Shown: positions 1 through 64,000 of the stretch, piece after piece
Numbering within the stretch: the stretch's first letter is position 1
How the letters are laid out: each line of letters begins with the position of its first letter
Source: Dehalococcoidales bacterium
GTDB lineage: Bacteria > Chloroflexota > Dehalococcoidia > Dehalococcoidales > UBA2162
Direction: 5' to 3'
NCBI GenBank assembly: GCA_034432095.1
Contig: DAOUCV010000021.1
Location: 4,262-68,261 of the forward strand
DNA length: 64,000 bases
Made by a program: the position numbers and the translations under genes
The notes under the pieces: model-generated
Databases searched by the model: none
What the model was told of the DNA's origin: nothing
The model's input: the letters and a program-made list of their open reading frames with translations, nothing else

Positions 1-516
1 GAAAAAGAAGCCACCGATGGTGCCAGGAGGCAGACCGCCATCGAAAAACTCGTCTCTGAAAGGGTCAAGAAGCGGGACGAACTCTTTGAGCGGACTAGCA
101 AAGAGGTTAGCGGAGTTGAGAACTTGCTCCGCGCCTTTGCCAGATGTATTGGCTGCCACAATTGCCGGGACGTGTGCCCTATTTGTTACTGCCGTGAGTG
201 CCTGTTTGACTCGCCTACCTTTGAATGGGAGGCGGATAAGTACCTGGACTGGGCATCGAGAAAAGATGCCCTGAGGATGCCCACCGATACACTGCTCTTT
301 CACCTCACCCGGTTGAACCACATGGCAAGCTCCTGCGTAGGCTGTGGACAGTGCCAGGAGGCATGCCCCAATGACGTCCCTGTGTTCGGCATCTTCCGTA
401 TGGTCGGGGACAGGGTACAGAGAGTTTTTGACTACGTTCCCGGTCGAAGTCTTGAGGATGAGCTACCTGTATCTACCTTCAAGGAGGATGAATTACAGGA
501 GGTGGGCTACGAGTAG
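1..516 (+). CDS. Fe-S cluster-binding oxidoreductase subunit, C-terminal part (5' end lies outside the window)
   Basis: Frame 1 is open from nt 1 to TAG at 514-516. Two Cys-rich cluster motifs are present: CIGCHNCRDVCPICYCREC and CVGCGQCQEACP. It lies immediately upstream of hdrC/hdrB-like genes. Confidence 0.6.
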   Translation, partial: EKEATDGARRQTAIEKLVSERVKKRDELFERTSKEVSGVENLLRAFARCIGCHNCRDVCPICYCRECLFDSPTFEWEADKYLDWASRKDALRMPTDTLLFHLTRLNHMASSCVGCGQCQEACPNDVPVFGIFRMVGDRVQRVFDYVPGRSLEDELPVSTFKEDELQEVGYE

Positions 517-1096
517 CATTCAGTTTGCTGACCGGACCGGTGCTCAATCAATAGATGTTGCCTTTGCTCAGCAGGTGAAACGGGTGAGCGGAGAGAAACT
601 TGAGCGTTGCTATCAGTGTTCTACCTGCACTCTGGGGTGCCCCGTGTCCCCGGCGATGGATTATCACCCTGACCAGATAATCAGGATGGTTCAACTGGGG
701 TTGAAGGAGCTGGTGCTGAATAGCTCGGCGATATGGTTGTGCCTTGGCTGTGAGACCTGTGTCGCCCGGTGTCCCAACGAGATCGACATCCTGAGGGTAA
801 TGGACACTCTGAGGGAGATGTCACTTCAGGAGAAAAGGAAAGGCAAGGAAAGAATTATTCCGGCTTTTCATCGGGCTTTCCTTTATCCCATCAAGGTGCT
901 TGGTAGGCAGTATGAGCTGGGCTTGATTCTTTACCTCAAGCTGAAAAGCGGGGACCTTTTCGGTGACCTTGGGCTGGGTCTAAGGATGATTCTGAAGCGT
1001 AAGCTCCCGTTCATTCCAACTCGGATCAAAGGAGCAAAACGGGTGGGAGAGATTTTTAATAAGACTAAAGGTATTTCAGGAAGGGAGGGGGATTGA
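488..1096 (+). CDS. hdrC: heterodisulfide reductase subunit C-like protein (2x[4Fe-4S])
   Basis: Motifs CYQCSTCTLGCP and CLGCETCVARCP with HdrC-like spacing. The stop TGA overlaps the TTG start of the next gene. The start is uncertain: ATG 488 abuts AAGGAGG, and an in-frame GTG at 575 is an alternative. Confidence 0.75.
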   Translation: MNYRRWATSSIQFADRTGAQSIDVAFAQQVKRVSGEKLERCYQCSTCTLGCPVSPAMDYHPDQIIRMVQLGLKELVLNSSAIWLCLGCETCVARCPNEIDILRVMDTLREMSLQEKRKGKERIIPAFHRAFLYPIKVLGRQYELGLILYLKLKSGDLFGDLGLGLRMILKRKLPFIPTRIKGAKRVGEIFNKTKGISGREGD

Positions 1097-1947
1097 AGTA
1101 CGCTTACTACCCGGGTTGCAGTCTGGAAGCTGCCCTGGCTAAAGAGTATGACCTTTCGGTAAGGGCGGTTTCAGAGCGCCTCGGTATAGGGATGGAAGAA
1201 CTACCTGATTGGAACTGCTGCGGTGCCTCCTCCGGGCACAGCACCAGTTATCTGCTGAACCATGCCATTGTCGGGCGGAACCTGGCTATTGCGGAAAAGC
1301 AGGGTCTGGATATAGCTGCCGCCTGCCCTGCCTGCTACGTGCGACTGAAACACACCCGGCGCGAACTCAAAGAAAATGCTGAATTGAGGGAAAAGGTTGT
1401 AGAATCCGTTGGCTTGCCGTATGAGGCAAAGTATGATGTAAGACACATACTGGATGTACTGGTTAAAGACATAGGGATTGAGACAATAAAGAAGAAGGTA
1501 ACGAAACCTCTAACCAGTCTTAGACTGGTATCCTACTACGGCTGTTTCCTGGTTCGGCCGCCGAAGGTTGTTGCCTTCGACGACCCGGAGAACCCGCAGT
1601 CTATGGATACGCTGCTGGCAGCCCTGGGAGCTGAGGTTTTGGACTGGTCGGGCAAGGTGGACTGCTGCGGGGGGAGCCTCGCCCTGACCAAAAGAGACAT
1701 TGTCATCAGGCTGGTAAGCGAACTGGTGGAGATGGCACGAGGCGTGCGGGCAGAGGCGCTGGTGGCTGCCTGCCCTCTATGCCAGATGAATATCGATGGC
1801 AGACAGGATTTTGCCGCCGACCCGCTTCCTGTGTTCTACTTCACCGAGCTGATGGGGCTGGCCATGGGCGAGCGCAATGCCAGAAGCTGGTTCAAAAAAC
1901 ACTTGGTCTCACCGATGAAATTGCTGACCTCACACGGTTTACTGTGA
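1093..1947 (+). CDS. hdrB: heterodisulfide reductase subunit B-like protein (two CCG domains)
   Basis: N-terminus MKYAYYPGCS. CCG motifs DWNCCGAS and KVDCCGGS plus PACY/CPLCQ motifs. TTG start overlaps the hdrC stop (TTGA) and follows GGAAGGGAGGGGG. Confidence 0.85.
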   Translation: MKYAYYPGCSLEAALAKEYDLSVRAVSERLGIGMEELPDWNCCGASSGHSTSYLLNHAIVGRNLAIAEKQGLDIAAACPACYVRLKHTRRELKENAELREKVVESVGLPYEAKYDVRHILDVLVKDIGIETIKKKVTKPLTSLRLVSYYGCFLVRPPKVVAFDDPENPQSMDTLLAALGAEVLDWSGKVDCCGGSLALTKRDIVIRLVSELVEMARGVRAEALVAACPLCQMNIDGRQDFAADPLPVFYFTELMGLAMGERNARSWFKKHLVSPMKLLTSHGLL

Positions 1948-2012
1948 GCTTTTACCAATGTAGAACATTCATGAGCCACTGACCTTTTTGTCAATCCTTT
2001 ATGGCTTTTTGT

Positions 2013-3053
2013 TCAACTACAGGTCAATATGCGCCGTCCCGACAGGTAGAAAAAGGCTAAGCCCACGGCGATGGGCAGTATCATATAGAGAGCGAAGCCA
2101 AGGATGCTTATGTTTGGTGCTCCCGAAGATAGCTTGATAAGAAGCTCAAGTGGCGACGGGTCTAGAAAATAGGATGCGGCACCCACGGCGATGAGTGTCA
2201 TGGAATAGGTAAACTGGGCCCGCTGCCTGTCTTTGAAGAATAATGCGATAATAGCCGCACCTAATGATATGGTCACCGCATAACTTGCTGCCAATGGTAG
2301 TACCAGAGTCAACCTATCTATGCTGACACCGTTCCACTCTAAAAGCCCTGCCCACATCACTATCTGGATGAACGCCGTAATAATAGCGGCTGATATCTTG
2401 GCACCAAAGACTTGACCAGCCGATATAGGCGCAGATATCAGCGTATCGAGAGTCTTGCTCTCGAACTCCTCCGATATTGCGTCAATCACTATACTGCCAG
2501 CAATCAGCGCAGGAAACAGCATAAGGATTGGAATGAGAACGGTATAGAGAAATTCATAGGTGGAAAAGGGTTTGCTATCAAAGTCCTTATAATTGACCAT
2601 TACCCCGTTAGCCTCACGCAGATAGTCCTCGTACCTCCTCAAGGGTTTATCCAGCATGACCAGTATAACTGTCCTCTTAGCTTCCATCTTCGGCAGGATG
2701 AGCTTCATGTTGACCAGGCCTGACTGGCTCTCGGGAACAATTAATATCGTGTCAATCTGACCGGAGCGAAACGCCGCTTCAGCAGTTGCCAACTCAGGGA
2801 ACGACCTTGTACTTATTTTTTCATCCCTAAGATACGTGAGCATCGGACTGTCCGTCTGCCCAACAAACCCCGCCCTGATGATTACGTTGGTGCTCCAACC
2901 AATGGAACCAGGGTCATAGAATGCCATAACTCCCTCCAGGATAACCGAGGAAAGCGAGGCAATTAAGAACTGCACCATAATGGCGAGCATTATTGTCTTC
3001 TCTCTGGTTATTGACCTCAATTCCTTTTTCAGCAGGACAAAAAATTCACTCAC
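2013..3053 (-). CDS. ABC-2 type transporter permease
   Basis: N-terminus MSEFFVLLKKELRSITREKT and the ABC-2/NatB-like motif EEFESKTLDTLISAPIS, with multiple hydrophobic spans. GTG start overlaps the upstream stop (GTGA). Confidence 0.8.
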   Translation of the reverse strand: MSEFFVLLKKELRSITREKTIMLAIMVQFLIASLSSVILEGVMAFYDPGSIGWSTNVIIRAGFVGQTDSPMLTYLRDEKISTRSFPELATAEAAFRSGQIDTILIVPESQSGLVNMKLILPKMEAKRTVILVMLDKPLRRYEDYLREANGVMVNYKDFDSKPFSTYEFLYTVLIPILMLFPALIAGSIVIDAISEEFESKTLDTLISAPISAGQVFGAKISAAIITAFIQIVMWAGLLEWNGVSIDRLTLVLPLAASYAVTISLGAAIIALFFKDRQRAQFTYSMTLIAVGAASYFLDPSPLELLIKLSSGAPNISILGFALYMILPIAVGLAFFYLSGRRILTCS

Positions 3054-4849
3054 CCGAGTACCCCTACGAAGTATAGGTTATAGGCAGCATGAACTATAGA
3101 GCCAATGGTGATGGCTAACGGATAATATTTTGTGCCTAGGTGCTGCGTTATCAGGCTCACAACGGAAGTGCTGACGGCATGGAGGACAAGGGGCATTACC
3201 CACAACCCACCTCCAAAGACCGCAGAGATAAAAGCTGACTTAGAGACCACGGCTAATGCCAACAAGAGGAGCATCTTCTCGCCGGAAAAGAACCCCAGTG
3301 CCGAAAGTGCTGATAGCCTCAATACTTCTATCTTCGTCTTAACAATCCCGTTCTTCAGGAGGACGAATACGACGGCCGACTTGGCCAGCTCTTCTATCGT
3401 GGCTGATATGATGACCAGGAACCATAAGGAGGAGGGTATCGGCATATTACTGGCAAAGACAATTGATGTCAACTGCGCTATGAAGACTACGGGCAACAGA
3501 AAGAAATTTGATAGAAAGGTAGAAAGGTTCAGATGATTTCTGTCTACCACCAGGTCTATTGCCTCTGCTATCTTTACGTGTAACGGTTTGAAACCCATTA
3601 GGTATTCTTCGTTTAAGACACGTGTCCCGATGAACATTGCCTGGAGGAATATCAGGTACAATGGCACGGTAGCTAGAAAGTACTCTTTGGCGGCTATTGC
3701 CTCACCCCGGTACATTTCTACGGCAAGGGTCAGGGGTGAAATGTAGCTGAGGTTGCTAACCCCGGTAAGCAGAGCCGGGACGACCAGGTAAGCCATAATG
3801 ACTGAGATCACCAGAACCGAGAAAAGAGTCAGGTCTCTGAAGGTTCGGTACATTAAGGCTACCACCATATAGGCCGAAAAGATAAGCAGTGCCACGGGTG
3901 TGAATATAGCCAGGCTCAGCAGAATGTTTCCCCCCATTATCAGTGTCATCACAGTAATGACAATCCACGAGTACACCAGATAAGGAAGCATCTTGCCTAG
4001 AATGACCTGTAAGTGTGAGACCGGGGCAGATAATAGGATGACGAGTTTTCGACTTACCCGTTCCTCAGTGAAACTGCTGGCAAAGAACACGGCAACGAAT
4101 AGAATCGGCACGACGTAAGAAAAGACTAACATCACCTGAGCCAGAGGCATCGGCGGGGGCGTCAGCGATGGGATAATAATGTCCGGTTCCGACAGTACAA
4201 CTTCTTTCAGTTTTGCTAAGCCTCCATTCTCAAGAGTATCCAGCTGTTGCCTGACTTTGGCATCTATTACATCAGGCGCTGATAATGCCGGCTCCGACAG
4301 ACCAACGGAAACGGCGGGTGCCGATTCACCGCTTGCGGGCGGTTCTGGCGATAGTGGCGCCTGAGTATCTTCTTGCGGCGGTTCCCCGCCGATACTCAGG
4401 CCGGGCTCAGGTCTGTCAAGTGAAACGACTTCAACGCGAAGAGGAAAGGCGCGCTCACGCTGGTATTGTTTGGCTATTCTGAGTAAGTCCTGCTTTGCCA
4501 GGTATTCTAGCAGGGTCTCTTTGACATATTGCGACCGTCCGTCATCTCGAGCAGTAACCCCGTTTTCATCAACATATGCATCCAGAGTCCGTTGGTTCAG
4601 CATGACATGACCCTGTTCAGGGTCAAGCCTAATTACCTGAAACCGCTGGTCAACAATAGCCGGGGCATCGAAGGATATACCAACAGTATAAAGTGTCTTG
4701 CCAGGAACCATACCCTGATGATAGACTAGGTAGGAGGTAATGATGGCTAGCAGGACTATGGCTAGTATTACAAACTTCGAACGACCACCGAAGCGGAGCC
4801 TCAGGCGGGTGAGTTCCCATTTCGAAATCGTCAAGATACCCTTAATCAT
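3050..4849 (-). CDS. ABC-2 type permease fused to a C-terminal PrsW-like intramembrane protease domain
   Basis: The N-terminal part has ABC-2 features (WELTRLRLRF, TEERVSRKLVILLSAPVSHLQVILGKML). The last ~155 aa carry the four PrsW (M82) motifs in order: IEELAKS, GFFSGEK, HAVSTS, HAAYNLYF. Confidence 0.7.
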   Translation of the reverse strand: MIKGILTISKWELTRLRLRFGGRSKFVILAIVLLAIITSYLVYHQGMVPGKTLYTVGISFDAPAIVDQRFQVIRLDPEQGHVMLNQRTLDAYVDENGVTARDDGRSQYVKETLLEYLAKQDLLRIAKQYQRERAFPLRVEVVSLDRPEPGLSIGGEPPQEDTQAPLSPEPPASGESAPAVSVGLSEPALSAPDVIDAKVRQQLDTLENGGLAKLKEVVLSEPDIIIPSLTPPPMPLAQVMLVFSYVVPILFVAVFFASSFTEERVSRKLVILLSAPVSHLQVILGKMLPYLVYSWIVITVMTLIMGGNILLSLAIFTPVALLIFSAYMVVALMYRTFRDLTLFSVLVISVIMAYLVVPALLTGVSNLSYISPLTLAVEMYRGEAIAAKEYFLATVPLYLIFLQAMFIGTRVLNEEYLMGFKPLHVKIAEAIDLVVDRNHLNLSTFLSNFFLLPVVFIAQLTSIVFASNMPIPSSLWFLVIISATIEELAKSAVVFVLLKNGIVKTKIEVLRLSALSALGFFSGEKMLLLLALAVVSKSAFISAVFGGGLWVMPLVLHAVSTSVVSLITQHLGTKYYPLAITIGSIVHAAYNLYFVGVLG

Positions 4850-4861
4850 TGGGTACCGCGT

Positions 4862-5755
4862 ATGAATCCAGCCATCAAACTGAAATCGGTTACCAAATTA
4901 TATGGTAATATCACTGCCGTCAACAACCTTACCCTCGAAGTAAGCCAGGGCGAAATATTAGGCATGATTGGGCCTAACGGTGCCGGCAAGACCACCACAT
5001 TAAAGATGATAGCAGGATTGCTCACACCAACTACCGGCACAGTGGAGGTCATGGGGCAGAATGTGACCAAAGACGGTAAGCACGTCAGGAGACACATCGG
5101 CTACCTGCCCGAGGAAGACCCGCTCTACGAGAATATGACCGTCCGACAGTATCTAGGCTTCTTTTCAGAATTGTACAGCATATCAAAACCGCAGGCTAAT
5201 GAGCGTATTGATTCTCTCATCCGCTCGCTGAAACTTACGGATGATACGAAGCATAACGGCGAACTCTCTAAAGGCATGAAGAGAAAGGTTGCTGTTGCTC
5301 GTACCCTGCTTCATGACCCTTCCATACTGGTTCTCGACGAGCCCAATTCCGGTCTTGACCCACTGACATCGTTCTTTGTCAATGATTACTTAAAGAAGCT
5401 CAGTCTCCGTGGTAAAACGATTGTACTCAGTGCCCACAACCTCTTTCATATTGAGTCCGTTTGCGACCGGGTTGCCGTCATGAATAATGGAGAATTGTAT
5501 GTTTGTGATACCATCAGCTCAATCAGGGAGAGGCTGGGTAAACGAGAGTATGAGGTTGTCTTCAATGCTGATGCTGACTTAAATTATGAGATACGGGGTG
5601 GTAACTATGTACTCCGTACAGAGAGTATCAAGCAGATTGCCTCGCTATTACAGGAGATCTCCGAGCGAAACTGGACTTTGATTGACCTCTCAGTACAGCA
5701 GCCCGTTCTTGAAGAGGTGTATCTCAAACTCATAAACGATATTACCACTCACTGA
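4862..5755 (+). CDS. ABC transporter ATP-binding protein (NatA-like)
   Basis: Walker A GPNGAGKTT, signature LSKGMKRKV, Walker B LVLDEP. Divergent from the permease genes. Confidence 0.9.
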   Translation: MNPAIKLKSVTKLYGNITAVNNLTLEVSQGEILGMIGPNGAGKTTTLKMIAGLLTPTTGTVEVMGQNVTKDGKHVRRHIGYLPEEDPLYENMTVRQYLGFFSELYSISKPQANERIDSLIRSLKLTDDTKHNGELSKGMKRKVAVARTLLHDPSILVLDEPNSGLDPLTSFFVNDYLKKLSLRGKTIVLSAHNLFHIESVCDRVAVMNNGELYVCDTISSIRERLGKREYEVVFNADADLNYEIRGGNYVLRTESIKQIASLLQEISERNWTLIDLSVQQPVLEEVYLKLINDITTH

Positions 5756-5857
5756 GCAGAACGAGACTACTTTCTAAACTGGAAGGAGAATAACCGTTCG
5801 GCTCTGGCAAGGCATTGACAGATGGTATAGGCATTAGTGAAGCAGATACACAACGAT

Positions 5858-5902
5858 AATGGAGGAGGGGAGTGAAGAATTTATGTTCTCCCCTCCTCCA
5901 TT
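5858..5902. terminator. perfect 15-bp stem hairpin between convergent genes
   Basis: aatggaggaggggag (5858-5872) pairs with ctcccctcctccatt (5888-5902), followed by tt. It lies between the ABC ATPase (+) and SBP1 (-). Confidence 0.6.
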
Positions 5903-5926
5903 TTAGTCCCTCCATGGTAACCGGGC

Positions 5927-7756
5927 TTAGTAGCCCATGGACTTCCTCAGGTCTTTGTCAATCCAGACAAACTGATTCCAGTGGTAGTTCCCCCAGTAGC
6001 CTATAAAGACTTCACCAGAGTAGTTCTTCAGCCAGGGCCACCACATAGTATAAGTTGGGTAAAAGGGGGTCGGAATACAATATGCCTGCTCAATCAAATA
6101 CATACACAGCGGCCGGCATAATTCCATGGAGGCCCGGAAGTCAGTAATAGCCAGTGATTTTACTTTCTTGGCTGTTTCGTCTACGTAAGGCTCATTGATA
6201 AGACTGGCGTTCACCCAGTTTCTCGCAGCATAGAGTGACTGCTCCGGATATGAGGAATTCGGGGAGGTACCGATAGCAATCATTTCGTAAGTAATGCTGA
6301 AAGCGCGGCCTATAAGTGCGCCGAAATCTGGAACAACATCCATCTCCAGGTTAATATTGACCTTAGCCCACAGGTCCTTGATTATCGAGTAGTAGTCGAC
6401 TGCGTCCTGAGTGAGAGTCAGTTTGGCTTTGAAGCCGGTGGGATAGCCTGCCTCGGCCAGCAGTTTTTTTGCTTTCTCCGGATTATAGGTGTACAGTTCT
6501 TTTATCAGGTCGGTGCAATCCGGGTCATCGACACTGACATAGAGCGGCTCATAACCTTTAACATTAAAATAAGGCCAGCTGATGATATCGCCAAGGCCCT
6601 GGTATAAGGTTTTGTTTATCGTGTTAAAGTCCGTAGCCATCAGCAGCGCCCGGCGGACCCGGACATCATTATAAGGTGCCTGAGTTGTCTTCATGAATAT
6701 CGGATTAACACGCCATTTGCCGCGTGGCGCGGACTTGAGTTGGGGGGCGGTCTTCAGCATCAGGTCTTTATCTTCCATATTGAGACCACCGAGCTGGTCG
6801 ATCGTGCCTGTCCTCAACGCTGCCTGTGTAGTAGAAGCATCTGGCACAATGATGAACTTGAAAGTATCAACGTAGGGTAACTGGTTGCCCTTGCCGGGAC
6901 CAACCGGGTCTTTCATCCAGTAATTGGGATTCCTGTCCATTCGAACCATGTTACCGGGAATGTAATCGGTAACCACGAAGGGTCCCGTACCGACGGAATA
7001 CCTCCAGTTCGTGCAGGACTCATATCCGTATTTATTCCACAGTTCCGGTGGCATAACACGACAGCAGAGGTTCTCCCTCATTATCGCATCAAGGTGGTCT
7101 TCATACTTGTGAGTGACTTCGAACGTGTTTGGCCCAGTCTTGACTGCCGTTGGGTAGCGGACATTCGGATATAGCTGCCAGTTCTGGGCGTTCTCGTTTT
7201 TGATAATCAGGTTCCAAGTCCAGACACAGTCATCGACGGTCATTTCCCTGCCACCGACCATGCGGCTGGCTTCGCTGTCGAAAAGGGCATAGTGGACACC
7301 CTTACGAATCGTGAAACGTGTGGTAACTTCTTTGCCATCGGGACTGATTTCCCACGAATAATCTTCGGCTAGATAGCCTGTGTTAAAAGCAGGAATGTTG
7401 GTGCTCATACCCCAGTCTGTTAAACCCTCACCGTAACCGCCAGCGGGTCCTTTTGCCCAGTTTCCATCAACCATTCTCTGGTGGTCTTGTTCCTGGGGCC
7501 AGGAGGCACCGAAACTGATTAAATCCCAGTTTGGGTCGCCCACCAAGGCGACGGTAATCGTGCCACCATACTTTGGCACTTCCGGCCCGGCTGACACCAC
7601 CTCTTTCTCTTCCGCTACTTTTTCTTCCTCGGCTTTTACTACCGTTGTCTTCCCAATTTCCTCTTCCTTCGCCACTTGCTTTGGGGCACAGGATGCTATC
7701 ACCAATGATAATGCCATCAGACAACTCACTATCACCCAGGTAAAGTTCTTTTTCAA
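5927..7756 (-). CDS. ABC transporter substrate-binding lipoprotein, family 5 (peptide/nickel/opine type), paralogue 1
   Basis: Signal peptide plus lipobox (LSLVIASCAPK), an acidic EEEKVAEEKE linker, and a DppA/OppA-like body. C-terminus KSMGY is shared with the two paralogues. TTG start after GAGGTG. Confidence 0.85.
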   Translation of the reverse strand: MKKNFTWVIVSCLMALSLVIASCAPKQVAKEEEIGKTTVVKAEEEKVAEEKEVVSAGPEVPKYGGTITVALVGDPNWDLISFGASWPQEQDHQRMVDGNWAKGPAGGYGEGLTDWGMSTNIPAFNTGYLAEDYSWEISPDGKEVTTRFTIRKGVHYALFDSEASRMVGGREMTVDDCVWTWNLIIKNENAQNWQLYPNVRYPTAVKTGPNTFEVTHKYEDHLDAIMRENLCCRVMPPELWNKYGYESCTNWRYSVGTGPFVVTDYIPGNMVRMDRNPNYWMKDPVGPGKGNQLPYVDTFKFIIVPDASTTQAALRTGTIDQLGGLNMEDKDLMLKTAPQLKSAPRGKWRVNPIFMKTTQAPYNDVRVRRALLMATDFNTINKTLYQGLGDIISWPYFNVKGYEPLYVSVDDPDCTDLIKELYTYNPEKAKKLLAEAGYPTGFKAKLTLTQDAVDYYSIIKDLWAKVNINLEMDVVPDFGALIGRAFSITYEMIAIGTSPNSSYPEQSLYAARNWVNASLINEPYVDETAKKVKSLAITDFRASMELCRPLCMYLIEQAYCIPTPFYPTYTMWWPWLKNYSGEVFIGYWGNYHWNQFVWIDKDLRKSMGY

Positions 7757-7874
7757 TTGTTATTTCACCTCGCTAATAAGTCTTTTCTGCATATTTTAGT
7801 GTATTTGACCCTCGTCTTTTGCCATTTTCAGTTGCCTATCTCAACGGCGCACCTCCTTCTCTCTATCAGACTGG

Positions 7875-7925
7875 AAAAGGGGATGAACGACCGCTGTATG
7901 AATTAGCGGTTCAAATGCCCCTTTA
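7875..7925 (-). promoter_or_regulatory. terminator-like hairpin inside the SBP1 5' leader (candidate attenuator)
   Basis: The sense strand reads AAAGGGGCAttTGAACCGC...GCGGTcgttcatCCCCTTTTcc. The same two-helix architecture recurs in the SBP2 leader, with the outer helix changed on both strands. Confidence 0.5.
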
Positions 7926-7993
7926 TCCACAACGTCCTTTCTCTCCATCTTTATGTGATTCCCACTTTTTCTATGCATGTAGAGTACTCTAGT

Positions 7994-8023
7994 ATTATCC
8001 CTATTATCCCTGAAATTTGTCAA
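7994..8023 (-). promoter_or_regulatory. sigma70-like promoter of SBP1
   Basis: On the minus strand: TTGACA (8023-8018), 18-nt spacer, GATAAT (7999-7994). It lies about 240 nt upstream of the start codon. Confidence 0.5.
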
Positions 8024-8095
8024 GAATAGTCAAGCCCCCATAATCCGTGGATTTTTGAAAAAGGTAGGGATCAGGAGGATAAAGGTGGAGGCCAT

Positions 8096-9598
8096 CTACG
8101 GTCTCGTGGCCCAGTCACGGGCACGCTCCACTGCTCGTTTCCAGTCCGCGTAAAGGGTCTCCCGTTTATCCGGGGACATTTTAGGCTCGTAGCTGGTGGA
8201 GCTCTGCCATTGCTGTGCGATTTCATCGGTGCTGTGCCATAGCCCCACGCTCAGACCGGCCAGGTAGGCGGCCCCCAGCGCGGTAGTCTCGGCCAGACAA
8301 GCCCGCTGTACAGGGATACCTAATATATCTGCCTGGAACTGCATTAGCAGGTTGTTGCTGCTACCACCGCCATCCACACGTAATACCGGGACTTCCAAGT
8401 GTGCCTCGGCTTTCATGGTATCAATGACGTCGCGGGCCTGGTAGGCAATGGACTCCAGCACCGCCCGGGCGATGTGTCCCTTTTGGCTGCCTCTAGTAAT
8501 GCCTACCATAGTACCCCGGGCGTACATGTCCCAGTAAGGGGCTCCCAGCCCTACCAGGGCGGGGACGAAGTAAACCCCACCGTTGTCCGGTACACTCGCA
8601 GCTAGGGTTTCCACTTCAGCGGCTGTCTTTATCAGCCCGAGTCCGTCGCGCAACCACTGGACGGCTGCTCCTGTAATGAAGATGCTCCCTTCCAGGGCAT
8701 AGGCCACCTTATCTCCCAGACCCCAGGCGGGAGTAGTTATCAGTCCGGCACGGGAAAAGACCGGCCTATCACCAGTGTTGACGAGGACGAACGAGCCAGT
8801 GCCGTAAGTGTTCTTGGCCATGCCCTTTTGATGGCAGGCCTGGCCGAAGAGCGCTGCCTGCTGGTCGCCAGCGATACCCGCGATGGGAATGCGGGCATTT
8901 CCCAAAAGCCCGGCGTTGGTTTCCCCAAAAATCCGACTGGAAGACAGGACTTCAGGCAGCATCACCTTCGGGATGTCCAGCAGGTCAAGGAGCTCTTGGT
9001 CCCATTGCAATGTATTGATGTTGAACAGCATGGTACGGCTGGCATTGCTGTAATCGGTAATATGGGTCCTGCCCCCGGTGAAGTTCCAGACAAGCCAGCT
9101 ATCAATCGTCCCGCAGACCAGGTCACCCCTTTCGGCGCGGTGCTGTCCGTCGGGGATATTATCCAGCAGCCAGCGGATTTTCGTGGCAGAAAAATAGGCA
9201 TCAATAGGGAGTCCCGTCCTCTGCTGGATGAAGGGCTCTAGTCCTTTTTGTTTGAGCTCCTCACACAGTGCCGCGGTACGCCGGCATTGCCAGACGATGG
9301 CGTTGTAAACCGGCCTACCGCTACTACGCTCCCAGACCACGACTGTCTCGCGCTGGTTGGTGATGCCCAGCCCTTTGACGGCGGCAATCGGCACGCCTGC
9401 CTGGCGCATTACTTCCCCGGCCAGGGCGATGCAGTTCTGGAGAATCTCAATAGGGTCGTGCTCCACCCAGCCCGGCCGGGGAAAAATCTGGCGTATCTCG
9501 CGATAAGCGCGGGAGACTACCCTGCCGCTGGCATCGAAGAGCAAGACCGTGCTGCCTGTGGTCCCTTGGTCGATGGCCAAAATGTAGCCTGTTGACAT
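8096..9598 (-). CDS. glpK: glycerol kinase
   Basis: 500 aa. N-terminus [18 protein letters not shown] and GlpK-typical blocks throughout ([31 protein letters not shown]). Confidence 0.95.
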
Positions 9599-9704
9599 AA
9601 TATTCGCCCTATTTATTACTCTCTAAAACGTTGCCCCGAGGCGGCGTGTGCGATAACTTTCCGCTGTTAGGGCGCTGAAAATCTCTTTTCAAGTGTTTAT
9701 CTTC

Positions 9705-10493
9705 CTAGTGGTGTGCTTTCAGCCATGTCTCTAGGTCGGCCATGACCTGCTGGTGCTCCGGCTCGTTGAAGATTTCGTGCAGCAGACCATCGTAGAGTTT
9801 CAGGGTCTTATCCCGGGAGCCGATGCGCTCGTGTAGCACCCGGCTGCGGGCACCGTCCGGGCCACCGTTACCGGCCATGATGAGCACGGGCAACTTGATT
9901 TGCGGGACTAGGTCATAAAGCTTGGCGGTCACACTGCCCATGGCGAACCCGGTGGGTATCGGGCCATGGTAGACAAGAGGGTCGTTCTCATAGGCTTTGA
10001 TGACTGCCGGGTCGCGGCTAAGCATGGCTGTGGGTAAAGGCTCACCGGGTTTACGCGGTGGCAAGGGTGGTTCGCCAGGTCGGGCTAGACCACCGCCGGA
10101 GGTGACCAGACCAGCCAGTTCCTGCTGATATTGGACTGAATAAAGCAGGGCGATGACCGACCCCATGCTGTGTCCGATGAGAAATATCCTGTCCTCGGGG
10201 TTCTCTTTACGCACGATATTGAAAAAGGTCTTGAGGTCTTTGACGTAATCTTGAAAATCATCCACCTGGACACGCTCGCCGTCCGAGCGGCCATGCCCCC
10301 GGTGGTCGAGGGCGTATACGGGATAACCTTTGGGGACGAAGTAGTTGACCACGTTACCGTAGCGTCCACTGTGCTCGGCAAAGCCGTGGGCGATAAGTAG
10401 CACCGCCCCGGTTTTCTTTTCTGGCAACCAGCACTGGTAATAAATGTTGAAATTTTTCAGCCCTTTGAAGTTGCCCTCTTTGTGTCGCATCAA
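9705..10493 (-). CDS. alpha/beta hydrolase (monoacylglycerol lipase / lysophospholipase-like)
   Basis: HGFAEHSGRY, nucleophile elbow GHSMGS, and C-terminal LYDGLLHEIFNE (His of the triad). Adjacent to glpK. Confidence 0.8.
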   Translation of the reverse strand: MMRHKEGNFKGLKNFNIYYQCWLPEKKTGAVLLIAHGFAEHSGRYGNVVNYFVPKGYPVYALDHRGHGRSDGERVQVDDFQDYVKDLKTFFNIVRKENPEDRIFLIGHSMGSVIALLYSVQYQQELAGLVTSGGGLARPGEPPLPPRKPGEPLPTAMLSRDPAVIKAYENDPLVYHGPIPTGFAMGSVTAKLYDLVPQIKLPVLIMAGNGGPDGARSRVLHERIGSRDKTLKLYDGLLHEIFNEPEHQQVMADLETWLKAHH

Positions 10494-10729
10494 TACCTGC
10501 CTCCACTTTTTATAACATCCGGGATGACAACTAATATTACGACAATAGCGTGACAGTGTTCAAGGGAAAGGGGAAATTGTAACCTTCAACCGTTGGTCGG
10601 TAAGAGTCCCGAAGGCTAACCAAGTTAATCTCCAAATCATTCGTCAGCAAGGAGAACCAGAGAAGCCCGGGATTGAATTTTCGCTAAAAGTTGCGATAGA
10701 CTTATCTTGTCAGTCTCATGCTTCTCCTG

Positions 10730-10759
10730 TTGGCAACCAAGGAGCTATCAGTATATAAT
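10730..10759 (+). promoter_or_regulatory. sigma70-like promoter upstream of the molybdopterin oxidoreductase
   Basis: TTGGCA (10730-10735), 18-nt spacer, TATAAT (10754-10759). Confidence 0.45.
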
Positions 10760-10833
10760 CGGGCCATTGGGAAAATGCTGAGGGCGCAACGGCAACACAA
10801 TGTTGCTTGGAAAGAGTACCAAGGAGGATGTTA

Positions 10834-12915
10834 GTGACCGACCAAACCACTAAAGGCGTGGCCAGAGACAGTACTTGCAGGATGTGCGATAGCGGCTGCC
10901 CTATCAAGGTATATGTTGAAAATGGGCAAATCTCCAGGATAGAAATGACGAGAGAGGCAGTAGCTAACCTCTGCCCCCGGTGGAAAGCACAAAGAGAATT
11001 CGTCTACCATCCTGACCGGCTGCTTTACCCGTTAAGACGCAGTGGTAAGAGAGGCGAAGGAAAGTTCAGCCGCATTTCTTGGGACGAGGCACTGGATACA
11101 GTTGCCCGGAGCTTGCTGGATATTAAAGCGAAGTGGGGACCCGAAGCGGTGGTCTTTTACATTGCTTATCCCAAGGAGCCCCGCCCTTATTTTAAGAGAC
11201 TGGCACATGCTTTTGGTTCCCCCAACTACTGCACCGAAAGCAGTAACTGTGCTACATCGGCGGCGCTGGCTACTGCGGTGACCTATGGCCAGGGCTTTAT
11301 GATGATAGACCCTGGTGCAGACCCAAGATGCCGGTGTAAGCTCATCTGGAGCTCCAGCATCAGGAACTCTATGCCACCTGCCTGGAAAACGTACCTGGAC
11401 ATTAAGTCCAGCGGAGTGAAGCTAATCGTAGTGGACCCGTGTCGGACCAGACTGGCGGAGATGGCAGATATTCACCTTCAGTTACGACCTGGCACTGATG
11501 GTGCTTTAGCTCTGGGCATGCTTAATGTCATCATCGAGAATAATCTTTATGATGCCGATTTCGTCGAGCGGTGGACGGTAGGCTTCGATGAGCTGAGGGA
11601 ACTGGTGAAGGAATATACTCCAGAAAAGGCAGCTCAGATTACGGATGTGCCGGCGAAGCTGATTATTGAAGCTGCTAGAATGTATGCCACCAATAAGCCG
11701 TCTCAGATCAGAACAAGCGCCAGTGCCACTACCCACAGTTCCAATGGCTTTCAGAATCACCGCGCCATCCTGATGCTGCCGGCAGTGACTGGCAATATTG
11801 ATGTCCCGGGCCGGGGTTCTGTTATGGCAGGCTGGCTGCACACCAATGATGTAACTCTGCATGAAAGGGTAGCCAGCATGCCGATCGGGCTGGGAGCAGA
11901 CCGGTTCCCTCTGTGGACGTCTTATCACCGTGAGATGCAATCTAATGTCCTCGCCGACAGGATTGAAACGGCTAAGCCATATCCGATAAAAGCGCTGTTC
12001 GCCGCCGGATTCAATGTAACTTTCTTTCCCAATACTCGCCGGTTCATGGACAATCTTAAGAAACTCGATTTCATCGTAACTACGGAGTACTTCCCCAATG
12101 AGGGTACGGCTATGGCTGACATAGTGCTTCCTATCTCGTCCTGGCTGGAGCGCCCGGTGCTTACCATCTTCCCCGGACGGCCGATTAAGCTGCAAGAACC
12201 GGTCATCGCACCACTGGGCGAGACCAAACCAGAATGGGATATTTATGCCGAGTTGGCGATTAGAATGGGGTTCGGCAGTGAATTCTGGAACGGCGATTTT
12301 GAAAAATGTCTGGATTATGTTTTGGAGCCAACGGGCGTTACTGTCGCAGAACTGAAGCGGCACCCGGAAGGTATTGAGCCAAAACAGACCGCACGACCTG
12401 AAGAAGCCAGCGAAAAGGTTGGCTTCCGGACACCGTCGGGGAAGGTCGAAATTAAATCGTCGATACTAGCCCAATATGGCTATGAACCATTACCAGTTTA
12501 TCGGGAACCCGCTGAAAGCCCTTTGAGTCAACCGGAGCTTGCCCGAACCTATCCTCTCGTCCTGACCAGCGGAGCGCGCACAGTGGTCTATACGCATTCG
12601 CAGTATCGCCAGATTGAGAGTCTACGGCGGATGATGCCATACCCACTGGCGGATATTAATCCGGTTGACGCGAGGGAGCGCGGAATTAAGTCCGGAGATG
12701 ATATTGAAGTTAGCACAAAGAGAGGGACTGCACGTTTCAAAGCACGGGTAACGGATGAAATTAAAGCTGGCGTGGTCAGTTTGCTGCATCACTGGCCTGG
12801 AGAAGCGAACGTCAATATACTGATTGATGATAGCGCCCTTGACCCTGTATCTGGCTTTGCTCCCTTCAAAGCCCAGCTATGCCAGGTAAGACTAGCGCGG
12901 AGGGAAAGCGGTTAG
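10834..12915 (+). CDS. molybdopterin (Mo/W-bisPGD) oxidoreductase, cytoplasmic, DMSO-reductase superfamily
   Basis: N-terminal [4Fe-4S] motif CRMCDSGC...C(PRW) and typical MopB blocks (LIVVDPCRT, LRPGTDGAL), with a C-terminal molybdopterin-binding barrel. No twin-arginine signal. GTG 10834 is preferred as the start (AAGGAGG 6 nt upstream); the ORF is open from 10807. Confidence 0.85.
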   Translation: MTDQTTKGVARDSTCRMCDSGCPIKVYVENGQISRIEMTREAVANLCPRWKAQREFVYHPDRLLYPLRRSGKRGEGKFSRISWDEALDTVARSLLDIKAKWGPEAVVFYIAYPKEPRPYFKRLAHAFGSPNYCTESSNCATSAALATAVTYGQGFMMIDPGADPRCRCKLIWSSSIRNSMPPAWKTYLDIKSSGVKLIVVDPCRTRLAEMADIHLQLRPGTDGALALGMLNVIIENNLYDADFVERWTVGFDELRELVKEYTPEKAAQITDVPAKLIIEAARMYATNKPSQIRTSASATTHSSNGFQNHRAILMLPAVTGNIDVPGRGSVMAGWLHTNDVTLHERVASMPIGLGADRFPLWTSYHREMQSNVLADRIETAKPYPIKALFAAGFNVTFFPNTRRFMDNLKKLDFIVTTEYFPNEGTAMADIVLPISSWLERPVLTIFPGRPIKLQEPVIAPLGETKPEWDIYAELAIRMGFGSEFWNGDFEKCLDYVLEPTGVTVAELKRHPEGIEPKQTARPEEASEKVGFRTPSGKVEIKSSILAQYGYEPLPVYREPAESPLSQPELARTYPLVLTSGARTVVYTHSQYRQIESLRRMMPYPLADINPVDARERGIKSGDDIEVSTKRGTARFKARVTDEIKAGVVSLLHHWPGEANVNILIDDSALDPVSGFAPFKAQLCQVRLARRESG

Positions 12916-13047
12916 AAATCCACCAGAGGACAATGAATACCAGAATCCTTAACACTCTGGGTGCCCCATCGGCCAGCTGACTCGGCAACCCGTAGTGATG
13001 CGGGAACCCGCTGAAGTAAAGTATTAAACAAAAGGAGGGGCTATCAA

Positions 13048-13497
13048 ATGGCAGAGACAAAGTACGGGAAGTATATCGTCTATGATGCAAGACCCCCTAT
13101 ACCTAAGGGTGCGCCACCGCCACCGCCTCCTGGCGAAAGAAACGGGGCTATGGTGCTGTATGTGGATGATACCATCATTAAGGGGGCTTTCTACTTGAAC
13201 TGTGCCCTGATATGGAAAGCATCGGACAGGGGTAGCCCCGGCGTTGTCCATTCTCACGAGGATTACGACGAATATGTTGGATTTATGGGAAGCAACCCGG
13301 AAGACCCTCACGATTTATGCGGTGAAGTCGAGTTCTGGCTCGGCGGCGAAAAGCACATTCTCACCAAAAGTTGCGCTGTCTTTATCCCCAGGGGACTATT
13401 GCATTGCCCGATATATTTCAGGAGAGTGGACAGGCCTATTTTCTATTTCAGCACGGCACCCTCTACAACATATGGTAAAGACCTGCCCAAGAAATGA
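13048..13497 (+). CDS. small cupin-fold protein, paralogue 1
   Basis: Cupin motif VHSHEDYDEYVGFMG ... LHCP. Strong RBS AAAGGAGGGG. Contains a PPPPPP run. Paralogous to 15235-15681. Confidence 0.7.
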   Translation: MAETKYGKYIVYDARPPIPKGAPPPPPPGERNGAMVLYVDDTIIKGAFYLNCALIWKASDRGSPGVVHSHEDYDEYVGFMGSNPEDPHDLCGEVEFWLGGEKHILTKSCAVFIPRGLLHCPIYFRRVDRPIFYFSTAPSTTYGKDLPKK

Positions 13498-13587
13498 ACT
13501 TTGTGCGGGGGTAAGGCAGTCTGGTTAAAGTAAGCAAGACCGTTAACCATAGTTAGCTATAAGACTACGGTGTTGACGGAGGAACAG

Positions 13588-14367
13588 ATGCAGTTGTATG
13601 TCGGCGGGCTTTCCGAAAACATAGTTGAAGATGAGGTGCTTGAGCTTTTCTCCAGGATAGGCACAGTGGAGTTAGTTCGAGTTATCAGAGATGTCTCCGG
13701 CAAGTCCAGGGGATTCGCTATAGTCAGGATGCCGGACAACACCGAGGGTGAGAACGCTATCAAGAAGCTGAACGGTCTCATGCTAGCTGACCGACGACTG
13801 CAGGTCGCCAGAATGCATGAGACCTTACCCGGGGAAATGGAGTTCAGAGAGTGGCTCAGAGATAACGCATACCAAGTCCTCAAGAAAGTGGGAGTCAGCC
13901 GTGGGCAGACAGTGCTCGACTTTGGTTGCGGTCCCGGTCTGTTCTCGATAGCTGGCGCCACCATAGTTGGGCACGGAGGTAAGGTATATGCCCTCGATGT
14001 CCGTCCCGATGCCCTTGAGCACCTCAGAGAAGCTGCCAGAAGAAAAGGATTGGACAATATAGAGACCATGCTCCTGAACAGGTCCACAATGTCCATCGCT
14101 CTGGAAAATGAGAGCGTGGACGTTGTCCTGCTCTATGATGTGATACAGGAAATAGCGGATAAGCCGGGGCTGCTCAGGGAATTGCACAGGCTATTGAAAC
14201 GTGGTGGTCTTCTCTCTGTCTTTCCCATGCACCTGGGAACGGACAAGTTCTTGAGTATGATTAATCCTCTCGGTCTGTTCCGCTTTAGGGAACGCTACAG
14301 CCCACCGGGACTACAGTCGGCAAGTGAGGTTATCAATCTCACCAAAGATATGCCGTCAGCGAGGTAG
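13588..14367 (+). CDS. RRM (RNA recognition motif) domain fused to a class I SAM-dependent methyltransferase
   Basis: RNP-2 LYVGGL, RNP-1 RGFAIVRM, then AIKKLNG...RRLQVA. The MTase part has motif I VLDFGCGPG, then VYALDV and LLKRGGLL. ATG 13588 is preferred (GGAGG 5 nt upstream); the ORF is open from GTG 13570. Confidence 0.8.
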   Translation: MQLYVGGLSENIVEDEVLELFSRIGTVELVRVIRDVSGKSRGFAIVRMPDNTEGENAIKKLNGLMLADRRLQVARMHETLPGEMEFREWLRDNAYQVLKKVGVSRGQTVLDFGCGPGLFSIAGATIVGHGGKVYALDVRPDALEHLREAARRKGLDNIETMLLNRSTMSIALENESVDVVLLYDVIQEIADKPGLLRELHRLLKRGGLLSVFPMHLGTDKFLSMINPLGLFRFRERYSPPGLQSASEVINLTKDMPSAR

Positions 14368-14393
14368 CAGAAGATTACAAGTGGAGGAATATT

Positions 14394-15110
14394 ATGGCAG
14401 AAAAAGACATGATGGTGAACTGCGCCAAGTGTCCACGGCCGGTATGTAACAGCCCAGCGTGGCAAGAAGGACCGGAAAACTGCCCGAGGAAGGTGATGCC
14501 AGACGTCATAGTCAAAGCTACGGAGAAATGCTTTAGCCCCGAGTTCCGGGACTTTGCGATGAAGGCGTCCAAGCAAGAGGGGTCAGGGTACATGAGGCTT
14601 CCTCATTCGCCCAACAGCCCTTCTCCGGTGAAGAGCAGACTTGAAGAAGTGATGGAGTTCGCTCACAGGATGGGGTACAAAAGGCTAGGTGTTGCCTACT
14701 GTGGTGGAGTCCAGTTCGAGGCTGGCCTCTTAATACCTATTCTGGAGAACCGGGGATTTGAGGTGATATCAGTGGCGTGCAAGTGCGGCTCGGTGCCTAA
14801 AGAGGAGCTGGGGATTCAAGACTGGGAGAAAGTCTCCCCTGGGCACTTTGAGGCGATGTGTCATCCAATAGCTCAAGCCGAGATTCTGAATAGCTACAGG
14901 ACAGACCTTAACGTGATGGTATGCCTGTGTGTAGGCCACGATTCCCTTTTTCTGAGACACAGTGAAGCCCCGTGCACCGTGCTCGCTGCCAAGGATAGAG
15001 TCTACGGGCATGCCCCACTGATGGCATTATACCAATCTAGGTCGTATCACCGCCGGGTCATGGCAAAGCAGAGCATACCCGATGCGGCTAAGGAAATGGA
15101 AAAAGGGTGA
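14394..15110 (+). CDS. Cys-rich metal-binding protein (DUF1847-like)
   Basis: N-terminal CAKCPRPVC...CP motif and internal Cys pairs (CKCG, CLCVGHD). The family assignment is from memory of the DUF1847 pattern. Confidence 0.55.
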   Translation: MAEKDMMVNCAKCPRPVCNSPAWQEGPENCPRKVMPDVIVKATEKCFSPEFRDFAMKASKQEGSGYMRLPHSPNSPSPVKSRLEEVMEFAHRMGYKRLGVAYCGGVQFEAGLLIPILENRGFEVISVACKCGSVPKEELGIQDWEKVSPGHFEAMCHPIAQAEILNSYRTDLNVMVCLCVGHDSLFLRHSEAPCTVLAAKDRVYGHAPLMALYQSRSYHRRVMAKQSIPDAAKEMEKG

Positions 15111-15234
15111 CAGCTTTAGGGTAGTACTGATAATTACCAGCCGCTTTATCTTCGCAGGCTCCTTGCTCGATTGGTTTGTTTGCTGGTGTTTTACACCTGC
15201 TCTCTAGTTGTCAAGTCATTTGCTAATCCGTTAG

Positions 15235-15681
15235 TTACTCTTTTCGGGGCATTGGTGGCGGCCCTTCCCCCACGAATTTTGTTTCAAATTTACGTGTAAG
15301 CGATATTTCTAGAAATACCACGGGTCTATCCGGGTCGCATTTCTTGATGATTAATGGACAGTGGATTAACCCCGGCGGGACAGAGACAATTGTGGTAGAG
15401 TTGATAATATGTTTTTCCTGTTCCTCGCCTAAACACATCTCTATTTCTGCCCCGAAATCGTTTATATCTTTGGGGTTACCCCCGATGAAGCAAAGGAGCT
15501 CGTGGTAATCGTGTGTGTGGGGATACAGGGCTTTGTATTCCGCATTGGCCAGGCAGTGGTAACCAATGCAGACATCGGCGCCGTACTCACCTCCGTGTGC
15601 GACTATTGAAGTTCCAGTATAATGTGGTATGGTCACAAAAGGCCCCTGTATCAAATATTTCCCGTACTTTGTCTTTGCCAT
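15235..15681 (-). CDS. small cupin-fold protein, paralogue 2
   Basis: It shares MA(E/K)TKYGKY, H-x-H-(D/E)-Y-x-E, NP-D, E-E-LG, KHI, GL-HCP and DRP with 13048-13497. RBS GAGGAGGA. Confidence 0.7.
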   Translation of the reverse strand: MAKTKYGKYLIQGPFVTIPHYTGTSIVAHGGEYGADVCIGYHCLANAEYKALYPHTHDYHELLCFIGGNPKDINDFGAEIEMCLGEEQEKHIINSTTIVSVPPGLIHCPLIIKKCDPDRPVVFLEISLTRKFETKFVGEGPPPMPRKE

Positions 15682-16076
15682 TTTACGATTCCTCCTCTCT
15701 TATCCCGGTATGGGGCCGGAATAGCTACAGAATATTACAACAGTCTTCTAGGTATAACGGGAGCGCCGGGTTTTATCTCGCCCCGTTCCGAGTGTAATTT
15801 CATCTTGTCTTTTATAAAGTGTAGCACTGGCCCCAGAGGTTGAAAAGAAATATGACGGCGCTCCCAAGAATATCAAATCATAGTCTGGCTGAGCCCCGTA
15901 TTGCCTCAATAGAAACTGTTAGCGGAGCGGTCATAGCCAATGAGCCACCTCACTACCGACCAGTCTTTCTTATAGGAGTGGGTGAAGGTGATTTTCTTAC
16001 GCCGGTAGTAGGTGCAAAGGTGCTGATTGATAACTTCACCGTCTTCGGTAGCAAGAATTATGAGTCAATTCGCATT

Positions 16077-16105
16077 CTTGACAACAATCGAAGATGGTGA
16101 TAACA
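16077..16105 (+). promoter_or_regulatory. sigma70-like promoter flanked by ATTCGCATT repeats
   Basis: TTGACA (16077-16082), 17-nt spacer, TAACAT (16100-16105). ATTCGCATT occurs at 16067-16075 and 16104-16112. Confidence 0.4.
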
Positions 16106-16462
16106 TTCGCATTGAATTGTTACTGGGAATAAAGTAAGCAGAAGGGTGAAGTTAATACGGCTCATTCATCCCAAGTGGTGGCATAGTTGGTTTAGGCGGT
16201 TCTGGTAGGGGGCGGCCAGTCGTCTAAGGCAAAAGGTAAACTTCAATTCATTATTAAACGAGACCGAAATCACCCGTTTCTATTAATTGCTACCATCAAG
16301 GCATCGCTGTGGATTAAAGCATATAAAAGCGGAGGTAGCAAAGCAAGATATTGGACGTTAGTAAATTTGACCACGTGGGGGTGTTGTTATGGCTGTACCC
16401 TCAGATGCAGGCGGAAGTATTATTGCCAGCGAATATTACCTTCGGGGAAACGGGAGTATGAT

Positions 16463-17470
16463 ATGAAAAAGAACAGAATTTGTGAGTTGTTATCAATCAA
16501 GTATCCTGTGCTCCAAGCTCCTATGTCATGGATAACTGATGCTAAGTTAGCAGCCGCCGTATCAAATGCTGGCGGTCTGGGTATTATCGGACCCAATGCC
16601 GGTGCAAAAACCCTGACGACAGATGTAATAGAAACCGGGGAGCGTTTACGTAGCGAGATTAGGAGAGCAAAATCACTAACCGACAAACCCTTTGGGGTCA
16701 ATGTTTTATCTTATAAAGGTGACCTTTTTCAATTCAGCGATCAATGCGTCAAAGTCATCCTAGAAGAGGGCGTCGCCGTGGTAGCTTTATGTGGTGACCA
16801 ACCAGAAAAATATGCGAAACAACTGAAAGATGCTGGGATAAAGCTATTACACCGAGCATTACCAGTAAATAATGTTGAAGCTGCCAGGAGAGCGGAACAG
16901 GCAGGAATAGACGCTTTTATCGCTACGGGTTTTGAGGGTGGCGGACATGTGGGTCTTGATAGGATTCCCACTTTTGTATTGATTCCCCAGATTGTGGATG
17001 CCATCAAAATCCCGGTTATTGCTGGGGGTGGCATTGTGGATGGGAGAGGCATGGTCGCGGCCATGGCTCTGGGAGCTGAAGGCGTTTATATGGGCACTAG
17101 ATTCATTGCCACCACAGAGTGTCCGGCGCATCCAACTTATAAACAAGCTATTATAAATGCCAACGATACCAGCACGGTGACATTTACCAGTATGGTTGGT
17201 TTGTGTCGAGCCTTGAAAACGCCACCGGTAGAGCGATATGTTCAAATGGAATTGAATGGTACGGCTACCTATGAGGAAATGGTGAAGTTACACCGTCACG
17301 AAAGCCGGCCCTGGCTAGAGGGGGACTGGGCTACCACTGTTTTCCCGGTCGGTGCTGGTGCTGGTTTGATAAAAAAGGTTACAAGCGCCGCTGAAGTAGT
17401 AACTAGTATCATTGAGGAAGCTGACAGGATACTAAAGAATATGTGTAATTTAGGGCTGATGATGGAATAG
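16463..17470 (+). CDS. nitronate monooxygenase / enoyl-ACP reductase II (FabK-like) family FMN oxidoreductase
   Basis: YPVLQAPMSWITDAKLAAAVSNAGGLGIIG, GFEGGGH and IPVIAGGGI. ATG 16463 is preferred (GGGAG upstream); the ORF is open from 16367. Confidence 0.85.
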   Translation: MKKNRICELLSIKYPVLQAPMSWITDAKLAAAVSNAGGLGIIGPNAGAKTLTTDVIETGERLRSEIRRAKSLTDKPFGVNVLSYKGDLFQFSDQCVKVILEEGVAVVALCGDQPEKYAKQLKDAGIKLLHRALPVNNVEAARRAEQAGIDAFIATGFEGGGHVGLDRIPTFVLIPQIVDAIKIPVIAGGGIVDGRGMVAAMALGAEGVYMGTRFIATTECPAHPTYKQAIINANDTSTVTFTSMVGLCRALKTPPVERYVQMELNGTATYEEMVKLHRHESRPWLEGDWATTVFPVGAGAGLIKKVTSAAEVVTSIIEEADRILKNMCNLGLMME

Positions 17471-17747
17471 AAGAACAATTTGTTCGAATTGACCGCCACC
17501 GCAGTTATCCAGCCCGTGTCTTTTTAATGGCAAACGTGGTAGGCTGGCAGCGTTATCCTCGTATGCTTTTCCCTTCCGGGCCACTGATTTCCATCTGGTC
17601 TATGGCGTGGATGGTTTTTAGAGCCATTTTATCACCGAATGTGTGAGTAGGTTTGCACGGAAAAGCTCAACGAAAACGGCTACCACTTAAATAGAATCAG
17701 CTTACGTATTCCCCGTCCATTATAGATTGACGGTCGTCCTTAATTGG

Positions 17748-18905
17748 CTAAATTATCTTCTCTCTCCGCAATTCAGCAATCTTTGCTTCCGAATACCCGA
17801 GAAGCTGAGACATTACTTCTTCGGTGTGTTGACCCAAAGTGGGTGGCGATTTGTATTCCTGCTCCACCCCAGACACCTTTATGGGATTTCCCGCTAACCA
17901 TATCGGGTCTTCCAGAACCCAGTCAACAGGGACTACCATTTTTTGGTGAAGTACCTGGGGGTCAGTAAGGGCTTTATCTATGGTATTTACCGGCCCAGCA
18001 GGTACCCCCTCACTAACAAAGCGTTCCATCCACTCTTCGGTGCTCCTGCTGAGAATGATTTCCTGGATAATGGAGGTCAGTTCCCCCGCATTTTCGTTTC
18101 TCTTAGAAACGGATTCAAATCTTGGGTCTGTAGCTAATTCTTCACGACCAAGGCCTCTACATAGGGCTGGCCAGAACCTATCGCCACCGATGGCGGCGAT
18201 TACGATATGCCCATCACTCGTCTTGTAAGTCCGATAGGTGGGCCTAGGCATATCTGGTCCCTCAGTGACCTTTCCCGAGTAAAAAAAAGCGGGCACGCGA
18301 GCGTACAAGAGCGCTATTTGACCGTCCAACAAGGAGACCTCCACCTTGTAGCCTATGCCAGTATGCTCACGCGAGTAGAGTGCCGCTACAACACCCTGAG
18401 CAGCCCACATCCCTCCGACGCAGTCGGTGATTGAAAGCCCGGACCTCGCCGGAGGAGGATTCCCGGTGATGCTCATTGCCCCTGACATAGCCTGAAGTAC
18501 TAAATCGAAGGCTGGTCGGTCTCTATAGGGGCCTGTTGAGCCAAAGCCAGTAATAGAACAAGATATTATTCTTGGATTTAGGCTCCTTAGACTTGCATAA
18601 TCAACGCCCAGCCTCTCTAGAGTGCCAGGGCGGTAGTTGTCAAGGACAACATCCGCTTTTTTAGTGAGGTCGTAGAAAACCTCTTTGCCCTGTGGAGCTT
18701 TGAGATTTAAGATAATACTCTTTTTGTTCCGGCAGGTCGCAAGAAACACGAAATCGTCCGAATTTAAGCCACCTTCCCCTATTTGTCTCTGTCCTGGTGG
18801 CTCAATTTTGATTACCTCTGCCCCCAAGTCAGCCAATATCATGGAGGCATAGGGTCCTGCCAAGAACTGTGAAAGCTCCAAAACCCTTACCCCTTCAAGC
18901 AACAT
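17748..18905 (-). CDS. family III CoA-transferase (CaiB/BaiF), copy 1
   Basis: LEGVRVLELSQFLAGPYASMILADLGAEVIKIE, a catalytic-Asp block SITDCVGG, and C-terminal LGQHTEEV. Confidence 0.9.
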   Translation of the reverse strand: MLLEGVRVLELSQFLAGPYASMILADLGAEVIKIEPPGQRQIGEGGLNSDDFVFLATCRNKKSIILNLKAPQGKEVFYDLTKKADVVLDNYRPGTLERLGVDYASLRSLNPRIISCSITGFGSTGPYRDRPAFDLVLQAMSGAMSITGNPPPARSGLSITDCVGGMWAAQGVVAALYSREHTGIGYKVEVSLLDGQIALLYARVPAFFYSGKVTEGPDMPRPTYRTYKTSDGHIVIAAIGGDRFWPALCRGLGREELATDPRFESVSKRNENAGELTSIIQEIILSRSTEEWMERFVSEGVPAGPVNTIDKALTDPQVLHQKMVVPVDWVLEDPIWLAGNPIKVSGVEQEYKSPPTLGQHTEEVMSQLLGYSEAKIAELRREKII

Positions 18906-19224
18906 CGCTACTTACTCACCCCCTTAACAACTTTAGTGGCAATTTTGTTTTGACAGGCTCAACTTTCTAGCACCAGACCCGAGGCTTTTGAACCCCTGTG
19001 TTGAATCTTCATCTCCAGCTACACGGTAGAATTAACCATATAGCTCGGCAGTTAGACACATGAGAAATAACCTTTCAACTGACCCTTGTCACCTGTGAAG
19101 CTTCTCCTAAGGTCAATCCAAGTCATCCTGTTAACTGTCTTCCTTCTTCTGGTTCTTCCCGCCTTATGCTATCACTACTCTCTAAAACAGCGCCGAATTT
19201 GGAAATAACCGTAGTGACGTGACA

Positions 19225-20448
19225 CTAGTTTATTGCCCCTAGTTTTCGCAGTTCTGAGATGTCCTTTTCACTGTAACCCAAGCTTTTGAGAATTTCTTCC
19301 GTATGTTGACCGGGGAGAGGAGCTACCCCTCTAATCCGTCCTGGCGTCTCTGACAACTTTATGGTAATTCCGGGATGTTTTATCTTCCCCAGAGTTGGGT
19401 GGTCGACTTCCACGATCATCTTCCGGTGAAGCAGGTGAGGGTCAGAGAGTACTTCGTCAAACCTGTAGACCGGGCCAACGCACGTATCCGCCTCCCGCAG
19501 GATATGCAACCATTCATCCCTTGTCTTCGTGCGAAAAACCTCCTGAAAGGCGGAAAGTATTTGGTGCCGTTTTTCAAGCATCTCCTGTGTGTCGGGGGCG
19601 TACACTCCTATCGCTCTATGGTACGGCAGGAATTCTTCTAAACCCAGCGCTTTACAAAGCCGCTCCCAGAACCAGGGCTCTCCGGGGGCAATATTGATAT
19701 ATTTGCCGTCCTTAGTTTCGAAAACGAGTGCCGGTCTTTCACCTAACTGTGGCTGCCTCCCGCTCATAAAGAATTGAGGTCCGTGACGTATCATCATGAA
19801 CAAAACGAGAGCGTCGACCATGGATGTGTCGACAAATTGCCCCTTCCCGGTCTTTTCTCTGGCAATAAGTGCCAGAAGGATTCCGATGGCGGCCTGCATA
19901 CCTCCTCCGGCGAAGTCACCTATCGGAATACCTGGTATAACGTGGCGACCGTCAGGAGTGCCAGTAATGCCTAAAATACCGGCCATTGATATGTAGTTAG
20001 TATCGTGTCCGGGGAAGAACCGATAGGGACCATCATGCCCATAGCCGGTAACGGAACAACAAATAATTCTTGGATTAATCACCTTAAGAGTATCATAGTC
20101 TACGCCAAGGCGCTTTGTTACCCCCGGCCTGAACTCGTCGATAACAATGTCCGCTGTTTTGGCAAGCTTGTAAAAAATATCCCTACCCTGTTGCGTCTTC
20201 AGGTTTAGACATATACTCCTCTTCCCGCGCTCATCAAATTGGTAAGCAGCGGCTATTTCCCTTCTTCTTTCTTCCTCTTTGGTGATTCTGTTACTATCTG
20301 CCGCAGTCGCTCTTAGCCCAAGACGAGACTGAGGTTGTTCAATTTTGATTGCATCAGCTCCCATGTCAACCAGAAACATCACAGCCAGCGACCCGGTCGG
20401 GAATGTGGTTAAATCTAGCACCTTTATGTGGTCTAGAACTAGCATCAA
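19225..20448 (-). CDS. family III CoA-transferase (CaiB/BaiF), copy 2
   Basis: IKVLDLTT...DMGADAIKIE, Asp block PIGDFAGG, and PGQHTEEIL. Confidence 0.9.
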   Translation of the reverse strand: MMLVLDHIKVLDLTTFPTGSLAVMFLVDMGADAIKIEQPQSRLGLRATAADSNRITKEEERRREIAAAYQFDERGKRSICLNLKTQQGRDIFYKLAKTADIVIDEFRPGVTKRLGVDYDTLKVINPRIICCSVTGYGHDGPYRFFPGHDTNYISMAGILGITGTPDGRHVIPGIPIGDFAGGGMQAAIGILLALIAREKTGKGQFVDTSMVDALVLFMMIRHGPQFFMSGRQPQLGERPALVFETKDGKYINIAPGEPWFWERLCKALGLEEFLPYHRAIGVYAPDTQEMLEKRHQILSAFQEVFRTKTRDEWLHILREADTCVGPVYRFDEVLSDPHLLHRKMIVEVDHPTLGKIKHPGITIKLSETPGRIRGVAPLPGQHTEEILKSLGYSEKDISELRKLGAIN

Positions 20449-20737
20449 ATCACTCCTGTTTATGAAGTTTTATGAAATCAATTGCTATTCTGCCCCTACC
20501 CAGGGTTGTGTTTTGATGGCGGAAGTCGTTTACTTGACAAGTCACTCAGCAGTGGTAAACCTATCCGGTTCAAGTAAACAACCGTTAGTCCCTGCACTCT
20601 AGAGCAATATCACAATTGCATCGCCCACCGGCACAAACAAACGTGATTGTATCACGTTGCTGGACGTTACGTCAACAGGCAGAGCATAGTAAGGGCGTAA
20701 ACGTGAGGATACTAAACACCAAACAGGGACGGGGGAC

Positions 20738-20766
20738 TTGACAGCATAGTCACGCGAATGTATAGT
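20738..20766 (+). promoter_or_regulatory. near-consensus sigma70-like promoter, ~460 nt upstream of the dppB-like gene
   Basis: TTGACA (20738-20743), 17-nt spacer, TATAGT (20761-20766). Confidence 0.55.
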
Positions 20767-21228
20767 TTCAGACAAGGTCACAATAGGATTGAAGGGCGAG
20801 CAAAGTTATGGGACCGGGCTTTCTGTGGTGAGAGGCATCTCCGGTGATAGAAAAGGAGCTGGCAAGCGGTATCCTGAGGTCAACTTTGTAGGTCATGAGG
20901 TATTCGGCCAAGCCGTGGGGCAGATGAAAGAGAAGTGCTCGTGGCCCTTCTGGGTTAAGATTAAGCAAAATAGGTGTGACGCAGTCACATCTGGAGTCGG
21001 TTGCTGAGGGAGCGCATGCGTGCAGTTACACGAGCAAGCATTGCGGTTGGGAAGTTAGGCGCTCTTTCTGAAACTCTCGTTTCTGACGGTTTCGCCGGAC
21101 AAGCGTACTTTACATGGTACCCAGTGTCGTAATAAAGGTGACGGGGATGGACTCCGGTCAAGACAGCAGGGCTCCGGGTGAGCTTTCGCCAGACTAATTA
21201 ACAGAACCATTTAGGTAAGGGGAATGAT

Positions 21229-22218
21229 TTGATAACCTATGCCATTAGGAGATTACTGCTAATAATACCGACTCTCATCATAATAACTGCTATTGTCTTT
21301 CTCATTGTACGCTTCGTTCCGGGCAGTGTCATCGACCTGATACAGGCTGAGATGGCACAGGCGAGCGGGACCGGCGTGTTTGACCGTGCCGCGGTTGAGC
21401 GCGAGCTGGGGCTGGACGTGCCTATTTATGTTCAATATGGGCGGTGGATGGGGTTTCTCCCTTTCCCCGAGAAGGGTTTTAGTGGTGTTCTTCAGGGCGA
21501 CCTCGGGACTTCCATTCGTAGCCACCAGTCCGTGACCGAGGAGTTATTGCGCAGATTGCCAGTAACAATTGAACTTGGCTTGCTGGCTATGCTGTTCGGG
21601 GCATTGGTAAGCCTGCCCGTAGGTGTATTCTCAGCGATACGGCAGGATACCATCGGTGACTATCTCGGGCGTACCGTTGCCATAATCGGTATCTCCCTTC
21701 CCGCCTTCTGGGTGGGGACTTTAGTGATGTTGTATCCCTCAATCTGGTGGGGTTGGTCGCCACCGATGGCGCTCATCTCCTTTACCGAGAATCCGATAGG
21801 AAACCTGGGGATGTTCATAATACCAGCGATGATTACGGGCTTGGCGCTCGCGGGAGCAAGTATGAGAATGACGCGGACCATGATGCTCGAGGTGCTGAGA
21901 CAGGATTACATTAGGACAGCCTGGTCAAAGGGACTCAGCGAGAGAATGGTCATTGCGAGGCACGCCTTGAAGAATGCGTTAATCCCGGTGGTCACCATAG
22001 TTGGGCTTCAGTTACCCCTTTTGGTTGGAGGCGCGGTTATCGTAGAACAAATATTTTGCCTGCCCGGAATAGGTCGTCTGATGTTGACTGCTATCAATCA
22101 AAGAGACTACCCCATGGTTTCCGGACTAAATCTGTTTATCGCTGGGTTTGTGTTGGTAGTCAATCTGGCTGTTGACCTGACCTACGGCTTTTTAGACCCT
22201 AGAGTCCGTTACAAGTAG
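21229..22218 (+). CDS. ABC transporter permease, DppB/OppB-like
   Basis: N-terminus ITYAIRRLLLIIPTL and an EAA-type loop (DYIRTAWSKGLSERMVIARHALKNA). TTG start. Confidence 0.9.
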   Translation: MITYAIRRLLLIIPTLIIITAIVFLIVRFVPGSVIDLIQAEMAQASGTGVFDRAAVERELGLDVPIYVQYGRWMGFLPFPEKGFSGVLQGDLGTSIRSHQSVTEELLRRLPVTIELGLLAMLFGALVSLPVGVFSAIRQDTIGDYLGRTVAIIGISLPAFWVGTLVMLYPSIWWGWSPPMALISFTENPIGNLGMFIIPAMITGLALAGASMRMTRTMMLEVLRQDYIRTAWSKGLSERMVIARHALKNALIPVVTIVGLQLPLLVGGAVIVEQIFCLPGIGRLMLTAINQRDYPMVSGLNLFIAGFVLVVNLAVDLTYGFLDPRVRYK

Positions 22219-22231
22219 AGAAGAATAAAGG

Positions 22232-23188
22232 GTGAGGAAAATGGCTTACGGGGTTACAGATTCACTCGGCGGGACGATAGTCAAGCTAAAGAGATACCCC
22301 TTTGTCCTTGATTTACTCAGACGGCTGGTGAAAGAGAAGCCAATGGGCACTTTCGGCGGGGCTTTAGTCCTGATACTGCTTTTGAGCGGCGTCTTTGCCG
22401 ACCTTTTAGCCCCTTATGGCATGAACGAAGTTCACCTAGTAGATAGACTGCTTCCGCCATCACCCCAGTACGTCCTGGGCACGGATCAACTAGGGAGAGA
22501 TTTGTTGAGTAACATTATCTACGGGGCTCGTATTTCGGTGATTATCGGCCTGTCCTGCGCTTGTTGTGCCACGCTTATCTCTATAGCTATAGGAGCTGTT
22601 TCAGGGTTGATTGGTGGCAAATTTGACATGGCGGTACAGAGGTTTGTCGACGCCTGCATGTGCATCCCGACGTTACTACTTACCATAACTATCATGTCTT
22701 TAGTGGGGAAGGGCATGCCACAGGTAATAGCTGTTATATCAATAACCATGGGTATTGCCGGCTCAAGGGTAATAAGAAGTGCTGTTATCGGCATCAAAGA
22801 GAATACCTACGTGGAAGCAGCGTACGCTCTTGGTTGTTCCACTTGGAGATTACTTGTCCGGCATATCCTGCCCAATATTCTGGCGCCCGTAATTATCAAT
22901 TTCACACTAATTGTGGGACAGGCGATTATGATCGAAGCCAGTTTGAGCTTCCTTGGTTTTGGTGTTCCTCCCGGGGTTCCTAGCTGGGGGAGCATGCTGA
23001 GTGCAGGAGGACGCCAATTCATGGAGAGGGCACCGCAACTGGCTTTATATCCCGGTCTGGCCTTGGCTTTGACGGTCTACGGTATCAACATGTTTGGCGA
23101 CGCGCTGAGAGACTTAATGGACCCGAGGTTGAGAGGCGGTGTGGGCCGATACAAAAGGGTGGAGAAAATGATAAAGAAAACTAATTGA
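22232..23188 (+). CDS. ABC transporter permease, DppC/OppC-like
   Basis: LGTDQLGRDLLS and EAAYALGCSTWRLLVRHILPN. The start is GTG 22232 or ATG 22241. Confidence 0.9.
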   Translation: MRKMAYGVTDSLGGTIVKLKRYPFVLDLLRRLVKEKPMGTFGGALVLILLLSGVFADLLAPYGMNEVHLVDRLLPPSPQYVLGTDQLGRDLLSNIIYGARISVIIGLSCACCATLISIAIGAVSGLIGGKFDMAVQRFVDACMCIPTLLLTITIMSLVGKGMPQVIAVISITMGIAGSRVIRSAVIGIKENTYVEAAYALGCSTWRLLVRHILPNILAPVIINFTLIVGQAIMIEASLSFLGFGVPPGVPSWGSMLSAGGRQFMERAPQLALYPGLALALTVYGINMFGDALRDLMDPRLRGGVGRYKRVEKMIKKTN

Positions 23189-23392
23189 TCAAGAAGGTGA
23201 GCAAAAAGATAAGTCAGATTAATCCTTATCTCATGACCAAGGGTGGTTCGTTTCCCCACACAGGACAGTAAGCATCGCTTCTAGGCTCGATGAGATCCTT
23301 CCCGAGGACATCCAAAAAAAGGTCATGCACCTAAAACTCGGGGGATTATGTGGTGATTCTTTGATTACTTGTGTCTTGGCACTTAAGCCTAC

Positions 23393-24271
23393 TCACACTG
23401 AAGCCCAGTGCTTGTCTCCAACAGGGAATCTACAATGCAGACTTGGACATCCTTGACAGCTGCGGAGACGTAATGGTGGTAGTTTGGCTCCCTTAGACTG
23501 CTCGACAAAATTGATTGCCTTTTTGACTTGTTCCTCATTGCCCCTTATGATTAAAGTTATCGCTCCCTCTGCCCCGCCTAATCCACCGGCAGCTATAGGC
23601 ACGGCAATAGCTCCACTTAAGATTCCGATAGCATCCATTTCAGTTACCGTTTCCCCGCCCGGACAGGGGAATAGCCCGGTGGCTAAGCCCATGGCATAAT
23701 CATACATAGCCGGTTTTGCCTCCTTCGAAGCCTGGCTTATGGGGATAGGTATCAATTTCTCCAATCCAACGGGGAAGACCAAATGAAATGATATTTTTCT
23801 CCAAGTAGACAGTATTAGGCCTAATGACCCCCCTGCCGCAGGATCACCTATTAGGATACCCACGTTACCCTGGGGGTCCAAGGCATTTACTCCTTTGATA
23901 AAAACATCCGCGGGTCTCATCTGTTCCAATAATTCTGAAATCTCCTCTTCTCCTGTTGAAAGCTTCCCATTTCTAATCACCCACCAAGAGCGGAACCCTC
24001 TCGGACCGCTGGGGGTACTGGTACTCCGTGGAGGAGAGTCTAGCATTCCCATTTCGACGCAGTTTCCCCTAGGAGTCACCACGCCGCAAACCCAGTAATT
24101 AGTCTTGGGCTTAGTCCCGGTGATCTCCTCGACAATGAAGTACGTACTACTACTAGGATGCAACACAATCATTCCCTCTGTTGCTGCCTTTCTGACGATA
24201 TCCATATTGGCAACGCCTTTGGCAATCAGTTTTTTCGATTCGGCAGGAATAAGGGTGACCTGGGCTAACAT
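23393..24271 (-). CDS. hypothetical protein, 292 aa, with a C-terminal Cys cluster
   Basis: Good RBS (AAAGGAGGA) and an uninterrupted ORF with a protein-like composition. C-terminal C-x2-C-x4-C (SCQGCPSLHC). I cannot assign a family. Confidence 0.55.
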   Translation of the reverse strand: MLAQVTLIPAESKKLIAKGVANMDIVRKAATEGMIVLHPSSSTYFIVEEITGTKPKTNYWVCGVVTPRGNCVEMGMLDSPPRSTSTPSGPRGFRSWWVIRNGKLSTGEEEISELLEQMRPADVFIKGVNALDPQGNVGILIGDPAAGGSLGLILSTWRKISFHLVFPVGLEKLIPIPISQASKEAKPAMYDYAMGLATGLFPCPGGETVTEMDAIGILSGAIAVPIAAGGLGGAEGAITLIIRGNEEQVKKAINFVEQSKGAKLPPLRLRSCQGCPSLHCRFPVGDKHWASV

Positions 24272-24305
24272 ATGCTCCTCCTTTACAACGGGTTATGTTA
24301 ATTGG

Positions 24306-24584
24306 TTATGGGGTAAAGCTCACCCCATAACTTGATTGTTTTCCCTGGAATATCTCCCAATCGTCTCGATTATACCACGGAGTCCCTGGTTTGGGTAGAT
24401 TATTGACCTCTTCCCTAGTCCAGCTTATGAAGTGTTTCGTAAAACCGCCGCCGATAACCACGAGGTATCGTCCTCGCATCGCTTCAACATATTCCACTGC
24501 GCCGGCTCGTCTCACGTCGCCTCCCCCGGTAACCCTTTTTCTGAGGCAACAATAATTAATTAGGTCAATTCGCTGATTTGACAA
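24306..24584 (-). CDS. hypothetical small protein (start uncertain)
   Basis: ORF lying 34 nt upstream of 23393-24271 on the same strand. An internal GTG (the V of GDVRRAG) is preceded by GGGGGAGG. No recognisable motif. Confidence 0.3.
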   Translation of the reverse strand: MSNQRIDLINYCCLRKRVTGGGDVRRAGAVEYVEAMRGRYLVVIGGGFTKHFISWTREEVNNLPKPGTPWYNRDDWEIFQGKQSSYGVSFTP

Positions 24585-24839
24585 TACTTGGATTAAATAT
24601 ATAAAATGAATCGCCGTCGCACTAAAAGTGGATTCAATAGATCCCGGCTATACCAGCAGTTATATGAATCAGGGATGCGCAAAGCGGAGTAGCTACGGGC
24701 TATCTCCAATTTCCCGAAATGCATTTTGACCGGTTGCATAGATAAAGTGCATAAATGGAAAGGAGGAAATGGGAACGCGAGTTTGTAGCAATTGAAAGAA
24801 GAAATCCCAGCGTAGAATATAAAAAAGGAGAGAAGAATC

Positions 24840-25922
24840 ATGAAGTACGTGGATTTTGAAAGTCCTGAACAGTACCAAGATATCAAATATGAACCAGGGA
24901 GGGTCACTCGAATAATACTGAATAGGCCACGATATCTGAATGCCATCAGCCACCCCATGTATGCCGAGATCGACGATGCCTTCGAACGCTTCGCCGCTGA
25001 CCCAGAGTGCAAAGTAGCTGTCATTTCCGGAGCGGGCCCATGTTTCTCCGCTGGGCACGATGTTATGGGGCTTACACCAGAGTCAGCACCCATGTTGGCA
25101 GACAGGAGAACTCCTGAGCAATTAATGAAGCAATTCGGGTCCGAAAAGAAGGTCTGGCTACAGTATGACGAGGAACACCGTTACTTCTTGTTCGATTTGC
25201 ACCTCTATAAATTGCACCGCATTCCAAAGCCGACTATCGCCATGGTGCACGGGTATTGCATATATGGGGGATTTGCCCTAGCCGGAATAATGGACGTAAT
25301 CTTTGCTTCCGAGGATGCCTTGTTCCTGGGCGTGACCGGTCAGACTGACCCAGGAACATGGGACATGGGTGTGCGTAAAGTGATGGAGGTCATGTTAGAG
25401 CACCGCTTTATGACTGCCCGTGAATGCTACGAATATCACTTTATCAACCGCATCTTCCCTGACTACGAAACTCTGGAGAGGGAGACCCTCGCCTTTGCAG
25501 ACCGCGTCGCTGACAATGTTGGAGAGGGGAATCCAAAGATAGCTTTATATCATACGAGAGACATCCAGGGCTACACCAGGGCATTGGAGGAAAACTGGGC
25601 ACGCAGTGACTGGAAGAAAGGGGGGCGCATTCCATATTCCGGGTCGGCACAACACGGTATGAGATATGAAGGAAGAGGCGTTGCTCGGGCCCCTCGGGCT
25701 TTGGCCAACCTAAAGGCAAAGCTCGAGTCAGAAGGAAAGGAAGTGCCCAAGCTGGTCCTTGAGGCGTTAGCTAGAGCCAGTTCTAGGGATGATAAGGCAG
25801 TCTGGCAGAGGGCACTCCATCAGGAGTGGAGAGAGAAAGAGCGGATAGCCAGAGCGGAAAAAGAGGCTAAGGAATGGGAGGAAAAGGAGAGAGGAAAAAG
25901 TAGTCGCAAAGCCTCAAAATGA
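24840..25922 (+). CDS. enoyl-CoA hydratase/isomerase (crotonase) family protein with a Lys/Glu-rich C-terminal tail
   Basis: ILNRPRYLNAIS...VAVISGAGPCFSAGHD. RBS AAAAGGAGAG. About 90 aa of charged low-complexity tail (EKERIARAEKEAKEWEEKERGK). Confidence 0.8.
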   Translation: MKYVDFESPEQYQDIKYEPGRVTRIILNRPRYLNAISHPMYAEIDDAFERFAADPECKVAVISGAGPCFSAGHDVMGLTPESAPMLADRRTPEQLMKQFGSEKKVWLQYDEEHRYFLFDLHLYKLHRIPKPTIAMVHGYCIYGGFALAGIMDVIFASEDALFLGVTGQTDPGTWDMGVRKVMEVMLEHRFMTARECYEYHFINRIFPDYETLERETLAFADRVADNVGEGNPKIALYHTRDIQGYTRALEENWARSDWKKGGRIPYSGSAQHGMRYEGRGVARAPRALANLKAKLESEGKEVPKLVLEALARASSRDDKAVWQRALHQEWREKERIARAEKEAKEWEEKERGKSSRKASK

Positions 25923-26113
25923 GCTCCTGAACTCAGAAAACAGAGCCGCGCAAAGAAGAGGGTTAATGAACTGCCTGGGGACTACCATTAGGGTGCTCTA
26001 GCAATACCTCAAGGGCGGCTCTGTTAAATAAGAGAGAAACTAGGTGAAAGGCTAATTTGTTGTATAGGGGTTACATCTTAAACTATCTGATGTAGGGAAA
26101 GGAGGGAGTGGGG

Positions 26114-27394
26114 ATGAGTCAAAAGAAAGAGGTTGGCAACTCAAGAAGCTCGTCCGCGAATGCTAGCAATGGTGCCCTTTCTGGGCTGAAAGTTAGAGAG
26201 ATAGGTAACAATGTGGCTGTAGCCTATTGTTGCAAGCTTTTGGCTGACATGGGTGCAGAGGTGATAAAGGTGGAGGACCCTGCGACCGCCAACCTTGATA
26301 GACAGGAAGGGTCTATCTGGTGTGATGACAGGGAGGGTGGGGATGTGGGATGCTTATTCGCCTATGTGAACAGTAACAAGCTTGGGGTCACTTTGAACCT
26401 GGAGACTGAGTTAGGGAAAAGCATACTGTATGACTTGGTGCGGGATGCTGATATTCTGGTGGAAGGTAACTCCCCACGAAAAGCTAAGGAGATGGGATTG
26501 GGCTACGAACGTCTCAGCCAGATTAATAATATGCTGGTGGTGACCTCAATAACACCCTTTGGCCAAACTGGCCCATATCGGGAGTACAAAGCCTATGCTA
26601 TTAATTGTAGCGCTGCAGGCGGTGCTAGCAAGTCAATAGGGGAGCTCGGCCGCGAGCCGTTGTCTGTACCGCTGTATCAGCCCCATTTTCAGAGCGGCCT
26701 TATGGCAGCAGCCGCGACGCTTGGGGCTATCCTTGCTCGCGACTCTATTGGTCGTGGGCAACATATTGATATCGGTGAGACTGAGGTTTGGCTTACACAT
26801 CTGGCTGGGTATGGACTGCATGGTTTTGTTTTCTACGAGCAAAAAGTGATAAGAAAAGGCCGTACAATGGCGGGCCTCTTCCCCAACGGGATTCTTGAGT
26901 GTAAAGACGGAGAAGTTTCCTTTAGCACCAACACAGGGCGCCAGTGGAAACACTTTTTGGAGATCGTGGGTGATGGTGAGATACCGAGCTGGTATTCTTC
27001 AAATCCTGTATATACTAACACAAACTTTCAGGAGCTCCATAGAAAGTATGGGGACGAGCTGAGAGCCCGTTTGGAGCCACTATTGAAGCGTAAAACGAGG
27101 GATGAACTCATGGCGCTTGGCCAGGAGAAGCATGTCGCTCTTGCCCCCCTCCGAACCATCGCCGAAGTATTGGAAGACCCTCATCTTAACGCGAGGGGGT
27201 ATTTTGTGGAGGTGGACGACCCCCGGTTGGGTAGAGTTAAATTCCCCGGGCCGCCTTTCAGACTTGCCAAAACTCCTTGCCGTATTGAGCGTCCAGCGCC
27301 CGTGCCAGGCCAACATAACGAGGAGGTCTACTGTGGCCGTTTGAGCTACTCAAAGAAATATTTAACCGAGCTCAGGCGACAGGGGGTAATATAA
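26114..27394 (+). CDS. family III CoA-transferase homologue, copy 3 (His at the catalytic Asp position)
   Basis: LLADMGAEVIKVE, TSITPFGQTGPY and PGQHNEEV. The block aligned to GTDFMSG of copy 6 reads QPHFQSG. ATG 26114 follows AAGGAGGGA. Confidence 0.85.
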   Translation: MSQKKEVGNSRSSSANASNGALSGLKVREIGNNVAVAYCCKLLADMGAEVIKVEDPATANLDRQEGSIWCDDREGGDVGCLFAYVNSNKLGVTLNLETELGKSILYDLVRDADILVEGNSPRKAKEMGLGYERLSQINNMLVVTSITPFGQTGPYREYKAYAINCSAAGGASKSIGELGREPLSVPLYQPHFQSGLMAAAATLGAILARDSIGRGQHIDIGETEVWLTHLAGYGLHGFVFYEQKVIRKGRTMAGLFPNGILECKDGEVSFSTNTGRQWKHFLEIVGDGEIPSWYSSNPVYTNTNFQELHRKYGDELRARLEPLLKRKTRDELMALGQEKHVALAPLRTIAEVLEDPHLNARGYFVEVDDPRLGRVKFPGPPFRLAKTPCRIERPAPVPGQHNEEVYCGRLSYSKKYLTELRRQGVI

Positions 27395-27583
27395 ATATGG
27401 GGAGTTGTCGAGCGGAGGCCGTTTAAAAATGAAGGGGTATCTGGCGGCTTTTCAGGGTGTCTCTGGAGCTGGAAGATGTCAAAACTCACCAAAAAGGTGG
27501 AGGTGAAGCGTTTTCAAATTGGCCGAAAATGAAGCTAAAATCAAAACTAAACGGCCTCGAGCGGATAAGGAGGTGATAATCAT

Positions 27584-28798
27584 ATGGAAAAGATGATGTA
27601 TCCGCTCAGTGGTTTTCGGGTGGTGGATTTTGGATGGGTAGCTGCAGGCGCTGCCGCCGGCAAGATTTTGGCCGATATGGGTGCCGAAGTGATTAAGGTG
27701 GAGACAAGGACGCGCTTAGATACTACCAGATTCTCGCCAGACAATGTTGAACGGTCTCCGGAGACCGACCCAGGGTTTCACGCCATGAATCGCAATAAGT
27801 TAGGCATTACTGTAGACATGACCAAACCTGAGGGTGTTGAGCTATTGAAAAAACTGGTAAAAGTCAGTGACGTAGTACTTGAGAATTTCGCTCCCGGAGT
27901 AATGAAAAGGTTTGGCTTGGATTATGAGTCTCTACGCCGTGAAAAGCCTGACCTCATTATGGTCTCGATGCCAGGCCTTGGCAGCTGGGGTCCCCAATGG
28001 AACACGATTGCCTATGCGCCGGGTTTAGCTGCCCTCTCTGGACTAACGGGGATGATTGGGTACTATGGCGGAAGAGCCGTGGGCATACACGTAGCATATT
28101 CAGATTTCAATGCTGCTACCAACGCCGCTCTGGCAGTCCTTGCTGCTCTAATCCACCGTAGGCGTACCGGAGAAGGACAATATATTGAGGTGGCACAGCT
28201 TGAGGCCTTAGTCAGCTGCCTCGGCGAGGCGCTGTTGTATTATCAAGTGACAGGCAGGAACCCCGGGACTCAGGGCAATCGACATCCTACGATGGCACCG
28301 CATAACAATTATCGGTGTAAGGGCGAGGACAAGTGGGTATCAATTGCGGTGAAGACAGAGGAAGAATGGAAAAAGCTAGTCCAGGCAATGGGTGACCCAC
28401 CTTCACTGCGAGCGGAGATATTTAACAGCAGGGAGGGCAGGCTTAGTCACCTAGAAGAGTTGGACAGCATCATTACCTCCTGGACGGTTAACTATACGCC
28501 AGATGAGGTCACTGATATCCTCCAAAGTGTTGGTGTAGCCGCCTGTCCCGTTATGGATATCGGGGAGTGTTACCTTAACCCTCATTTCCAGGAAAGGGAA
28601 GATTTTACTTGTGTGGAGCACCCTGCCACAGGGACTGATTTTATCGTTAATCTGCCTTGGAGAATGAGCGAGACGTCAGGCGGAATCTATCGCCCCGCGC
28701 CCATGCTGGGTCAGCATAACCAGTACGTTCTGGGAGATATCCTGGGCTTATCAAAAGACGAGGTCGCAGCTCTCGAGGAGAAGGGGGCACTAAAATAA
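27584..28798 (+). CDS. family III CoA-transferase, copy 4
   Basis: FRVVDFGWVAAGAAAGKILADMGAEVIKVE, Asp block AYSDFNAA, and LGQHNQYVL. Confidence 0.9.
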   Translation: MEKMMYPLSGFRVVDFGWVAAGAAAGKILADMGAEVIKVETRTRLDTTRFSPDNVERSPETDPGFHAMNRNKLGITVDMTKPEGVELLKKLVKVSDVVLENFAPGVMKRFGLDYESLRREKPDLIMVSMPGLGSWGPQWNTIAYAPGLAALSGLTGMIGYYGGRAVGIHVAYSDFNAATNAALAVLAALIHRRRTGEGQYIEVAQLEALVSCLGEALLYYQVTGRNPGTQGNRHPTMAPHNNYRCKGEDKWVSIAVKTEEEWKKLVQAMGDPPSLRAEIFNSREGRLSHLEELDSIITSWTVNYTPDEVTDILQSVGVAACPVMDIGECYLNPHFQEREDFTCVEHPATGTDFIVNLPWRMSETSGGIYRPAPMLGQHNQYVLGDILGLSKDEVAALEEKGALK

Positions 28799-28851
28799 AA
28801 GGCCAAAGTTTCGCCAAGCCTGATCAATAAAAGATAAAGAGGAGGGAAAAG

Positions 28852-30057
28852 GTGCAACAGCTACCTCTTGAAGGCGTAAGGGTTGTTGATTTTACTACAG
28901 CCCAAGCCGGCGCTCATTGCACCCAGTGGCTCGGGGTGATGGGGGCAGAAGTTATTAAGATTGAGAGTAGGGTGCGCCCCGATGTTACCCGGCTCTCGTC
29001 TCGAGCTGAGACGCTGGACCAGAGCGCGTCGTTTGTTTCATTCAACAGCGGTAAGAAGAGTATTACCCTTAATATGAATCAGCCCAAGGCGGTGCAGATT
29101 GTCAAGGAGCTGGTCAAGCTCAGCGACGTAGTAACTGAGAACTTTGGCGGAGCAACGATGGAGCGCTGGGGGTTGGGATATCCGGAATTGAAGAGGCTTA
29201 AACCCGATATCATTGTCTTCGCAACCTCAGGTTACGGCAGAACCGGTCCCCGCAAGGAGTCCCCCGCCTTTGCCCCTGTTGTTGATGCCTTCTCCGGGTT
29301 ACTCTCGGTGAACGGTTATGTTGGCGGCATTCCCAATGTTGTAGGAAACAGGGGGTGGACAGATGCGATGGCGGCTGTGCACGGAGCGTTTGTTATTCTG
29401 GCTGCTCTGTATCACCGCTCAAACACAGGTGAGGGACAATACATAGACGCATCCATGACCGAACTGAATGCTAACGTACTCGGTGAACTGGTTATTGATT
29501 ACGCTATGAATGAGAGAGTGGCTCAACCTGTAGGGAATCGGGATAATATTATGGCTCCTCACGGTTGCTACCGTTGCCTTGGAGAAGACAAATGGGTAGC
29601 TGTTGCGGTCTCAAGTGAGCAGGAGTGGCAAGCCTTCTGTAATGCCCTGGGCAATCCCGAGTGGACAAAGAAAGAAGAGTTCAGTGATGGGCTGAGTCGG
29701 CTGAATAATCAGGAGGAACTGAACAGGCTGATAGAAGAATGGACAAAGCAGCATAGTCATTACGAAGTAATGGAGATATTGCAGAAGGTAGGCGTTATGG
29801 CAGGAGCGTGCCTTACTTTGGAGGAGTTAAAGAGTGACCGTCAATTGAGGGAGAGGGAGTTCCTGCTCGACATTGAGCAACCACTTATCGGGAAGCTATG
29901 CTTGTCCCGCATGCCTTGGAGGCTGAGCGGTACTCCTGGAGGAAATTACTACCGCGCCCCATTACTCGGCGAGCACAATAATTATGTTTTTGGTGAGTTA
30001 CTAGGCATGCCCGAGCAGGAGATAAGACGGCTGGAGGAAGAGAAAGTCATTTACTAA
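28852..30057 (+). CDS. family III CoA-transferase, copy 5
   Basis: VRVVDFTTAQAGAHCTQWLGVMGAEVIKIE, Asp block GWTDAMAA, and LGEHNNYVF. GTG start after GAGGAGGG. Confidence 0.9.
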   Translation: MQQLPLEGVRVVDFTTAQAGAHCTQWLGVMGAEVIKIESRVRPDVTRLSSRAETLDQSASFVSFNSGKKSITLNMNQPKAVQIVKELVKLSDVVTENFGGATMERWGLGYPELKRLKPDIIVFATSGYGRTGPRKESPAFAPVVDAFSGLLSVNGYVGGIPNVVGNRGWTDAMAAVHGAFVILAALYHRSNTGEGQYIDASMTELNANVLGELVIDYAMNERVAQPVGNRDNIMAPHGCYRCLGEDKWVAVAVSSEQEWQAFCNALGNPEWTKKEEFSDGLSRLNNQEELNRLIEEWTKQHSHYEVMEILQKVGVMAGACLTLEELKSDRQLREREFLLDIEQPLIGKLCLSRMPWRLSGTPGGNYYRAPLLGEHNNYVFGELLGMPEQEIRRLEEEKVIY

Positions 30058-30062
30058 TCAGC

Positions 30063-31307
30063 TTGGGAATAACGACTGGAAAAAGAGCGACTGGCATGAA
30101 CAGGCAAGCACTCACCGGTTTAAAGGTTCTCGAATACAGCCAGTCCGTGGCTGGTGATTACTGCGGAAAGCTTCTGGCTGATTTAGGTGCTGAGGTAATT
30201 AAGGTGGAAGAGCCTGGCTCTGGCGATAAGGTCAGAAGCTGGGGCCCCTTCCCGAAGGACATACCTCACCCGGAGAAAAGCGGCATGTTTCTGTTGCTTA
30301 ACACCAATAAGCTGGGGGTGACTCTCAATCTTAGGACGGCGACAGGGCTGAAGATTTTCAGGGAACTGGTACAGCGGGTTGACATTTTGGTGGAGAGCAA
30401 TCTGCCCCGTGAGATGAAACAGCTCGGTCTCGACTATGAAAGCCTCCACAAGCTCAATCCTGCGCTGGTGATGACCTCAATTACCGCCTTCGGTCAGACA
30501 GGACCCTACCGGGACTATAAAGGCTGTGACCTTATCAACTACAGTATGGGTGGAGGTGCTTATTACAACCCCGCGGAGGGGGTGGATAACGTTGAGGAGT
30601 TCCCCCCGTTAAAGGTGCCAGCCCACGGCACCGATTTTATGAGCGGGGCTAGCGCCGCGGTAAGTACAATGTCGGCGGTTATTGCCCGGAAGACATCTGG
30701 TCTGGGACAGCATGTGGACGTTTCGCAGCAAGAAGCTCTGACTTCCGTAGCGCGTAACCAAATTATTTCCTATTCCCAGACAGGTATGCTTACCTTCAGT
30801 AGGGCGAAACGAGGCGGGTCCAATCTGTTTCCCTGCAAGGACGGCTATGTGTGCCTGTATCTGATGGAGGATCTATTTTGGCCAAGCCTAAAGAAGATGC
30901 TGGGCAATCCAGATTGGACTAAGGAGGAGTGGTGCCAAGACCCCGCCAGACGCGCCCAGAATGCCAAAAAGTTCCATGAAGTATTGGTAGAGTGGACGAG
31001 TCAGCACACAATGGATGAGGTGTACCAGGCAGCGATTGCTAATCGCATTCCCTGCTCCCCGGTTCGCAGCGTAAAAGACCTGTTCACTGATGAGCAGTTG
31101 ACGGCACGGGATTTCTTTGTGGAGATTGACCACCCAGCAGCGGGCAGGCTTAAATATCCTGGAGCACCCTACAAACTTTCGGCAACCCCCTGGACAGTAA
31201 AGCGTCCTGCCCCTCTCCTCGGCGAGCACAATGAGAAAGTGTACTGCCAGATGCTAGGCTACACTCGGCAGGATTTGGTGAAGATGAGGGAGACCGGGGT
31301 AATCTAG
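30063..31307 (+). CDS. family III CoA-transferase, copy 6
   Basis: LLADLGAEVIKVE, TSITAFGQTGPY, Asp block GTDFMSG, and LGEHNEKVY. The start is uncertain (TTG 30063 or ATG 30096). Confidence 0.9.
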   Translation: MGITTGKRATGMNRQALTGLKVLEYSQSVAGDYCGKLLADLGAEVIKVEEPGSGDKVRSWGPFPKDIPHPEKSGMFLLLNTNKLGVTLNLRTATGLKIFRELVQRVDILVESNLPREMKQLGLDYESLHKLNPALVMTSITAFGQTGPYRDYKGCDLINYSMGGGAYYNPAEGVDNVEEFPPLKVPAHGTDFMSGASAAVSTMSAVIARKTSGLGQHVDVSQQEALTSVARNQIISYSQTGMLTFSRAKRGGSNLFPCKDGYVCLYLMEDLFWPSLKKMLGNPDWTKEEWCQDPARRAQNAKKFHEVLVEWTSQHTMDEVYQAAIANRIPCSPVRSVKDLFTDEQLTARDFFVEIDHPAAGRLKYPGAPYKLSATPWTVKRPAPLLGEHNEKVYCQMLGYTRQDLVKMRETGVI

Positions 31308-31548
31308 CAGACCATCAAGTCTAAGGAGGGTGGGACCGGCTCGGCAATCCTCTCCGCGGCTTTTGTCCGCCGCTAGAGCCAGGTGATTTTGCCCCTGAGC
31401 CACATCATTAAGACTCAGCTCCAATAGCCCCTACGCACGTGTCCTCGGTTTCATAAGTATTCTTTCCCCTAAGTGACCGGCGTCCCTTATTTCGGCTTTC
31501 CCATTCACAAGGTTAAGTTTGATGATAGGGGGATTTTTAATCATGCCC

Positions 31549-32517
31549 TTAAGCCTGGATACTGCACATAAATCCGTACGATTCTACCAGCCGTTTCATA
31601 TCCTGTAAGACACTGTCCGGAACGAGGGGAATGTGAGCTATAGGGTAGGGGCGGTTTAAGCTATCGTATCTTGTCTTCCCCAGATGGTGCAAAGGTATAA
31701 GGTGCACCTCAACTACTGAAGATAAACCCTGAGCAAACTCACAGATAGCTCTGATATTCTCTTCTGAGTCGTTGTAACCCGGGATTACCGGTACCCTTAT
31801 ATAGAGGGGGATATTTCTCTGGGAAACCGCCCGAGCGTTACTCAGAATTAGCTTGTTTGAGACGCCTGTCAATTCCTTATGTCTTTCTGGGTCCATATGC
31901 TTTATGTCCCAGAGAAAGAAATCGATGTAGGGCAACATCTGCTCAATGCTTGCCCAGGGGACATGACCGCAGGTATCAATTCCGACATTGATACCTTCTT
32001 CTTTCAAGCCCTGAAGCAATTTCAGCGTGAAGTCCGGGTTCAATAAGGGCTCTCCCCCCGAAAGGATGACTCCACCACCGGAGTGTCTATAAAAAGCTAT
32101 ATCCTTTTTCGCCTCCTCAAGCAACTCTTCAACAGTCATAGGTCGTCCCAGAAGCTTTATGGCTTCTGAGCTGCAGACTTCAGCACACTTGCCACAGTTG
32201 TTGCATAGAGACCGGTCAATACTTATTGTCCCATCTGCTAAGCTAATAGCATTCAGGGGGCATGCCGGGACACACTGGTCACAATGGATACATTTGCTCG
32301 GGTAGATAGCAATCTCAGGTTCAGCCTTTTGAGACTCTGGCGTCGAGCACCACAAACAGCGCAATGGGCACCCTTTGAAGTAGATGACGGTTCGTAGTCC
32401 AGGGCCATTATGAATAGTCATCCTGCTTATGGTCAGAACAAGCCGCTTTTGAGTAGCACTTTTTGACCTCATGATGGCCTGGTTCCAAATGCTGTTACCC
32501 GGTAAATGACGGGACAT
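31549..32517 (-). CDS. glycyl-radical enzyme activating enzyme (radical SAM, with two auxiliary ferredoxin-type clusters)
   Basis: GPGLRTVIYFKGCPLRCLWCSTPE (CX3CX2C), CIHCDQCVPACP, CNNCGKCAEVC and GGGVILSGGEP. ATG 32517 lies 1 nt after the GRE stop; the ORF is open to 32592, and ATG 32472 is an alternative. Confidence 0.85.
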   Translation of the reverse strand: MSRHLPGNSIWNQAIMRSKSATQKRLVLTISRMTIHNGPGLRTVIYFKGCPLRCLWCSTPESQKAEPEIAIYPSKCIHCDQCVPACPLNAISLADGTISIDRSLCNNCGKCAEVCSSEAIKLLGRPMTVEELLEEAKKDIAFYRHSGGGVILSGGEPLLNPDFTLKLLQGLKEEGINVGIDTCGHVPWASIEQMLPYIDFFLWDIKHMDPERHKELTGVSNKLILSNARAVSQRNIPLYIRVPVIPGYNDSEENIRAICEFAQGLSSVVEVHLIPLHHLGKTRYDSLNRPYPIAHIPLVPDSVLQDMKRLVESYGFMCSIQA

Positions 32518-32518
32518 T

Positions 32519-35047
32519 CTACCAGCCTTGGTGCTCTGTACGACTAATAATGTCCAGCTGTGCCGCTTCATCGAGGTCGACAAAGTAGGCAACGGTGCTA
32601 GCTACTCGAACCATCAGGTCCCTGTAGTTCTCTGGCTCCTTCATCGCCTTGCGCAATAGATCGCTTGAAATTACATTGAACTGGAAGTGATATACGCCCA
32701 GTTCCTCGACAGTTCTGAGAAAGGCTACGAAGTTGTCTATATCGCGATCAGTGGCAAGTAGCTGGGGACTTAGCCTCATATTCATTGGGCCGCCCAGGGC
32801 AAGCCGGTGCGTTGGCAGTTTGCTTACCGACTTCATAACGGCCGTGGGGCCATTCCTGTCCACGCCCTGGGACGGGGACATGGTATCAGCCAGAGGCTTT
32901 GGGTGGATATGGCCGTTGGGTAAAGCGCCAACTGTTCGCCCTGCGATAACGTTACCTCCCGCAACCACAGTTTTACCAAGCCACTTGCCGCCCCACCACG
33001 GAAGCAGGTTTGCCTGCGTGTTAACCCAATCTACGGCGTCCTGCCAAGTGTCCATCACCCAGGCTGCCCAGCTATCGGCAAAGTCATCGTCATTACCATA
33101 CTTGGGCACACTATTGATGCAGAGTTGCCTTAGGTCCTCATAGCCCTCCCAGTTAGCCTTGATTGCCTCAAGCAACTGGTCCCAGGTGACCTTTTTGTCA
33201 CGGTAGATTAACTTGTCAATCACTCCCAGAGAGTCGGCAGTGTCAGCTAGGCCGGAGAGTAATATGCCATACGTTGTGTACCATGCGCCGCCCTGAGTAA
33301 TGTCGCGACCCCTCTGCAAAGGCCCTTCCGCAAGTGCAGAGCTAAATGGGGCGGGAAACCACATAGACTGAGCCTCTTTCAAATACTTCACGCCTTCAAC
33401 ATAATACTTTACCCAGTAGAACACCTGTTCCCGGAAAGCCCGCCGCACCGCTTCTATTGATTCAAAAGTCCTGGGATCGCCAGTCGCGGGTCCTATTTGT
33501 CTGCCGCATATGGCGCACTTCCCGTTGTTCAGTACTAGCTCCACGAACTTTGGTACAATATTATCTCCCTCCCAGTTATGAGCCATAGTAATGTGAGGCA
33601 GGTCGGTTGCTGAACACCCTATCAGAACATACTCTCGCCAATCCTCAATGGTCAAATCAGGGTAGCCCTTGGATAACATCTGGATCGCTTTGCGGTCACC
33701 ACAGAACTTGGGCTTGCCCCGACCAAGACGGATTACTTCAGCGGCTTTTCTTAAATACTTGTCGGGTGTGCCCTCCCATATCCTCATCGCTGTTTCTGGC
33801 TGGATTATGCTCAGTTGCTCCTCAGCTTCCAGACAGAGCATGGTAACTTCGTTACAGGCATCTTTGCCATCACGAGTTTGCCCCCCGATGGTTAGGGACT
33901 GGGTTGCCTCTCTGGCACAGTCAAGCTTGGTATAAAAACACATCAGGAGTTCCAGAGCCTCTTCATGAGTCATTGTCTTATCGTCGATAACCGATTTTTT
34001 GTAGAAGGGGTACATATACTGGTCAAAGCGTCCAAAGGAGTTTACCTCTCCAGCGAGTTCACAATTAACGATGACGTGTATCATCCAGTTGGACTGCACT
34101 GCTTCCCACCAGTCTCGGGCGGGGTTTGCCGGTACCCAGTCACAAACCTCGGCGATACGCTCGAGCTCACGCCTGCGTACGGGATTGACCTCTTTTGCCG
34201 CCATCTCTCGTGCTAGGTCGGCATACCGCTTGGAATATGCCATAGCCGCGTCTAGTGTGATAAGGACTGCTTTGTAGAAGTCTCTTCTCTCTTGCACTTC
34301 GAAGTGCGTATATGGCTCGTCAAGTTGAGCCAAGTACCACTCTACCTCTTCCTTTATGCCTTTGAGACCTTTGTGAAGAACCTTTTCATTGTTGGGCATC
34401 TGATGGCCAGCGTCTCTCCACATTGATACACCGGCGTGATTAGGAATATGCGAGCAAGAAGAAGTCGTTGCAAAAGATTTTTCCAGTAGTTCGGGATTGA
34501 GATTTTTCAGATTGTAGTCGAGCAGGGTCTTTCCTTTGAAGTAGGGGAAAAGCACTTCCCGGATCTCTTTCTTCTCTTCGGGATGAATTACGCAGTTGAA
34601 CCGGGTCTCAAAATTCTTGATTGCCTCATCAGCGTCAAGTTCCACCGTCGGGTCAAGTATGGGAGGTGCACACTCCGCCCGATGCTGGCCTGTGAATGAC
34701 TCCTGGATATCCCAAATGCTGGCCCCCGTCGGATGGCTAGTCAAACCGGAAATGGTAATACCCCGAACCTTGCTATTCACATTGCCTACAATGAGTTCCT
34801 CGTCCAGTATGTAGATGGTCTTATCTCTTAGATATGTCTCCAGGAAACGTGCGCGCTGAATGATTCTGGGCTCATCCTTATATTGCTCTAGGGTCTTCAT
34901 CTCAGCGCGAGCACGCTCCAAGCAGATCTCTGGCGTTTGGAGAGCACGTTGCTTTGCTTTCTTGATGCGCTCAGAATAGGTCGGCACGAAGAACTCCTGC
35001 CAGCTACCTACATCTTGAACCTTTGTGTTGCCTAATACAATCGCCAT
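32519..35047 (-). CDS. PFL2-type glycyl radical enzyme homologue lacking the conserved radical glycine
   Basis: 842 aa. GRE blocks are present: LTIGGQTRDGKDACNE, thiyl-loop candidate LIGC(478)SAT, VGALPNGH...PLADTMSPSQGVDRNGPTAV, and a C-terminal glycyl-radical domain ending DIISRTEHQGW. That domain reads RVAS(817)TVAYF instead of RV[AS]GY[ST]A. Confidence 0.85.
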   Translation of the reverse strand: MAIVLGNTKVQDVGSWQEFFVPTYSERIKKAKQRALQTPEICLERARAEMKTLEQYKDEPRIIQRARFLETYLRDKTIYILDEELIVGNVNSKVRGITISGLTSHPTGASIWDIQESFTGQHRAECAPPILDPTVELDADEAIKNFETRFNCVIHPEEKKEIREVLFPYFKGKTLLDYNLKNLNPELLEKSFATTSSCSHIPNHAGVSMWRDAGHQMPNNEKVLHKGLKGIKEEVEWYLAQLDEPYTHFEVQERRDFYKAVLITLDAAMAYSKRYADLAREMAAKEVNPVRRRELERIAEVCDWVPANPARDWWEAVQSNWMIHVIVNCELAGEVNSFGRFDQYMYPFYKKSVIDDKTMTHEEALELLMCFYTKLDCAREATQSLTIGGQTRDGKDACNEVTMLCLEAEEQLSIIQPETAMRIWEGTPDKYLRKAAEVIRLGRGKPKFCGDRKAIQMLSKGYPDLTIEDWREYVLIGCSATDLPHITMAHNWEGDNIVPKFVELVLNNGKCAICGRQIGPATGDPRTFESIEAVRRAFREQVFYWVKYYVEGVKYLKEAQSMWFPAPFSSALAEGPLQRGRDITQGGAWYTTYGILLSGLADTADSLGVIDKLIYRDKKVTWDQLLEAIKANWEGYEDLRQLCINSVPKYGNDDDFADSWAAWVMDTWQDAVDWVNTQANLLPWWGGKWLGKTVVAGGNVIAGRTVGALPNGHIHPKPLADTMSPSQGVDRNGPTAVMKSVSKLPTHRLALGGPMNMRLSPQLLATDRDIDNFVAFLRTVEELGVYHFQFNVISSDLLRKAMKEPENYRDLMVRVASTVAYFVDLDEAAQLDIISRTEHQGW

Positions 35048-35135
35048 TTCCGCCTCCTTTTCAGTTAAAAAATGCCTGCAATTGCAACCGAATCTTGAAC
35101 CAACACGTGATAATTTCCTGTCAGTTCTTACTTAC

Positions 35136-35166
35136 ATTATACAGCACAACAAACTCACACAGCCAA
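35136..35166 (-). promoter_or_regulatory. candidate promoter of the GRE operon
   Basis: On the minus strand: TTGGCT (35166-35161), 19-nt spacer, TATAAT (35141-35136) preceded by TG. A perfect palindrome TGCAATTGCA (35077-35086) lies between it and the RBS GGAGGCGG. Confidence 0.4.
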
Positions 35167-35443
35167 CCTACCACGAGTTCATAGTTACCCTCCAAGGTCG
35201 GTTATTCTTAAGCCCACCTGAAAAAAATCTATAGTTACTTGACGTGTAGCCTTCCATATACTTTGTTGCCCTCTGCTTGTTGCAACTCCCAAATGCCCTT
35301 TTCACCGTGACTAAGTAACCGACAATTTCTTCAATTGTTAGTAGCATGTTAAAGAGCTAACATTTTTTCCTCGTGCAGCTTACCGCCACTGGGAACTTTG
35401 CCTAGTCCTCCACACTATATGGTAAGTCTGTACGATGCTGGGC

Positions 35444-37297
35444 CTAGTATCCCATAGACTTCTTCAGGTCCTGGTCAATCCAGCTGTACAGGTAGTAGTC
35501 AGCTCCGTTCCACAAACCTATTGACGTTTCACCGCTGTAACCCTTTAACCACGGCTGCCAGGCCCTGTACACATATGGTGTTGCGATCGGTATTATATAG
35601 CTCTGGTCAACAATGTATGGATAGACCTCCTTGATCAATCTGGCCTCTTCGGCCTTGTCGAACCAAGCGGCGGTGACATCCTCAAATGCCTTATCAATAC
35701 GTGGGTCATAAATATTGCCAGCGTTCACGGGCATTCCCGTCCTCCAAACGTAGAACTCGTATGGTGCCTCAGTCATCGTGTTCTGGAAGGCACATCCTGG
35801 ATATGTCCTCTTCGCGCCCACCAGCATAGACATATAGATACCATAGTCCAGCACTTGAATTTCCGCGTCAACGCCGATTTTAGCCCAGTCGGCTACAATT
35901 ATGGACAAGAAGTCCGCCTGGCCCAAGGTGCAAATTATACTGGTCTTAAAGCCATTGGGATAACCGGCTTCAGCCAGGAGCTGCTTTGCCTTATCCGGGT
36001 GATACTCAAATAGCTCCCTGGCTGACTGGGGATACTCCTCAAACGGGATGAACCACTGCTTAAGTTCTGGCAGTATTGGATAGGCGAATGTCTCAGCACG
36101 ACCCTTATAGTATTGGTCTTTTATTACCTGCCTATCTATAGCCATAGATAAGGCCCGCCGGACCTTGATGTCACTAAAAGGCGTCTGGTCCACCCTCATG
36201 TATATCGTCGAGGTCGCTTCAGCCAGATACTCTCGCCATTTCAGTTGTGGGGCAGTCCTCTTTAAAGACTCTGCAGTGTCAAATGCAAACTCCTCTTTGC
36301 CCAAACCGTCAACCGCGCCGGTGCGCAGGGCGGCTTGTCGGGTAGACGCATCTGGTATGACCAGTATCTTAGCGCCATCCGGATAGGGCATGGTGTCCTC
36401 TGGAAAAAGAGGATGCTTCCGCCAGTAGTTAGGATTCCTGACAAAGGTTGCCACAGAACCTCGGACGTAATCCGTCAGTATATATGGCCCAGTACCAACG
36501 TTATTTCTCCAATCACGCATGTCTCCGTATTTATCAATCACTTCATGCGGAATTACAAAGATACAATCACCAACTCTAAGCCATACTCTTGAGAACCATC
36601 CCGGCTTAGTCTTCACGACAACCGTCCACTTGTCAGGTGCTGTTACCGATTCTACAGACTGGTCATAGGGACAAAACATAGCTTGCGGACTCATGGGGTT
36701 TTTCCACATGCGCAGGAGGGAAAACACCACATCCTCAGCGTTCACCTCCCTACCACCCACCAGTCGGCTCGCCTCGCTGGCCGGGTTAAGTGCAAAGTGA
36801 ACCCCTTTGCGCATGTGGAGGACAATGGTGGTTTGATCCGGCCACTCCCAGCTTTCAGCCAAAAGGGGAGCCGGATAGAATCGGGGCTCCGAAGAACGGA
36901 GAAAAGGGAATTCACCAGTGCCTGATGGCCCCCTTGTATAGTCACCGGTGAGTGGTTCCTCACAAGTGAGAGAATTGGCAGTACACTGTACATTCAGGCG
37001 GTAAGCATCATCAAAGTGCTCTGGGTCTGATGCCAACGCCCACTTCAATATTCCGCCATATTTAGGCTTTTCCACCAATTTCTCAACTACTGTCCCATCC
37101 CCTTTCTTCAGCCTCAACTTCACCATCTCCGGTCCCGCTTCCTCTTCGACTGCTTCTTCCACTGGTTTTTCTTCCGCTACTACTACTTCTGCTTTCCCGA
37201 CCTCTACTTTTTTCGCCGCTTCTTTCGGGGCACAGGATGCTATCACCAGAGATAGCACCATCAGACTGCTCACCACCACCCACACGACCTTTTTCAT
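35444..37297 (-). CDS. ABC transporter substrate-binding lipoprotein, family 5, paralogue 2
   Basis: MKKVVWVVVSSLMVLSLVIASCAPKE lipobox, an acidic linker, and C-terminus DLKKSMGY. RBS GAGGAGG. Confidence 0.85.
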   Translation of the reverse strand: MKKVVWVVVSSLMVLSLVIASCAPKEAAKKVEVGKAEVVVAEEKPVEEAVEEEAGPEMVKLRLKKGDGTVVEKLVEKPKYGGILKWALASDPEHFDDAYRLNVQCTANSLTCEEPLTGDYTRGPSGTGEFPFLRSSEPRFYPAPLLAESWEWPDQTTIVLHMRKGVHFALNPASEASRLVGGREVNAEDVVFSLLRMWKNPMSPQAMFCPYDQSVESVTAPDKWTVVVKTKPGWFSRVWLRVGDCIFVIPHEVIDKYGDMRDWRNNVGTGPYILTDYVRGSVATFVRNPNYWRKHPLFPEDTMPYPDGAKILVIPDASTRQAALRTGAVDGLGKEEFAFDTAESLKRTAPQLKWREYLAEATSTIYMRVDQTPFSDIKVRRALSMAIDRQVIKDQYYKGRAETFAYPILPELKQWFIPFEEYPQSARELFEYHPDKAKQLLAEAGYPNGFKTSIICTLGQADFLSIIVADWAKIGVDAEIQVLDYGIYMSMLVGAKRTYPGCAFQNTMTEAPYEFYVWRTGMPVNAGNIYDPRIDKAFEDVTAAWFDKAEEARLIKEVYPYIVDQSYIIPIATPYVYRAWQPWLKGYSGETSIGLWNGADYYLYSWIDQDLKKSMGY

Positions 37298-37413
37298 CTT
37301 GAGTTAACCTCCTCTCTTGGCACTGTAATGTCCTTGACTATTATCCTTTACCATTTCAGTTGTCTTGTCTCAGTAATGCACCTCCTTTGCCAAGAGATTG
37401 TCTCCATTAAACC

Positions 37414-37462
37414 AAAAGGACACCGGCAACCGCCATAATACTTAGCGGTTCTGATGTCCTTT
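37414..37462 (-). promoter_or_regulatory. terminator-like hairpin inside the SBP2 5' leader (candidate attenuator)
   Basis: The sense strand reads AAAGGACAtcaGAACCGC...GCGGTTgccggTGTCCTTTTggttt. The inner helix is identical to the SBP1 copy, and the outer helix is changed on both arms. Confidence 0.5.
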
Positions 37463-37521
37463 ATTGCATCGTCCTACCTCTCCGTCTTTAGGTGATTTTT
37501 ACCTTTTCTACTTGTGGCACC

Positions 37522-37550
37522 AGTTTAACCTTGTTCTCGGGATTTGTCAA
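37522..37550 (-). promoter_or_regulatory. sigma70-like promoter of SBP2
   Basis: On the minus strand: TTGACA (37550-37545), 17-nt spacer, TAAACT (37527-37522). Confidence 0.5.
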
Positions 37551-37802
37551 GCAGAGTTAGTCCCCGAACGGCCGAGCAATTCTGGCTTCGACTGCACAAA
37601 ATGAGTAAACGTTTCCTCCCCCTTCTGTCAATAATCACCCCTGCTGCCTTGATAATGTGGCGGTAAGGCTCACAGGCGCTCGGTGAGCCGGTGGGCATTG
37701 TGGCCGGTTTTGGATGCGCGCAAACAAATTGTAGAAAATAAGCTAGAAAGGTGCTATGATAAAAGACGGTGTCAAAAAAAGCCAGAAGGAGGTAGTATTT
37801 AA

Positions 37803-39029
37803 ATGGAGTTTAGAATGTCGCGAGAGCAGGAACTCTTCAAGAGGGCTTTGCGAGAGTACTGCCAGAAGAATGTTGAGCCCAGGGCCAGAGCCATAGACGA
37901 AGCCGAGGCTGGCATCCCTGATGACATCATAAAGGGGTTAGCTGAACTAGGTGTTTTCGGCTGCACTATCCCCGAGAAGTATGGCGGTTCGGCTTTGCCG
38001 GGTGAGGAGATGCAATATGCCAACATCGCCATCCAGGAATTGGGCTATGCTGAACTGAGCATGTCTCTCCCGGTTTACGCGTTGCTTACCATTGGTTGGG
38101 GAGGGATGTTCCTGAGTCTTTATGCTAACGAGGAAGTGAAAAGGGAAATATTACCCAGAATAGCTTCGGGTGAGTGGTCCTGGGGAATCAACGTTACTGA
38201 ACCAGGGGGAGGCTCGGATGTAGCCGCTATCAAGACTACAGCCATCAGAAAAGGAGACAAGTTCATCATAAATGGTGAGAAAGCCTATATCAGTTCGGTA
38301 GCCGAGTGTCAGGTGAGGGGAGGGGGACACTGTAGTCTCTTCGTTACCGACCCTGCCAAGGGTATCAGGGGCGGGATGACCCTTTTTGCCACAATACCAA
38401 ACCAGCTTAAGGGTATAACCAGCACCACCTACAAGGATATGGGGCGGATGGGTCTCTCTACCGGGGGATTCACCTATAAAGACACGGAGATTTCGGATAA
38501 GTATATCCTTGGCGAGGAAGGGAGGGGCTTCTACCGTTGTATGGAGGGCTTTAATATCGCCAGAGCCGTGGTTTCGGCTGCCTGTCTGGGTGGTGCTGAG
38601 AAAATGCTGGAAATAGCCGTTGAGTACGCTAGGCAGAGAAAGGCATTTGGTCGGCCGATAGGCAAGTTTCAAGGTGTATCTTTCATTCTAGCTGAGCTCC
38701 AGACCCGTCTGGACATGCTCAAACTCCTGCTGCAAAAGGGATGCTGGATGATAGATAAGTACTACAGCGACCCGGGCAGCTTCACCCAGAAAGAGATAAA
38801 TGTGGTCATTGCCCAGTGCAAGTGGCTGGCTCCCGAGCTGGCGGTGGAGGTTGCCAGGAGAGCCATCCAGATACTCGGTGGCTTTGGCTATACCAAAGAA
38901 TCTCCCCTCGAGATGGGCATGAGAGGGGCTATGTCCTACGTTGCCGGGGCTGAAGGAGCCGAGAATATCATGAAGCAGATTATTGCCAGAGACGCTTTTG
39001 GTGAAGAGTTCGTCGCCACCCGTCTATAA
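37803..39029 (+). CDS. acyl-CoA dehydrogenase
   Basis: 408 aa with an ACAD-typical N-terminus (REQELFKRALREYCQKNVEPRARAIDE...GIPDDIIKGLAELGVFG) and C-terminal QILGGFGYTKE. RBS AGGAGG. A TGcTATGAT extended -10 lies at 37751-37759. Confidence 0.9.
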   Translation: MEFRMSREQELFKRALREYCQKNVEPRARAIDEAEAGIPDDIIKGLAELGVFGCTIPEKYGGSALPGEEMQYANIAIQELGYAELSMSLPVYALLTIGWGGMFLSLYANEEVKREILPRIASGEWSWGINVTEPGGGSDVAAIKTTAIRKGDKFIINGEKAYISSVAECQVRGGGHCSLFVTDPAKGIRGGMTLFATIPNQLKGITSTTYKDMGRMGLSTGGFTYKDTEISDKYILGEEGRGFYRCMEGFNIARAVVSAACLGGAEKMLEIAVEYARQRKAFGRPIGKFQGVSFILAELQTRLDMLKLLLQKGCWMIDKYYSDPGSFTQKEINVVIAQCKWLAPELAVEVARRAIQILGGFGYTKESPLEMGMRGAMSYVAGAEGAENIMKQIIARDAFGEEFVATRL

Positions 39030-39071
39030 GGGGGTTAGCCGAAATCTCCGAAAATTCAGCGAGGATAATGC

Positions 39072-40361
39072 GTGGAGAAGTTTGATGTCATCGTAGTTGG
39101 AGGTGGGTTGGCGGGACTTTCAGCCGCTTACTGTTTGGCTAAAGACGGAGCTGGAGTTCTGGTTGTAGAGAGAGGGGATTACTCAGGAGCCAAGAATGTT
39201 ACCGGTGGCAGACTTTACCTGAATCCGGTTAGAGAGGTCCTACCAGATATCTGGGAGCAGGCTCCTCTTGAGAGATATGTCGCCAGAGAGAGAATAAGCC
39301 TGATGGGGGCAAGCTCCTCGGTCTCCATTGAGTTATCAAGCGAAAGGTTCAGGCAGAAACCCTATCACAGCTATACCATCCTCCGTGGCAGGTTTGACCG
39401 ATGGCTTGCGGACAAAGTTGCCAAAGCCGGCGGTATGGTGGTAACGAAGAACAAGGTCGATGACCTGATATTAGAGGATGGAAAGGTCAAGGGGATAGTC
39501 GCCGGGGGAGACAATGTCTATGCCGATGTAGTCCTTGCCGCCGATGGCGTTATGTCTCAAATGGCGGAGAAGGCGGGCTTGAGGGCAAGCCGTAACCCCA
39601 GGGACTTTGCCGTCAGCGTAAAGGAGGTTATTGAACTTGCCCCTCAAACGATAGAGGCACGGTTCAATCTGAAAGAGGGTGAGGGGCTGGCAGAAACATT
39701 CGTTGGTTCCCTGACCAAAGGGATGTTCGGGGGAGGCTTTTTATATACCAATATTAGTAGCCTCTCTCTCGGCATCGTGGTAAGAATACTGGACTTGATG
39801 GCAAAAGACCCTCCCGTTGAATTGCCCCAGCTACTGGAGGACTTCAAGCTCCGTCCTGAAATCAGCCGTCTCATCGCCGGGGGAGAGACCATTGAATACT
39901 CCGCTCATGTGATTCCTGAGGGTGGCATTAACACTCTGCCTCGTCTTTATTCTGATGGCATCTTGCTCGCCGGGGATGCGGCTGGTTTTGCCCTCAACAC
40001 CGGGCTCACGGTTAGGGGGATGGAGTTTGCTATAGCCTCCGGTGTTCTGGCAGCCAAAGCCATCAAAATAGCCCGCAGCAAAAATGATTTCTCCAGTGAG
40101 TCTCTCTCCAGTTATGAAAGCCTGCTGAGGGAAAGTTTTGTCTTAAAGGACCTGCATACTTTTAAGAATGCCCCCCGCTTCTTTGACAATCCCAGGCTCT
40201 TTACCCTTTATCCCCAAACGGTCTGCGATGTTATGGAAAAACTTATGCTTATCGAGGACAAACCGAAGAAGAAAATGTCAAGCACGGTGTTCCGTGAAAT
40301 CAGAAGCAAACTGGGTCTTCTTCCAGTATTGAAGGACGCCTTGCGAGCTTTCAGGATATAA
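39072..40361 (+). CDS. fixC: FAD-dependent oxidoreductase FixC (ETF:quinone oxidoreductase-like)
   Basis: FDVIVVGGGLAGLSAAYCLAKDG dinucleotide fold, 429 aa. Followed by fixX, etfB and etfA. Confidence 0.85.
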   Translation: MEKFDVIVVGGGLAGLSAAYCLAKDGAGVLVVERGDYSGAKNVTGGRLYLNPVREVLPDIWEQAPLERYVARERISLMGASSSVSIELSSERFRQKPYHSYTILRGRFDRWLADKVAKAGGMVVTKNKVDDLILEDGKVKGIVAGGDNVYADVVLAADGVMSQMAEKAGLRASRNPRDFAVSVKEVIELAPQTIEARFNLKEGEGLAETFVGSLTKGMFGGGFLYTNISSLSLGIVVRILDLMAKDPPVELPQLLEDFKLRPEISRLIAGGETIEYSAHVIPEGGINTLPRLYSDGILLAGDAAGFALNTGLTVRGMEFAIASGVLAAKAIKIARSKNDFSSESLSSYESLLRESFVLKDLHTFKNAPRFFDNPRLFTLYPQTVCDVMEKLMLIEDKPKKKMSSTVFREIRSKLGLLPVLKDALRAFRI

Positions 40362-40363
40362 AA

Positions 40364-40642
40364 ATGGCGGTAAACATAAAAGCAAAACTGGGTCTGGATA
40401 CCATCAAGGCTGATACCCAAAAGCACATCAGCATTGACCGAAAGATATGTAAGGGCTGTAAAGAGCGTTATTGTCTCTATGTATGCCCGGCAAAGGTCTA
40501 TACCTTGAACAGGGATGGTGAGATTGAGCTGGACCTCGATGGATGTCTGGAGTGTGGAACTTGCAAGATTGCTTGTGTGAGAAATGCGGTGGACTGGAAT
40601 TACCCCAGGGGCGGGTTCGGCGTCCAGTACAAGTATGGCTAG
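40364..40642 (+). CDS. fixX: ferredoxin-like protein FixX
   Basis: 92 aa with CKGCKERYCLYVCP and CLECGTCKIAC. Confidence 0.85.
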   Translation: MAVNIKAKLGLDTIKADTQKHISIDRKICKGCKERYCLYVCPAKVYTLNRDGEIELDLDGCLECGTCKIACVRNAVDWNYPRGGFGVQYKYG

Positions 40643-40669
40643 TAAAACCAGAAAGGAAGGGCAAAGAAT

Positions 40670-41452
40670 ATGGACTTAATTGTATGTTTAAAACAGAATG
40701 TTGATATGAAACAGATTCGGATTAAAAAGGATACCAGAGAGCCGGTATTGGAGGGGCTGCCGCTCGTGTTTGGCGATATGGACAAGAACGCCCTTGAGGA
40801 AGCGGTAAGAATTAAGGAGAAGGAGGGGGGCAAGGTAATCGCACTATCCGTAGGCTCGCCAAAACTCAGGGATACCATTAAGGATGCCCTGGCTGCCGGA
40901 GCCGATGAAGCCGTTATTCTCATCGACCCGCTGTTCAGTAACCTCGATTCGGCGAGAACGGCTAAGGTCTTGGCTAAAGCCATAAAGAAAATTGGAAAGT
41001 ACGACCTTATCCTTCTGGCTGAGGGCTCCACCGACAATTACTCCGGTCAGATGGGCTCAAGATTGGCTGAGCTTCTGGATTTACCGGCGATTACCTATGT
41101 CCGACAATTGGAGCATACTGGTAGTAAAGTGAGGGCGACCCGAAATATGGAGGAGAGTTTTGAGGTCGTAGAGGCTGAGCTCCCGGCGTTGATTACCGTC
41201 ACCAGCGGCATAAACGAGCCGAGGATTCCCTCCTTAATGCAGATTTTGCGGGCGGCAAAGAAGCCGGTACAGGAATGGAAGAGTTCTGATATCGGTATTA
41301 CTGACACAGAGCTTGGAGATATGGATACGGAAATACTGAGTAATCTAGCCCCGGTGGAACAGAGAAAGAAGGTCATCTTCGAAGGTAAGCTGGATGAAGA
41401 TATTGTTAGTCTGGTCAATTCGCTTATCAAGGAGGGAGTACTGGGAGGCTAA
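40670..41452 (+). CDS. etfB: electron transfer flavoprotein beta subunit (FixA/EtfB)
   Basis: IVCLKQ...DKNALEEAVRIKE...DLILLAEGSTDNYSGQMGSRLAELLDLPAITYV. Confidence 0.9.
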   Translation: MDLIVCLKQNVDMKQIRIKKDTREPVLEGLPLVFGDMDKNALEEAVRIKEKEGGKVIALSVGSPKLRDTIKDALAAGADEAVILIDPLFSNLDSARTAKVLAKAIKKIGKYDLILLAEGSTDNYSGQMGSRLAELLDLPAITYVRQLEHTGSKVRATRNMEESFEVVEAELPALITVTSGINEPRIPSLMQILRAAKKPVQEWKSSDIGITDTELGDMDTEILSNLAPVEQRKKVIFEGKLDEDIVSLVNSLIKEGVLGG

Positions 41453-41454
41453 CT

Positions 41455-42411
41455 ATGAGGGAGATGCTAGTTTTTTGTGAGAAAGATGAGGTTGCCTTTG
41501 AGCTTTTGTCCTGGGGTAGCAAGGTTAAAGACAGCCTGAAGGCTAAGCTTTCAGCGGCAGTCTTGGGGAAGGGTGGACAAGAAAAGGTAACTGACTACCT
41601 TGCCTACGGTGCTGATAAAGTATATCTAGCCAAGGACGCCTTGCTCACCGACTTCTACGCTGATGTCTACACCGAAGCCCTTTGTCAGATAGTGAGTAGC
41701 TATGGGCCGGAGATTATACTCATCGGTTGCACACGGAGAGGTAAGGAGCTGGCGCCCAGGGTAGCTCAGAGATTGGGAGCGGGCTACGTTAGCAGTGCCA
41801 CTGGCATCCAGGTCAAAGATGGAGAATTATTGATAGATAGATACATGCTGGGGGGAAACACCGTGTCGTCCCAGCTCATCAAGACAGCAAAAAAGGTGGT
41901 CTCGGTGATGCCGAAGACCTTTGAGCTGGGTAAGAAAGAAACGAGGCAGGGCGAAGTTATTGAGGTTCCTCTGAAGCTTAAAGAGCCGAGGCTTAAAATA
42001 GTGGAGAAAAAGCCAAAGGGAGGTGAAACGGTCAGTCTGGAGGAAGCCCAGACTCTGGTCTGTGTCGGCAGAGGGCTGAATAAGAAGGAGGACCTGCCCC
42101 TTATTGAAGCGCTGGCGAAAGCCTTGAAGGCTGAGATAGGCGGTACTCGACCACTTACCCACGAATGGCAATGGTTATCCGAGGAGAGGGAGGTGGGTCT
42201 ATCAGGTAAGAAGTGTAAACCCCGCCTCTACGTCTCCATCGGAATTTCCGGCCAGATTCAGCATACGGTGGGGATTCGCGATGCCAAAATTATCGTAGCC
42301 ATCAATAAAGACAAGAACGCCCCCATATTTGACATAACTGACTACGGGATAGTGGGAGACCTTTATCAGGTATTACCCAAGCTCACCGAGAAAATCCAGA
42401 GCGCCTCGTAG
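41455..42411 (+). CDS. etfA: electron transfer flavoprotein alpha subunit (FixB/EtfA)
   Basis: VGRGL...GGTRPL...GLSGKKCKPRLYVSIGISGQIQHTVGIRDAKIIVAINKDKNAPIF. Confidence 0.9.
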   Translation: MREMLVFCEKDEVAFELLSWGSKVKDSLKAKLSAAVLGKGGQEKVTDYLAYGADKVYLAKDALLTDFYADVYTEALCQIVSSYGPEIILIGCTRRGKELAPRVAQRLGAGYVSSATGIQVKDGELLIDRYMLGGNTVSSQLIKTAKKVVSVMPKTFELGKKETRQGEVIEVPLKLKEPRLKIVEKKPKGGETVSLEEAQTLVCVGRGLNKKEDLPLIEALAKALKAEIGGTRPLTHEWQWLSEEREVGLSGKKCKPRLYVSIGISGQIQHTVGIRDAKIIVAINKDKNAPIFDITDYGIVGDLYQVLPKLTEKIQSAS

Positions 42412-42432
42412 GCTGTTTAGCCCGGGTCATTT

Positions 42433-42466
42433 AGAGAGGGCAGGGGATGAATCCCCTGCCCTCTCT
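42433..42466. terminator. perfect 15-bp stem / 4-nt loop hairpin between convergent etfA and the crotonase gene
   Basis: agagagggcagggga tgaa tcccctgccctctct. Confidence 0.65.
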
Positions 42467-42571
42467 TGCTGTCGGGGGCACACTCTAGCTAATCAACGGA
42501 CTTGAACAGCCGGGTAAGCCCGCCCGGCGTTCTCGGCTTATAGATGCGGACGGCATTACCACCAGCCGCTC

Positions 42572-43423
42572 TTACTTATATTTTTTCTCTGACCAGTGTC
42601 TTTCCCCCGGTGCACCCTTAAATTGTGGTGCTCTCTTCTCGATGAAAGACATTACTCCTTCTTTCATGTCGTCACGAAATTGGGTCATCAGTATCTCATC
42701 GGCTTGCATTTCAGCCCGCCCGACGGCTTCTATGCTCATCGAAAGGCCTTCATTCACCAGCCTCTTAATCAAACTTATTGCCTTGGCCGGGCCCCGGGCG
42801 AGCTTTTCGGCAAATTCCTTTACCCTCTCCTCAAATTCATCGGCGGGATAGACGTGGTTCACCAGTCCCCACTCCTGGGCTTGCCGGGCATCAATAAGCT
42901 CGCCCAGCATCAGCATTTCCTTGGCCCGGTGTGGACCTATAAGCCGCGGTAGCAACCATTGCCCGTAGCCGGAAGAGACGAACCCTCTCCTGATGAAGAA
43001 TTCACCGAAAGAGGCATTCTCGGAAGCCAATATTATGTCGCTCTCCAGCACAATGCTTAAGCCCCCGCCGACTGCCACACCATTAACGGCGGCTATCACC
43101 GGCTTGGGTAAATCCCATAACTCAAGACCAATCTCCCAGGGTGACCCGCTGGGAGCGCCCTCCTCTCCTCTGGGTCCACCTCTAAATTCCCCCCGGACCG
43201 CTTGAGCCTGTTCGCGCACATCCCTCCCGGCGGCAAAGCCGCGCCCTTTCCCGGTTACCACCATCACTCTCACTTCGTCATCGTAGCGTACCTGTCTAAT
43301 TGCCCGGTGGAATTCTACGTGTAACGCCTGGCTTAATGCGTTCAGCACCTCAGGACGGTTAAAAATTACCCAGGCTACGCCATTCTCTTTTTTGAAAATT
43401 AGGTCTTTATATTCGTATGCCAT
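42572..43423 (-). CDS. enoyl-CoA hydratase/isomerase family protein
   Basis: VAWVIFNRPEVLNALS...VMVVTGKGRGFAAGRD...PVIAAVNGVAVGGG. Confidence 0.85.
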   Translation of the reverse strand: MAYEYKDLIFKKENGVAWVIFNRPEVLNALSQALHVEFHRAIRQVRYDDEVRVMVVTGKGRGFAAGRDVREQAQAVRGEFRGGPRGEEGAPSGSPWEIGLELWDLPKPVIAAVNGVAVGGGLSIVLESDIILASENASFGEFFIRRGFVSSGYGQWLLPRLIGPHRAKEMLMLGELIDARQAQEWGLVNHVYPADEFEERVKEFAEKLARGPAKAISLIKRLVNEGLSMSIEAVGRAEMQADEILMTQFRDDMKEGVMSFIEKRAPQFKGAPGERHWSEKKYK

Positions 43424-43687
43424 GCTATTCCCTTCTTTCCTCTAATTAAATTTCTTTAAAAAGTTCTGCTTAACTTTGCCTCTCTCACCTCCTTGTCTGA
43501 TGTGGTGGACATGCAAACGCTATCAACCTGAGTGTAATTCGTCCTTTTGGTAGATAGCTATGTTAACATTTCCCTCCCGGGTTTTCAATGAATATCCAGA
43601 GGGGGTTAAAGAGGGGTGCTCGCCCTTCTTCAAAAACTTCCCCCTCTCCTTTTAAGGAACTGGTTACTGGAGAGTTGCCCGGCAGGT

Positions 43688-43717
43688 TTGACAAGCTAAT
43701 GTAGTTCCTGTTACAGT
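43688..43717 (+). promoter_or_regulatory. sigma70-like promoter of the aorA/aorB-like operon
   Basis: TTGACA (43688-43693), 18-nt spacer, TACAGT (43712-43717). This leaves only ~10-15 nt of leader and no SD before ATG 43735. Confidence 0.45.
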
Positions 43718-43734
43718 ATTTAACCAGATAAATT

Positions 43735-44286
43735 ATGGAAGAGAAGATTATCGTATTTGACCCGGTTCTATGCACCGGGTGTATGCGTTGCATGACCACC
43801 TGTTCCACCTATAATGTTGGTGCGACAAGCCTATCCAAATCCCGCATTCATATTGTGAGACACGAGGGGCACGCTATTACTAGGATAGATGAAGAGGATG
43901 AGCTCATCTTTGAAGCTCTTACCTGTCGGCAGTGTGATAAGCCATATTGCCTGTATTTCTGTCCGGTGCAGGCTATTGAGAAAAACAGGGACACAGGAGC
44001 CATAACCATCAACTACGATAGATGCATCGGTTGCCGGATGTGTATGGTCGGCTGCCCTTTTGGTGCGGTTCTCTACGATGCCGGCAGAAAACGGGTTATG
44101 AAATGCGAGTTCTGCGGTGGAGACCCGCAGTGTGTGAAGTTTTGTCCCACCGGTGCCCTACAGTTCCTGCCCAAAGGTCTTGCCCAGATACCCAAAATAG
44201 ACCGCCTGGCTAGAAAAATAATTGAGCTTCGGCCGAGAGCCACCGAAGAAATCCCTGCTGGAGAGAGGAAAAATGTCAGTCCCTAA
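43735..44286 (+). CDS. poly-[4Fe-4S] ferredoxin-type electron-transfer subunit (AorA / DmsB-like)
   Basis: Four Cys groups: CTGCMRCMTTC, CRQCDKPYCLYFCP, CIGCRMCMVGCP and CEFCGGDPQCVKFCP. Confidence 0.85.
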   Translation: MEEKIIVFDPVLCTGCMRCMTTCSTYNVGATSLSKSRIHIVRHEGHAITRIDEEDELIFEALTCRQCDKPYCLYFCPVQAIEKNRDTGAITINYDRCIGCRMCMVGCPFGAVLYDAGRKRVMKCEFCGGDPQCVKFCPTGALQFLPKGLAQIPKIDRLARKIIELRPRATEEIPAGERKNVSP

Positions 44287-46276
44287 GGGATATGCGGGAA
44301 ATGTAGCCCTAATAGATTTGGGAAAGCAGGAAGCGCAGGTATTGCCTACTGAGAAGTTCTGGAGGGACTACCGTATTGACCCCAGGCTCTGGCTGGGGGG
44401 TGACGGTTTTATCACCAAGGTTCTCTGGCAGGATTTCCCCATGGCGATAGACCCCCTCAGTCCGGAAAATGAAATCATCATTGCTACCGGTCCGTGGACG
44501 GCTACCGCCGCCCCTCAGGCAGGACGAGCCATGCTGGGCTGCGTCAGCCCCGAGACCGGCGGCTTTTCTTCAGGGGCGTTCGGGTGGTACTTCCCCGCAG
44601 CTGTTAAGTATGCCGGGTTTGATATGGTGATTATCCGGGGTAAGGCCAAAGAGCCGGTTTATATTTTCATTGATGACAGGGACATAACATTCCATGACGC
44701 TTCTCACATCTGGGGGAAGGAGACCGGCGAAACGGTCAAAATGATTAGGGAGGAGTTGGGCGAGCGCTACGAGAGCGAAATCCGTGTTTTAAGTATTTCC
44801 ACCGCCGGGGAGAACTTGGTCAAGTATGCGGCACCGTGTGCTGATGGTACTTCCTGCCCCGGGCGGTCGGGCGGTGGTGCCGTCATGGGGTCAAAGAACC
44901 TCAAGGCAATCGCCGCTCGGGGCACAGGCGAAATCTCAGTATATGACTCTCGTGGGCTGCTGGAGTCCTCTTATAACGCCGTCAAATTCTTCCTCGAAGA
45001 GGAACCAACCATAAAGCTATGGCAGGAGCAGGGGAGCTCCACAAGTATGTCAACGACCACTAACTGGCCGCTCCACGGAGGGATGCTGGCGGAAAACCGC
45101 AAAGCGGCTGACTATCCTCACCTGAAGAATGCGGGGTGCCTTAACTGTTTCGCACCCTGTTACCACTGGCTTCAAATCAAAGAGGGGAAATACGCCGGAC
45201 TGAGGCAGCTCGGCGGTCATATGACCTTCCTTACCACCGCTCTGCGCAATCTTGACATTAAAGAGTTTAATGACTGGATCTACTACGAGCGGTTGATGCA
45301 AGAGCTTGGTATAGACCCTGCCTCGTTTTCTATGGCTTTTTCTTTTGCTGTTGACCTATTTGACAAGGGGTTTCTCAAGACTGGCGATACTGATGGTCTG
45401 ACGCTGAGACGTGGTGACGCCGACTTAATATGGGAGGTAGCACGGAAAGTAGCCCACCGTGATGGAAAGCTGGGCAACCTATTAGCTGACGGCGTGGCTG
45501 AGATGGGCAGAAAATTTGGTTCTGAAGCAGAAGCAATTATGCCCCAGACAGTGAAGGGTAAACCCTCCATACAGCGGGATTCAAAGCTTCAGGCATTAAT
45601 CTGGTCTTTTGGCGCCCTGACCAACCCGCGGGGAGGCGATTGGCTCCGCCTCCACAATGTCTGGGAGCTGGCTTTCCTGCCCGAAAACAGAGATACCTAT
45701 CCCAAGTACATCGGTAAAAGCAACCTTGAAATGTACCAGAGATGTGTAGAATTGCTGGATATGCCCGATGACTTGAAGAAGGAAATATTCGGCGACCCTC
45801 CTAAAGTTGACGCCGATTGGGTGAGAGGCACCAGGGGGAAGGCCCGGTTCTCGGTATGGTCGGAGGACTTTGTCTCACTCTTCAACACGCTGGTAACCTG
45901 TATGTTTGGTGCTGCCACCCAGTTTATGATGGTAGGCTTTGGTCCCACAACTTATGCCGAGATCCTAAACAAGATTACCGGCTGGGATGTAACCTATGAA
46001 GAGCTGATGAAGGTGGGGGAGAGGGTTTTTAACCTGCAGCGGGTATTCAACTACAGATTAAAGGGGTGGGACTACCGGGATGACAGGTTTGCTGACCGGC
46101 TATCCTACGAGCCAGGAACAATTGGCATATATCGAGGGAAATTAGTGCCCTGGGATGCCGTCCTGAAGGAATACTATTCAATTCGAGGCTGGTCAAGCGA
46201 TGGGATTCCCACGAGGACCAAAATAAGTGAATTAAAATTAGACGACGTCGTTGAGGCAGTAAAACTACCAGACTAA
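44273..46276 (+). CDS. aor: aldehyde:ferredoxin oxidoreductase family tungstopterin enzyme
   Basis: GYAGNVALIDL..., LGGDGFITKVL, ATGPWTAT, PGRSGGGAVMGSKNLKAIAARG. ATG 44273 follows GGAGAGAGG; the ORF is open from 44222. Confidence 0.9.
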   Translation: MSVPKGYAGNVALIDLGKQEAQVLPTEKFWRDYRIDPRLWLGGDGFITKVLWQDFPMAIDPLSPENEIIIATGPWTATAAPQAGRAMLGCVSPETGGFSSGAFGWYFPAAVKYAGFDMVIIRGKAKEPVYIFIDDRDITFHDASHIWGKETGETVKMIREELGERYESEIRVLSISTAGENLVKYAAPCADGTSCPGRSGGGAVMGSKNLKAIAARGTGEISVYDSRGLLESSYNAVKFFLEEEPTIKLWQEQGSSTSMSTTTNWPLHGGMLAENRKAADYPHLKNAGCLNCFAPCYHWLQIKEGKYAGLRQLGGHMTFLTTALRNLDIKEFNDWIYYERLMQELGIDPASFSMAFSFAVDLFDKGFLKTGDTDGLTLRRGDADLIWEVARKVAHRDGKLGNLLADGVAEMGRKFGSEAEAIMPQTVKGKPSIQRDSKLQALIWSFGALTNPRGGDWLRLHNVWELAFLPENRDTYPKYIGKSNLEMYQRCVELLDMPDDLKKEIFGDPPKVDADWVRGTRGKARFSVWSEDFVSLFNTLVTCMFGAATQFMMVGFGPTTYAEILNKITGWDVTYEELMKVGERVFNLQRVFNYRLKGWDYRDDRFADRLSYEPGTIGIYRGKLVPWDAVLKEYYSIRGWSSDGIPTRTKISELKLDDVVEAVKLPD

Positions 46277-46323
46277 GCAAAATTCCGGACGACTAACTTG
46301 AATAACAAAGGAGGACGAGTGAG

Positions 46324-47448
46324 ATGGAAAGGTTCCAAAAATTGCTGGAAGACCCTCACAAATACGCTAAAGAATGGAAAGCGAAGACCGGCGGTAAGGT
46401 AATAGGCTACTTTTCCCACTACTTCCCTGAAGAGATTGTTTATGCAGCGGGAGTCCTTCCGGTCAGCATCTTTAGCCAGCCTGACATTGAGGGTATAGCA
46501 CAGCGGTATTTATATGGCGCTTTTTGCCCGTATACACTGGGCATCCTGGCACAGGGATTGAAGGGTAACTATGATTATCTTGACGGAATTGCCCACGCTG
46601 AGAGTTGTATGCCAATACGTGGGGCGGTGGCTAACTGGTGGGACCTGTTGCCCACTCCTTACAAGTACTACATAGCGATGCCTTCCCAACTGGATGAGCC
46701 TAGCGCGAAGAATATGCTGTATTCGGAACTAATGTCTTTCAAGAAAAGCGTAGAAAAGTGGACAGGAAAGACTATCACTGATGAAGCTCTTGACCATGCT
46801 ATAGAAGTCTACAATACCAACCGTACCTTGATGCGACAGGTATACGAACTCCGGCGGATTGATAACCCACCCGTTTCCGGGACAGAAGCCCTGGCTATGG
46901 TGCTATCCAGCCAGATAATGGATAAAGAGGAACATAACAAACTCCTTAAGGATGCCATTAGCAAGCTGTCCCGGCGAAACTTAAAGCATACGGGTCCACG
47001 GTTGATGCTATTAGGTAGCGAAATAAGTGACACCAGGCTGGTAAGTTTGATAGAATCATTAGGGGCGACTGTTGTTATTGATAGGGTCTGTAACGGTAGT
47101 AACTATTTCTGGAACAATGTCATTCCCCAGCATGACCGGATACTTGCCCTTACCTTCAGATATCTGGACAAGCCCCGCCACCCGGTGAAGGACGAATCAT
47201 TCCGGCGTAGAGTAAATGAAATTGTGGCAACGGCTATAGACTACAATGTCCAGGGAGTTGTCTATGCCATAGAGAGGTTCTGCTTGCCACACCAGCAGGA
47301 CCGTCCTCCTATTGTGAAGACGTTCAAGCAAAGGCTTATCCCATTCCATGAAATCGAATATGATGGTACTATCCCTATGGGGGAATTTCAGACTCGTATT
47401 GAAGCCTTTGTTGAGTCAATAAAAGTACCAATAAAGGTAACGGTATAA
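46324..47448 (+). CDS. BcrC/BadD/HgdB family protein (2-hydroxyacyl-CoA dehydratase / benzoyl-CoA reductase D-component-like)
   Basis: GGKVIGYFSHYFPEEIVYAAGVLPV, with conserved Cys positions (FCPY, ESCMP, DRVCNG). Confidence 0.75.
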   Translation: MERFQKLLEDPHKYAKEWKAKTGGKVIGYFSHYFPEEIVYAAGVLPVSIFSQPDIEGIAQRYLYGAFCPYTLGILAQGLKGNYDYLDGIAHAESCMPIRGAVANWWDLLPTPYKYYIAMPSQLDEPSAKNMLYSELMSFKKSVEKWTGKTITDEALDHAIEVYNTNRTLMRQVYELRRIDNPPVSGTEALAMVLSSQIMDKEEHNKLLKDAISKLSRRNLKHTGPRLMLLGSEISDTRLVSLIESLGATVVIDRVCNGSNYFWNNVIPQHDRILALTFRYLDKPRHPVKDESFRRRVNEIVATAIDYNVQGVVYAIERFCLPHQQDRPPIVKTFKQRLIPFHEIEYDGTIPMGEFQTRIEAFVESIKVPIKVTV

Positions 47449-47497
47449 CGGGGAGGATTTCTAAAACCCGGAGAGAAATTTTAGAGGAGGTGTACAG

Positions 47498-48844
47498 ATG
47501 GTGTTAGTACAAAAACCTGAAAGGAGATGGGAGACAAGACCTCTTCAATTCTGGGCAAAGGCTAAGGAGTTAAGGGCCAAGTTCTATCAGACCGAGCAGG
47601 AAGCCAAGAAACAAAAGGTATTTCTTATTGGAGGTGGGGATGGTCCTCAGCAGGGGCTGGGTCCTGGTTTTGGTAATCTCCACTTCGTACATCCTCATCC
47701 TGAAGCCGCCAGTATAGCGAATGTGGGTGACGCTTACTCCAGGCAGTGCCGGGGGGCGACCGAGGCTTATGGCTATGGGCGTAATCTTTGTGGTTACCAG
47801 TTGGATTATATCGGTGCCCTGCTAACTAACCGTCACTTCTCGGGTGGGGAGATGCCCCGGCGAGACCTGGTGTGTCAGGGCAATGACCTCTGTGCTATGT
47901 TCCCCAAGCTCGGTCAGCTAGAAGCCGAGTTCTGGGGCGTTCCGGACCACCACACGGATGCTACGGGGTATTATGGTGAATGGGACGAAGAAAGAGCCAA
48001 AGCAGCAACGCAGTATATGATTGACCAGTATATCGGGACGATAGAGTGGCTGGAGAAGGCTACCGGTACAAAGTTCAACGTAGAGGCTCAGGTCGAGTAC
48101 ATGAAAAGACAGCGACGTATGCAGGCGCTACGGGGAGAAGTGATTGAGATGCTGACCCATATCCCGTGCCCTCTGGACCAAAAGTCAGCATACTCCGTTC
48201 TTGTCCTCGGCAGTCTGGTAGGTAGTGACCCGGAAGAGACAGAAAAGTTGTGGGAAATGATAAGAGACGAGATAAAATGGCGGGTGGAGAATAACATCGC
48301 CGGTGTGGCTACTGAGAGATACCGCTGGACAGAGAATGAGCCACCACCGTGGTTTTTCCTCAAGTACTACCGGTATATGGAGCAGTATGGCGCTGTCTGT
48401 ATCCAGACCTTTTACCACGGAGTGCGTTTGGAGGAGCAACCTGATGGTAGCTGGAAAGCACCTAAGGTTCCTTTAGAACCGGAAGTAGAGATTAAGACTG
48501 TAGAGGATTTTGTCCGAGCTCAGGTTGAGACGATGAGGATGGGTGGCAGACGTCGTAGCGGCTGGGCAGGACATGGTCCGCTGCCTGAGGATTACTATCA
48601 GAACCTAATGTATGCCGTCAGGGCTTTCAAATGTGATGGGGTAATCCTCCCGCTTCACCGGGCTGGTATCGGCTGTGTCTTCAGTATGAAAGCAGCGGCC
48701 ATGAAGCTGATGGAGCAGGGAATACCGGTTATGCACTATGAGACATCTCACCCCGGAGACAGGACCGATTTTGATGAGAACCGGCTGCTTGACCAGCTTG
48801 ATACCTTCATGGAGACCCAGGGGCTGAGGAAGCTTGAAGACTAG
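47498..48844 (+). CDS. BcrB/BadE/HgdA family protein (partner D-component subunit)
   Basis: Blocks resemble BcrB, recalled from memory: RYRWTENEPPPWFFLKYYRYMEQYGAVCI and CDGVILPLHRAGIGCVFS...HYETSHPGDRTDFD. Confidence 0.7.
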   Translation: MVLVQKPERRWETRPLQFWAKAKELRAKFYQTEQEAKKQKVFLIGGGDGPQQGLGPGFGNLHFVHPHPEAASIANVGDAYSRQCRGATEAYGYGRNLCGYQLDYIGALLTNRHFSGGEMPRRDLVCQGNDLCAMFPKLGQLEAEFWGVPDHHTDATGYYGEWDEERAKAATQYMIDQYIGTIEWLEKATGTKFNVEAQVEYMKRQRRMQALRGEVIEMLTHIPCPLDQKSAYSVLVLGSLVGSDPEETEKLWEMIRDEIKWRVENNIAGVATERYRWTENEPPPWFFLKYYRYMEQYGAVCIQTFYHGVRLEEQPDGSWKAPKVPLEPEVEIKTVEDFVRAQVETMRMGGRRRSGWAGHGPLPEDYYQNLMYAVRAFKCDGVILPLHRAGIGCVFSMKAAAMKLMEQGIPVMHYETSHPGDRTDFDENRLLDQLDTFMETQGLRKLED

Positions 48845-48946
48845 ACCCGAGGCTGGAGATAATACTTAGGGCACCGCTAGATGATGCGGTGCCTTGGGTA
48901 TCAGGACGGTATTAACCAAGAGGCTGATTATCACCCGGCGGATTCT

Positions 48947-50137
48947 CTAGATTGCCTTCCGGGCAATCTCGGCGACGTCGTAAATTTGAATCTGCTGTCC
49001 GCATTCTCTAGCAGCGTCTTTGAAGTTCCTTTCACACCAGGGACAGCTGGTGACCAGCGCCGTAGCTCCAGTAGCCTTTGCCTCTTTCAGCCTTTCGTTA
49101 GCTGTCCATAGGGCCAGTTCGGGGTTTGCCTGGCTTACCCCAGCGCCAGCCCCACAACACCACGCATTTTCTCTGGTGCGCTCCATCTCTACCAGCTCTA
49201 TCCCCGGTATGCTCCTGAGTATGTTTCGCGGAGGCTCGTACACACCAGCTTGAGAGAGATGCCGCCCCAGATGGCAGGGGTCGTGATAGGTGACCTTCAT
49301 CGGGACCTTTCTTTTGAACTTGATGCTGCCCTCATTTACGAGCTGGTCAAGATACTCCACCATGTGGAGCACCTCGAACCTCATTTCAATATTGACCCTG
49401 GGGTAGAGTGTTTTGAAGGTGCTGTAACCATCGGAGCAGGAAGTTACTACCTTGCTCACGCCCAGGGAATTGAAAGTTTCCACACAGTGCTGAGCATATT
49501 TGGTGAATTCACCAAGATAGCCTATCTCGTAAGCGCGCCCCCCGCAGCAGGCTTCTTCCATGCCCATAATGCCCACATCCACGCCCGCCGCCCTCATCAG
49601 GCTTATCGCACTTCTGGGCACTTCCCAGAGCTCGGGGTCAAATGAGAGCATACACCCGGCATGATAGAGGATGTCCACTTTATCCTGAGTGGCATATTTT
49701 ACTCCCCGGTCCTTAGCCCAGTCCCCCCTTTCTGACTTGGGTTTACCGAACACATTGTCGTCCTTTCTCAAGCCATAATACATCACCATATAGGCGGGAT
49801 TTAGGAGCCCCTGTGTCACCGCTTCGGTACGAAGGGTCCGGACAATCTCAAAAATGTGCTGGTGATGATAGACGCCGCACTGCTGTTCACAGGAAAGGCA
49901 GCCGGTGCAGGCGTAAATTCTCTCCCGTATTTCGTCATCAGCCAGGGACAGTATCCCTTTAGAAACCGCTCTGGCAATGGATACCTGTCCCGAAGGGAAG
50001 TAGGACTCAAGCTGGAACCTTTCTCCAGCAGGACAGGCGGGAATAAATAAATTAAGGACGTCCTTACAGGTGCCACAGCGCGTGCATCCATAGAGCCATT
50101 CTTTCACATCGTCAAGACCCACTATTTCCTCCTTCAT
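48947..50137 (-). CDS. (Fe-S)-binding oxidoreductase with two CCG domains (GlcF/GlpC/HdrD-like)
   Basis: CTRCGTCKDVLNLFIPACP and CTGCLSCEQQC, then EEACCGG, HDPCHLGRH, AWCCGAG and SCPWC. Confidence 0.85.
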   Translation of the reverse strand: MKEEIVGLDDVKEWLYGCTRCGTCKDVLNLFIPACPAGERFQLESYFPSGQVSIARAVSKGILSLADDEIRERIYACTGCLSCEQQCGVYHHQHIFEIVRTLRTEAVTQGLLNPAYMVMYYGLRKDDNVFGKPKSERGDWAKDRGVKYATQDKVDILYHAGCMLSFDPELWEVPRSAISLMRAAGVDVGIMGMEEACCGGRAYEIGYLGEFTKYAQHCVETFNSLGVSKVVTSCSDGYSTFKTLYPRVNIEMRFEVLHMVEYLDQLVNEGSIKFKRKVPMKVTYHDPCHLGRHLSQAGVYEPPRNILRSIPGIELVEMERTRENAWCCGAGAGVSQANPELALWTANERLKEAKATGATALVTSCPWCERNFKDAARECGQQIQIYDVAEIARKAI

Positions 50138-50153
50138 CTAATTTGAATGCCAG

Positions 50154-51599
50154 CTACTCCTGGGGCGCACCCCACCGCCCAGGGTTAAGGATATTATTAG
50201 GGTCAAGCATCTGTTTAATCCTTCGATGCAGTTTCACCCAGTTGGGGTCAGCCCGTTCTTCCAGCTTTCTTATTGCCCAGACAGGCGTCTTATAAGGAAT
50301 AAAACCCGTATCCAAAACCAACTCAAGCTGTTCTGCGCATAGGGCTTCTACCCTCTTTACGGTCTCGGGGTCTTCTTTGTCATAAGGCAGCATCCACCTC
50401 AGACCGACGAAGTGCCCCTCATTCATCACCCGGGTATAGCAACTCCGGGTAATATTGTATTTGTCCTGAAGCTCACAGCCCTTCTTGGCGGTCTCAAGCC
50501 AGCGGCTCATCGGGCCATAGGTGCCCACCCAGGTAAGCCCTCCTCCCCCGCTCAGCACGGGTAGGGCCTGCATCGGGAAACCAGCATAGGCACCAGGTGA
50601 ACGCCGGGGTTCAATTGGCTTAATACCTTTAAGCTCCTCGTTGACCACTTCTTCAATGACTTTCATTTTGGCGTCGAGCTCATCTTTGGTATTACCCGAA
50701 ATCTCCACCGATACATTGAATTCGGGCTCATCGGGACGGCGAGGTTGTGCGGGATAAATGGACGCCTTCTTATGCTCCATAGCCGTCTGCGAAACCCTGC
50801 CCAGGGCATAGGAGGTGCCGATAATATCGTCAGGAATCCGAGTTCGCGATAGTACCCGCAGCAGCTCGTAGGCACTTTCCATGTCCATCAACTGAAAGTG
50901 CAGCCCACCGGTATGTTTTGGCTTGGGCCAGAGGCTCACTGCCATCTTGGTGATGATGCCGGTTGTGCCCTGCCAGCCCAGAAAGAGACCAGCCAGTTCG
51001 GGGAAAGGGACAATTGCCTGCCACGTTTTACTGACTGCGCAGGAGCCGATTCTCACTAGCTCCGCCGTGGGCAGGACTACTTCCAGTCCGCTGACCCAGT
51101 GTGAGGCTGCCCCATATCTGAATGATAGATTATCCAGCCCCTGCACGAGGGCGTTAGTCATAACACCGGTGGAAGGTGGTGAAAAGGCATAGGTATACAT
51201 GAGATTGGGGTGGTGCTTCTCAAGGTAGGCTTTCATGTGTCCAAAGGTTACCCCGGGTTCGACTACGGCGTACATATCAATATCATTCACTTCGATGATG
51301 CGGTCCATCCTTTTCAGGTCAAGTACTATGCCGCCCTTAAGGGGGATAGTCAGCCCCCCGATATTGCCTCCGGCAACGTAGGGAGTAACCGGTACCTTCT
51401 CTTTGTTGGCGAGACGGACAATCGCCTGCACCTCCTCCAACGACTTCGGCAGGACTACAATATCGGGCCAGCTCGGCTCAGCCTGTGTCATGTCGTACGA
51501 GTAGATATAAAGGTCTGCCTGATTGGTGGAAACAAACTCGCTCCCCACAATCTTAGCTAGCTCTTCTGCAACCCCGCTTTTGACCGATGCTTCTAGCAT
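50154..51599 (-). CDS. FAD-linked oxidase (GlcD / D-lactate dehydrogenase-like)
   Basis: 481 aa with an FAD_binding_4-type N-terminal half (PDIVVLPKSLEEVQAIVRLANKEKVPVTPYVAGGNIGG) and C-terminal KQMLDPNNILNPG. Confidence 0.85.
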   Translation of the reverse strand: MLEASVKSGVAEELAKIVGSEFVSTNQADLYIYSYDMTQAEPSWPDIVVLPKSLEEVQAIVRLANKEKVPVTPYVAGGNIGGLTIPLKGGIVLDLKRMDRIIEVNDIDMYAVVEPGVTFGHMKAYLEKHHPNLMYTYAFSPPSTGVMTNALVQGLDNLSFRYGAASHWVSGLEVVLPTAELVRIGSCAVSKTWQAIVPFPELAGLFLGWQGTTGIITKMAVSLWPKPKHTGGLHFQLMDMESAYELLRVLSRTRIPDDIIGTSYALGRVSQTAMEHKKASIYPAQPRRPDEPEFNVSVEISGNTKDELDAKMKVIEEVVNEELKGIKPIEPRRSPGAYAGFPMQALPVLSGGGGLTWVGTYGPMSRWLETAKKGCELQDKYNITRSCYTRVMNEGHFVGLRWMLPYDKEDPETVKRVEALCAEQLELVLDTGFIPYKTPVWAIRKLEERADPNWVKLHRRIKQMLDPNNILNPGRWGAPQE

Positions 51600-51771
51600 T
51601 TCTCTAACCTCCCTCTTGTTCGATAGCTCGTTTGATGGGCTTCTTCCATTTACACTGGTTACACTGGGTATTATTTAGCCGGTTCTCCCTTGTTGTCTAC
51701 ATCGGGACGGGGGTCTACCTGCGCTTAAATAGTTCCTGGGACGGCTTTTCGCCCAGAGAAACGAGCTAATG

Positions 51772-51811
51772 CTCAAAGGGAACGGGGATGAGAATCCCCG
51801 TTCCCTTTGAG
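51772..51811 (-). terminator. perfect 17-bp stem hairpin 10 nt downstream of SBP3
   Basis: ctcaaagggaacgggga tgagaa tccccgttccctttgag. There is no clear U-tract on the minus strand. Confidence 0.55.
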
Positions 51812-51820
51812 TTTGCTACC

Positions 51821-53659
51821 CTAGTAGCCCATGGACTTCTTCAGCGCCTGGTCTACCCAGATGTAGTAAAGGTGCAGTTGCTGGTCGTCACAACCGATGC
51901 TCCATTCACCTGAGTAGTTCTGCACCCAGGGCCACCACATGCGGTAAACCCGTGGGACTGGTAGCCATATTGCCACGCATTGCTCAAGAATGAAGGGCAC
52001 GACGGCTTTCAGCGTTGCGGCGTATTTTGCGTCATCCTTGCAAACGTACTTTCGCTGCTCGTTGTAGGCTGCCCTGGTAACCGGGTGCTCATAGTAGCTG
52101 AAGCAGTCAAAGCTCTCTTTACGGGTATTATGCATATCGTAGGGGAAGGGCGCTGTGGGTGACATGGTATAGATACCTTCATCATAAGACCTTGAACGCC
52201 TCATGCCGGTGAAAATGCTTATTTCAATTGGCTGAATCTCCAGGGTAACATTGACCTTAGCGAAGTATTCTTTAATTAGAGCGAGAAAGTCTGCATCACC
52301 GGGAGCGCAGACTATCTTGCATTTGAAGCCATTGGGGTAGCCGGCTTCTTTCAGCAATTGCTTTGCCTTGGTCAGGCTCTCCGGAGTATAGTAAAACAGT
52401 TCCTGGACGCCGCATCTTGAGTCGGGAGTTGTTGGCTCCTTTGGCATCTCCTCAAGCGGAGTATAGAAAGGCTCCCACGCCTTGTCTGGTGGGTATATCG
52501 CGGCTTGCAGGTCGGCATATCCACGATAGTAATCTTTTATCAGCTCCTGTTTGTTTATCACCAGGGTCATTGCCTGCCGGACCCGCAGGTCGTGCCAGGG
52601 CAGCTCCGGCTTGTCAACCCGGAAATACAGGTGGTTAGCCGAACCGGGGACTGTAGTGTACTTTAAGCTGGGGCACTGCTTCATAAGCGTCTCCCCGTCT
52701 TCCCAGGTCAGGGTTGCGCCTAGCGAGTAATCAAGCTTGCCGGTGCGAAATGCCGCCAGTTGAGTAGATTTGTCGGTTATGACGAGACCGTTAAGCGTGT
52801 CTATATAGGGTAGCTGATTCTCCGGGTGGAGTGGGTCGTACTGCCAGTAGTTTGGGTTCTTCTTATAAGTCAGTTGACTGTTCGGGATGTAGTCCGTCAG
52901 TATATATGCTCCAGTCCCGCAGACATTACGCCAGTCCCTCATATCCCCGTAAGTATCAACTACCTCTTTGGGATAATGGTATAACCAGCTAGCAGTATAG
53001 ATAACCTGTAACCCCTGTGACTGTGGGGGCACTTTAACCTGGAGGGTATACTTGTCAAGAGCAGTGGCAACAGGAGGGGGTTCCCCCGGGTCAAGTTTGG
53101 CCTTATGTGCCGTCGCTACGGCATCGGGTGACCACATGCGGTTGATGGTCCATGCCGCATCATAGGCGGTGAACTCCCGGCCATTTACCGGCGGCTTGTT
53201 CCACCAGTGGACTCCCTTTCGGATCTTGAATAGCAGGGTCTTATCATCGGGCATGCTCCAGCTTTCAGCCAACTGACCCGTCAACCGGCTGGAATAGCCG
53301 AGAAAACCGCCAATGCCAGCCTCTCCGGTTCCCTGAGGTGTCTGCTTCCAGTCTCCCATCAGCAACTCTTCGTTGCAGAGATAGAGCGTTGAACACTGCA
53401 CCATAAAAATGTAATAGGGGTCAAACCCCATCGGGTCAGAAGCTATAAAAGTGAACGTTCCTCCATACTTCGGCACTTCTGGAGGCAGAAGCTCCTCCTT
53501 TTCCGCCACCTTTTCTTCCGCCACTTTCTCCTCCTCCGCGGTTACTACTGTTGCTTTACCTACTTCCATTTCTTTCGCCGCTTCTTTCGGGGCGCAGGAG
53601 GCTATCACCAGGGATAGCACCATCAGGCCGCTCACCAGTATCCAGGTAATCTTCTTCAC
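51821..53659 (-). CDS. ABC transporter substrate-binding lipoprotein, family 5, paralogue 3
   Basis: MKKITWILVSGLMVLSLVIASCAPKE lipobox, an EEEKVAEEKVAEKE linker, and C-terminus ALKKSMGY. GTG start after AAAGGAGG. Confidence 0.85.
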   Translation of the reverse strand: MKKITWILVSGLMVLSLVIASCAPKEAAKEMEVGKATVVTAEEEKVAEEKVAEKEELLPPEVPKYGGTFTFIASDPMGFDPYYIFMVQCSTLYLCNEELLMGDWKQTPQGTGEAGIGGFLGYSSRLTGQLAESWSMPDDKTLLFKIRKGVHWWNKPPVNGREFTAYDAAWTINRMWSPDAVATAHKAKLDPGEPPPVATALDKYTLQVKVPPQSQGLQVIYTASWLYHYPKEVVDTYGDMRDWRNVCGTGAYILTDYIPNSQLTYKKNPNYWQYDPLHPENQLPYIDTLNGLVITDKSTQLAAFRTGKLDYSLGATLTWEDGETLMKQCPSLKYTTVPGSANHLYFRVDKPELPWHDLRVRQAMTLVINKQELIKDYYRGYADLQAAIYPPDKAWEPFYTPLEEMPKEPTTPDSRCGVQELFYYTPESLTKAKQLLKEAGYPNGFKCKIVCAPGDADFLALIKEYFAKVNVTLEIQPIEISIFTGMRRSRSYDEGIYTMSPTAPFPYDMHNTRKESFDCFSYYEHPVTRAAYNEQRKYVCKDDAKYAATLKAVVPFILEQCVAIWLPVPRVYRMWWPWVQNYSGEWSIGCDDQQLHLYYIWVDQALKKSMGY

Positions 53660-53751
53660 TCTGCTTTAACCTCCTTTCTCAGTCTGGCTGTAGTCTCTTG
53701 CGATTTTGTAACTCTTATCTCATCGGTGCACCTCCTTTTTTTTTGTTGAAT

Positions 53752-53781
53752 AGTCTAGTTTTTATTGTGGGGATTTGTCAA
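53752..53781 (-). promoter_or_regulatory. sigma70-like promoter of SBP3
   Basis: On the minus strand: TTGACA (53781-53776), 18-nt spacer, TAGACT (53757-53752). Confidence 0.5.
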
Positions 53782-53873
53782 GTGAAGTTAATCCATTCGA
53801 ACAGTCTGAGCAAATTATGACTTCAACTGCGCAATCTGGTCCATTACTATACGAATAGCCGGGCGCAAAGAGA

Positions 53874-54551
53874 CTAAGTAACGAAAGTGCCGTCGCTCAA
53901 CTGCCTGGTCACGTCAGCAATCTCGGCCATAGCTACATCATGGGTAGCCACCACTACACCCACATTCTCTCTGGACGCAATCTCCTTAAGCAGGGTAAAA
54001 ATGGCTTTACCGGTAGCTAAATCCAGCTCGCCCGTGGGCTCATCAGCCAGAATAAGCGAAGGGCGGTGAACCAGTGCCCGGGCGATAGCCAGCCTTTGTT
54101 GTTCCCCGCCTGATAGTTCGTAGGGTCGATGACGAGCGCGGGCAGTCAGACCAACTAACTCAAGACATTCCTCGGTTCGCCGGTGTCGCTCCGTTCTGTC
54201 CCACTCACCGATGCGCAGGGGTAGCTCGACATTCTCATAGGCTGAAAGTAAAGGAAGTAACCCGAAGGACTGAAACACAAAGCCAATATGACGACGTCTC
54301 AGTTGTATTAATTCCCATTCCGTGAGCTTGGACAGGTCTTGACCCTGAAAATAGACGGTGCCGGAGGTAGGGCTGTCAAGTCCGGCCAGCAGGTTGAGGA
54401 GGGTGGTCTTTCCCGAGCCTGACCGTCCGGTTACCACCAGCAGCTGGCCAGAATGGACCTCCAGGTCGACATCATGGATGGCTCTTATTTTATCGGGACC
54501 CAAGCTGAATATCCTCTCCAATTTGTGAGCCGAGACCAGCGGCTCAGTCAT
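53874..54551 (-). CDS. ABC transporter ATP-binding protein (LolD/MacB-type)
   Basis: GRSGSGKTTLLNLLAGLD, LSGGEQQRLAIARAL and LILADEPTGELD. Confidence 0.9.
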   Translation of the reverse strand: MTEPLVSAHKLERIFSLGPDKIRAIHDVDLEVHSGQLLVVTGRSGSGKTTLLNLLAGLDSPTSGTVYFQGQDLSKLTEWELIQLRRRHIGFVFQSFGLLPLLSAYENVELPLRIGEWDRTERHRRTEECLELVGLTARARHRPYELSGGEQQRLAIARALVHRPSLILADEPTGELDLATGKAIFTLLKEIASRENVGVVVATHDVAMAEIADVTRQLSDGTFVT

Positions 54552-55449
54552 CTCTGGTCCTCCCCTTGTTAACTTCCTCTGGCCAGATGGTGATATGGTC
54601 TTCAGCCAGAAGGACCCTCACTCGTCCTTTCAGTTTCAGTTTGTCTACATATTCCCGGGGAATCTGGAGGCGTCCGGCACCATCCAGGACGACAAACTCT
54701 TCAAAGACTTCTTGCCGCTCCGCCTGAAGCAACTTAGGTCCCCGGACGGCTTCCAGACTGGTTCTTCCGTCACGGATGGTCACCACTCGCTGAACCTTGC
54801 CGGTGATAGAGGTGTCATGAGTTACTATGACAATAGTAACCCCGTAAGTCTCATTTAAAGAGCGGAACACATCAAGAATACCTGACGCTGATTGACTGTC
54901 CAGTTCGCCGGTGGGTTCATCAGCCAGCAGGAGCGGCGGGTTATGAGCCAGCGCCACGGCGATAGCTACCCGCTGTTGCTCTCCACCCGATAAACGTTCC
55001 GGTCGATGGTGCATCCGACCTGCCAGTCCCACTGCCGCCAGCATTTCCTTTGCACGTTGTGCCCTCTTTTTTTGAGGCCACCCCAGCAGAGCGAGAGGCA
55101 GTTCCACGTTCTGAAACGCCGTAAGGTAGGGCACCAGGTTTCTCCCCGTCTGTTGCCAGACAAATCCCACGTCCCGCCGTCTATACTTGACTAGGTCACG
55201 GGGCTTCATCTTAAGTAAGTCTTTTCCCCCGACAATGACCTGCCCTGCCGTGGGAGTATCCAGCCCGCCAAGGATATTGAGCAGGGTGCTCTTACCACTG
55301 CCGCTAGCGCCGACGATAGCTACCAGCTCACCTTTCTTTACCCTAAGGTCCAGACCCCGCAGGGCTACTACCTCCAGGTCGGCTATCTTATAAATCTTGA
55401 ACACGTCTTCACAGTTTATATAGTAGCTATCATCTTTAGAGCCAGCCAT
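54544..55449 (-). CDS. ABC transporter ATP-binding protein (LolD/MacB-type) with a C-terminal AbrB/SpoVT-like extension
   Basis: GASGSGKSTLLNILGGLD, LSGGEQQRVAIAVAL and LLLADEPTGELD. The ~60-aa tail reads GRLQIPREYVDKLKLKGRVRVLLAEDHITIWP. Confidence 0.85.
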   Translation of the reverse strand: MAGSKDDSYYINCEDVFKIYKIADLEVVALRGLDLRVKKGELVAIVGASGSGKSTLLNILGGLDTPTAGQVIVGGKDLLKMKPRDLVKYRRRDVGFVWQQTGRNLVPYLTAFQNVELPLALLGWPQKKRAQRAKEMLAAVGLAGRMHHRPERLSGGEQQRVAIAVALAHNPPLLLADEPTGELDSQSASGILDVFRSLNETYGVTIVIVTHDTSITGKVQRVVTIRDGRTSLEAVRGPKLLQAERQEVFEEFVVLDGAGRLQIPREYVDKLKLKGRVRVLLAEDHITIWPEEVNKGRTRDD

Positions 55450-55459
55450 TTTTTAAACC

Positions 55460-58400
55460 TCACGCTTCCCCCATCCTTAACGTACGGTGGATAGCCACTC
55501 GGGAAAAGAATAGAATGACCAGAGAAATAGTAATGATGAATGCCATAGCCAAAATAGCATAGGCTATACCGATGGTGCCCCAATTAATGGTCAGGATAAA
55601 GGAAGGCACTACCCTTTGTCCCTGTTCCGTAAGCTGGAGGAAAGGCATCATCACGTAGCTGAGTCTCTCGCCGATGAGCGTACCTATCCCCAGGCCAGCC
55701 ACAATAATAAAGATTTGCTCAAAACAGACCAGCCCGATTATCTGACGCAGGGAGAACCCCAGCGTCCTGAGGATAGCGAAATCCAGTTGCCGTGCTTGGG
55801 CAGAGAGATAAGAATACACCACAAACCCCAGACTGCTTATGAGAACCACGCCAAGGAAAGCAATCATCAACATCCCTCCCCACCCGGCTGCCGCCAGAGG
55901 GTCAGTTCTTAATTGTGATATCATCGCCTCCCTATCATAAAGTGTATGGGCACCGTACCTTCCTGCCCCAAGGACATTAAGTGTAGCCTGCCGTTGTTCT
56001 TTATCACCGGTAACTTTGAGCCACACCTCGTTGGGGTAAATGGGCGCAGCCAATTGCCGGTTTCTAATGCTGATCAGGCGGTCCAGATTGGCAATAAGGA
56101 ACCCCTTCTGGGCAGGGTCAAGAGTTGGGAAATAGTCCACCACATCCTCGATTGACACCAGAATGAATTGCCCCGGCAGACGGACCTGAACCAGCCTGCC
56201 TACCGAGATTTTGGCGCTATCCAGCAGAGAGCGGCTAGCTATGACCACCAGAGGTCGGCTGTCCAGGTTAGGATAGACAGTCCTAGAAGTAACACCGCGA
56301 GCTGCCCAGCCGAAGCGTGCTGAAGTGTTGCCGCTATGGACCACAAGCATATTCTTGGCAAAGGTGTCCGTGGCTGCCGGTGCCCCTGAGAACGACGCGG
56401 ACGCCTCTTCCGGTGAGACTGTCCATTCACTTACGTCTTCAAAGTCCTCGATTACCACCGGTTCGGAAGAGAAAGAACCCCGAACCTGAAGGTCATCAAA
56501 ATAGACACCCTGTCGGCTACCAAATAATCCGGTCATTCCAATAGGTCTCACATAAAGGCAGACCAGGGTCACAGGGGAGGGAAGTGGTGCATCGGTTCCC
56601 GGAGCCGTGAGCTTTGCCTCCAGGTACTGCCAGCCCTCAGCCTGGGTTGTACCAATTAGACGGTCGACGTAGTGCCCCAGACCATCTTTGACCTTGGCAT
56701 GGACTTCTACTTTGAGATTTCCCTCCTCGGGGTAAACCCAGATGCCAAGCGCTTCAGTTCCGTCGGGCAGCTCTAATCCCTCCTTAATGGGTGTGTCCTT
56801 GGTCAACAGATTCATGAGTTCTGGCAGTGGTTTATCGGCAAAGTCATCACGGTACCAGGCAATCTGACTCAAATTCTGGGGTTCCACAGCCAGTAAGGTC
56901 AATTCCGTCTGGGTAAACATGGTGCCTACCGTTCCGTTGCTGCGGTAGGCGATGTTAACACGTTCCACCCCCGGCACGCTTGAATACCGCTCGTATAGAG
57001 TGTCCTTTGATGCCGACTGGTCATTTAACTGCTCCAGACGCACATCGCCTCCTGAGGAGTACAGAGTTCGCTCATTGTAGTTGCGCTCCAGGGTGCCGAG
57101 AAAAGTAGCCGAAAACATCCCCACACTGGCAGCCATTATCAGCAGGAGAATCAGGCGGCCATAATGGACGGGGTTTCGCGCCATGTACCACAGACCGAGT
57201 ACCACCGGTGCGTTTCCAACATATCGGCTGAGTCTTGTTGCCAGGCTAATAATGATGGGGAAGAGACGGAGAAAAACGATGGCTACAGCGAGCATAAAAA
57301 GCATCGGCGTTACCAGTAGCAAGGGGTCTACCCCCATCTCGCCGAACATTTTGATGGTAAGGAGCGTGCCACGCTCCCTTAATTCCCAGTAGAGTACCCC
57401 ACCAAAGACCAAGGCCACCAGGTCCAGGTAAAAGCGCTGCCACAACGGTGCCGATGGTGGGCGGGCAGCCTGCTGTCGGTGGTGCACCACTCCACGGCGT
57501 GCTGCCTGAATGGCAGGCACCAGAAGAGCCAGCAGACAGAGTACTGCCGCCGTTATCGCCAGCACTAATACCGTGCCCGAGAACCTGATAGGGAGAAGCC
57601 CTCCCCCGGTCAGGGTTCTAAAGGCACCAGTCTTGCCTAACAGGCTGAAGACAAAGGCGCCAAGAAAGGGGCCCACGGCGGCACCGATGGCGCTGATTAA
57701 CACGCCTTCCATAAAATAGATGCCGATGATATGCCAGGTGCTGGCACCCCGACTCCTAAATAGAGCGATTTCTCCTGATTCCCGCTCTATCAGCATGTTG
57801 GCCACCGTAATCAGGTAGTACAGGATAATAGCCACAATCTGGGAAACGATAAGGAAAAGGGGAATCTGGGTGTACATTAGTTTGCCCTGATACTCCGTAA
57901 TGACACTAGCTAGAACGGTAAACAGTCCGGAGCGAGGCAAGCTTGACAGGAGCTGGCGCTCCATGCGCCGGATTGCGTTCTTGATAGTCTCGGCGTTTTG
58001 CGAGTTCACTTTATCGATATCTACATAATAGAACCAGTGATATGAGGCGGTCATACCGGGGAACATCTGCCCGACAGCCTCAAAAAGGGATTGTTCCGGG
58101 ATGAAGATAGGAGCGACCCGCCCCTGGTCCAGTGGCACCGCGAATATATCAGTGTTAAGAAACCAAAATTCCTCGCTGGGGTCAATAGGTTCAATGATTG
58201 CCGTAATCTCAATGGTAACCTCGTTTGCGTACTCACCGTAGCCGCCGATGAAAACCAGCCGGTCGCCAACCCCAATACCAAAATTCTTTGCCGTCTCACT
58301 GCCAATCATCCCCTCGATGTAGAAACCCGGGTCTTCCAGTTCCTCTCGGGTGGGACTGTAAGGAGCAGGCTCAGCATAGTGTCCCTCTAGCACTTTTATG

Positions 58401-58972
58401 TGTTTTTCCAGATTGGTGAAGACATGAAAGTGACCTGTGGGCTGGTCCGAACCACCCGGGGTAGGGCGGTCAGTATAGTACGCGTAGAAGGTCTGGCTCT
58501 TTAGCCACCTCTCTTGCTGGCGAATGATCGACTTAATGTTTTGTGATATTAGCTGGTCAACGATTCCCTGCGCTGTATCGTATTCCTGACGAGTGACGAA
58601 ATAGTTTGGGGCATATATGTCCAGGTCAAGTAGCTCGGTTCGCTTGGTACGGAGGGCGTGTTTCAGTCCTAAATCGTTTATGGCATTGGAGTATAAAGGA
58701 GCGCTGGAGAGAAGGGCAACGGCGACAACCGCCCCTGCCACCACGGTCGAGAGAAGGCGCCAGTTAGCCAGGCTTCTTCTAAGGGCGATCTGCCAGGCAG
58801 AGAGAAAGAGCGACATTGCGACGATAACTATATCGTATGGAAAAAGTAAAGTCAATAGTTTATAGGGTTCTACTTGGTAACGGTTGATTTTGTTGTCATT
58901 TCTGTTCATAATGTTCTGTTCATAATGTAGTCCGTGTGAGTTATCCAGTGAATGCCGACTTTCACATCCCAT
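55460..58972 (-). CDS. large FtsX/MacB-type ABC transporter permease (two FtsX modules)
   Basis: Up to 1170 aa. It has two TM bundles with FtsX-like loops (ERESGEIALFRSRGAS, RQLDFAILRTLGFS) and large extracytoplasmic segments. The start is more likely ATG 58909 (MNRNDNK), because the longest ORF overlaps the divergent larA-like start. Confidence 0.8.
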   Translation of the reverse strand: MGCESRHSLDNSHGLHYEQNIMNRNDNKINRYQVEPYKLLTLLFPYDIVIVAMSLFLSAWQIALRRSLANWRLLSTVVAGAVVAVALLSSAPLYSNAINDLGLKHALRTKRTELLDLDIYAPNYFVTRQEYDTAQGIVDQLISQNIKSIIRQQERWLKSQTFYAYYTDRPTPGGSDQPTGHFHVFTNLEKHIKVLEGHYAEPAPYSPTREELEDPGFYIEGMIGSETAKNFGIGVGDRLVFIGGYGEYANEVTIEITAIIEPIDPSEEFWFLNTDIFAVPLDQGRVAPIFIPEQSLFEAVGQMFPGMTASYHWFYYVDIDKVNSQNAETIKNAIRRMERQLLSSLPRSGLFTVLASVITEYQGKLMYTQIPLFLIVSQIVAIILYYLITVANMLIERESGEIALFRSRGASTWHIIGIYFMEGVLISAIGAAVGPFLGAFVFSLLGKTGAFRTLTGGGLLPIRFSGTVLVLAITAAVLCLLALLVPAIQAARRGVVHHRQQAARPPSAPLWQRFYLDLVALVFGGVLYWELRERGTLLTIKMFGEMGVDPLLLVTPMLFMLAVAIVFLRLFPIIISLATRLSRYVGNAPVVLGLWYMARNPVHYGRLILLLIMAASVGMFSATFLGTLERNYNERTLYSSGGDVRLEQLNDQSASKDTLYERYSSVPGVERVNIAYRSNGTVGTMFTQTELTLLAVEPQNLSQIAWYRDDFADKPLPELMNLLTKDTPIKEGLELPDGTEALGIWVYPEEGNLKVEVHAKVKDGLGHYVDRLIGTTQAEGWQYLEAKLTAPGTDAPLPSPVTLVCLYVRPIGMTGLFGSRQGVYFDDLQVRGSFSSEPVVIEDFEDVSEWTVSPEEASASFSGAPAATDTFAKNMLVVHSGNTSARFGWAARGVTSRTVYPNLDSRPLVVIASRSLLDSAKISVGRLVQVRLPGQFILVSIEDVVDYFPTLDPAQKGFLIANLDRLISIRNRQLAAPIYPNEVWLKVTGDKEQRQATLNVLGAGRYGAHTLYDREAMISQLRTDPLAAAGWGGMLMIAFLGVVLISSLGFVVYSYLSAQARQLDFAILRTLGFSLRQIIGLVCFEQIFIIVAGLGIGTLIGERLSYVMMPFLQLTEQGQRVVPSFILTINWGTIGIAYAILAMAFIITISLVILFFSRVAIHRTLRMGEA

Positions 58973-60210
58973 ACGGTGACTCTTTTTTAAGGTTTCGCAT
59001 TCCAGCGGGAAACGTTTCTTTTGTTCTGGAGAAACGTCAACTCAATGGTATTGAGAATGAACAGGAAGCTATCACCCGGAGCCTCAGACTGCCAATAGGA
59101 TGCCCGCCGCTCAATGAACGTATCAATAAGAATGACCGTGTTGTCGTAATAGTTACGGATAATACGAGAGCCTGTCCTGATGACAGGCTGCTTCCTCCCA
59201 TATTGACTGAACTGGAACAGAAGGTCCCTAGAGACAACATCACCATAATAATCGCCCTTGGCCTGCACCCTCCTTTGCAGAAAGAAGCCCTAATCAAAAA
59301 ACTTGGTAATTATATTGTTGAAAACTACCGGGTACTCAATCACGATGTTAACGATACGGTGTACCTAGGCACAACCTCCAGGGGTACTCCTGTTGAAATA
59401 AACAGGCGGGTAATCGAAGCCGATTTTCGCATCAGTACCGGGTTGATTGAGCCGCACTTCTTTGCCGGTTTTTCCGGGGGGAGAAAGAGCATCGCGCCCG
59501 GGGTGTTCAGCGTCAGGTCGGCATATAAAAATCATGGGTACAAAATGATTGAGCATCCATTGGCCAGAGCGGGCATCCTTAAGGGGAACCCGATACATGA
59601 AGATATGGTGGAACAAGCAAGGATGGCTAAACTCAATTTCATCGTAAATGTACTCTTGAACAGGAGGAGAGAGATTACCCATGTCGTGGCTGGAGATTTC
59701 GTTCAAGCCCATGAGAAGGGGTGTGAGATGGAGAAAGAAATTGCCGGGGTTAAAGTAGACCACAAAGTTGATATCACGATTACCTCAAATGGCGGCGCTC
59801 CTCTGGACCTAGACCTGTATCAGACCTGCAAAGGGATAGATACTGCCTCACAGATAACCCGGGATGGAGGGATTATCATCATAGCTTCTTCCTGTACCGC
59901 AGGTGTAGGACCAGGAGAGTTCTTGGGTCTACATAAATCCGCTCATTCTCCCGGGGAAGTGCTGGAGAAAATCAGGCGTGAAGAGCCAATCGGTGTTCAA
60001 TGGCAAAACCAGATTCTGGCGCGTGCTCAGTTAAGGAACGATGTCTACCTGGTATCAGGCCTTGAAGACAGTGTGGTTCGGGATATGATGATGGTGCCGG
60101 TTCCTACTATTGAAGAAGGTCTCGAAAAGGCTTTTCAGGTCTTGGGCAGGGATGCTGAAGTGGCCATCATTCCGGAGGGGCCTTTGGTGCTTCCGATACT
60201 GGATGAGTAA
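58936..60210 (+). CDS. larA: LarA-family (lactate racemase-like, nickel-pincer cofactor-dependent) 2-hydroxyacid racemase/epimerase homologue
   Basis: VVVIVTDNTRACP, GLIEPHFFAGFSGGRKSI and the overall length match LarA/DUF2088 hallmarks. GTG start. Confidence 0.8.
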   Translation: MSYPVNADFHIPYGDSFLRFRIPAGNVSFVLEKRQLNGIENEQEAITRSLRLPIGCPPLNERINKNDRVVVIVTDNTRACPDDRLLPPILTELEQKVPRDNITIIIALGLHPPLQKEALIKKLGNYIVENYRVLNHDVNDTVYLGTTSRGTPVEINRRVIEADFRISTGLIEPHFFAGFSGGRKSIAPGVFSVRSAYKNHGYKMIEHPLARAGILKGNPIHEDMVEQARMAKLNFIVNVLLNRRREITHVVAGDFVQAHEKGCEMEKEIAGVKVDHKVDITITSNGGAPLDLDLYQTCKGIDTASQITRDGGIIIIASSCTAGVGPGEFLGLHKSAHSPGEVLEKIRREEPIGVQWQNQILARAQLRNDVYLVSGLEDSVVRDMMMVPVPTIEEGLEKAFQVLGRDAEVAIIPEGPLVLPILDE

Positions 60211-60293
60211 GAATGGCGCTCTATAGAAGATTTGGCACGCCTTACCGTTCTATTATACAATTCATGTAATTGAAATTGTGGAAGGAGGTAAGG

Positions 60294-61265
60294 ATGAACG
60301 TATTGGTTATCGGCGGGAGTGGCCTGTTTGGCCGCAAGACGATTGTCCACTTGCTTCAAGACCCGGAAGTGTCCAGCGTTACCTCAATGGACTTGGCTCC
60401 ACCAAACGAATGGTTTCTGAAGACCATCGACGAGTATAAGGACAAGTTCCACTTCGTCCGTGGAGACGTTTCCCAGCTCGAAGATATCCTGAACGCCATG
60501 AAGCTGCACTCTATCGACAGGGTGGTCAACTGGGCTTTTATTATGGGCATGGAGGTTAACACCAACCCTCGACTCAGCACCAAGGTGAATGCACTGGGTA
60601 TGTGTAATGCCTTTGAGGCAGCCCGTCTTATGGGGGCAAACCGTGTGGTCTATGCCAGTTCCGAAACGGTGTATGGACCGCAGGAGATGTACGGGGATCG
60701 GGAGGTAACCGAGGATGACCAGTTATACCCCAGCCATTCCTACGCGATATGCAAGCGTTTTGCCGAGATACTGGCCGAGCAGTATAGTCAGCAATACGGC
60801 ATGAGCATCACTGGTGTACGTCCGACTATTGGCTATGGTCATGGCGGACGGTCACCAGCACAATATTGGTCGGATATGCCCTCAATGGTAGCTCTAGGTA
60901 AACCATACTATTTTCCGATGGATGGCAAGGCTCTGTCTTCCCTCGTAGCCGCTGATGACCTGGGTGAATTTACCAGAATCCTGATAAAAGCCACGTCATC
61001 TCCCCACCCGGTATACAATGTCGGCGGCCCCCCTACCAGCATGAGAGATTTAGCTGAGGTAGTGCGTAAATACATACCAGACGCCAAGATAGAATTCGGC
61101 ACCCAGGCTCCACCATTTGGAGGGAGGGGCGGGCTACCGTGGAGGGTGAGCATGGCGAGAGCCAAGGAGGACTTCGGCTTCTCCTGTATGCCAATTGAGA
61201 AAGCGGTGTTAATACATATCAATGATGCCAGGCTAGAAGCGGGGCTGCCCCCCATAACAGGTTAG
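60294..61265 (+). CDS. NAD-dependent epimerase/dehydratase family SDR
   Basis: MNVLVIGGSGLFG Rossmann motif and YAICK (YxxxK). ATG 60294 follows GGAAGGAGG. Confidence 0.85.
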   Translation: MNVLVIGGSGLFGRKTIVHLLQDPEVSSVTSMDLAPPNEWFLKTIDEYKDKFHFVRGDVSQLEDILNAMKLHSIDRVVNWAFIMGMEVNTNPRLSTKVNALGMCNAFEAARLMGANRVVYASSETVYGPQEMYGDREVTEDDQLYPSHSYAICKRFAEILAEQYSQQYGMSITGVRPTIGYGHGGRSPAQYWSDMPSMVALGKPYYFPMDGKALSSLVAADDLGEFTRILIKATSSPHPVYNVGGPPTSMRDLAEVVRKYIPDAKIEFGTQAPPFGGRGGLPWRVSMARAKEDFGFSCMPIEKAVLIHINDARLEAGLPPITG

Positions 61266-61362
61266 CAGATTGCGAGTAATAGTAAGGGAAGGGCAAATAC
61301 CGCGTTCCCCATAGAGCCCTTGTTTTTGTGGAGTGAAAAGCCCTTCCCTTACTCGTTTTTGC

Positions 61363-62367
61363 TTAGCGGCTTCGCTTCCTGGACTTCAGGCTGTCCCTTT
61401 TAGCGATACATTCCTTGACTGATACTGCCAAATCTTCAGCACCGAGGGCAAAGTGGATCTTAAGGTCATCCCTCTCGGGAGTGATTTGACCAGACTGGCT
61501 GAACTCGTCTTCTATGCCAACTCTTACCAGCGATGCCGGCATATTCTCAGCCAGAACTGCGGCCACACCTTCACCCAGACCACCAATTATGCTGCCATTT
61601 TCGGCGGTAACGATGGCCCCGGTCTCCTCAGCTGCTTTGATTATCGCCTCCTCATCCAGTGGCTTAAGTGTGCTCATATTGATTATGCCTACATCGAGTC
61701 CGTCTTTCTCCAGAAGGTCTATAGCTCTTATTGCTTCTGTCACCATATAGCCTGTGGCAATGATGGTGGCATCCTTGCCATCCTTTATGGCATAGGCCTT
61801 GCCGATATCAAATGGGTAGTCTTCAGTAAATATGCTCATCATAGGTGGGCTCATCTCCTGCCTGTAGAATACCGGTCCGATGTAGTCAGCCATGGCAATA
61901 ATTGCTTTTGCGCTCTCAACAGCGTCCGCCGGGTTCAGGATGACCAGATTAGGCATGACACGTGTCATACCTATTCCTTCAACGTGGTTGTGAGATATGC
62001 CTGTTTCTCCCCAAGCCCCCTCACGACCGAATATTTTCACATTGAAGCGGTCTACCAGAATGCTCTGCCTGATAGAGTTGTAAGCCCGACCGATGGCGGC
62101 GAAGACGAAGCTATTGAGAAACGGTACGAACCCTTCAGCGGCTAGTCCTGCCGCTACCACGGCGGCATTAGCCTCAGCGATGCCACATTCAATAATTCTC
62201 TCCGGCGCATTCTCTTTGAACCAGCCAATTGCCGGAAAGCCCATATCCGACAGCACCGCCACTACCTTATCATTTTTCTGCGCCACCTTTATCATGGCAT
62301 CATTCATCGCCGTCATAGCGGCGGGGGATGGCGGACCAATCTTAACGTACTTGTTATACTTTGGCAT
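61363..62367 (-). CDS. transketolase, C-terminal (pyrimidine-binding) subunit
   Basis: ECGIAEANAAVVAAGLAAEGFVPFLNSF. Overlaps the N-terminal subunit gene by 14 nt. Confidence 0.9.
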   Translation of the reverse strand: MPKYNKYVKIGPPSPAAMTAMNDAMIKVAQKNDKVVAVLSDMGFPAIGWFKENAPERIIECGIAEANAAVVAAGLAAEGFVPFLNSFVFAAIGRAYNSIRQSILVDRFNVKIFGREGAWGETGISHNHVEGIGMTRVMPNLVILNPADAVESAKAIIAMADYIGPVFYRQEMSPPMMSIFTEDYPFDIGKAYAIKDGKDATIIATGYMVTEAIRAIDLLEKDGLDVGIINMSTLKPLDEEAIIKAAEETGAIVTAENGSIIGGLGEGVAAVLAENMPASLVRVGIEDEFSQSGQITPERDDLKIHFALGAEDLAVSVKECIAKRDSLKSRKRSR

Positions 62368-63256
62368 ATCTCTCTCTCCCTTCTTTAACCCCCCTGGCTA
62401 TCCCCTCTCCTCTAGCCAGGTGGGTGTGTTCCTGCTCCCATAGGGGGATTCCGTGACCTTTCACGGTGTGGGCTATCAGGCATTTGGGCTTGCCATCACC
62501 GTAAAGGTTGCTGGCTAAGTCGAGTGCATCAACTAGCTCTCTCAGGTTATGACCGTCAATCTCCTTCACCCACCAGCCAAAGGCCTTGAACTTTTCATCA
62601 AGGGGGGCTAACGGCATTATCTCCTCGGTTGGTCCATCAAGGCTGAATTTGTTGTAGTCAATTATGGCTATTAGATTATCAAGCTTATACTTTGCCGCAC
62701 ACATGATAGCTTCCCATATCTGACCTTCATTGCATTCACCATCGCCGACAATGCAGTAAACCCGGTACATAGGGTTATACTTGACGAGGAATCTGGGCAA
62801 GAATTGCGGGAAAGGAGTAGGCGGCGGGTTCATTGCTGTTTTTATTTTTTCCGCTATAGCCATTCCCACCGCGAAGGAGAGACCCTGCCCCAGTGAACCG
62901 CCTGAATAATCAATCCCTGGGGTGCACCACCGGTCAGCATGCCCCTGAAATGGTGAGCGATAACAGTAGTAGGTATCAAGCGCTTCACTTGGGACATAGC
63001 CAATTTCCGGCAGGACTGCATAGATAGCCTCACAACAGTGCGCCTTGGACAGCACTACCCGGTCTCTTTCCGGCCAATCGGGGTTTCCATATTGAAGCTT
63101 GAGATGGTGGAAGTAAAGAGCGGTGACTATTTCGACTATTGACATTGTCCCGCCGCAATGACCCCCCTGGCTTGAATCAAATATGCGAAAAATGTTGTGA
63201 CGGACTATGTTAGCCTTTTTCTCTAGTTCTTGTATTAACTTGTCGTCGTGTGCCAT
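62354..63256 (-). CDS. transketolase, N-terminal (TPP-binding) subunit
   Basis: GGHCGGTMSIVEIVTALY and the GDGECNEGQIWEA TPP motif. Confidence 0.9.
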   Translation of the reverse strand: MAHDDKLIQELEKKANIVRHNIFRIFDSSQGGHCGGTMSIVEIVTALYFHHLKLQYGNPDWPERDRVVLSKAHCCEAIYAVLPEIGYVPSEALDTYYCYRSPFQGHADRWCTPGIDYSGGSLGQGLSFAVGMAIAEKIKTAMNPPPTPFPQFLPRFLVKYNPMYRVYCIVGDGECNEGQIWEAIMCAAKYKLDNLIAIIDYNKFSLDGPTEEIMPLAPLDEKFKAFGWWVKEIDGHNLRELVDALDLASNLYGDGKPKCLIAHTVKGHGIPLWEQEHTHLARGEGIARGVKEGRERYAKV

Positions 63257-63447
63257 TTCTTGCGTCCTTTCTTTTCTATTTTTACTGTACTCAGGGATAG
63301 TTCATTGCCACACCGCGGGCAGGTATTTTTGTAAAAGCCCAGGACAGTTTCTTCCGATGGTATCGCCCGCATATAGAGACGCCGGTTTATCTCCTCACCA
63401 TAATACAGCAGCATATTACATTTACCGCAAAGTATCTTTTCCGTCAT
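63235..63447 (-). CDS. small zinc-ribbon protein (hypothetical)
   Basis: 70 aa with CGKC ... CPRCG. GTGAGG lies upstream of the ATG. Its 3' end overlaps the transketolase start by 22 nt. Confidence 0.45.
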   Translation of the reverse strand: MTEKILCGKCNMLLYYGEEINRRLYMRAIPSEETVLGFYKNTCPRCGNELSLSTVKIEKKGRKKWHTTTS

Positions 63448-63518
63448 ATAACCTCACTTTTTGCTAGAATTTGTAAATCGGCTATATCGACCATCTCAAG
63501 TTATCTTGTTCGCAGCAT

Positions 63519-64000
63519 TTACGGCTGAAGCATTATCTTTATCCCTTTGCCTGCCTTAAAGTCGGCAAACGCTTTGACTACATCCTTGAGTGGATAAACC
63601 GTGATAAGGGGCTTGAGGTTTAGCTTGGGCAGCATATGCAGAGCCCTGGGAAATGAATACGGAGATACCAGGATAGAGCGAATGGTTAATTCTTTTTGGT
63701 ACATGTAGAAAGGCGGCACGCCAACCTCGGCATCCCTGGGATAGACCGCACACCAGACGATGGTGCCGCAATTTTCCGCCAGATAAATGAGCTGTCTAGC
63801 CACAGCAACCTTTCCGCTTGCCTCGAGACAGACATTGAAGCCCCTGCCGTCAGTTAGTTTTTTGGCGGCTTCCTCCAGGTTCTCGTTTACTGGGTCCACC
63901 ACAACATCAGCGCCCAATTGCTTAGCCAGTTTCCTCTTCTCGGCAACTGGTTCAGAGACGAGAACCTTCGCTGCCCCAGACCTGATAGCCAGCTGGAGTA
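63519..64000 (-). CDS. zinc-dependent (MDR family) alcohol/polyol dehydrogenase, C-terminal part (5' end lies outside the window)
   Basis: The frame is open to the window edge: ...LQLAIRSGAAKVLVSEPVAEKRKLAKQLGADVVVDP...GFNVCLEASG... Confidence 0.8.
   Translation of the reverse strand, partial: LQLAIRSGAAKVLVSEPVAEKRKLAKQLGADVVVDPVNENLEEAAKKLTDGRGFNVCLEASGKVAVARQLIYLAENCGTIVWCAVYPRDAEVGVPPFYMYQKELTIRSILVSPYSFPRALHMLPKLNLKPLITVYPLKDVVKAFADFKAGKGIKIMLQP

Follow-up and report, generated by a model that had tools for sequence, protein, structure and literature searches.

A terminator-type hairpin preceded by a putative mini-ORF in leaders of Dehalococcoidia binding-protein genes: probably a new family of attenuator rather than a riboswitch

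What kind of element lies in the long 5′ leaders of two binding-protein genes of a Dehalococcoidales bacterium? Dehalococcoidia are abundant subsurface bacteria, mostly uncultured and with reduced genomes. Their orphan family-5 binding proteins form large families, on the regulation of which, to our knowledge, almost nothing has been reported. The 64,000-nucleotide stretch of DNA analyzed here (the window) contains SBP1 (5927–7756, minus strand; 609 aa, Pfam SBP_bac_5), SBP2 (35444–37297, minus strand; 617 aa, Pfam SBP_bac_5 lipoprotein) and SBP3 (51821–53659), whose proteins are only 36–40% identical. Genes for a glycyl-radical enzyme (GRE, 32519–35047) and its activase (31549–32592) lie downstream of SBP2. 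In the leaders of SBP2 (37298–37550, minus strand) and SBP1 (7757–8023, minus strand), the original prediction had seen a structured RNA with compensatory changes that could be part of a riboswitch or an attenuator.

The two leaders had been assigned to TTGACA promoters, and promoter-like sites were located at 37550–37522 on the minus strand for SBP2 (37522–37550, TTGACA-17-TAAACT, 10 of 12 matches) and at 8023–7994 on the minus strand for SBP1 (7994–8023, TTGACA-18-GATAAT, 11 of 12 matches); promoters and transcription starts are predictions throughout. The gene strand 5′ of the SBP2 and SBP1 start codons showed no other promoter-like site, and no second one was found between hairpin and start codon in either leader. 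A cTTGACAAAT promoter motif is common to SBP1, SBP2 and SBP3. Also common to the SBP1 and SBP2 leaders are a block at the 5′ side, a hairpin in two parts and a U-run. AATCACnTAAAGAnGGAGAGnnAGGACG and GAACCGCTAAnTnnTAnnGCGGT each occurred exactly twice in the 64 kb, where 0.00 and 0.01 occurrences, respectively, were expected, indicating that the common block is real and that neither shared part is expected by chance. The hairpin loop and flanks have diverged between the two leaders but the blocks have not, and this mosaic, seen upstream of such distant proteins, indicates constraint rather than a recent copy. The conserved 5′ motif, box1, reads AAUCACC in SBP2 (37491–37497, minus strand) and AAUCACA in SBP1 (7954–7960, minus strand), with the family consensus A-A-y-C-A-y-C-U-U. 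When a metagenome collection was scanned for exact matches to the 5′ block CnTAAAGAnGGAGAGnnAGGACG, three were obtained, all of them chance matches in unrelated, apparently coding DNA; the JGI contig carrying SBP2 itself was not returned from this collection. A protein-profile search with the shared N-terminal cassette was uninformative, because only short fragments were returned and SBP2 itself was missed.

The SBP2 hairpin (37415–37462, minus strand; −24 kcal/mol) is composed of an outer helix (37462–37453 with 37424–37415) and an inner helix (37449–37444 with 37434–37429), and its SBP1 counterpart occupies 7876–7924 (minus strand; −22 kcal/mol). As had been proposed, the inner helix is identical in both copies, ACCGC(U)/(R)GCGGU, whereas both arms of the outer helix have changed with pairing retained (SBP1, AAAGGGG/CCCCUUU; SBP2, AAAGGACAUC/GGUGUCCUUU), the differences including one true G-C to A-U exchange. 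The U-run is UUUUGGUUU in SBP2 (37409–37417, minus strand, with the first run at 37417–37414), and in SBP1 it is short, with only four U residues followed by CC (7875–7878, minus strand). A stable G+C-containing hairpin with an immediate U-run on the transcribed strand is the layout of an intrinsic (Rho-independent) terminator, and in each leader the first run of U residues ends exactly at the termination point originally predicted (37414 in SBP2, 7875 in SBP1). The U-run column block was conserved in A8. A simple terminator scan called neither window hairpin, the likely reasons being a loop of more than 8 nt and an interrupted stem. Folds of the whole leaders gave weak z-scores (−2.7 for SBP2 and −1.2 for SBP1); the structural signal of the leaders is the hairpin, not the global fold.

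A lack of homologous leaders in related genomes had been named beforehand as an outcome that would count against a selected structure. When the covariance model R2 was run over both strands of 795 kb of related DNA, all relatives being metagenome-assembled genomes, we obtained 22 sense-strand matches (27–92 bits), every one of them with a promoter-like site on one side and a Dehalococcoidia SBP_bac_5 gene on the other. Nearly all other matches (16–37 bits) were the reverse strand of the same hairpins, and the same layout was found upstream of related genes in about 20 relatives. The hairpins of all copies folded at −17 to −36 kcal/mol and each was followed by a T-run. When 19 copies were aligned with MAFFT, the paired fraction of cells was 91.3%, compared with 84.6 ± 1.0 in shuffles and 38–56% in slid controls, 12 of the 16 hairpin pairs had changes on both sides, and none of 500 shuffles reached any of the measures. 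The hairpin is under selection, and this strong covariation bears out the claim that hairpin and U-run form a selected RNA structure of the intrinsic-terminator type within a 5′ leader. Because the upstream gene is divergent at SBP2, L092 and L093, the hairpin cannot be the terminator of that gene.

Among orthologues the distribution is patchy. The module is present in L087, L095, L092 and L093, and it was absent from the close orthologues or relatives L085b, L096, L086, L094, L089 and L001; L085b is the SBP1 orthologue (85% identical), and L001 is 76% identical to SBP2 and has the same SBP-GRE-activase operon. The leader of L001 is a different one, with an operator-like palindrome. SBP3 had also been said to lack the module, and this was confirmed in its leader (53715–53781, minus strand), where the promoter (TTGACA at 53781–53776) runs straight into a start-stop mini-ORF (53736–53715) and the downstream leader is the same as in SBP1 and SBP2. 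Relative to SBP3 and L085b/c, the module is a clean indel. The start-stop element of SBP1 reads AGGAGGUGCGCCG UUG AGA UAG (7836–7857, minus strand), and sequence comparison showed that a second element of the SBP2 leader, AAGGAGGUG, 5 nt and CUG AGA CAA GAC AAC UGA (37356–37387, minus strand), is a degenerate version of the start-stop mini-ORF of the family. This start-stop mini-ORF is near-universal in these SBP leaders, some of which also contain an optional 120-nt structured RNA that is not in Rfam.

A selected terminator in a leader would suit a riboswitch, but in the window copies essentially no structure is predicted for the pre-hairpin RNA. Pre-hairpin leaders folded at −3.1 kcal/mol in SBP2 (z = −0.2), −2.8 kcal/mol in SBP1 (z = −0.9) and −0.7 kcal/mol in L085a (z = +1.2). 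Since in these copies only about 55 nt of essentially unstructured RNA separate the transcription start from the hairpin, an aptamer does not fit there, and no structured ligand-binding domain was found 5′ of the expression platform or overlapping it. These folds suggest that the pre-hairpin RNA would suit the landing of a ribosome well and would serve badly as an aptamer. The failure to match known riboswitch, T-box or PyrR classes was upheld: Rfam 15 gave no match at gathering score in the whole window and 12 related loci, and at E ≤ 10 the two leaders gave no T-box and only chance matches to eukaryotic lncRNA, miRNA and snoRNA families. One Salmonella sRNA family (E = 10) was also among the chance matches. 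For ANTAR targets, which are two tandem hexaloop hairpins, no tandem hexaloop pair was seen and nothing relevant appeared in Rfam at E ≤ 10; the leader hairpin is single and two-part, with a loop of 9–20 nt. CsrA-type sites were dropped because GGA motifs are not conserved across copies, and a K-turn reading of UGAUGA was dropped for want of a partner strand.

The AAGGAC repeat upstream of the hairpin had been suggested as an antiterminator competing for the 5′ arm. Such a pairing would comprise only about 5 bp against a 16-bp hairpin, and it would leave the hairpin before the U-run in place. The repeat is simply the purine-rich Shine-Dalgarno (SD)-like run, which looks like the equally purine-rich A-tract and 5′-arm base. 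For the SBP2 5′ arm, an apparent pairing with CUGGUGCC was rejected because CUGGUGCC lies at or before the predicted transcription start. Of the original prediction, the terminator-type leader structure therefore stands, while the riboswitch and the AAGGAC antiterminator do not.

The conserved residues 5′ of the hairpin, which had gone unnoticed in the original prediction, can instead be read as a ribosome-binding site and a start codon. In SBP2, an SD-like run GGAGAGG (37477–37483, minus strand) lies 7 nt 5′ of the mini-ORF AUG CAA UAA (37461–37469, minus strand), and its pairing with the 16S 3′ end (−7.9 kcal/mol) compares with a median of −5.1 elsewhere in that leader. The stop codon abuts the hairpin base, with UAA (37463–37461) overlapping the first paired A (37462). 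In SBP1, GGAGAG (7941–7946, minus strand; −6.4 kcal/mol vs a median of −2.9 elsewhere in the leader) lies 8 nt 5′ of a UUG start, and the mini-ORF UUG UGG AUA AAG GGG CAU UUG AAC CGC UAA (7903–7932, minus strand) ends with its UAA within the hairpin loop. The family layout is an SD-like run, 5–10 nt, a start codon, 5–14 nt and the first paired base of the hairpin. Of the 21 distinct copies examined, 20 have a start codon (ATG in 18, TTG in SBP1 and GTG in L005), the remaining copy, L047, having ATA. The SD-like run had a median of −6.4 kcal/mol over the copies against the 16S 3′ end, which was matched by 5% of other windows in the same leaders, and it reached −6 kcal/mol or lower in 11 of 21 copies compared with 8.7% of controls. 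Five of the 21 copies have the hairpin but a weak or no SD (L087a, L095a, L005 and L085a) or no start codon (L047).

The mini-ORFs range from 2 to more than 25 codons. We found neither a conserved peptide nor regulatory codons in them beyond what the hairpin sequence forces, and the sole informative pair, L016 and L030, differed by a synonymous UUA to CUA change. This lack of peptide conservation is consistent with a function by occupancy rather than through the peptide. A conserved leader peptide (…GH-x-NR*) was considered and rejected, since its frame is not kept in SBP2, L085a and L087; the peptide similarity arises because the hairpin nucleotides are conserved. An SD and the start codon of a short leader ORF upstream of or overlapping a terminator is the arrangement of a leader-peptide attenuator, and in SBP2, L087b, L095b and L039 it takes the ampC-type form of SD, AUG and a near-immediate stop abutting the 5′ arm. 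SBP1, with an ORF running into the loop, does not share that form.

The module is probably a new family of attenuator and not a riboswitch. More specifically, we tentatively favor a ribosome-coupled attenuator like that of E. coli ampC, read by the ribosome rather than by a metabolite, as a plausible account that falls somewhat short of probable. Transcription would begin at the TTGACA promoter and yield about 45–50 nt of unstructured, purine-rich RNA, followed by the SD-like run and start codon and, 7–8 nt past the start site, by the 5′ arm of the strong hairpin (−22 to −24 kcal/mol) and the U-run. If the start site were empty, the hairpin would form and RNA polymerase would stop about 115 nt 5′ of the SBP start codon. 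The footprint of a ribosome extends to about +15 from the A of AUG, as known from toeprints, so a 30S or 70S ribosome on the mini-ORF would cover the base of the 5′ arm. The full hairpin could then not form beside the U-run, and transcription would read through into the SBP gene. The mini-ORF would thus act by being occupied, and the signal, at a guess, may be ribosome availability or translation-initiation capacity. In most relatives, but not in the window copies, there may be a second layer: box1 of the main clade is CCAUCUU, with predicted pairing to the start-codon region, and together with a CCUUC sequence it may pair with the start codon, the SD and the A-rich base of the terminator arm.

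The inner helix and loop bear on a different explanation. Their motif is GAACCGCUAA...AUACAGCGGU, with the variants UAAAUAGUAC and AGAUAGUAC and a duplicated GUGAUACA in L085a. The inner-helix loop, ARnUAnUAY, is conserved in 9–10 copies, which is explained neither by a plain terminator nor by ribosome occupancy. The hairpin could be where a trans-acting factor binds: an RNA-binding protein acting for or against termination, or a small ligand bound at the internal loop and the loop. The SD-like run and AUG would then be incidental or secondary. This would be the nearest surviving form of the riboswitch idea, and we regard it as unlikely while taking it seriously. That sequence and not only pairing is kept in the inner helix and loop across SBPs 35–40% identical, that a plain terminator does not need the loop sequence and that the module is restricted to one gene family are all consistent with it. 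However, 4–6 copies (L038, L092, L093, L009, L008b and L039) have quite different inner helices and loops within the same overall layout, there is neither a multi-helix junction nor a conserved unpaired core, Rfam at E ≤ 10 gave no match including T-box and PyrR, and no candidate regulator gene was seen adjoining the loci. In a broader version, to which we give similarly little credence, the recognition element for a Dehalococcoidia protein or small-molecule factor would be the hairpin, whose inner helix and loop are conserved, and the hairpin would be one layer of a modular leader system specific to the lineage. The module would then be a new regulatory RNA class instead of an attenuator read by the ribosome. 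The layers of that system (mini-ORF with terminator, optional 120-nt RNA and near-universal start-stop mini-ORF) would be shuffled among the many SBP_bac_5 paralogues and would set which substrates are scavenged.

The polarity of the mini-ORF might also be the reverse of the one favored above, as in the trp attenuator. In the main clade, an upstream hairpin, P0, could itself be an antiterminator, since it ties up the SD and the start codon along with the A-rich 5′-arm base. After opening P0 and translating the very short ORF, the ribosome would leave and free the arm for the terminator, so that translation would cause termination; active translation would turn the SBP gene off and poor translation, as in starvation, would turn it on. 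Induction of an uptake protein by starvation is biologically sensible, and minimum-free-energy folding gave the three-part P0 (in which a U-rich sequence pairs to the A-rich base of the arm, CAUC to GAUG and CCUUC to GGAGG) for 7 to 8 of 11 main-clade copies (−12 to −15 kcal/mol), with one U-A to C-G exchange between L038 and L054. For most copies, the predicted co-transcriptional intermediate has the 5′ arm paired to upstream sequence over its first 10 nt. Nevertheless, P0 is absent from the window copies and L085a (−0.7 to −3.1 kcal/mol, z about 0), its individual z-scores are modest (−0.35 to −2.6), and its overlap with the terminator is limited to about 6 of the 16 pairs, for which reason strand displacement should favor the terminator. 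Pyrimidine-purine complementarity is moreover easily obtained by composition alone, and the MAFFT alignment does not set the two P0 strands in structural register. We judge reversed polarity to be rather improbable.

About equally improbable in our view is a terminator that is only partly efficient and not regulated. Lying below a strong consensus promoter, it would set the SBP transcript level as a constant damper or an insulator, or it would be a protective stem-loop, in either case without switching. U-runs are imperfect, being poor in SBP1 (UUUUCC), L062b, L008b, L016 and L030, and the hairpin is kept in the copies that have no start site. The module is also freely gained and lost among close orthologues, suggesting that it is dispensable. 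Yet a fixed terminator leaves box1 and the SD and start codon at their fixed distance unexplained, and a weaker promoter would be a simpler route to lower expression.

Two further explanations fit the placement of the module poorly. Promoter, leader and terminator could make up the gene of an ~100-nt 5′-UTR-derived small RNA whose CU-rich box1/CCUUC would act in trans on the SDs of other mRNAs, and the order of a conserved pyrimidine ‘seed’, terminator hairpin and U-tail does resemble a typical sRNA; but throughout the 795 kb the module occurred only in SBP leaders, the CCUUC part is missing in the window copies and the nearest seed partner is the adjacent SD in cis. We consider this very improbable. 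A mobile or repeat element (a MITE- or REP-like palindrome) that landed in the leaders is largely refuted and scarcely tenable: patchiness among orthologues, the palindromic core and the clean indel would suit it, but instead of many copies at unrelated sites in either orientation there are 2 in the window and 22 in 795 kb, 22 of 22 in the same orientation and the same slot between promoter and start-stop element, with none elsewhere, no terminal repeats or target duplications, and compensatory changes that show selection on pairing.

As a conserved leader module absent from Rfam, the element offers a handle on the regulation of binding proteins in Dehalococcoidia. It is predicted to mark binding-protein genes under post-initiation control, can be searched for genome-wide with model R2, and predicts short terminated transcripts at defined coordinates. 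Judging from the start-stop mini-ORF and the unclassified 120-nt RNA alongside it, there may be more than one undescribed element in such leaders.

Among known systems, terminator-type riboswitch platforms resemble the module in having a covarying terminator hairpin and U-run in a 5′ leader, but the module has no aptamer, its upstream RNA is unstructured in the window copies and it has no Rfam 15 match. ‘Start-stop’ or minimal ORFs occur in bacterial 5′ UTRs, as ribosome-profiling studies have shown, and we know of no general function for them. Their strong SD, start codon, 0 to 2 sense codons and stop fit the element of AAGGAGGUG, 5 nt and UUG AGA UAG, and also the shortest versions of the mini-ORF of the module, with the difference that here one is physically coupled to a terminator. 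In classical leader-peptide attenuators (trp, his, leu and pyrBI) and in the drug-sensing leaders of ermK, vmlR and bmrCD, a short leader ORF, translated in these systems, likewise lies 5′ of and overlaps an intrinsic terminator, and the position of the ribosome decides whether the terminator forms (PMC5418344). In contrast, the module has no regulatory-codon runs or conserved peptide, no clear 2:3 antiterminator in the window copies and no conserved ORF length, its stop codons lying before, inside or after the hairpin.

The closest parallel is the ampC attenuator of E. coli, reportedly described by Jaurin et al. in 1981, in which an SD, an AUG and an almost immediate stop are said to stand directly before an intrinsic terminator; a bound ribosome was reportedly proposed to keep the hairpin from forming, so that readthrough tracks ribosome availability. 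The module differs in having no sequence relationship to ampC, a two-part hairpin with a conserved loop, longer ORFs in many copies and an added anti-SD hairpin in most, and in its place upstream of transporter binding-protein genes in a Chloroflexota host. Nonetheless, the exact ampC layout recurs in SBP2 (AUG CAA UAA), L087b (AUG AUG AAA UAA) and L039 (AUG AAA UGA), and if the ribosome-occupancy reading is true, a rarely documented mechanism, that of the ampC type, would prove to operate in a distant phylum and in nutrient uptake as well.

The three minus-strand binding-protein genes of the window, SBP1 (5927-7756(-)), SBP2 (35444-37297(-)) and SBP3 (51821-53659(-)), each encode a Pfam SBP_bac_5 protein of ~610 aa. 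Overall identity among the three proteins was only 36-40%, and 62-67% in the signal peptide and linker (MKK..W..VS.LM.LSLVIASCAPK.AAKE.EVGK..VV.AEE), which protein comparison of the paralogues placed at 7756-7580, 37298-37120 and 53659-53480 on the minus strand and whose DNA differs synonymously. The promoter cTTGACAAAT is also common to all three genes (at 8023, 37550 and 53781), which suggests that a promoter-leader-signal-peptide cassette has been kept alike among the paralogues, by recombination or selection. Directly 3′ of SBP2, after a 396-nt spacer, lie a glycyl-radical enzyme (GRE; 842 aa, eliminase/dehydratase type) and its radical-SAM activase (31549-35047(-)). The GRE resembled structures of choline TMA-lyase, isethionate sulfite-lyase, hydroxyproline dehydratase and glycerol dehydratase to much the same degree (E 1e-125 to 1e-107), so no substrate could be assigned.

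Aligned in the sense direction, the leaders of SBP1 and SBP2 showed a mosaic 77% column identity. Conservation covers the promoter and the block AATCACnTAAAGAnGGAGAGnnAGGACG, the hairpin core GAACCGCTAA…GCGGT together with the U-run, and a downstream AAGGAGGTGC element; the hairpin loop and spacers had diverged. Each of two leader blocks occurred exactly twice in 64 kb (0.00 and 0.01 expected). The shared module of the original prediction was borne out, U-run coordinates included. The promoter-like sites at 8023-7994(-) and 37550-37522(-) were the sole gene-strand sites 5′ of the SBP1 and SBP2 start codons. In the SBP3 leader the same promoter runs directly into the AAGGAGGTGC element; SBP3 is without the module, as predicted, so that the other two leaders differ from it by a clean insertion or deletion of ~115 nt. 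The SBP2 leader also has an opposite-strand promoter-like site (37317-37344(+), TTGGCA-16-TATTAT, 10/12 matches) from which a transcript would cross the hairpin on its way to the divergent acyl-CoA dehydrogenase gene at 37803. With 0.6 such sites expected per region, it probably arose by chance. On the plus strand the SBP2 hairpin is followed by UUUAUUG, and it could act bidirectionally.

Relatives were collected by scanning the SBP alignment against one genome per species, which gave 80 loci and assigned the window to Dehalococcoidia (Chloroflexota). In the contigs of SBP1 homologues, copies of the module were located first with nhmmer, from a profile of both leaders, and then with two covariance models (R1 and R2) and a hairpin scan. 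Over 795 kb, R2 recovered 22 sense-strand copies (27-92 bits), every one flanked by a TTGACA…TAnnnT promoter-like site on one side and an SBP_bac_5 gene on the other, which speaks for the original prediction. Nearly all other R2 matches (16-37 bits) were these near-palindromic hairpins read on the opposite strand, and no copy was found in the 795 kb at Proteobacterial SBP loci or beside any other kind of gene. The SBP2 protein and leader were found identical on a JGI metagenome contig; an exact-pattern scan of metagenomes with the leader pattern returned chance matches only.

Distribution among orthologues was patchy. The module preceded the SBP1 orthologues of loci L087 and L095 (76-77% identical), L092 (72%) and L093 (69%) and was not found at L085b (85%), L096 (77%), L086 (76%), L094 (75%) and L089 (72%). 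At L085 it lies instead before the neighbouring SBP gene (L085a), whose leader was the closest to those of the window (E = 5e-23). Because of this patchiness and the arrangement at L085, leader cassettes seem to have been swapped between SBP paralogues. The closest SBP2 orthologue (76% identical; L001, MAG W403) sits in the same SBP-GRE-activase operon (GRE and activase at L001:5993-9490) behind an unrelated leader with no hairpin module. Just after the TTGACA promoter this leader contains a long, repressor-operator-like inverted repeat, ATCGCATATCATGTACGAT…ATCGTATGCGAT (L001:3750-3830), and the operon may there be under protein rather than RNA control. At L089 a different long stem (ACCGGUAGUGAUAAUAUGAGCUGCCUUACCGGU … GCAGCU; L089:2240-2330) is followed by a start-stop UUG GAA UAA. 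Leaders of this gene family appear highly modular.

Covariation of the terminator-like hairpin was assessed in a MAFFT alignment of 19 copies fitted to no structure, under a structure of two helices (10 + 6 pairs) written by hand. Standard pairs occupied 91.3% of cells compared with 84.6 ± 1.0 in shuffles, 12 of the 16 pairs had changes on both sides (6.4 ± 1.6 in shuffles), and none of 500 shuffles reached any of five measures. Sliding the 3′ partner by 1-3 columns lowered pairing to 38-56%, and RNAalifold agreed with the test. All copies fold to a hairpin (-17 to -36 kcal/mol) with a T-run behind it, although U-runs were poor in SBP1 (UUUUCC), L062b, L008b, L016 and L030. In several copies (L038, L092 and L093) the two helices are fused to a single long, perfectly paired stem whose sequence is quite different, as expected if the selected property is pairing before a U-run. 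The selected, terminator-like structure of the original prediction is well supported.

About half of the copies share a similar loop, A-R-n-U-A-n-U-A-Y, which is superfluous for a plain terminator and is explained by no model considered here. In L085a the loop motif is tandemly duplicated (GUGAUACA-A-GUGAUACA; L085:160-200). Given this loop conservation, a protein or ligand might act in trans on the hairpin, a possibility we regard as unlikely.

In the window copies and L085a, the ~55 nt from the predicted transcription start to the hairpin are purine-rich and essentially unstructured: folding energies for SBP2, SBP1 and L085a were -3.1, -2.8 and -0.7 kcal/mol (z -0.2, -0.9 and +1.2 against dinucleotide shuffles), and no aptamer was detected in these three by this comparison. 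The riboswitch half of the original prediction is not supported. Rfam likewise contained no known class: Rfam 15 at gathering score gave no match in the window, permissive scans of the SBP1 and SBP2 leaders gave chance matches only (eukaryotic lncRNA families and one Salmonella sRNA family), and nothing relevant appeared in 12 related loci. The module belongs to no Rfam family and, by the tests run here, is not a riboswitch.

What is conserved 5′ of the hairpin is a Shine-Dalgarno (SD)-like run, a 5-10 nt spacer and a start codon (SBP2, GGAGAGG at 37483-37477(-) and AUG at 37469-37467(-); SBP1, GGAGAG at 7946-7941(-) and UUG at 7932-7930(-)). The block containing the AAGGAC repeat, previously put forward as a possible antiterminator, coincides with the SD-like run plus spacer in this small putative region of translation initiation; the repeat resembles the 5′ arm in that both are purine-rich stretches. 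Among 21 distinct copies the start position was ATG in 18 and TTG (SBP1), GTG (L005) or ATA (L047) in one each, always 5-14 nt upstream of the first paired hairpin base. Pairing of the SD-like run with the 16S 3′ end had a median of -6.4 kcal/mol, a strength seen in 5% of other windows of the same leaders, and was ≤ -6 kcal/mol in 11/21 copies versus 8.7% of controls; the start site was poor or missing in five copies. The mini-ORFs span 2 to >25 codons, stopping before the hairpin in SBP2 (MQ*), L087b (MMK*) and L039 (MK*), in its loop in SBP1, L040, L016, L030 and L008b, or beyond it. Their peptides have no common sequence except that imposed by hairpin nucleotides.

The module thus combines a terminator-type leader hairpin with a start site one ribosome footprint away, its peptides are not conserved, and it shows no aptamer. 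From these features we propose, tentatively, that it is an attenuator read by the ribosome, an ampC-like occupancy mechanism being the simplest version. In the old proposal for Escherichia coli ampC, a ribosome at an SD-AUG-stop site just before the terminator blocks the hairpin, and readthrough follows ribosome availability. The footprint of a ribosome during initiation reaches about +15, counted from the A of the AUG. Here it would extend over the A-tract and the initial 3-8 outer-helix pairs, and the inner helix alone, at least 10 nt from the U-run, should not terminate. A ribosome on the start site would thereby keep the hairpin from forming, and readthrough would track ribosome availability. 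Termination, mini-ORF translation and switching are predicted steps, and every relative is a metagenome bin.

Most relatives, other than the window-type copies, have an additional pyrimidine stretch 5′ of the SD, which consists of box1 (yCAUCUU), 3 nt and CCUUC or CCUCC. The recurrent minimum-free-energy fold of this pre-terminator RNA is a three-part hairpin (P0), in which CCUUC is predicted to pair with the SD, CAUC(UU) with (AA)GAUG at the start codon, and a U-rich run with the A-rich base of the terminator 5′ arm. P0 is predicted in L038, L054, L092, L093, L009, L016, L030 and partly L008b (-12 to -15 kcal/mol, z -0.35 to -2.6), with one clear compensatory pair (L038 versus L054) in an alignment not in register for counting covariation. 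Window copies keep box1 (AAUCACC, AAUCACA) and have lost the CCUUC part. As modelled, P0 would hide the start site while also competing with the base of the terminator. The same parts could work with reversed polarity, P0 serving as antiterminator and translation freeing the terminator arm, which we consider improbable. An unregulated damper would be compatible with the uneven occurrence among orthologues and with the five copies whose start site is poor or missing; it seems similarly improbable. That the module is an sRNA gene is very unlikely, and that it is a mobile repeat even less likely.

Two further elements accompany the module. Nearly all leaders, including the hairpin-less SBP3 and L085b, have a start-stop mini-ORF between the module position and the SBP start, with a strong SD (AAGGAGGUG), 5-7 nt, UUG or AUG, 0-2 sense codons and a stop (UUG AGA UAG, UUG UAG, AUG UGA). 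Upstream of SBP genes the strict pattern had a density of 0.119 per kb, 24x that elsewhere in the loci (0.005 per kb). Window copies lie at 7836-7857(-), 37356-37387(-) and 53715-53736(-), that of SBP2 being degenerate (CUG start, 4 sense codons); relatives have copies at L085:240-262 and 2368-2390, L087:2412-2436 and 4691-4716, L009:3909-3928, L038:3923-3942, L041:3877, L047:3886, L062:3882, L092:~8885-8910 and L093:~8897-8920. Between module and start-stop ORF, five Dehalococcoidia SBP leaders carry a structured-looking RNA of ~120 nt (L005:3722-3862, L062:1318-1452, L062:3752-3888, L038:3748-3878 and L039:3775-3895), not present in the window. It has highly conserved cores (GGGGGAAACCAGGGUGCUGA, CAGCUUAAAU, CCCCUCCCGUGUCCGGAGCCCUGGGGGUAAUCGGG), a consensus of 38 pairs with a covarying closing helix, and no Rfam match at gathering score or E ≤ 10; it looks like a better riboswitch candidate than the hairpin module.

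Regulation in the Dehalococcoidia lineage has hardly been described, and this analysis adds a leader family well supported by covariation together with these two undescribed elements. We rate the module as a candidate attenuator family that is specific to Dehalococcoidia and associated with SBP_bac_5 genes, and whose mechanism class is itself familiar. Its likeness to the leader-ORF attenuators of ampC and pyrBI lies in the proposed mode of working, and ribosome-read leader attenuators as a general class are reviewed in PMC5418344.
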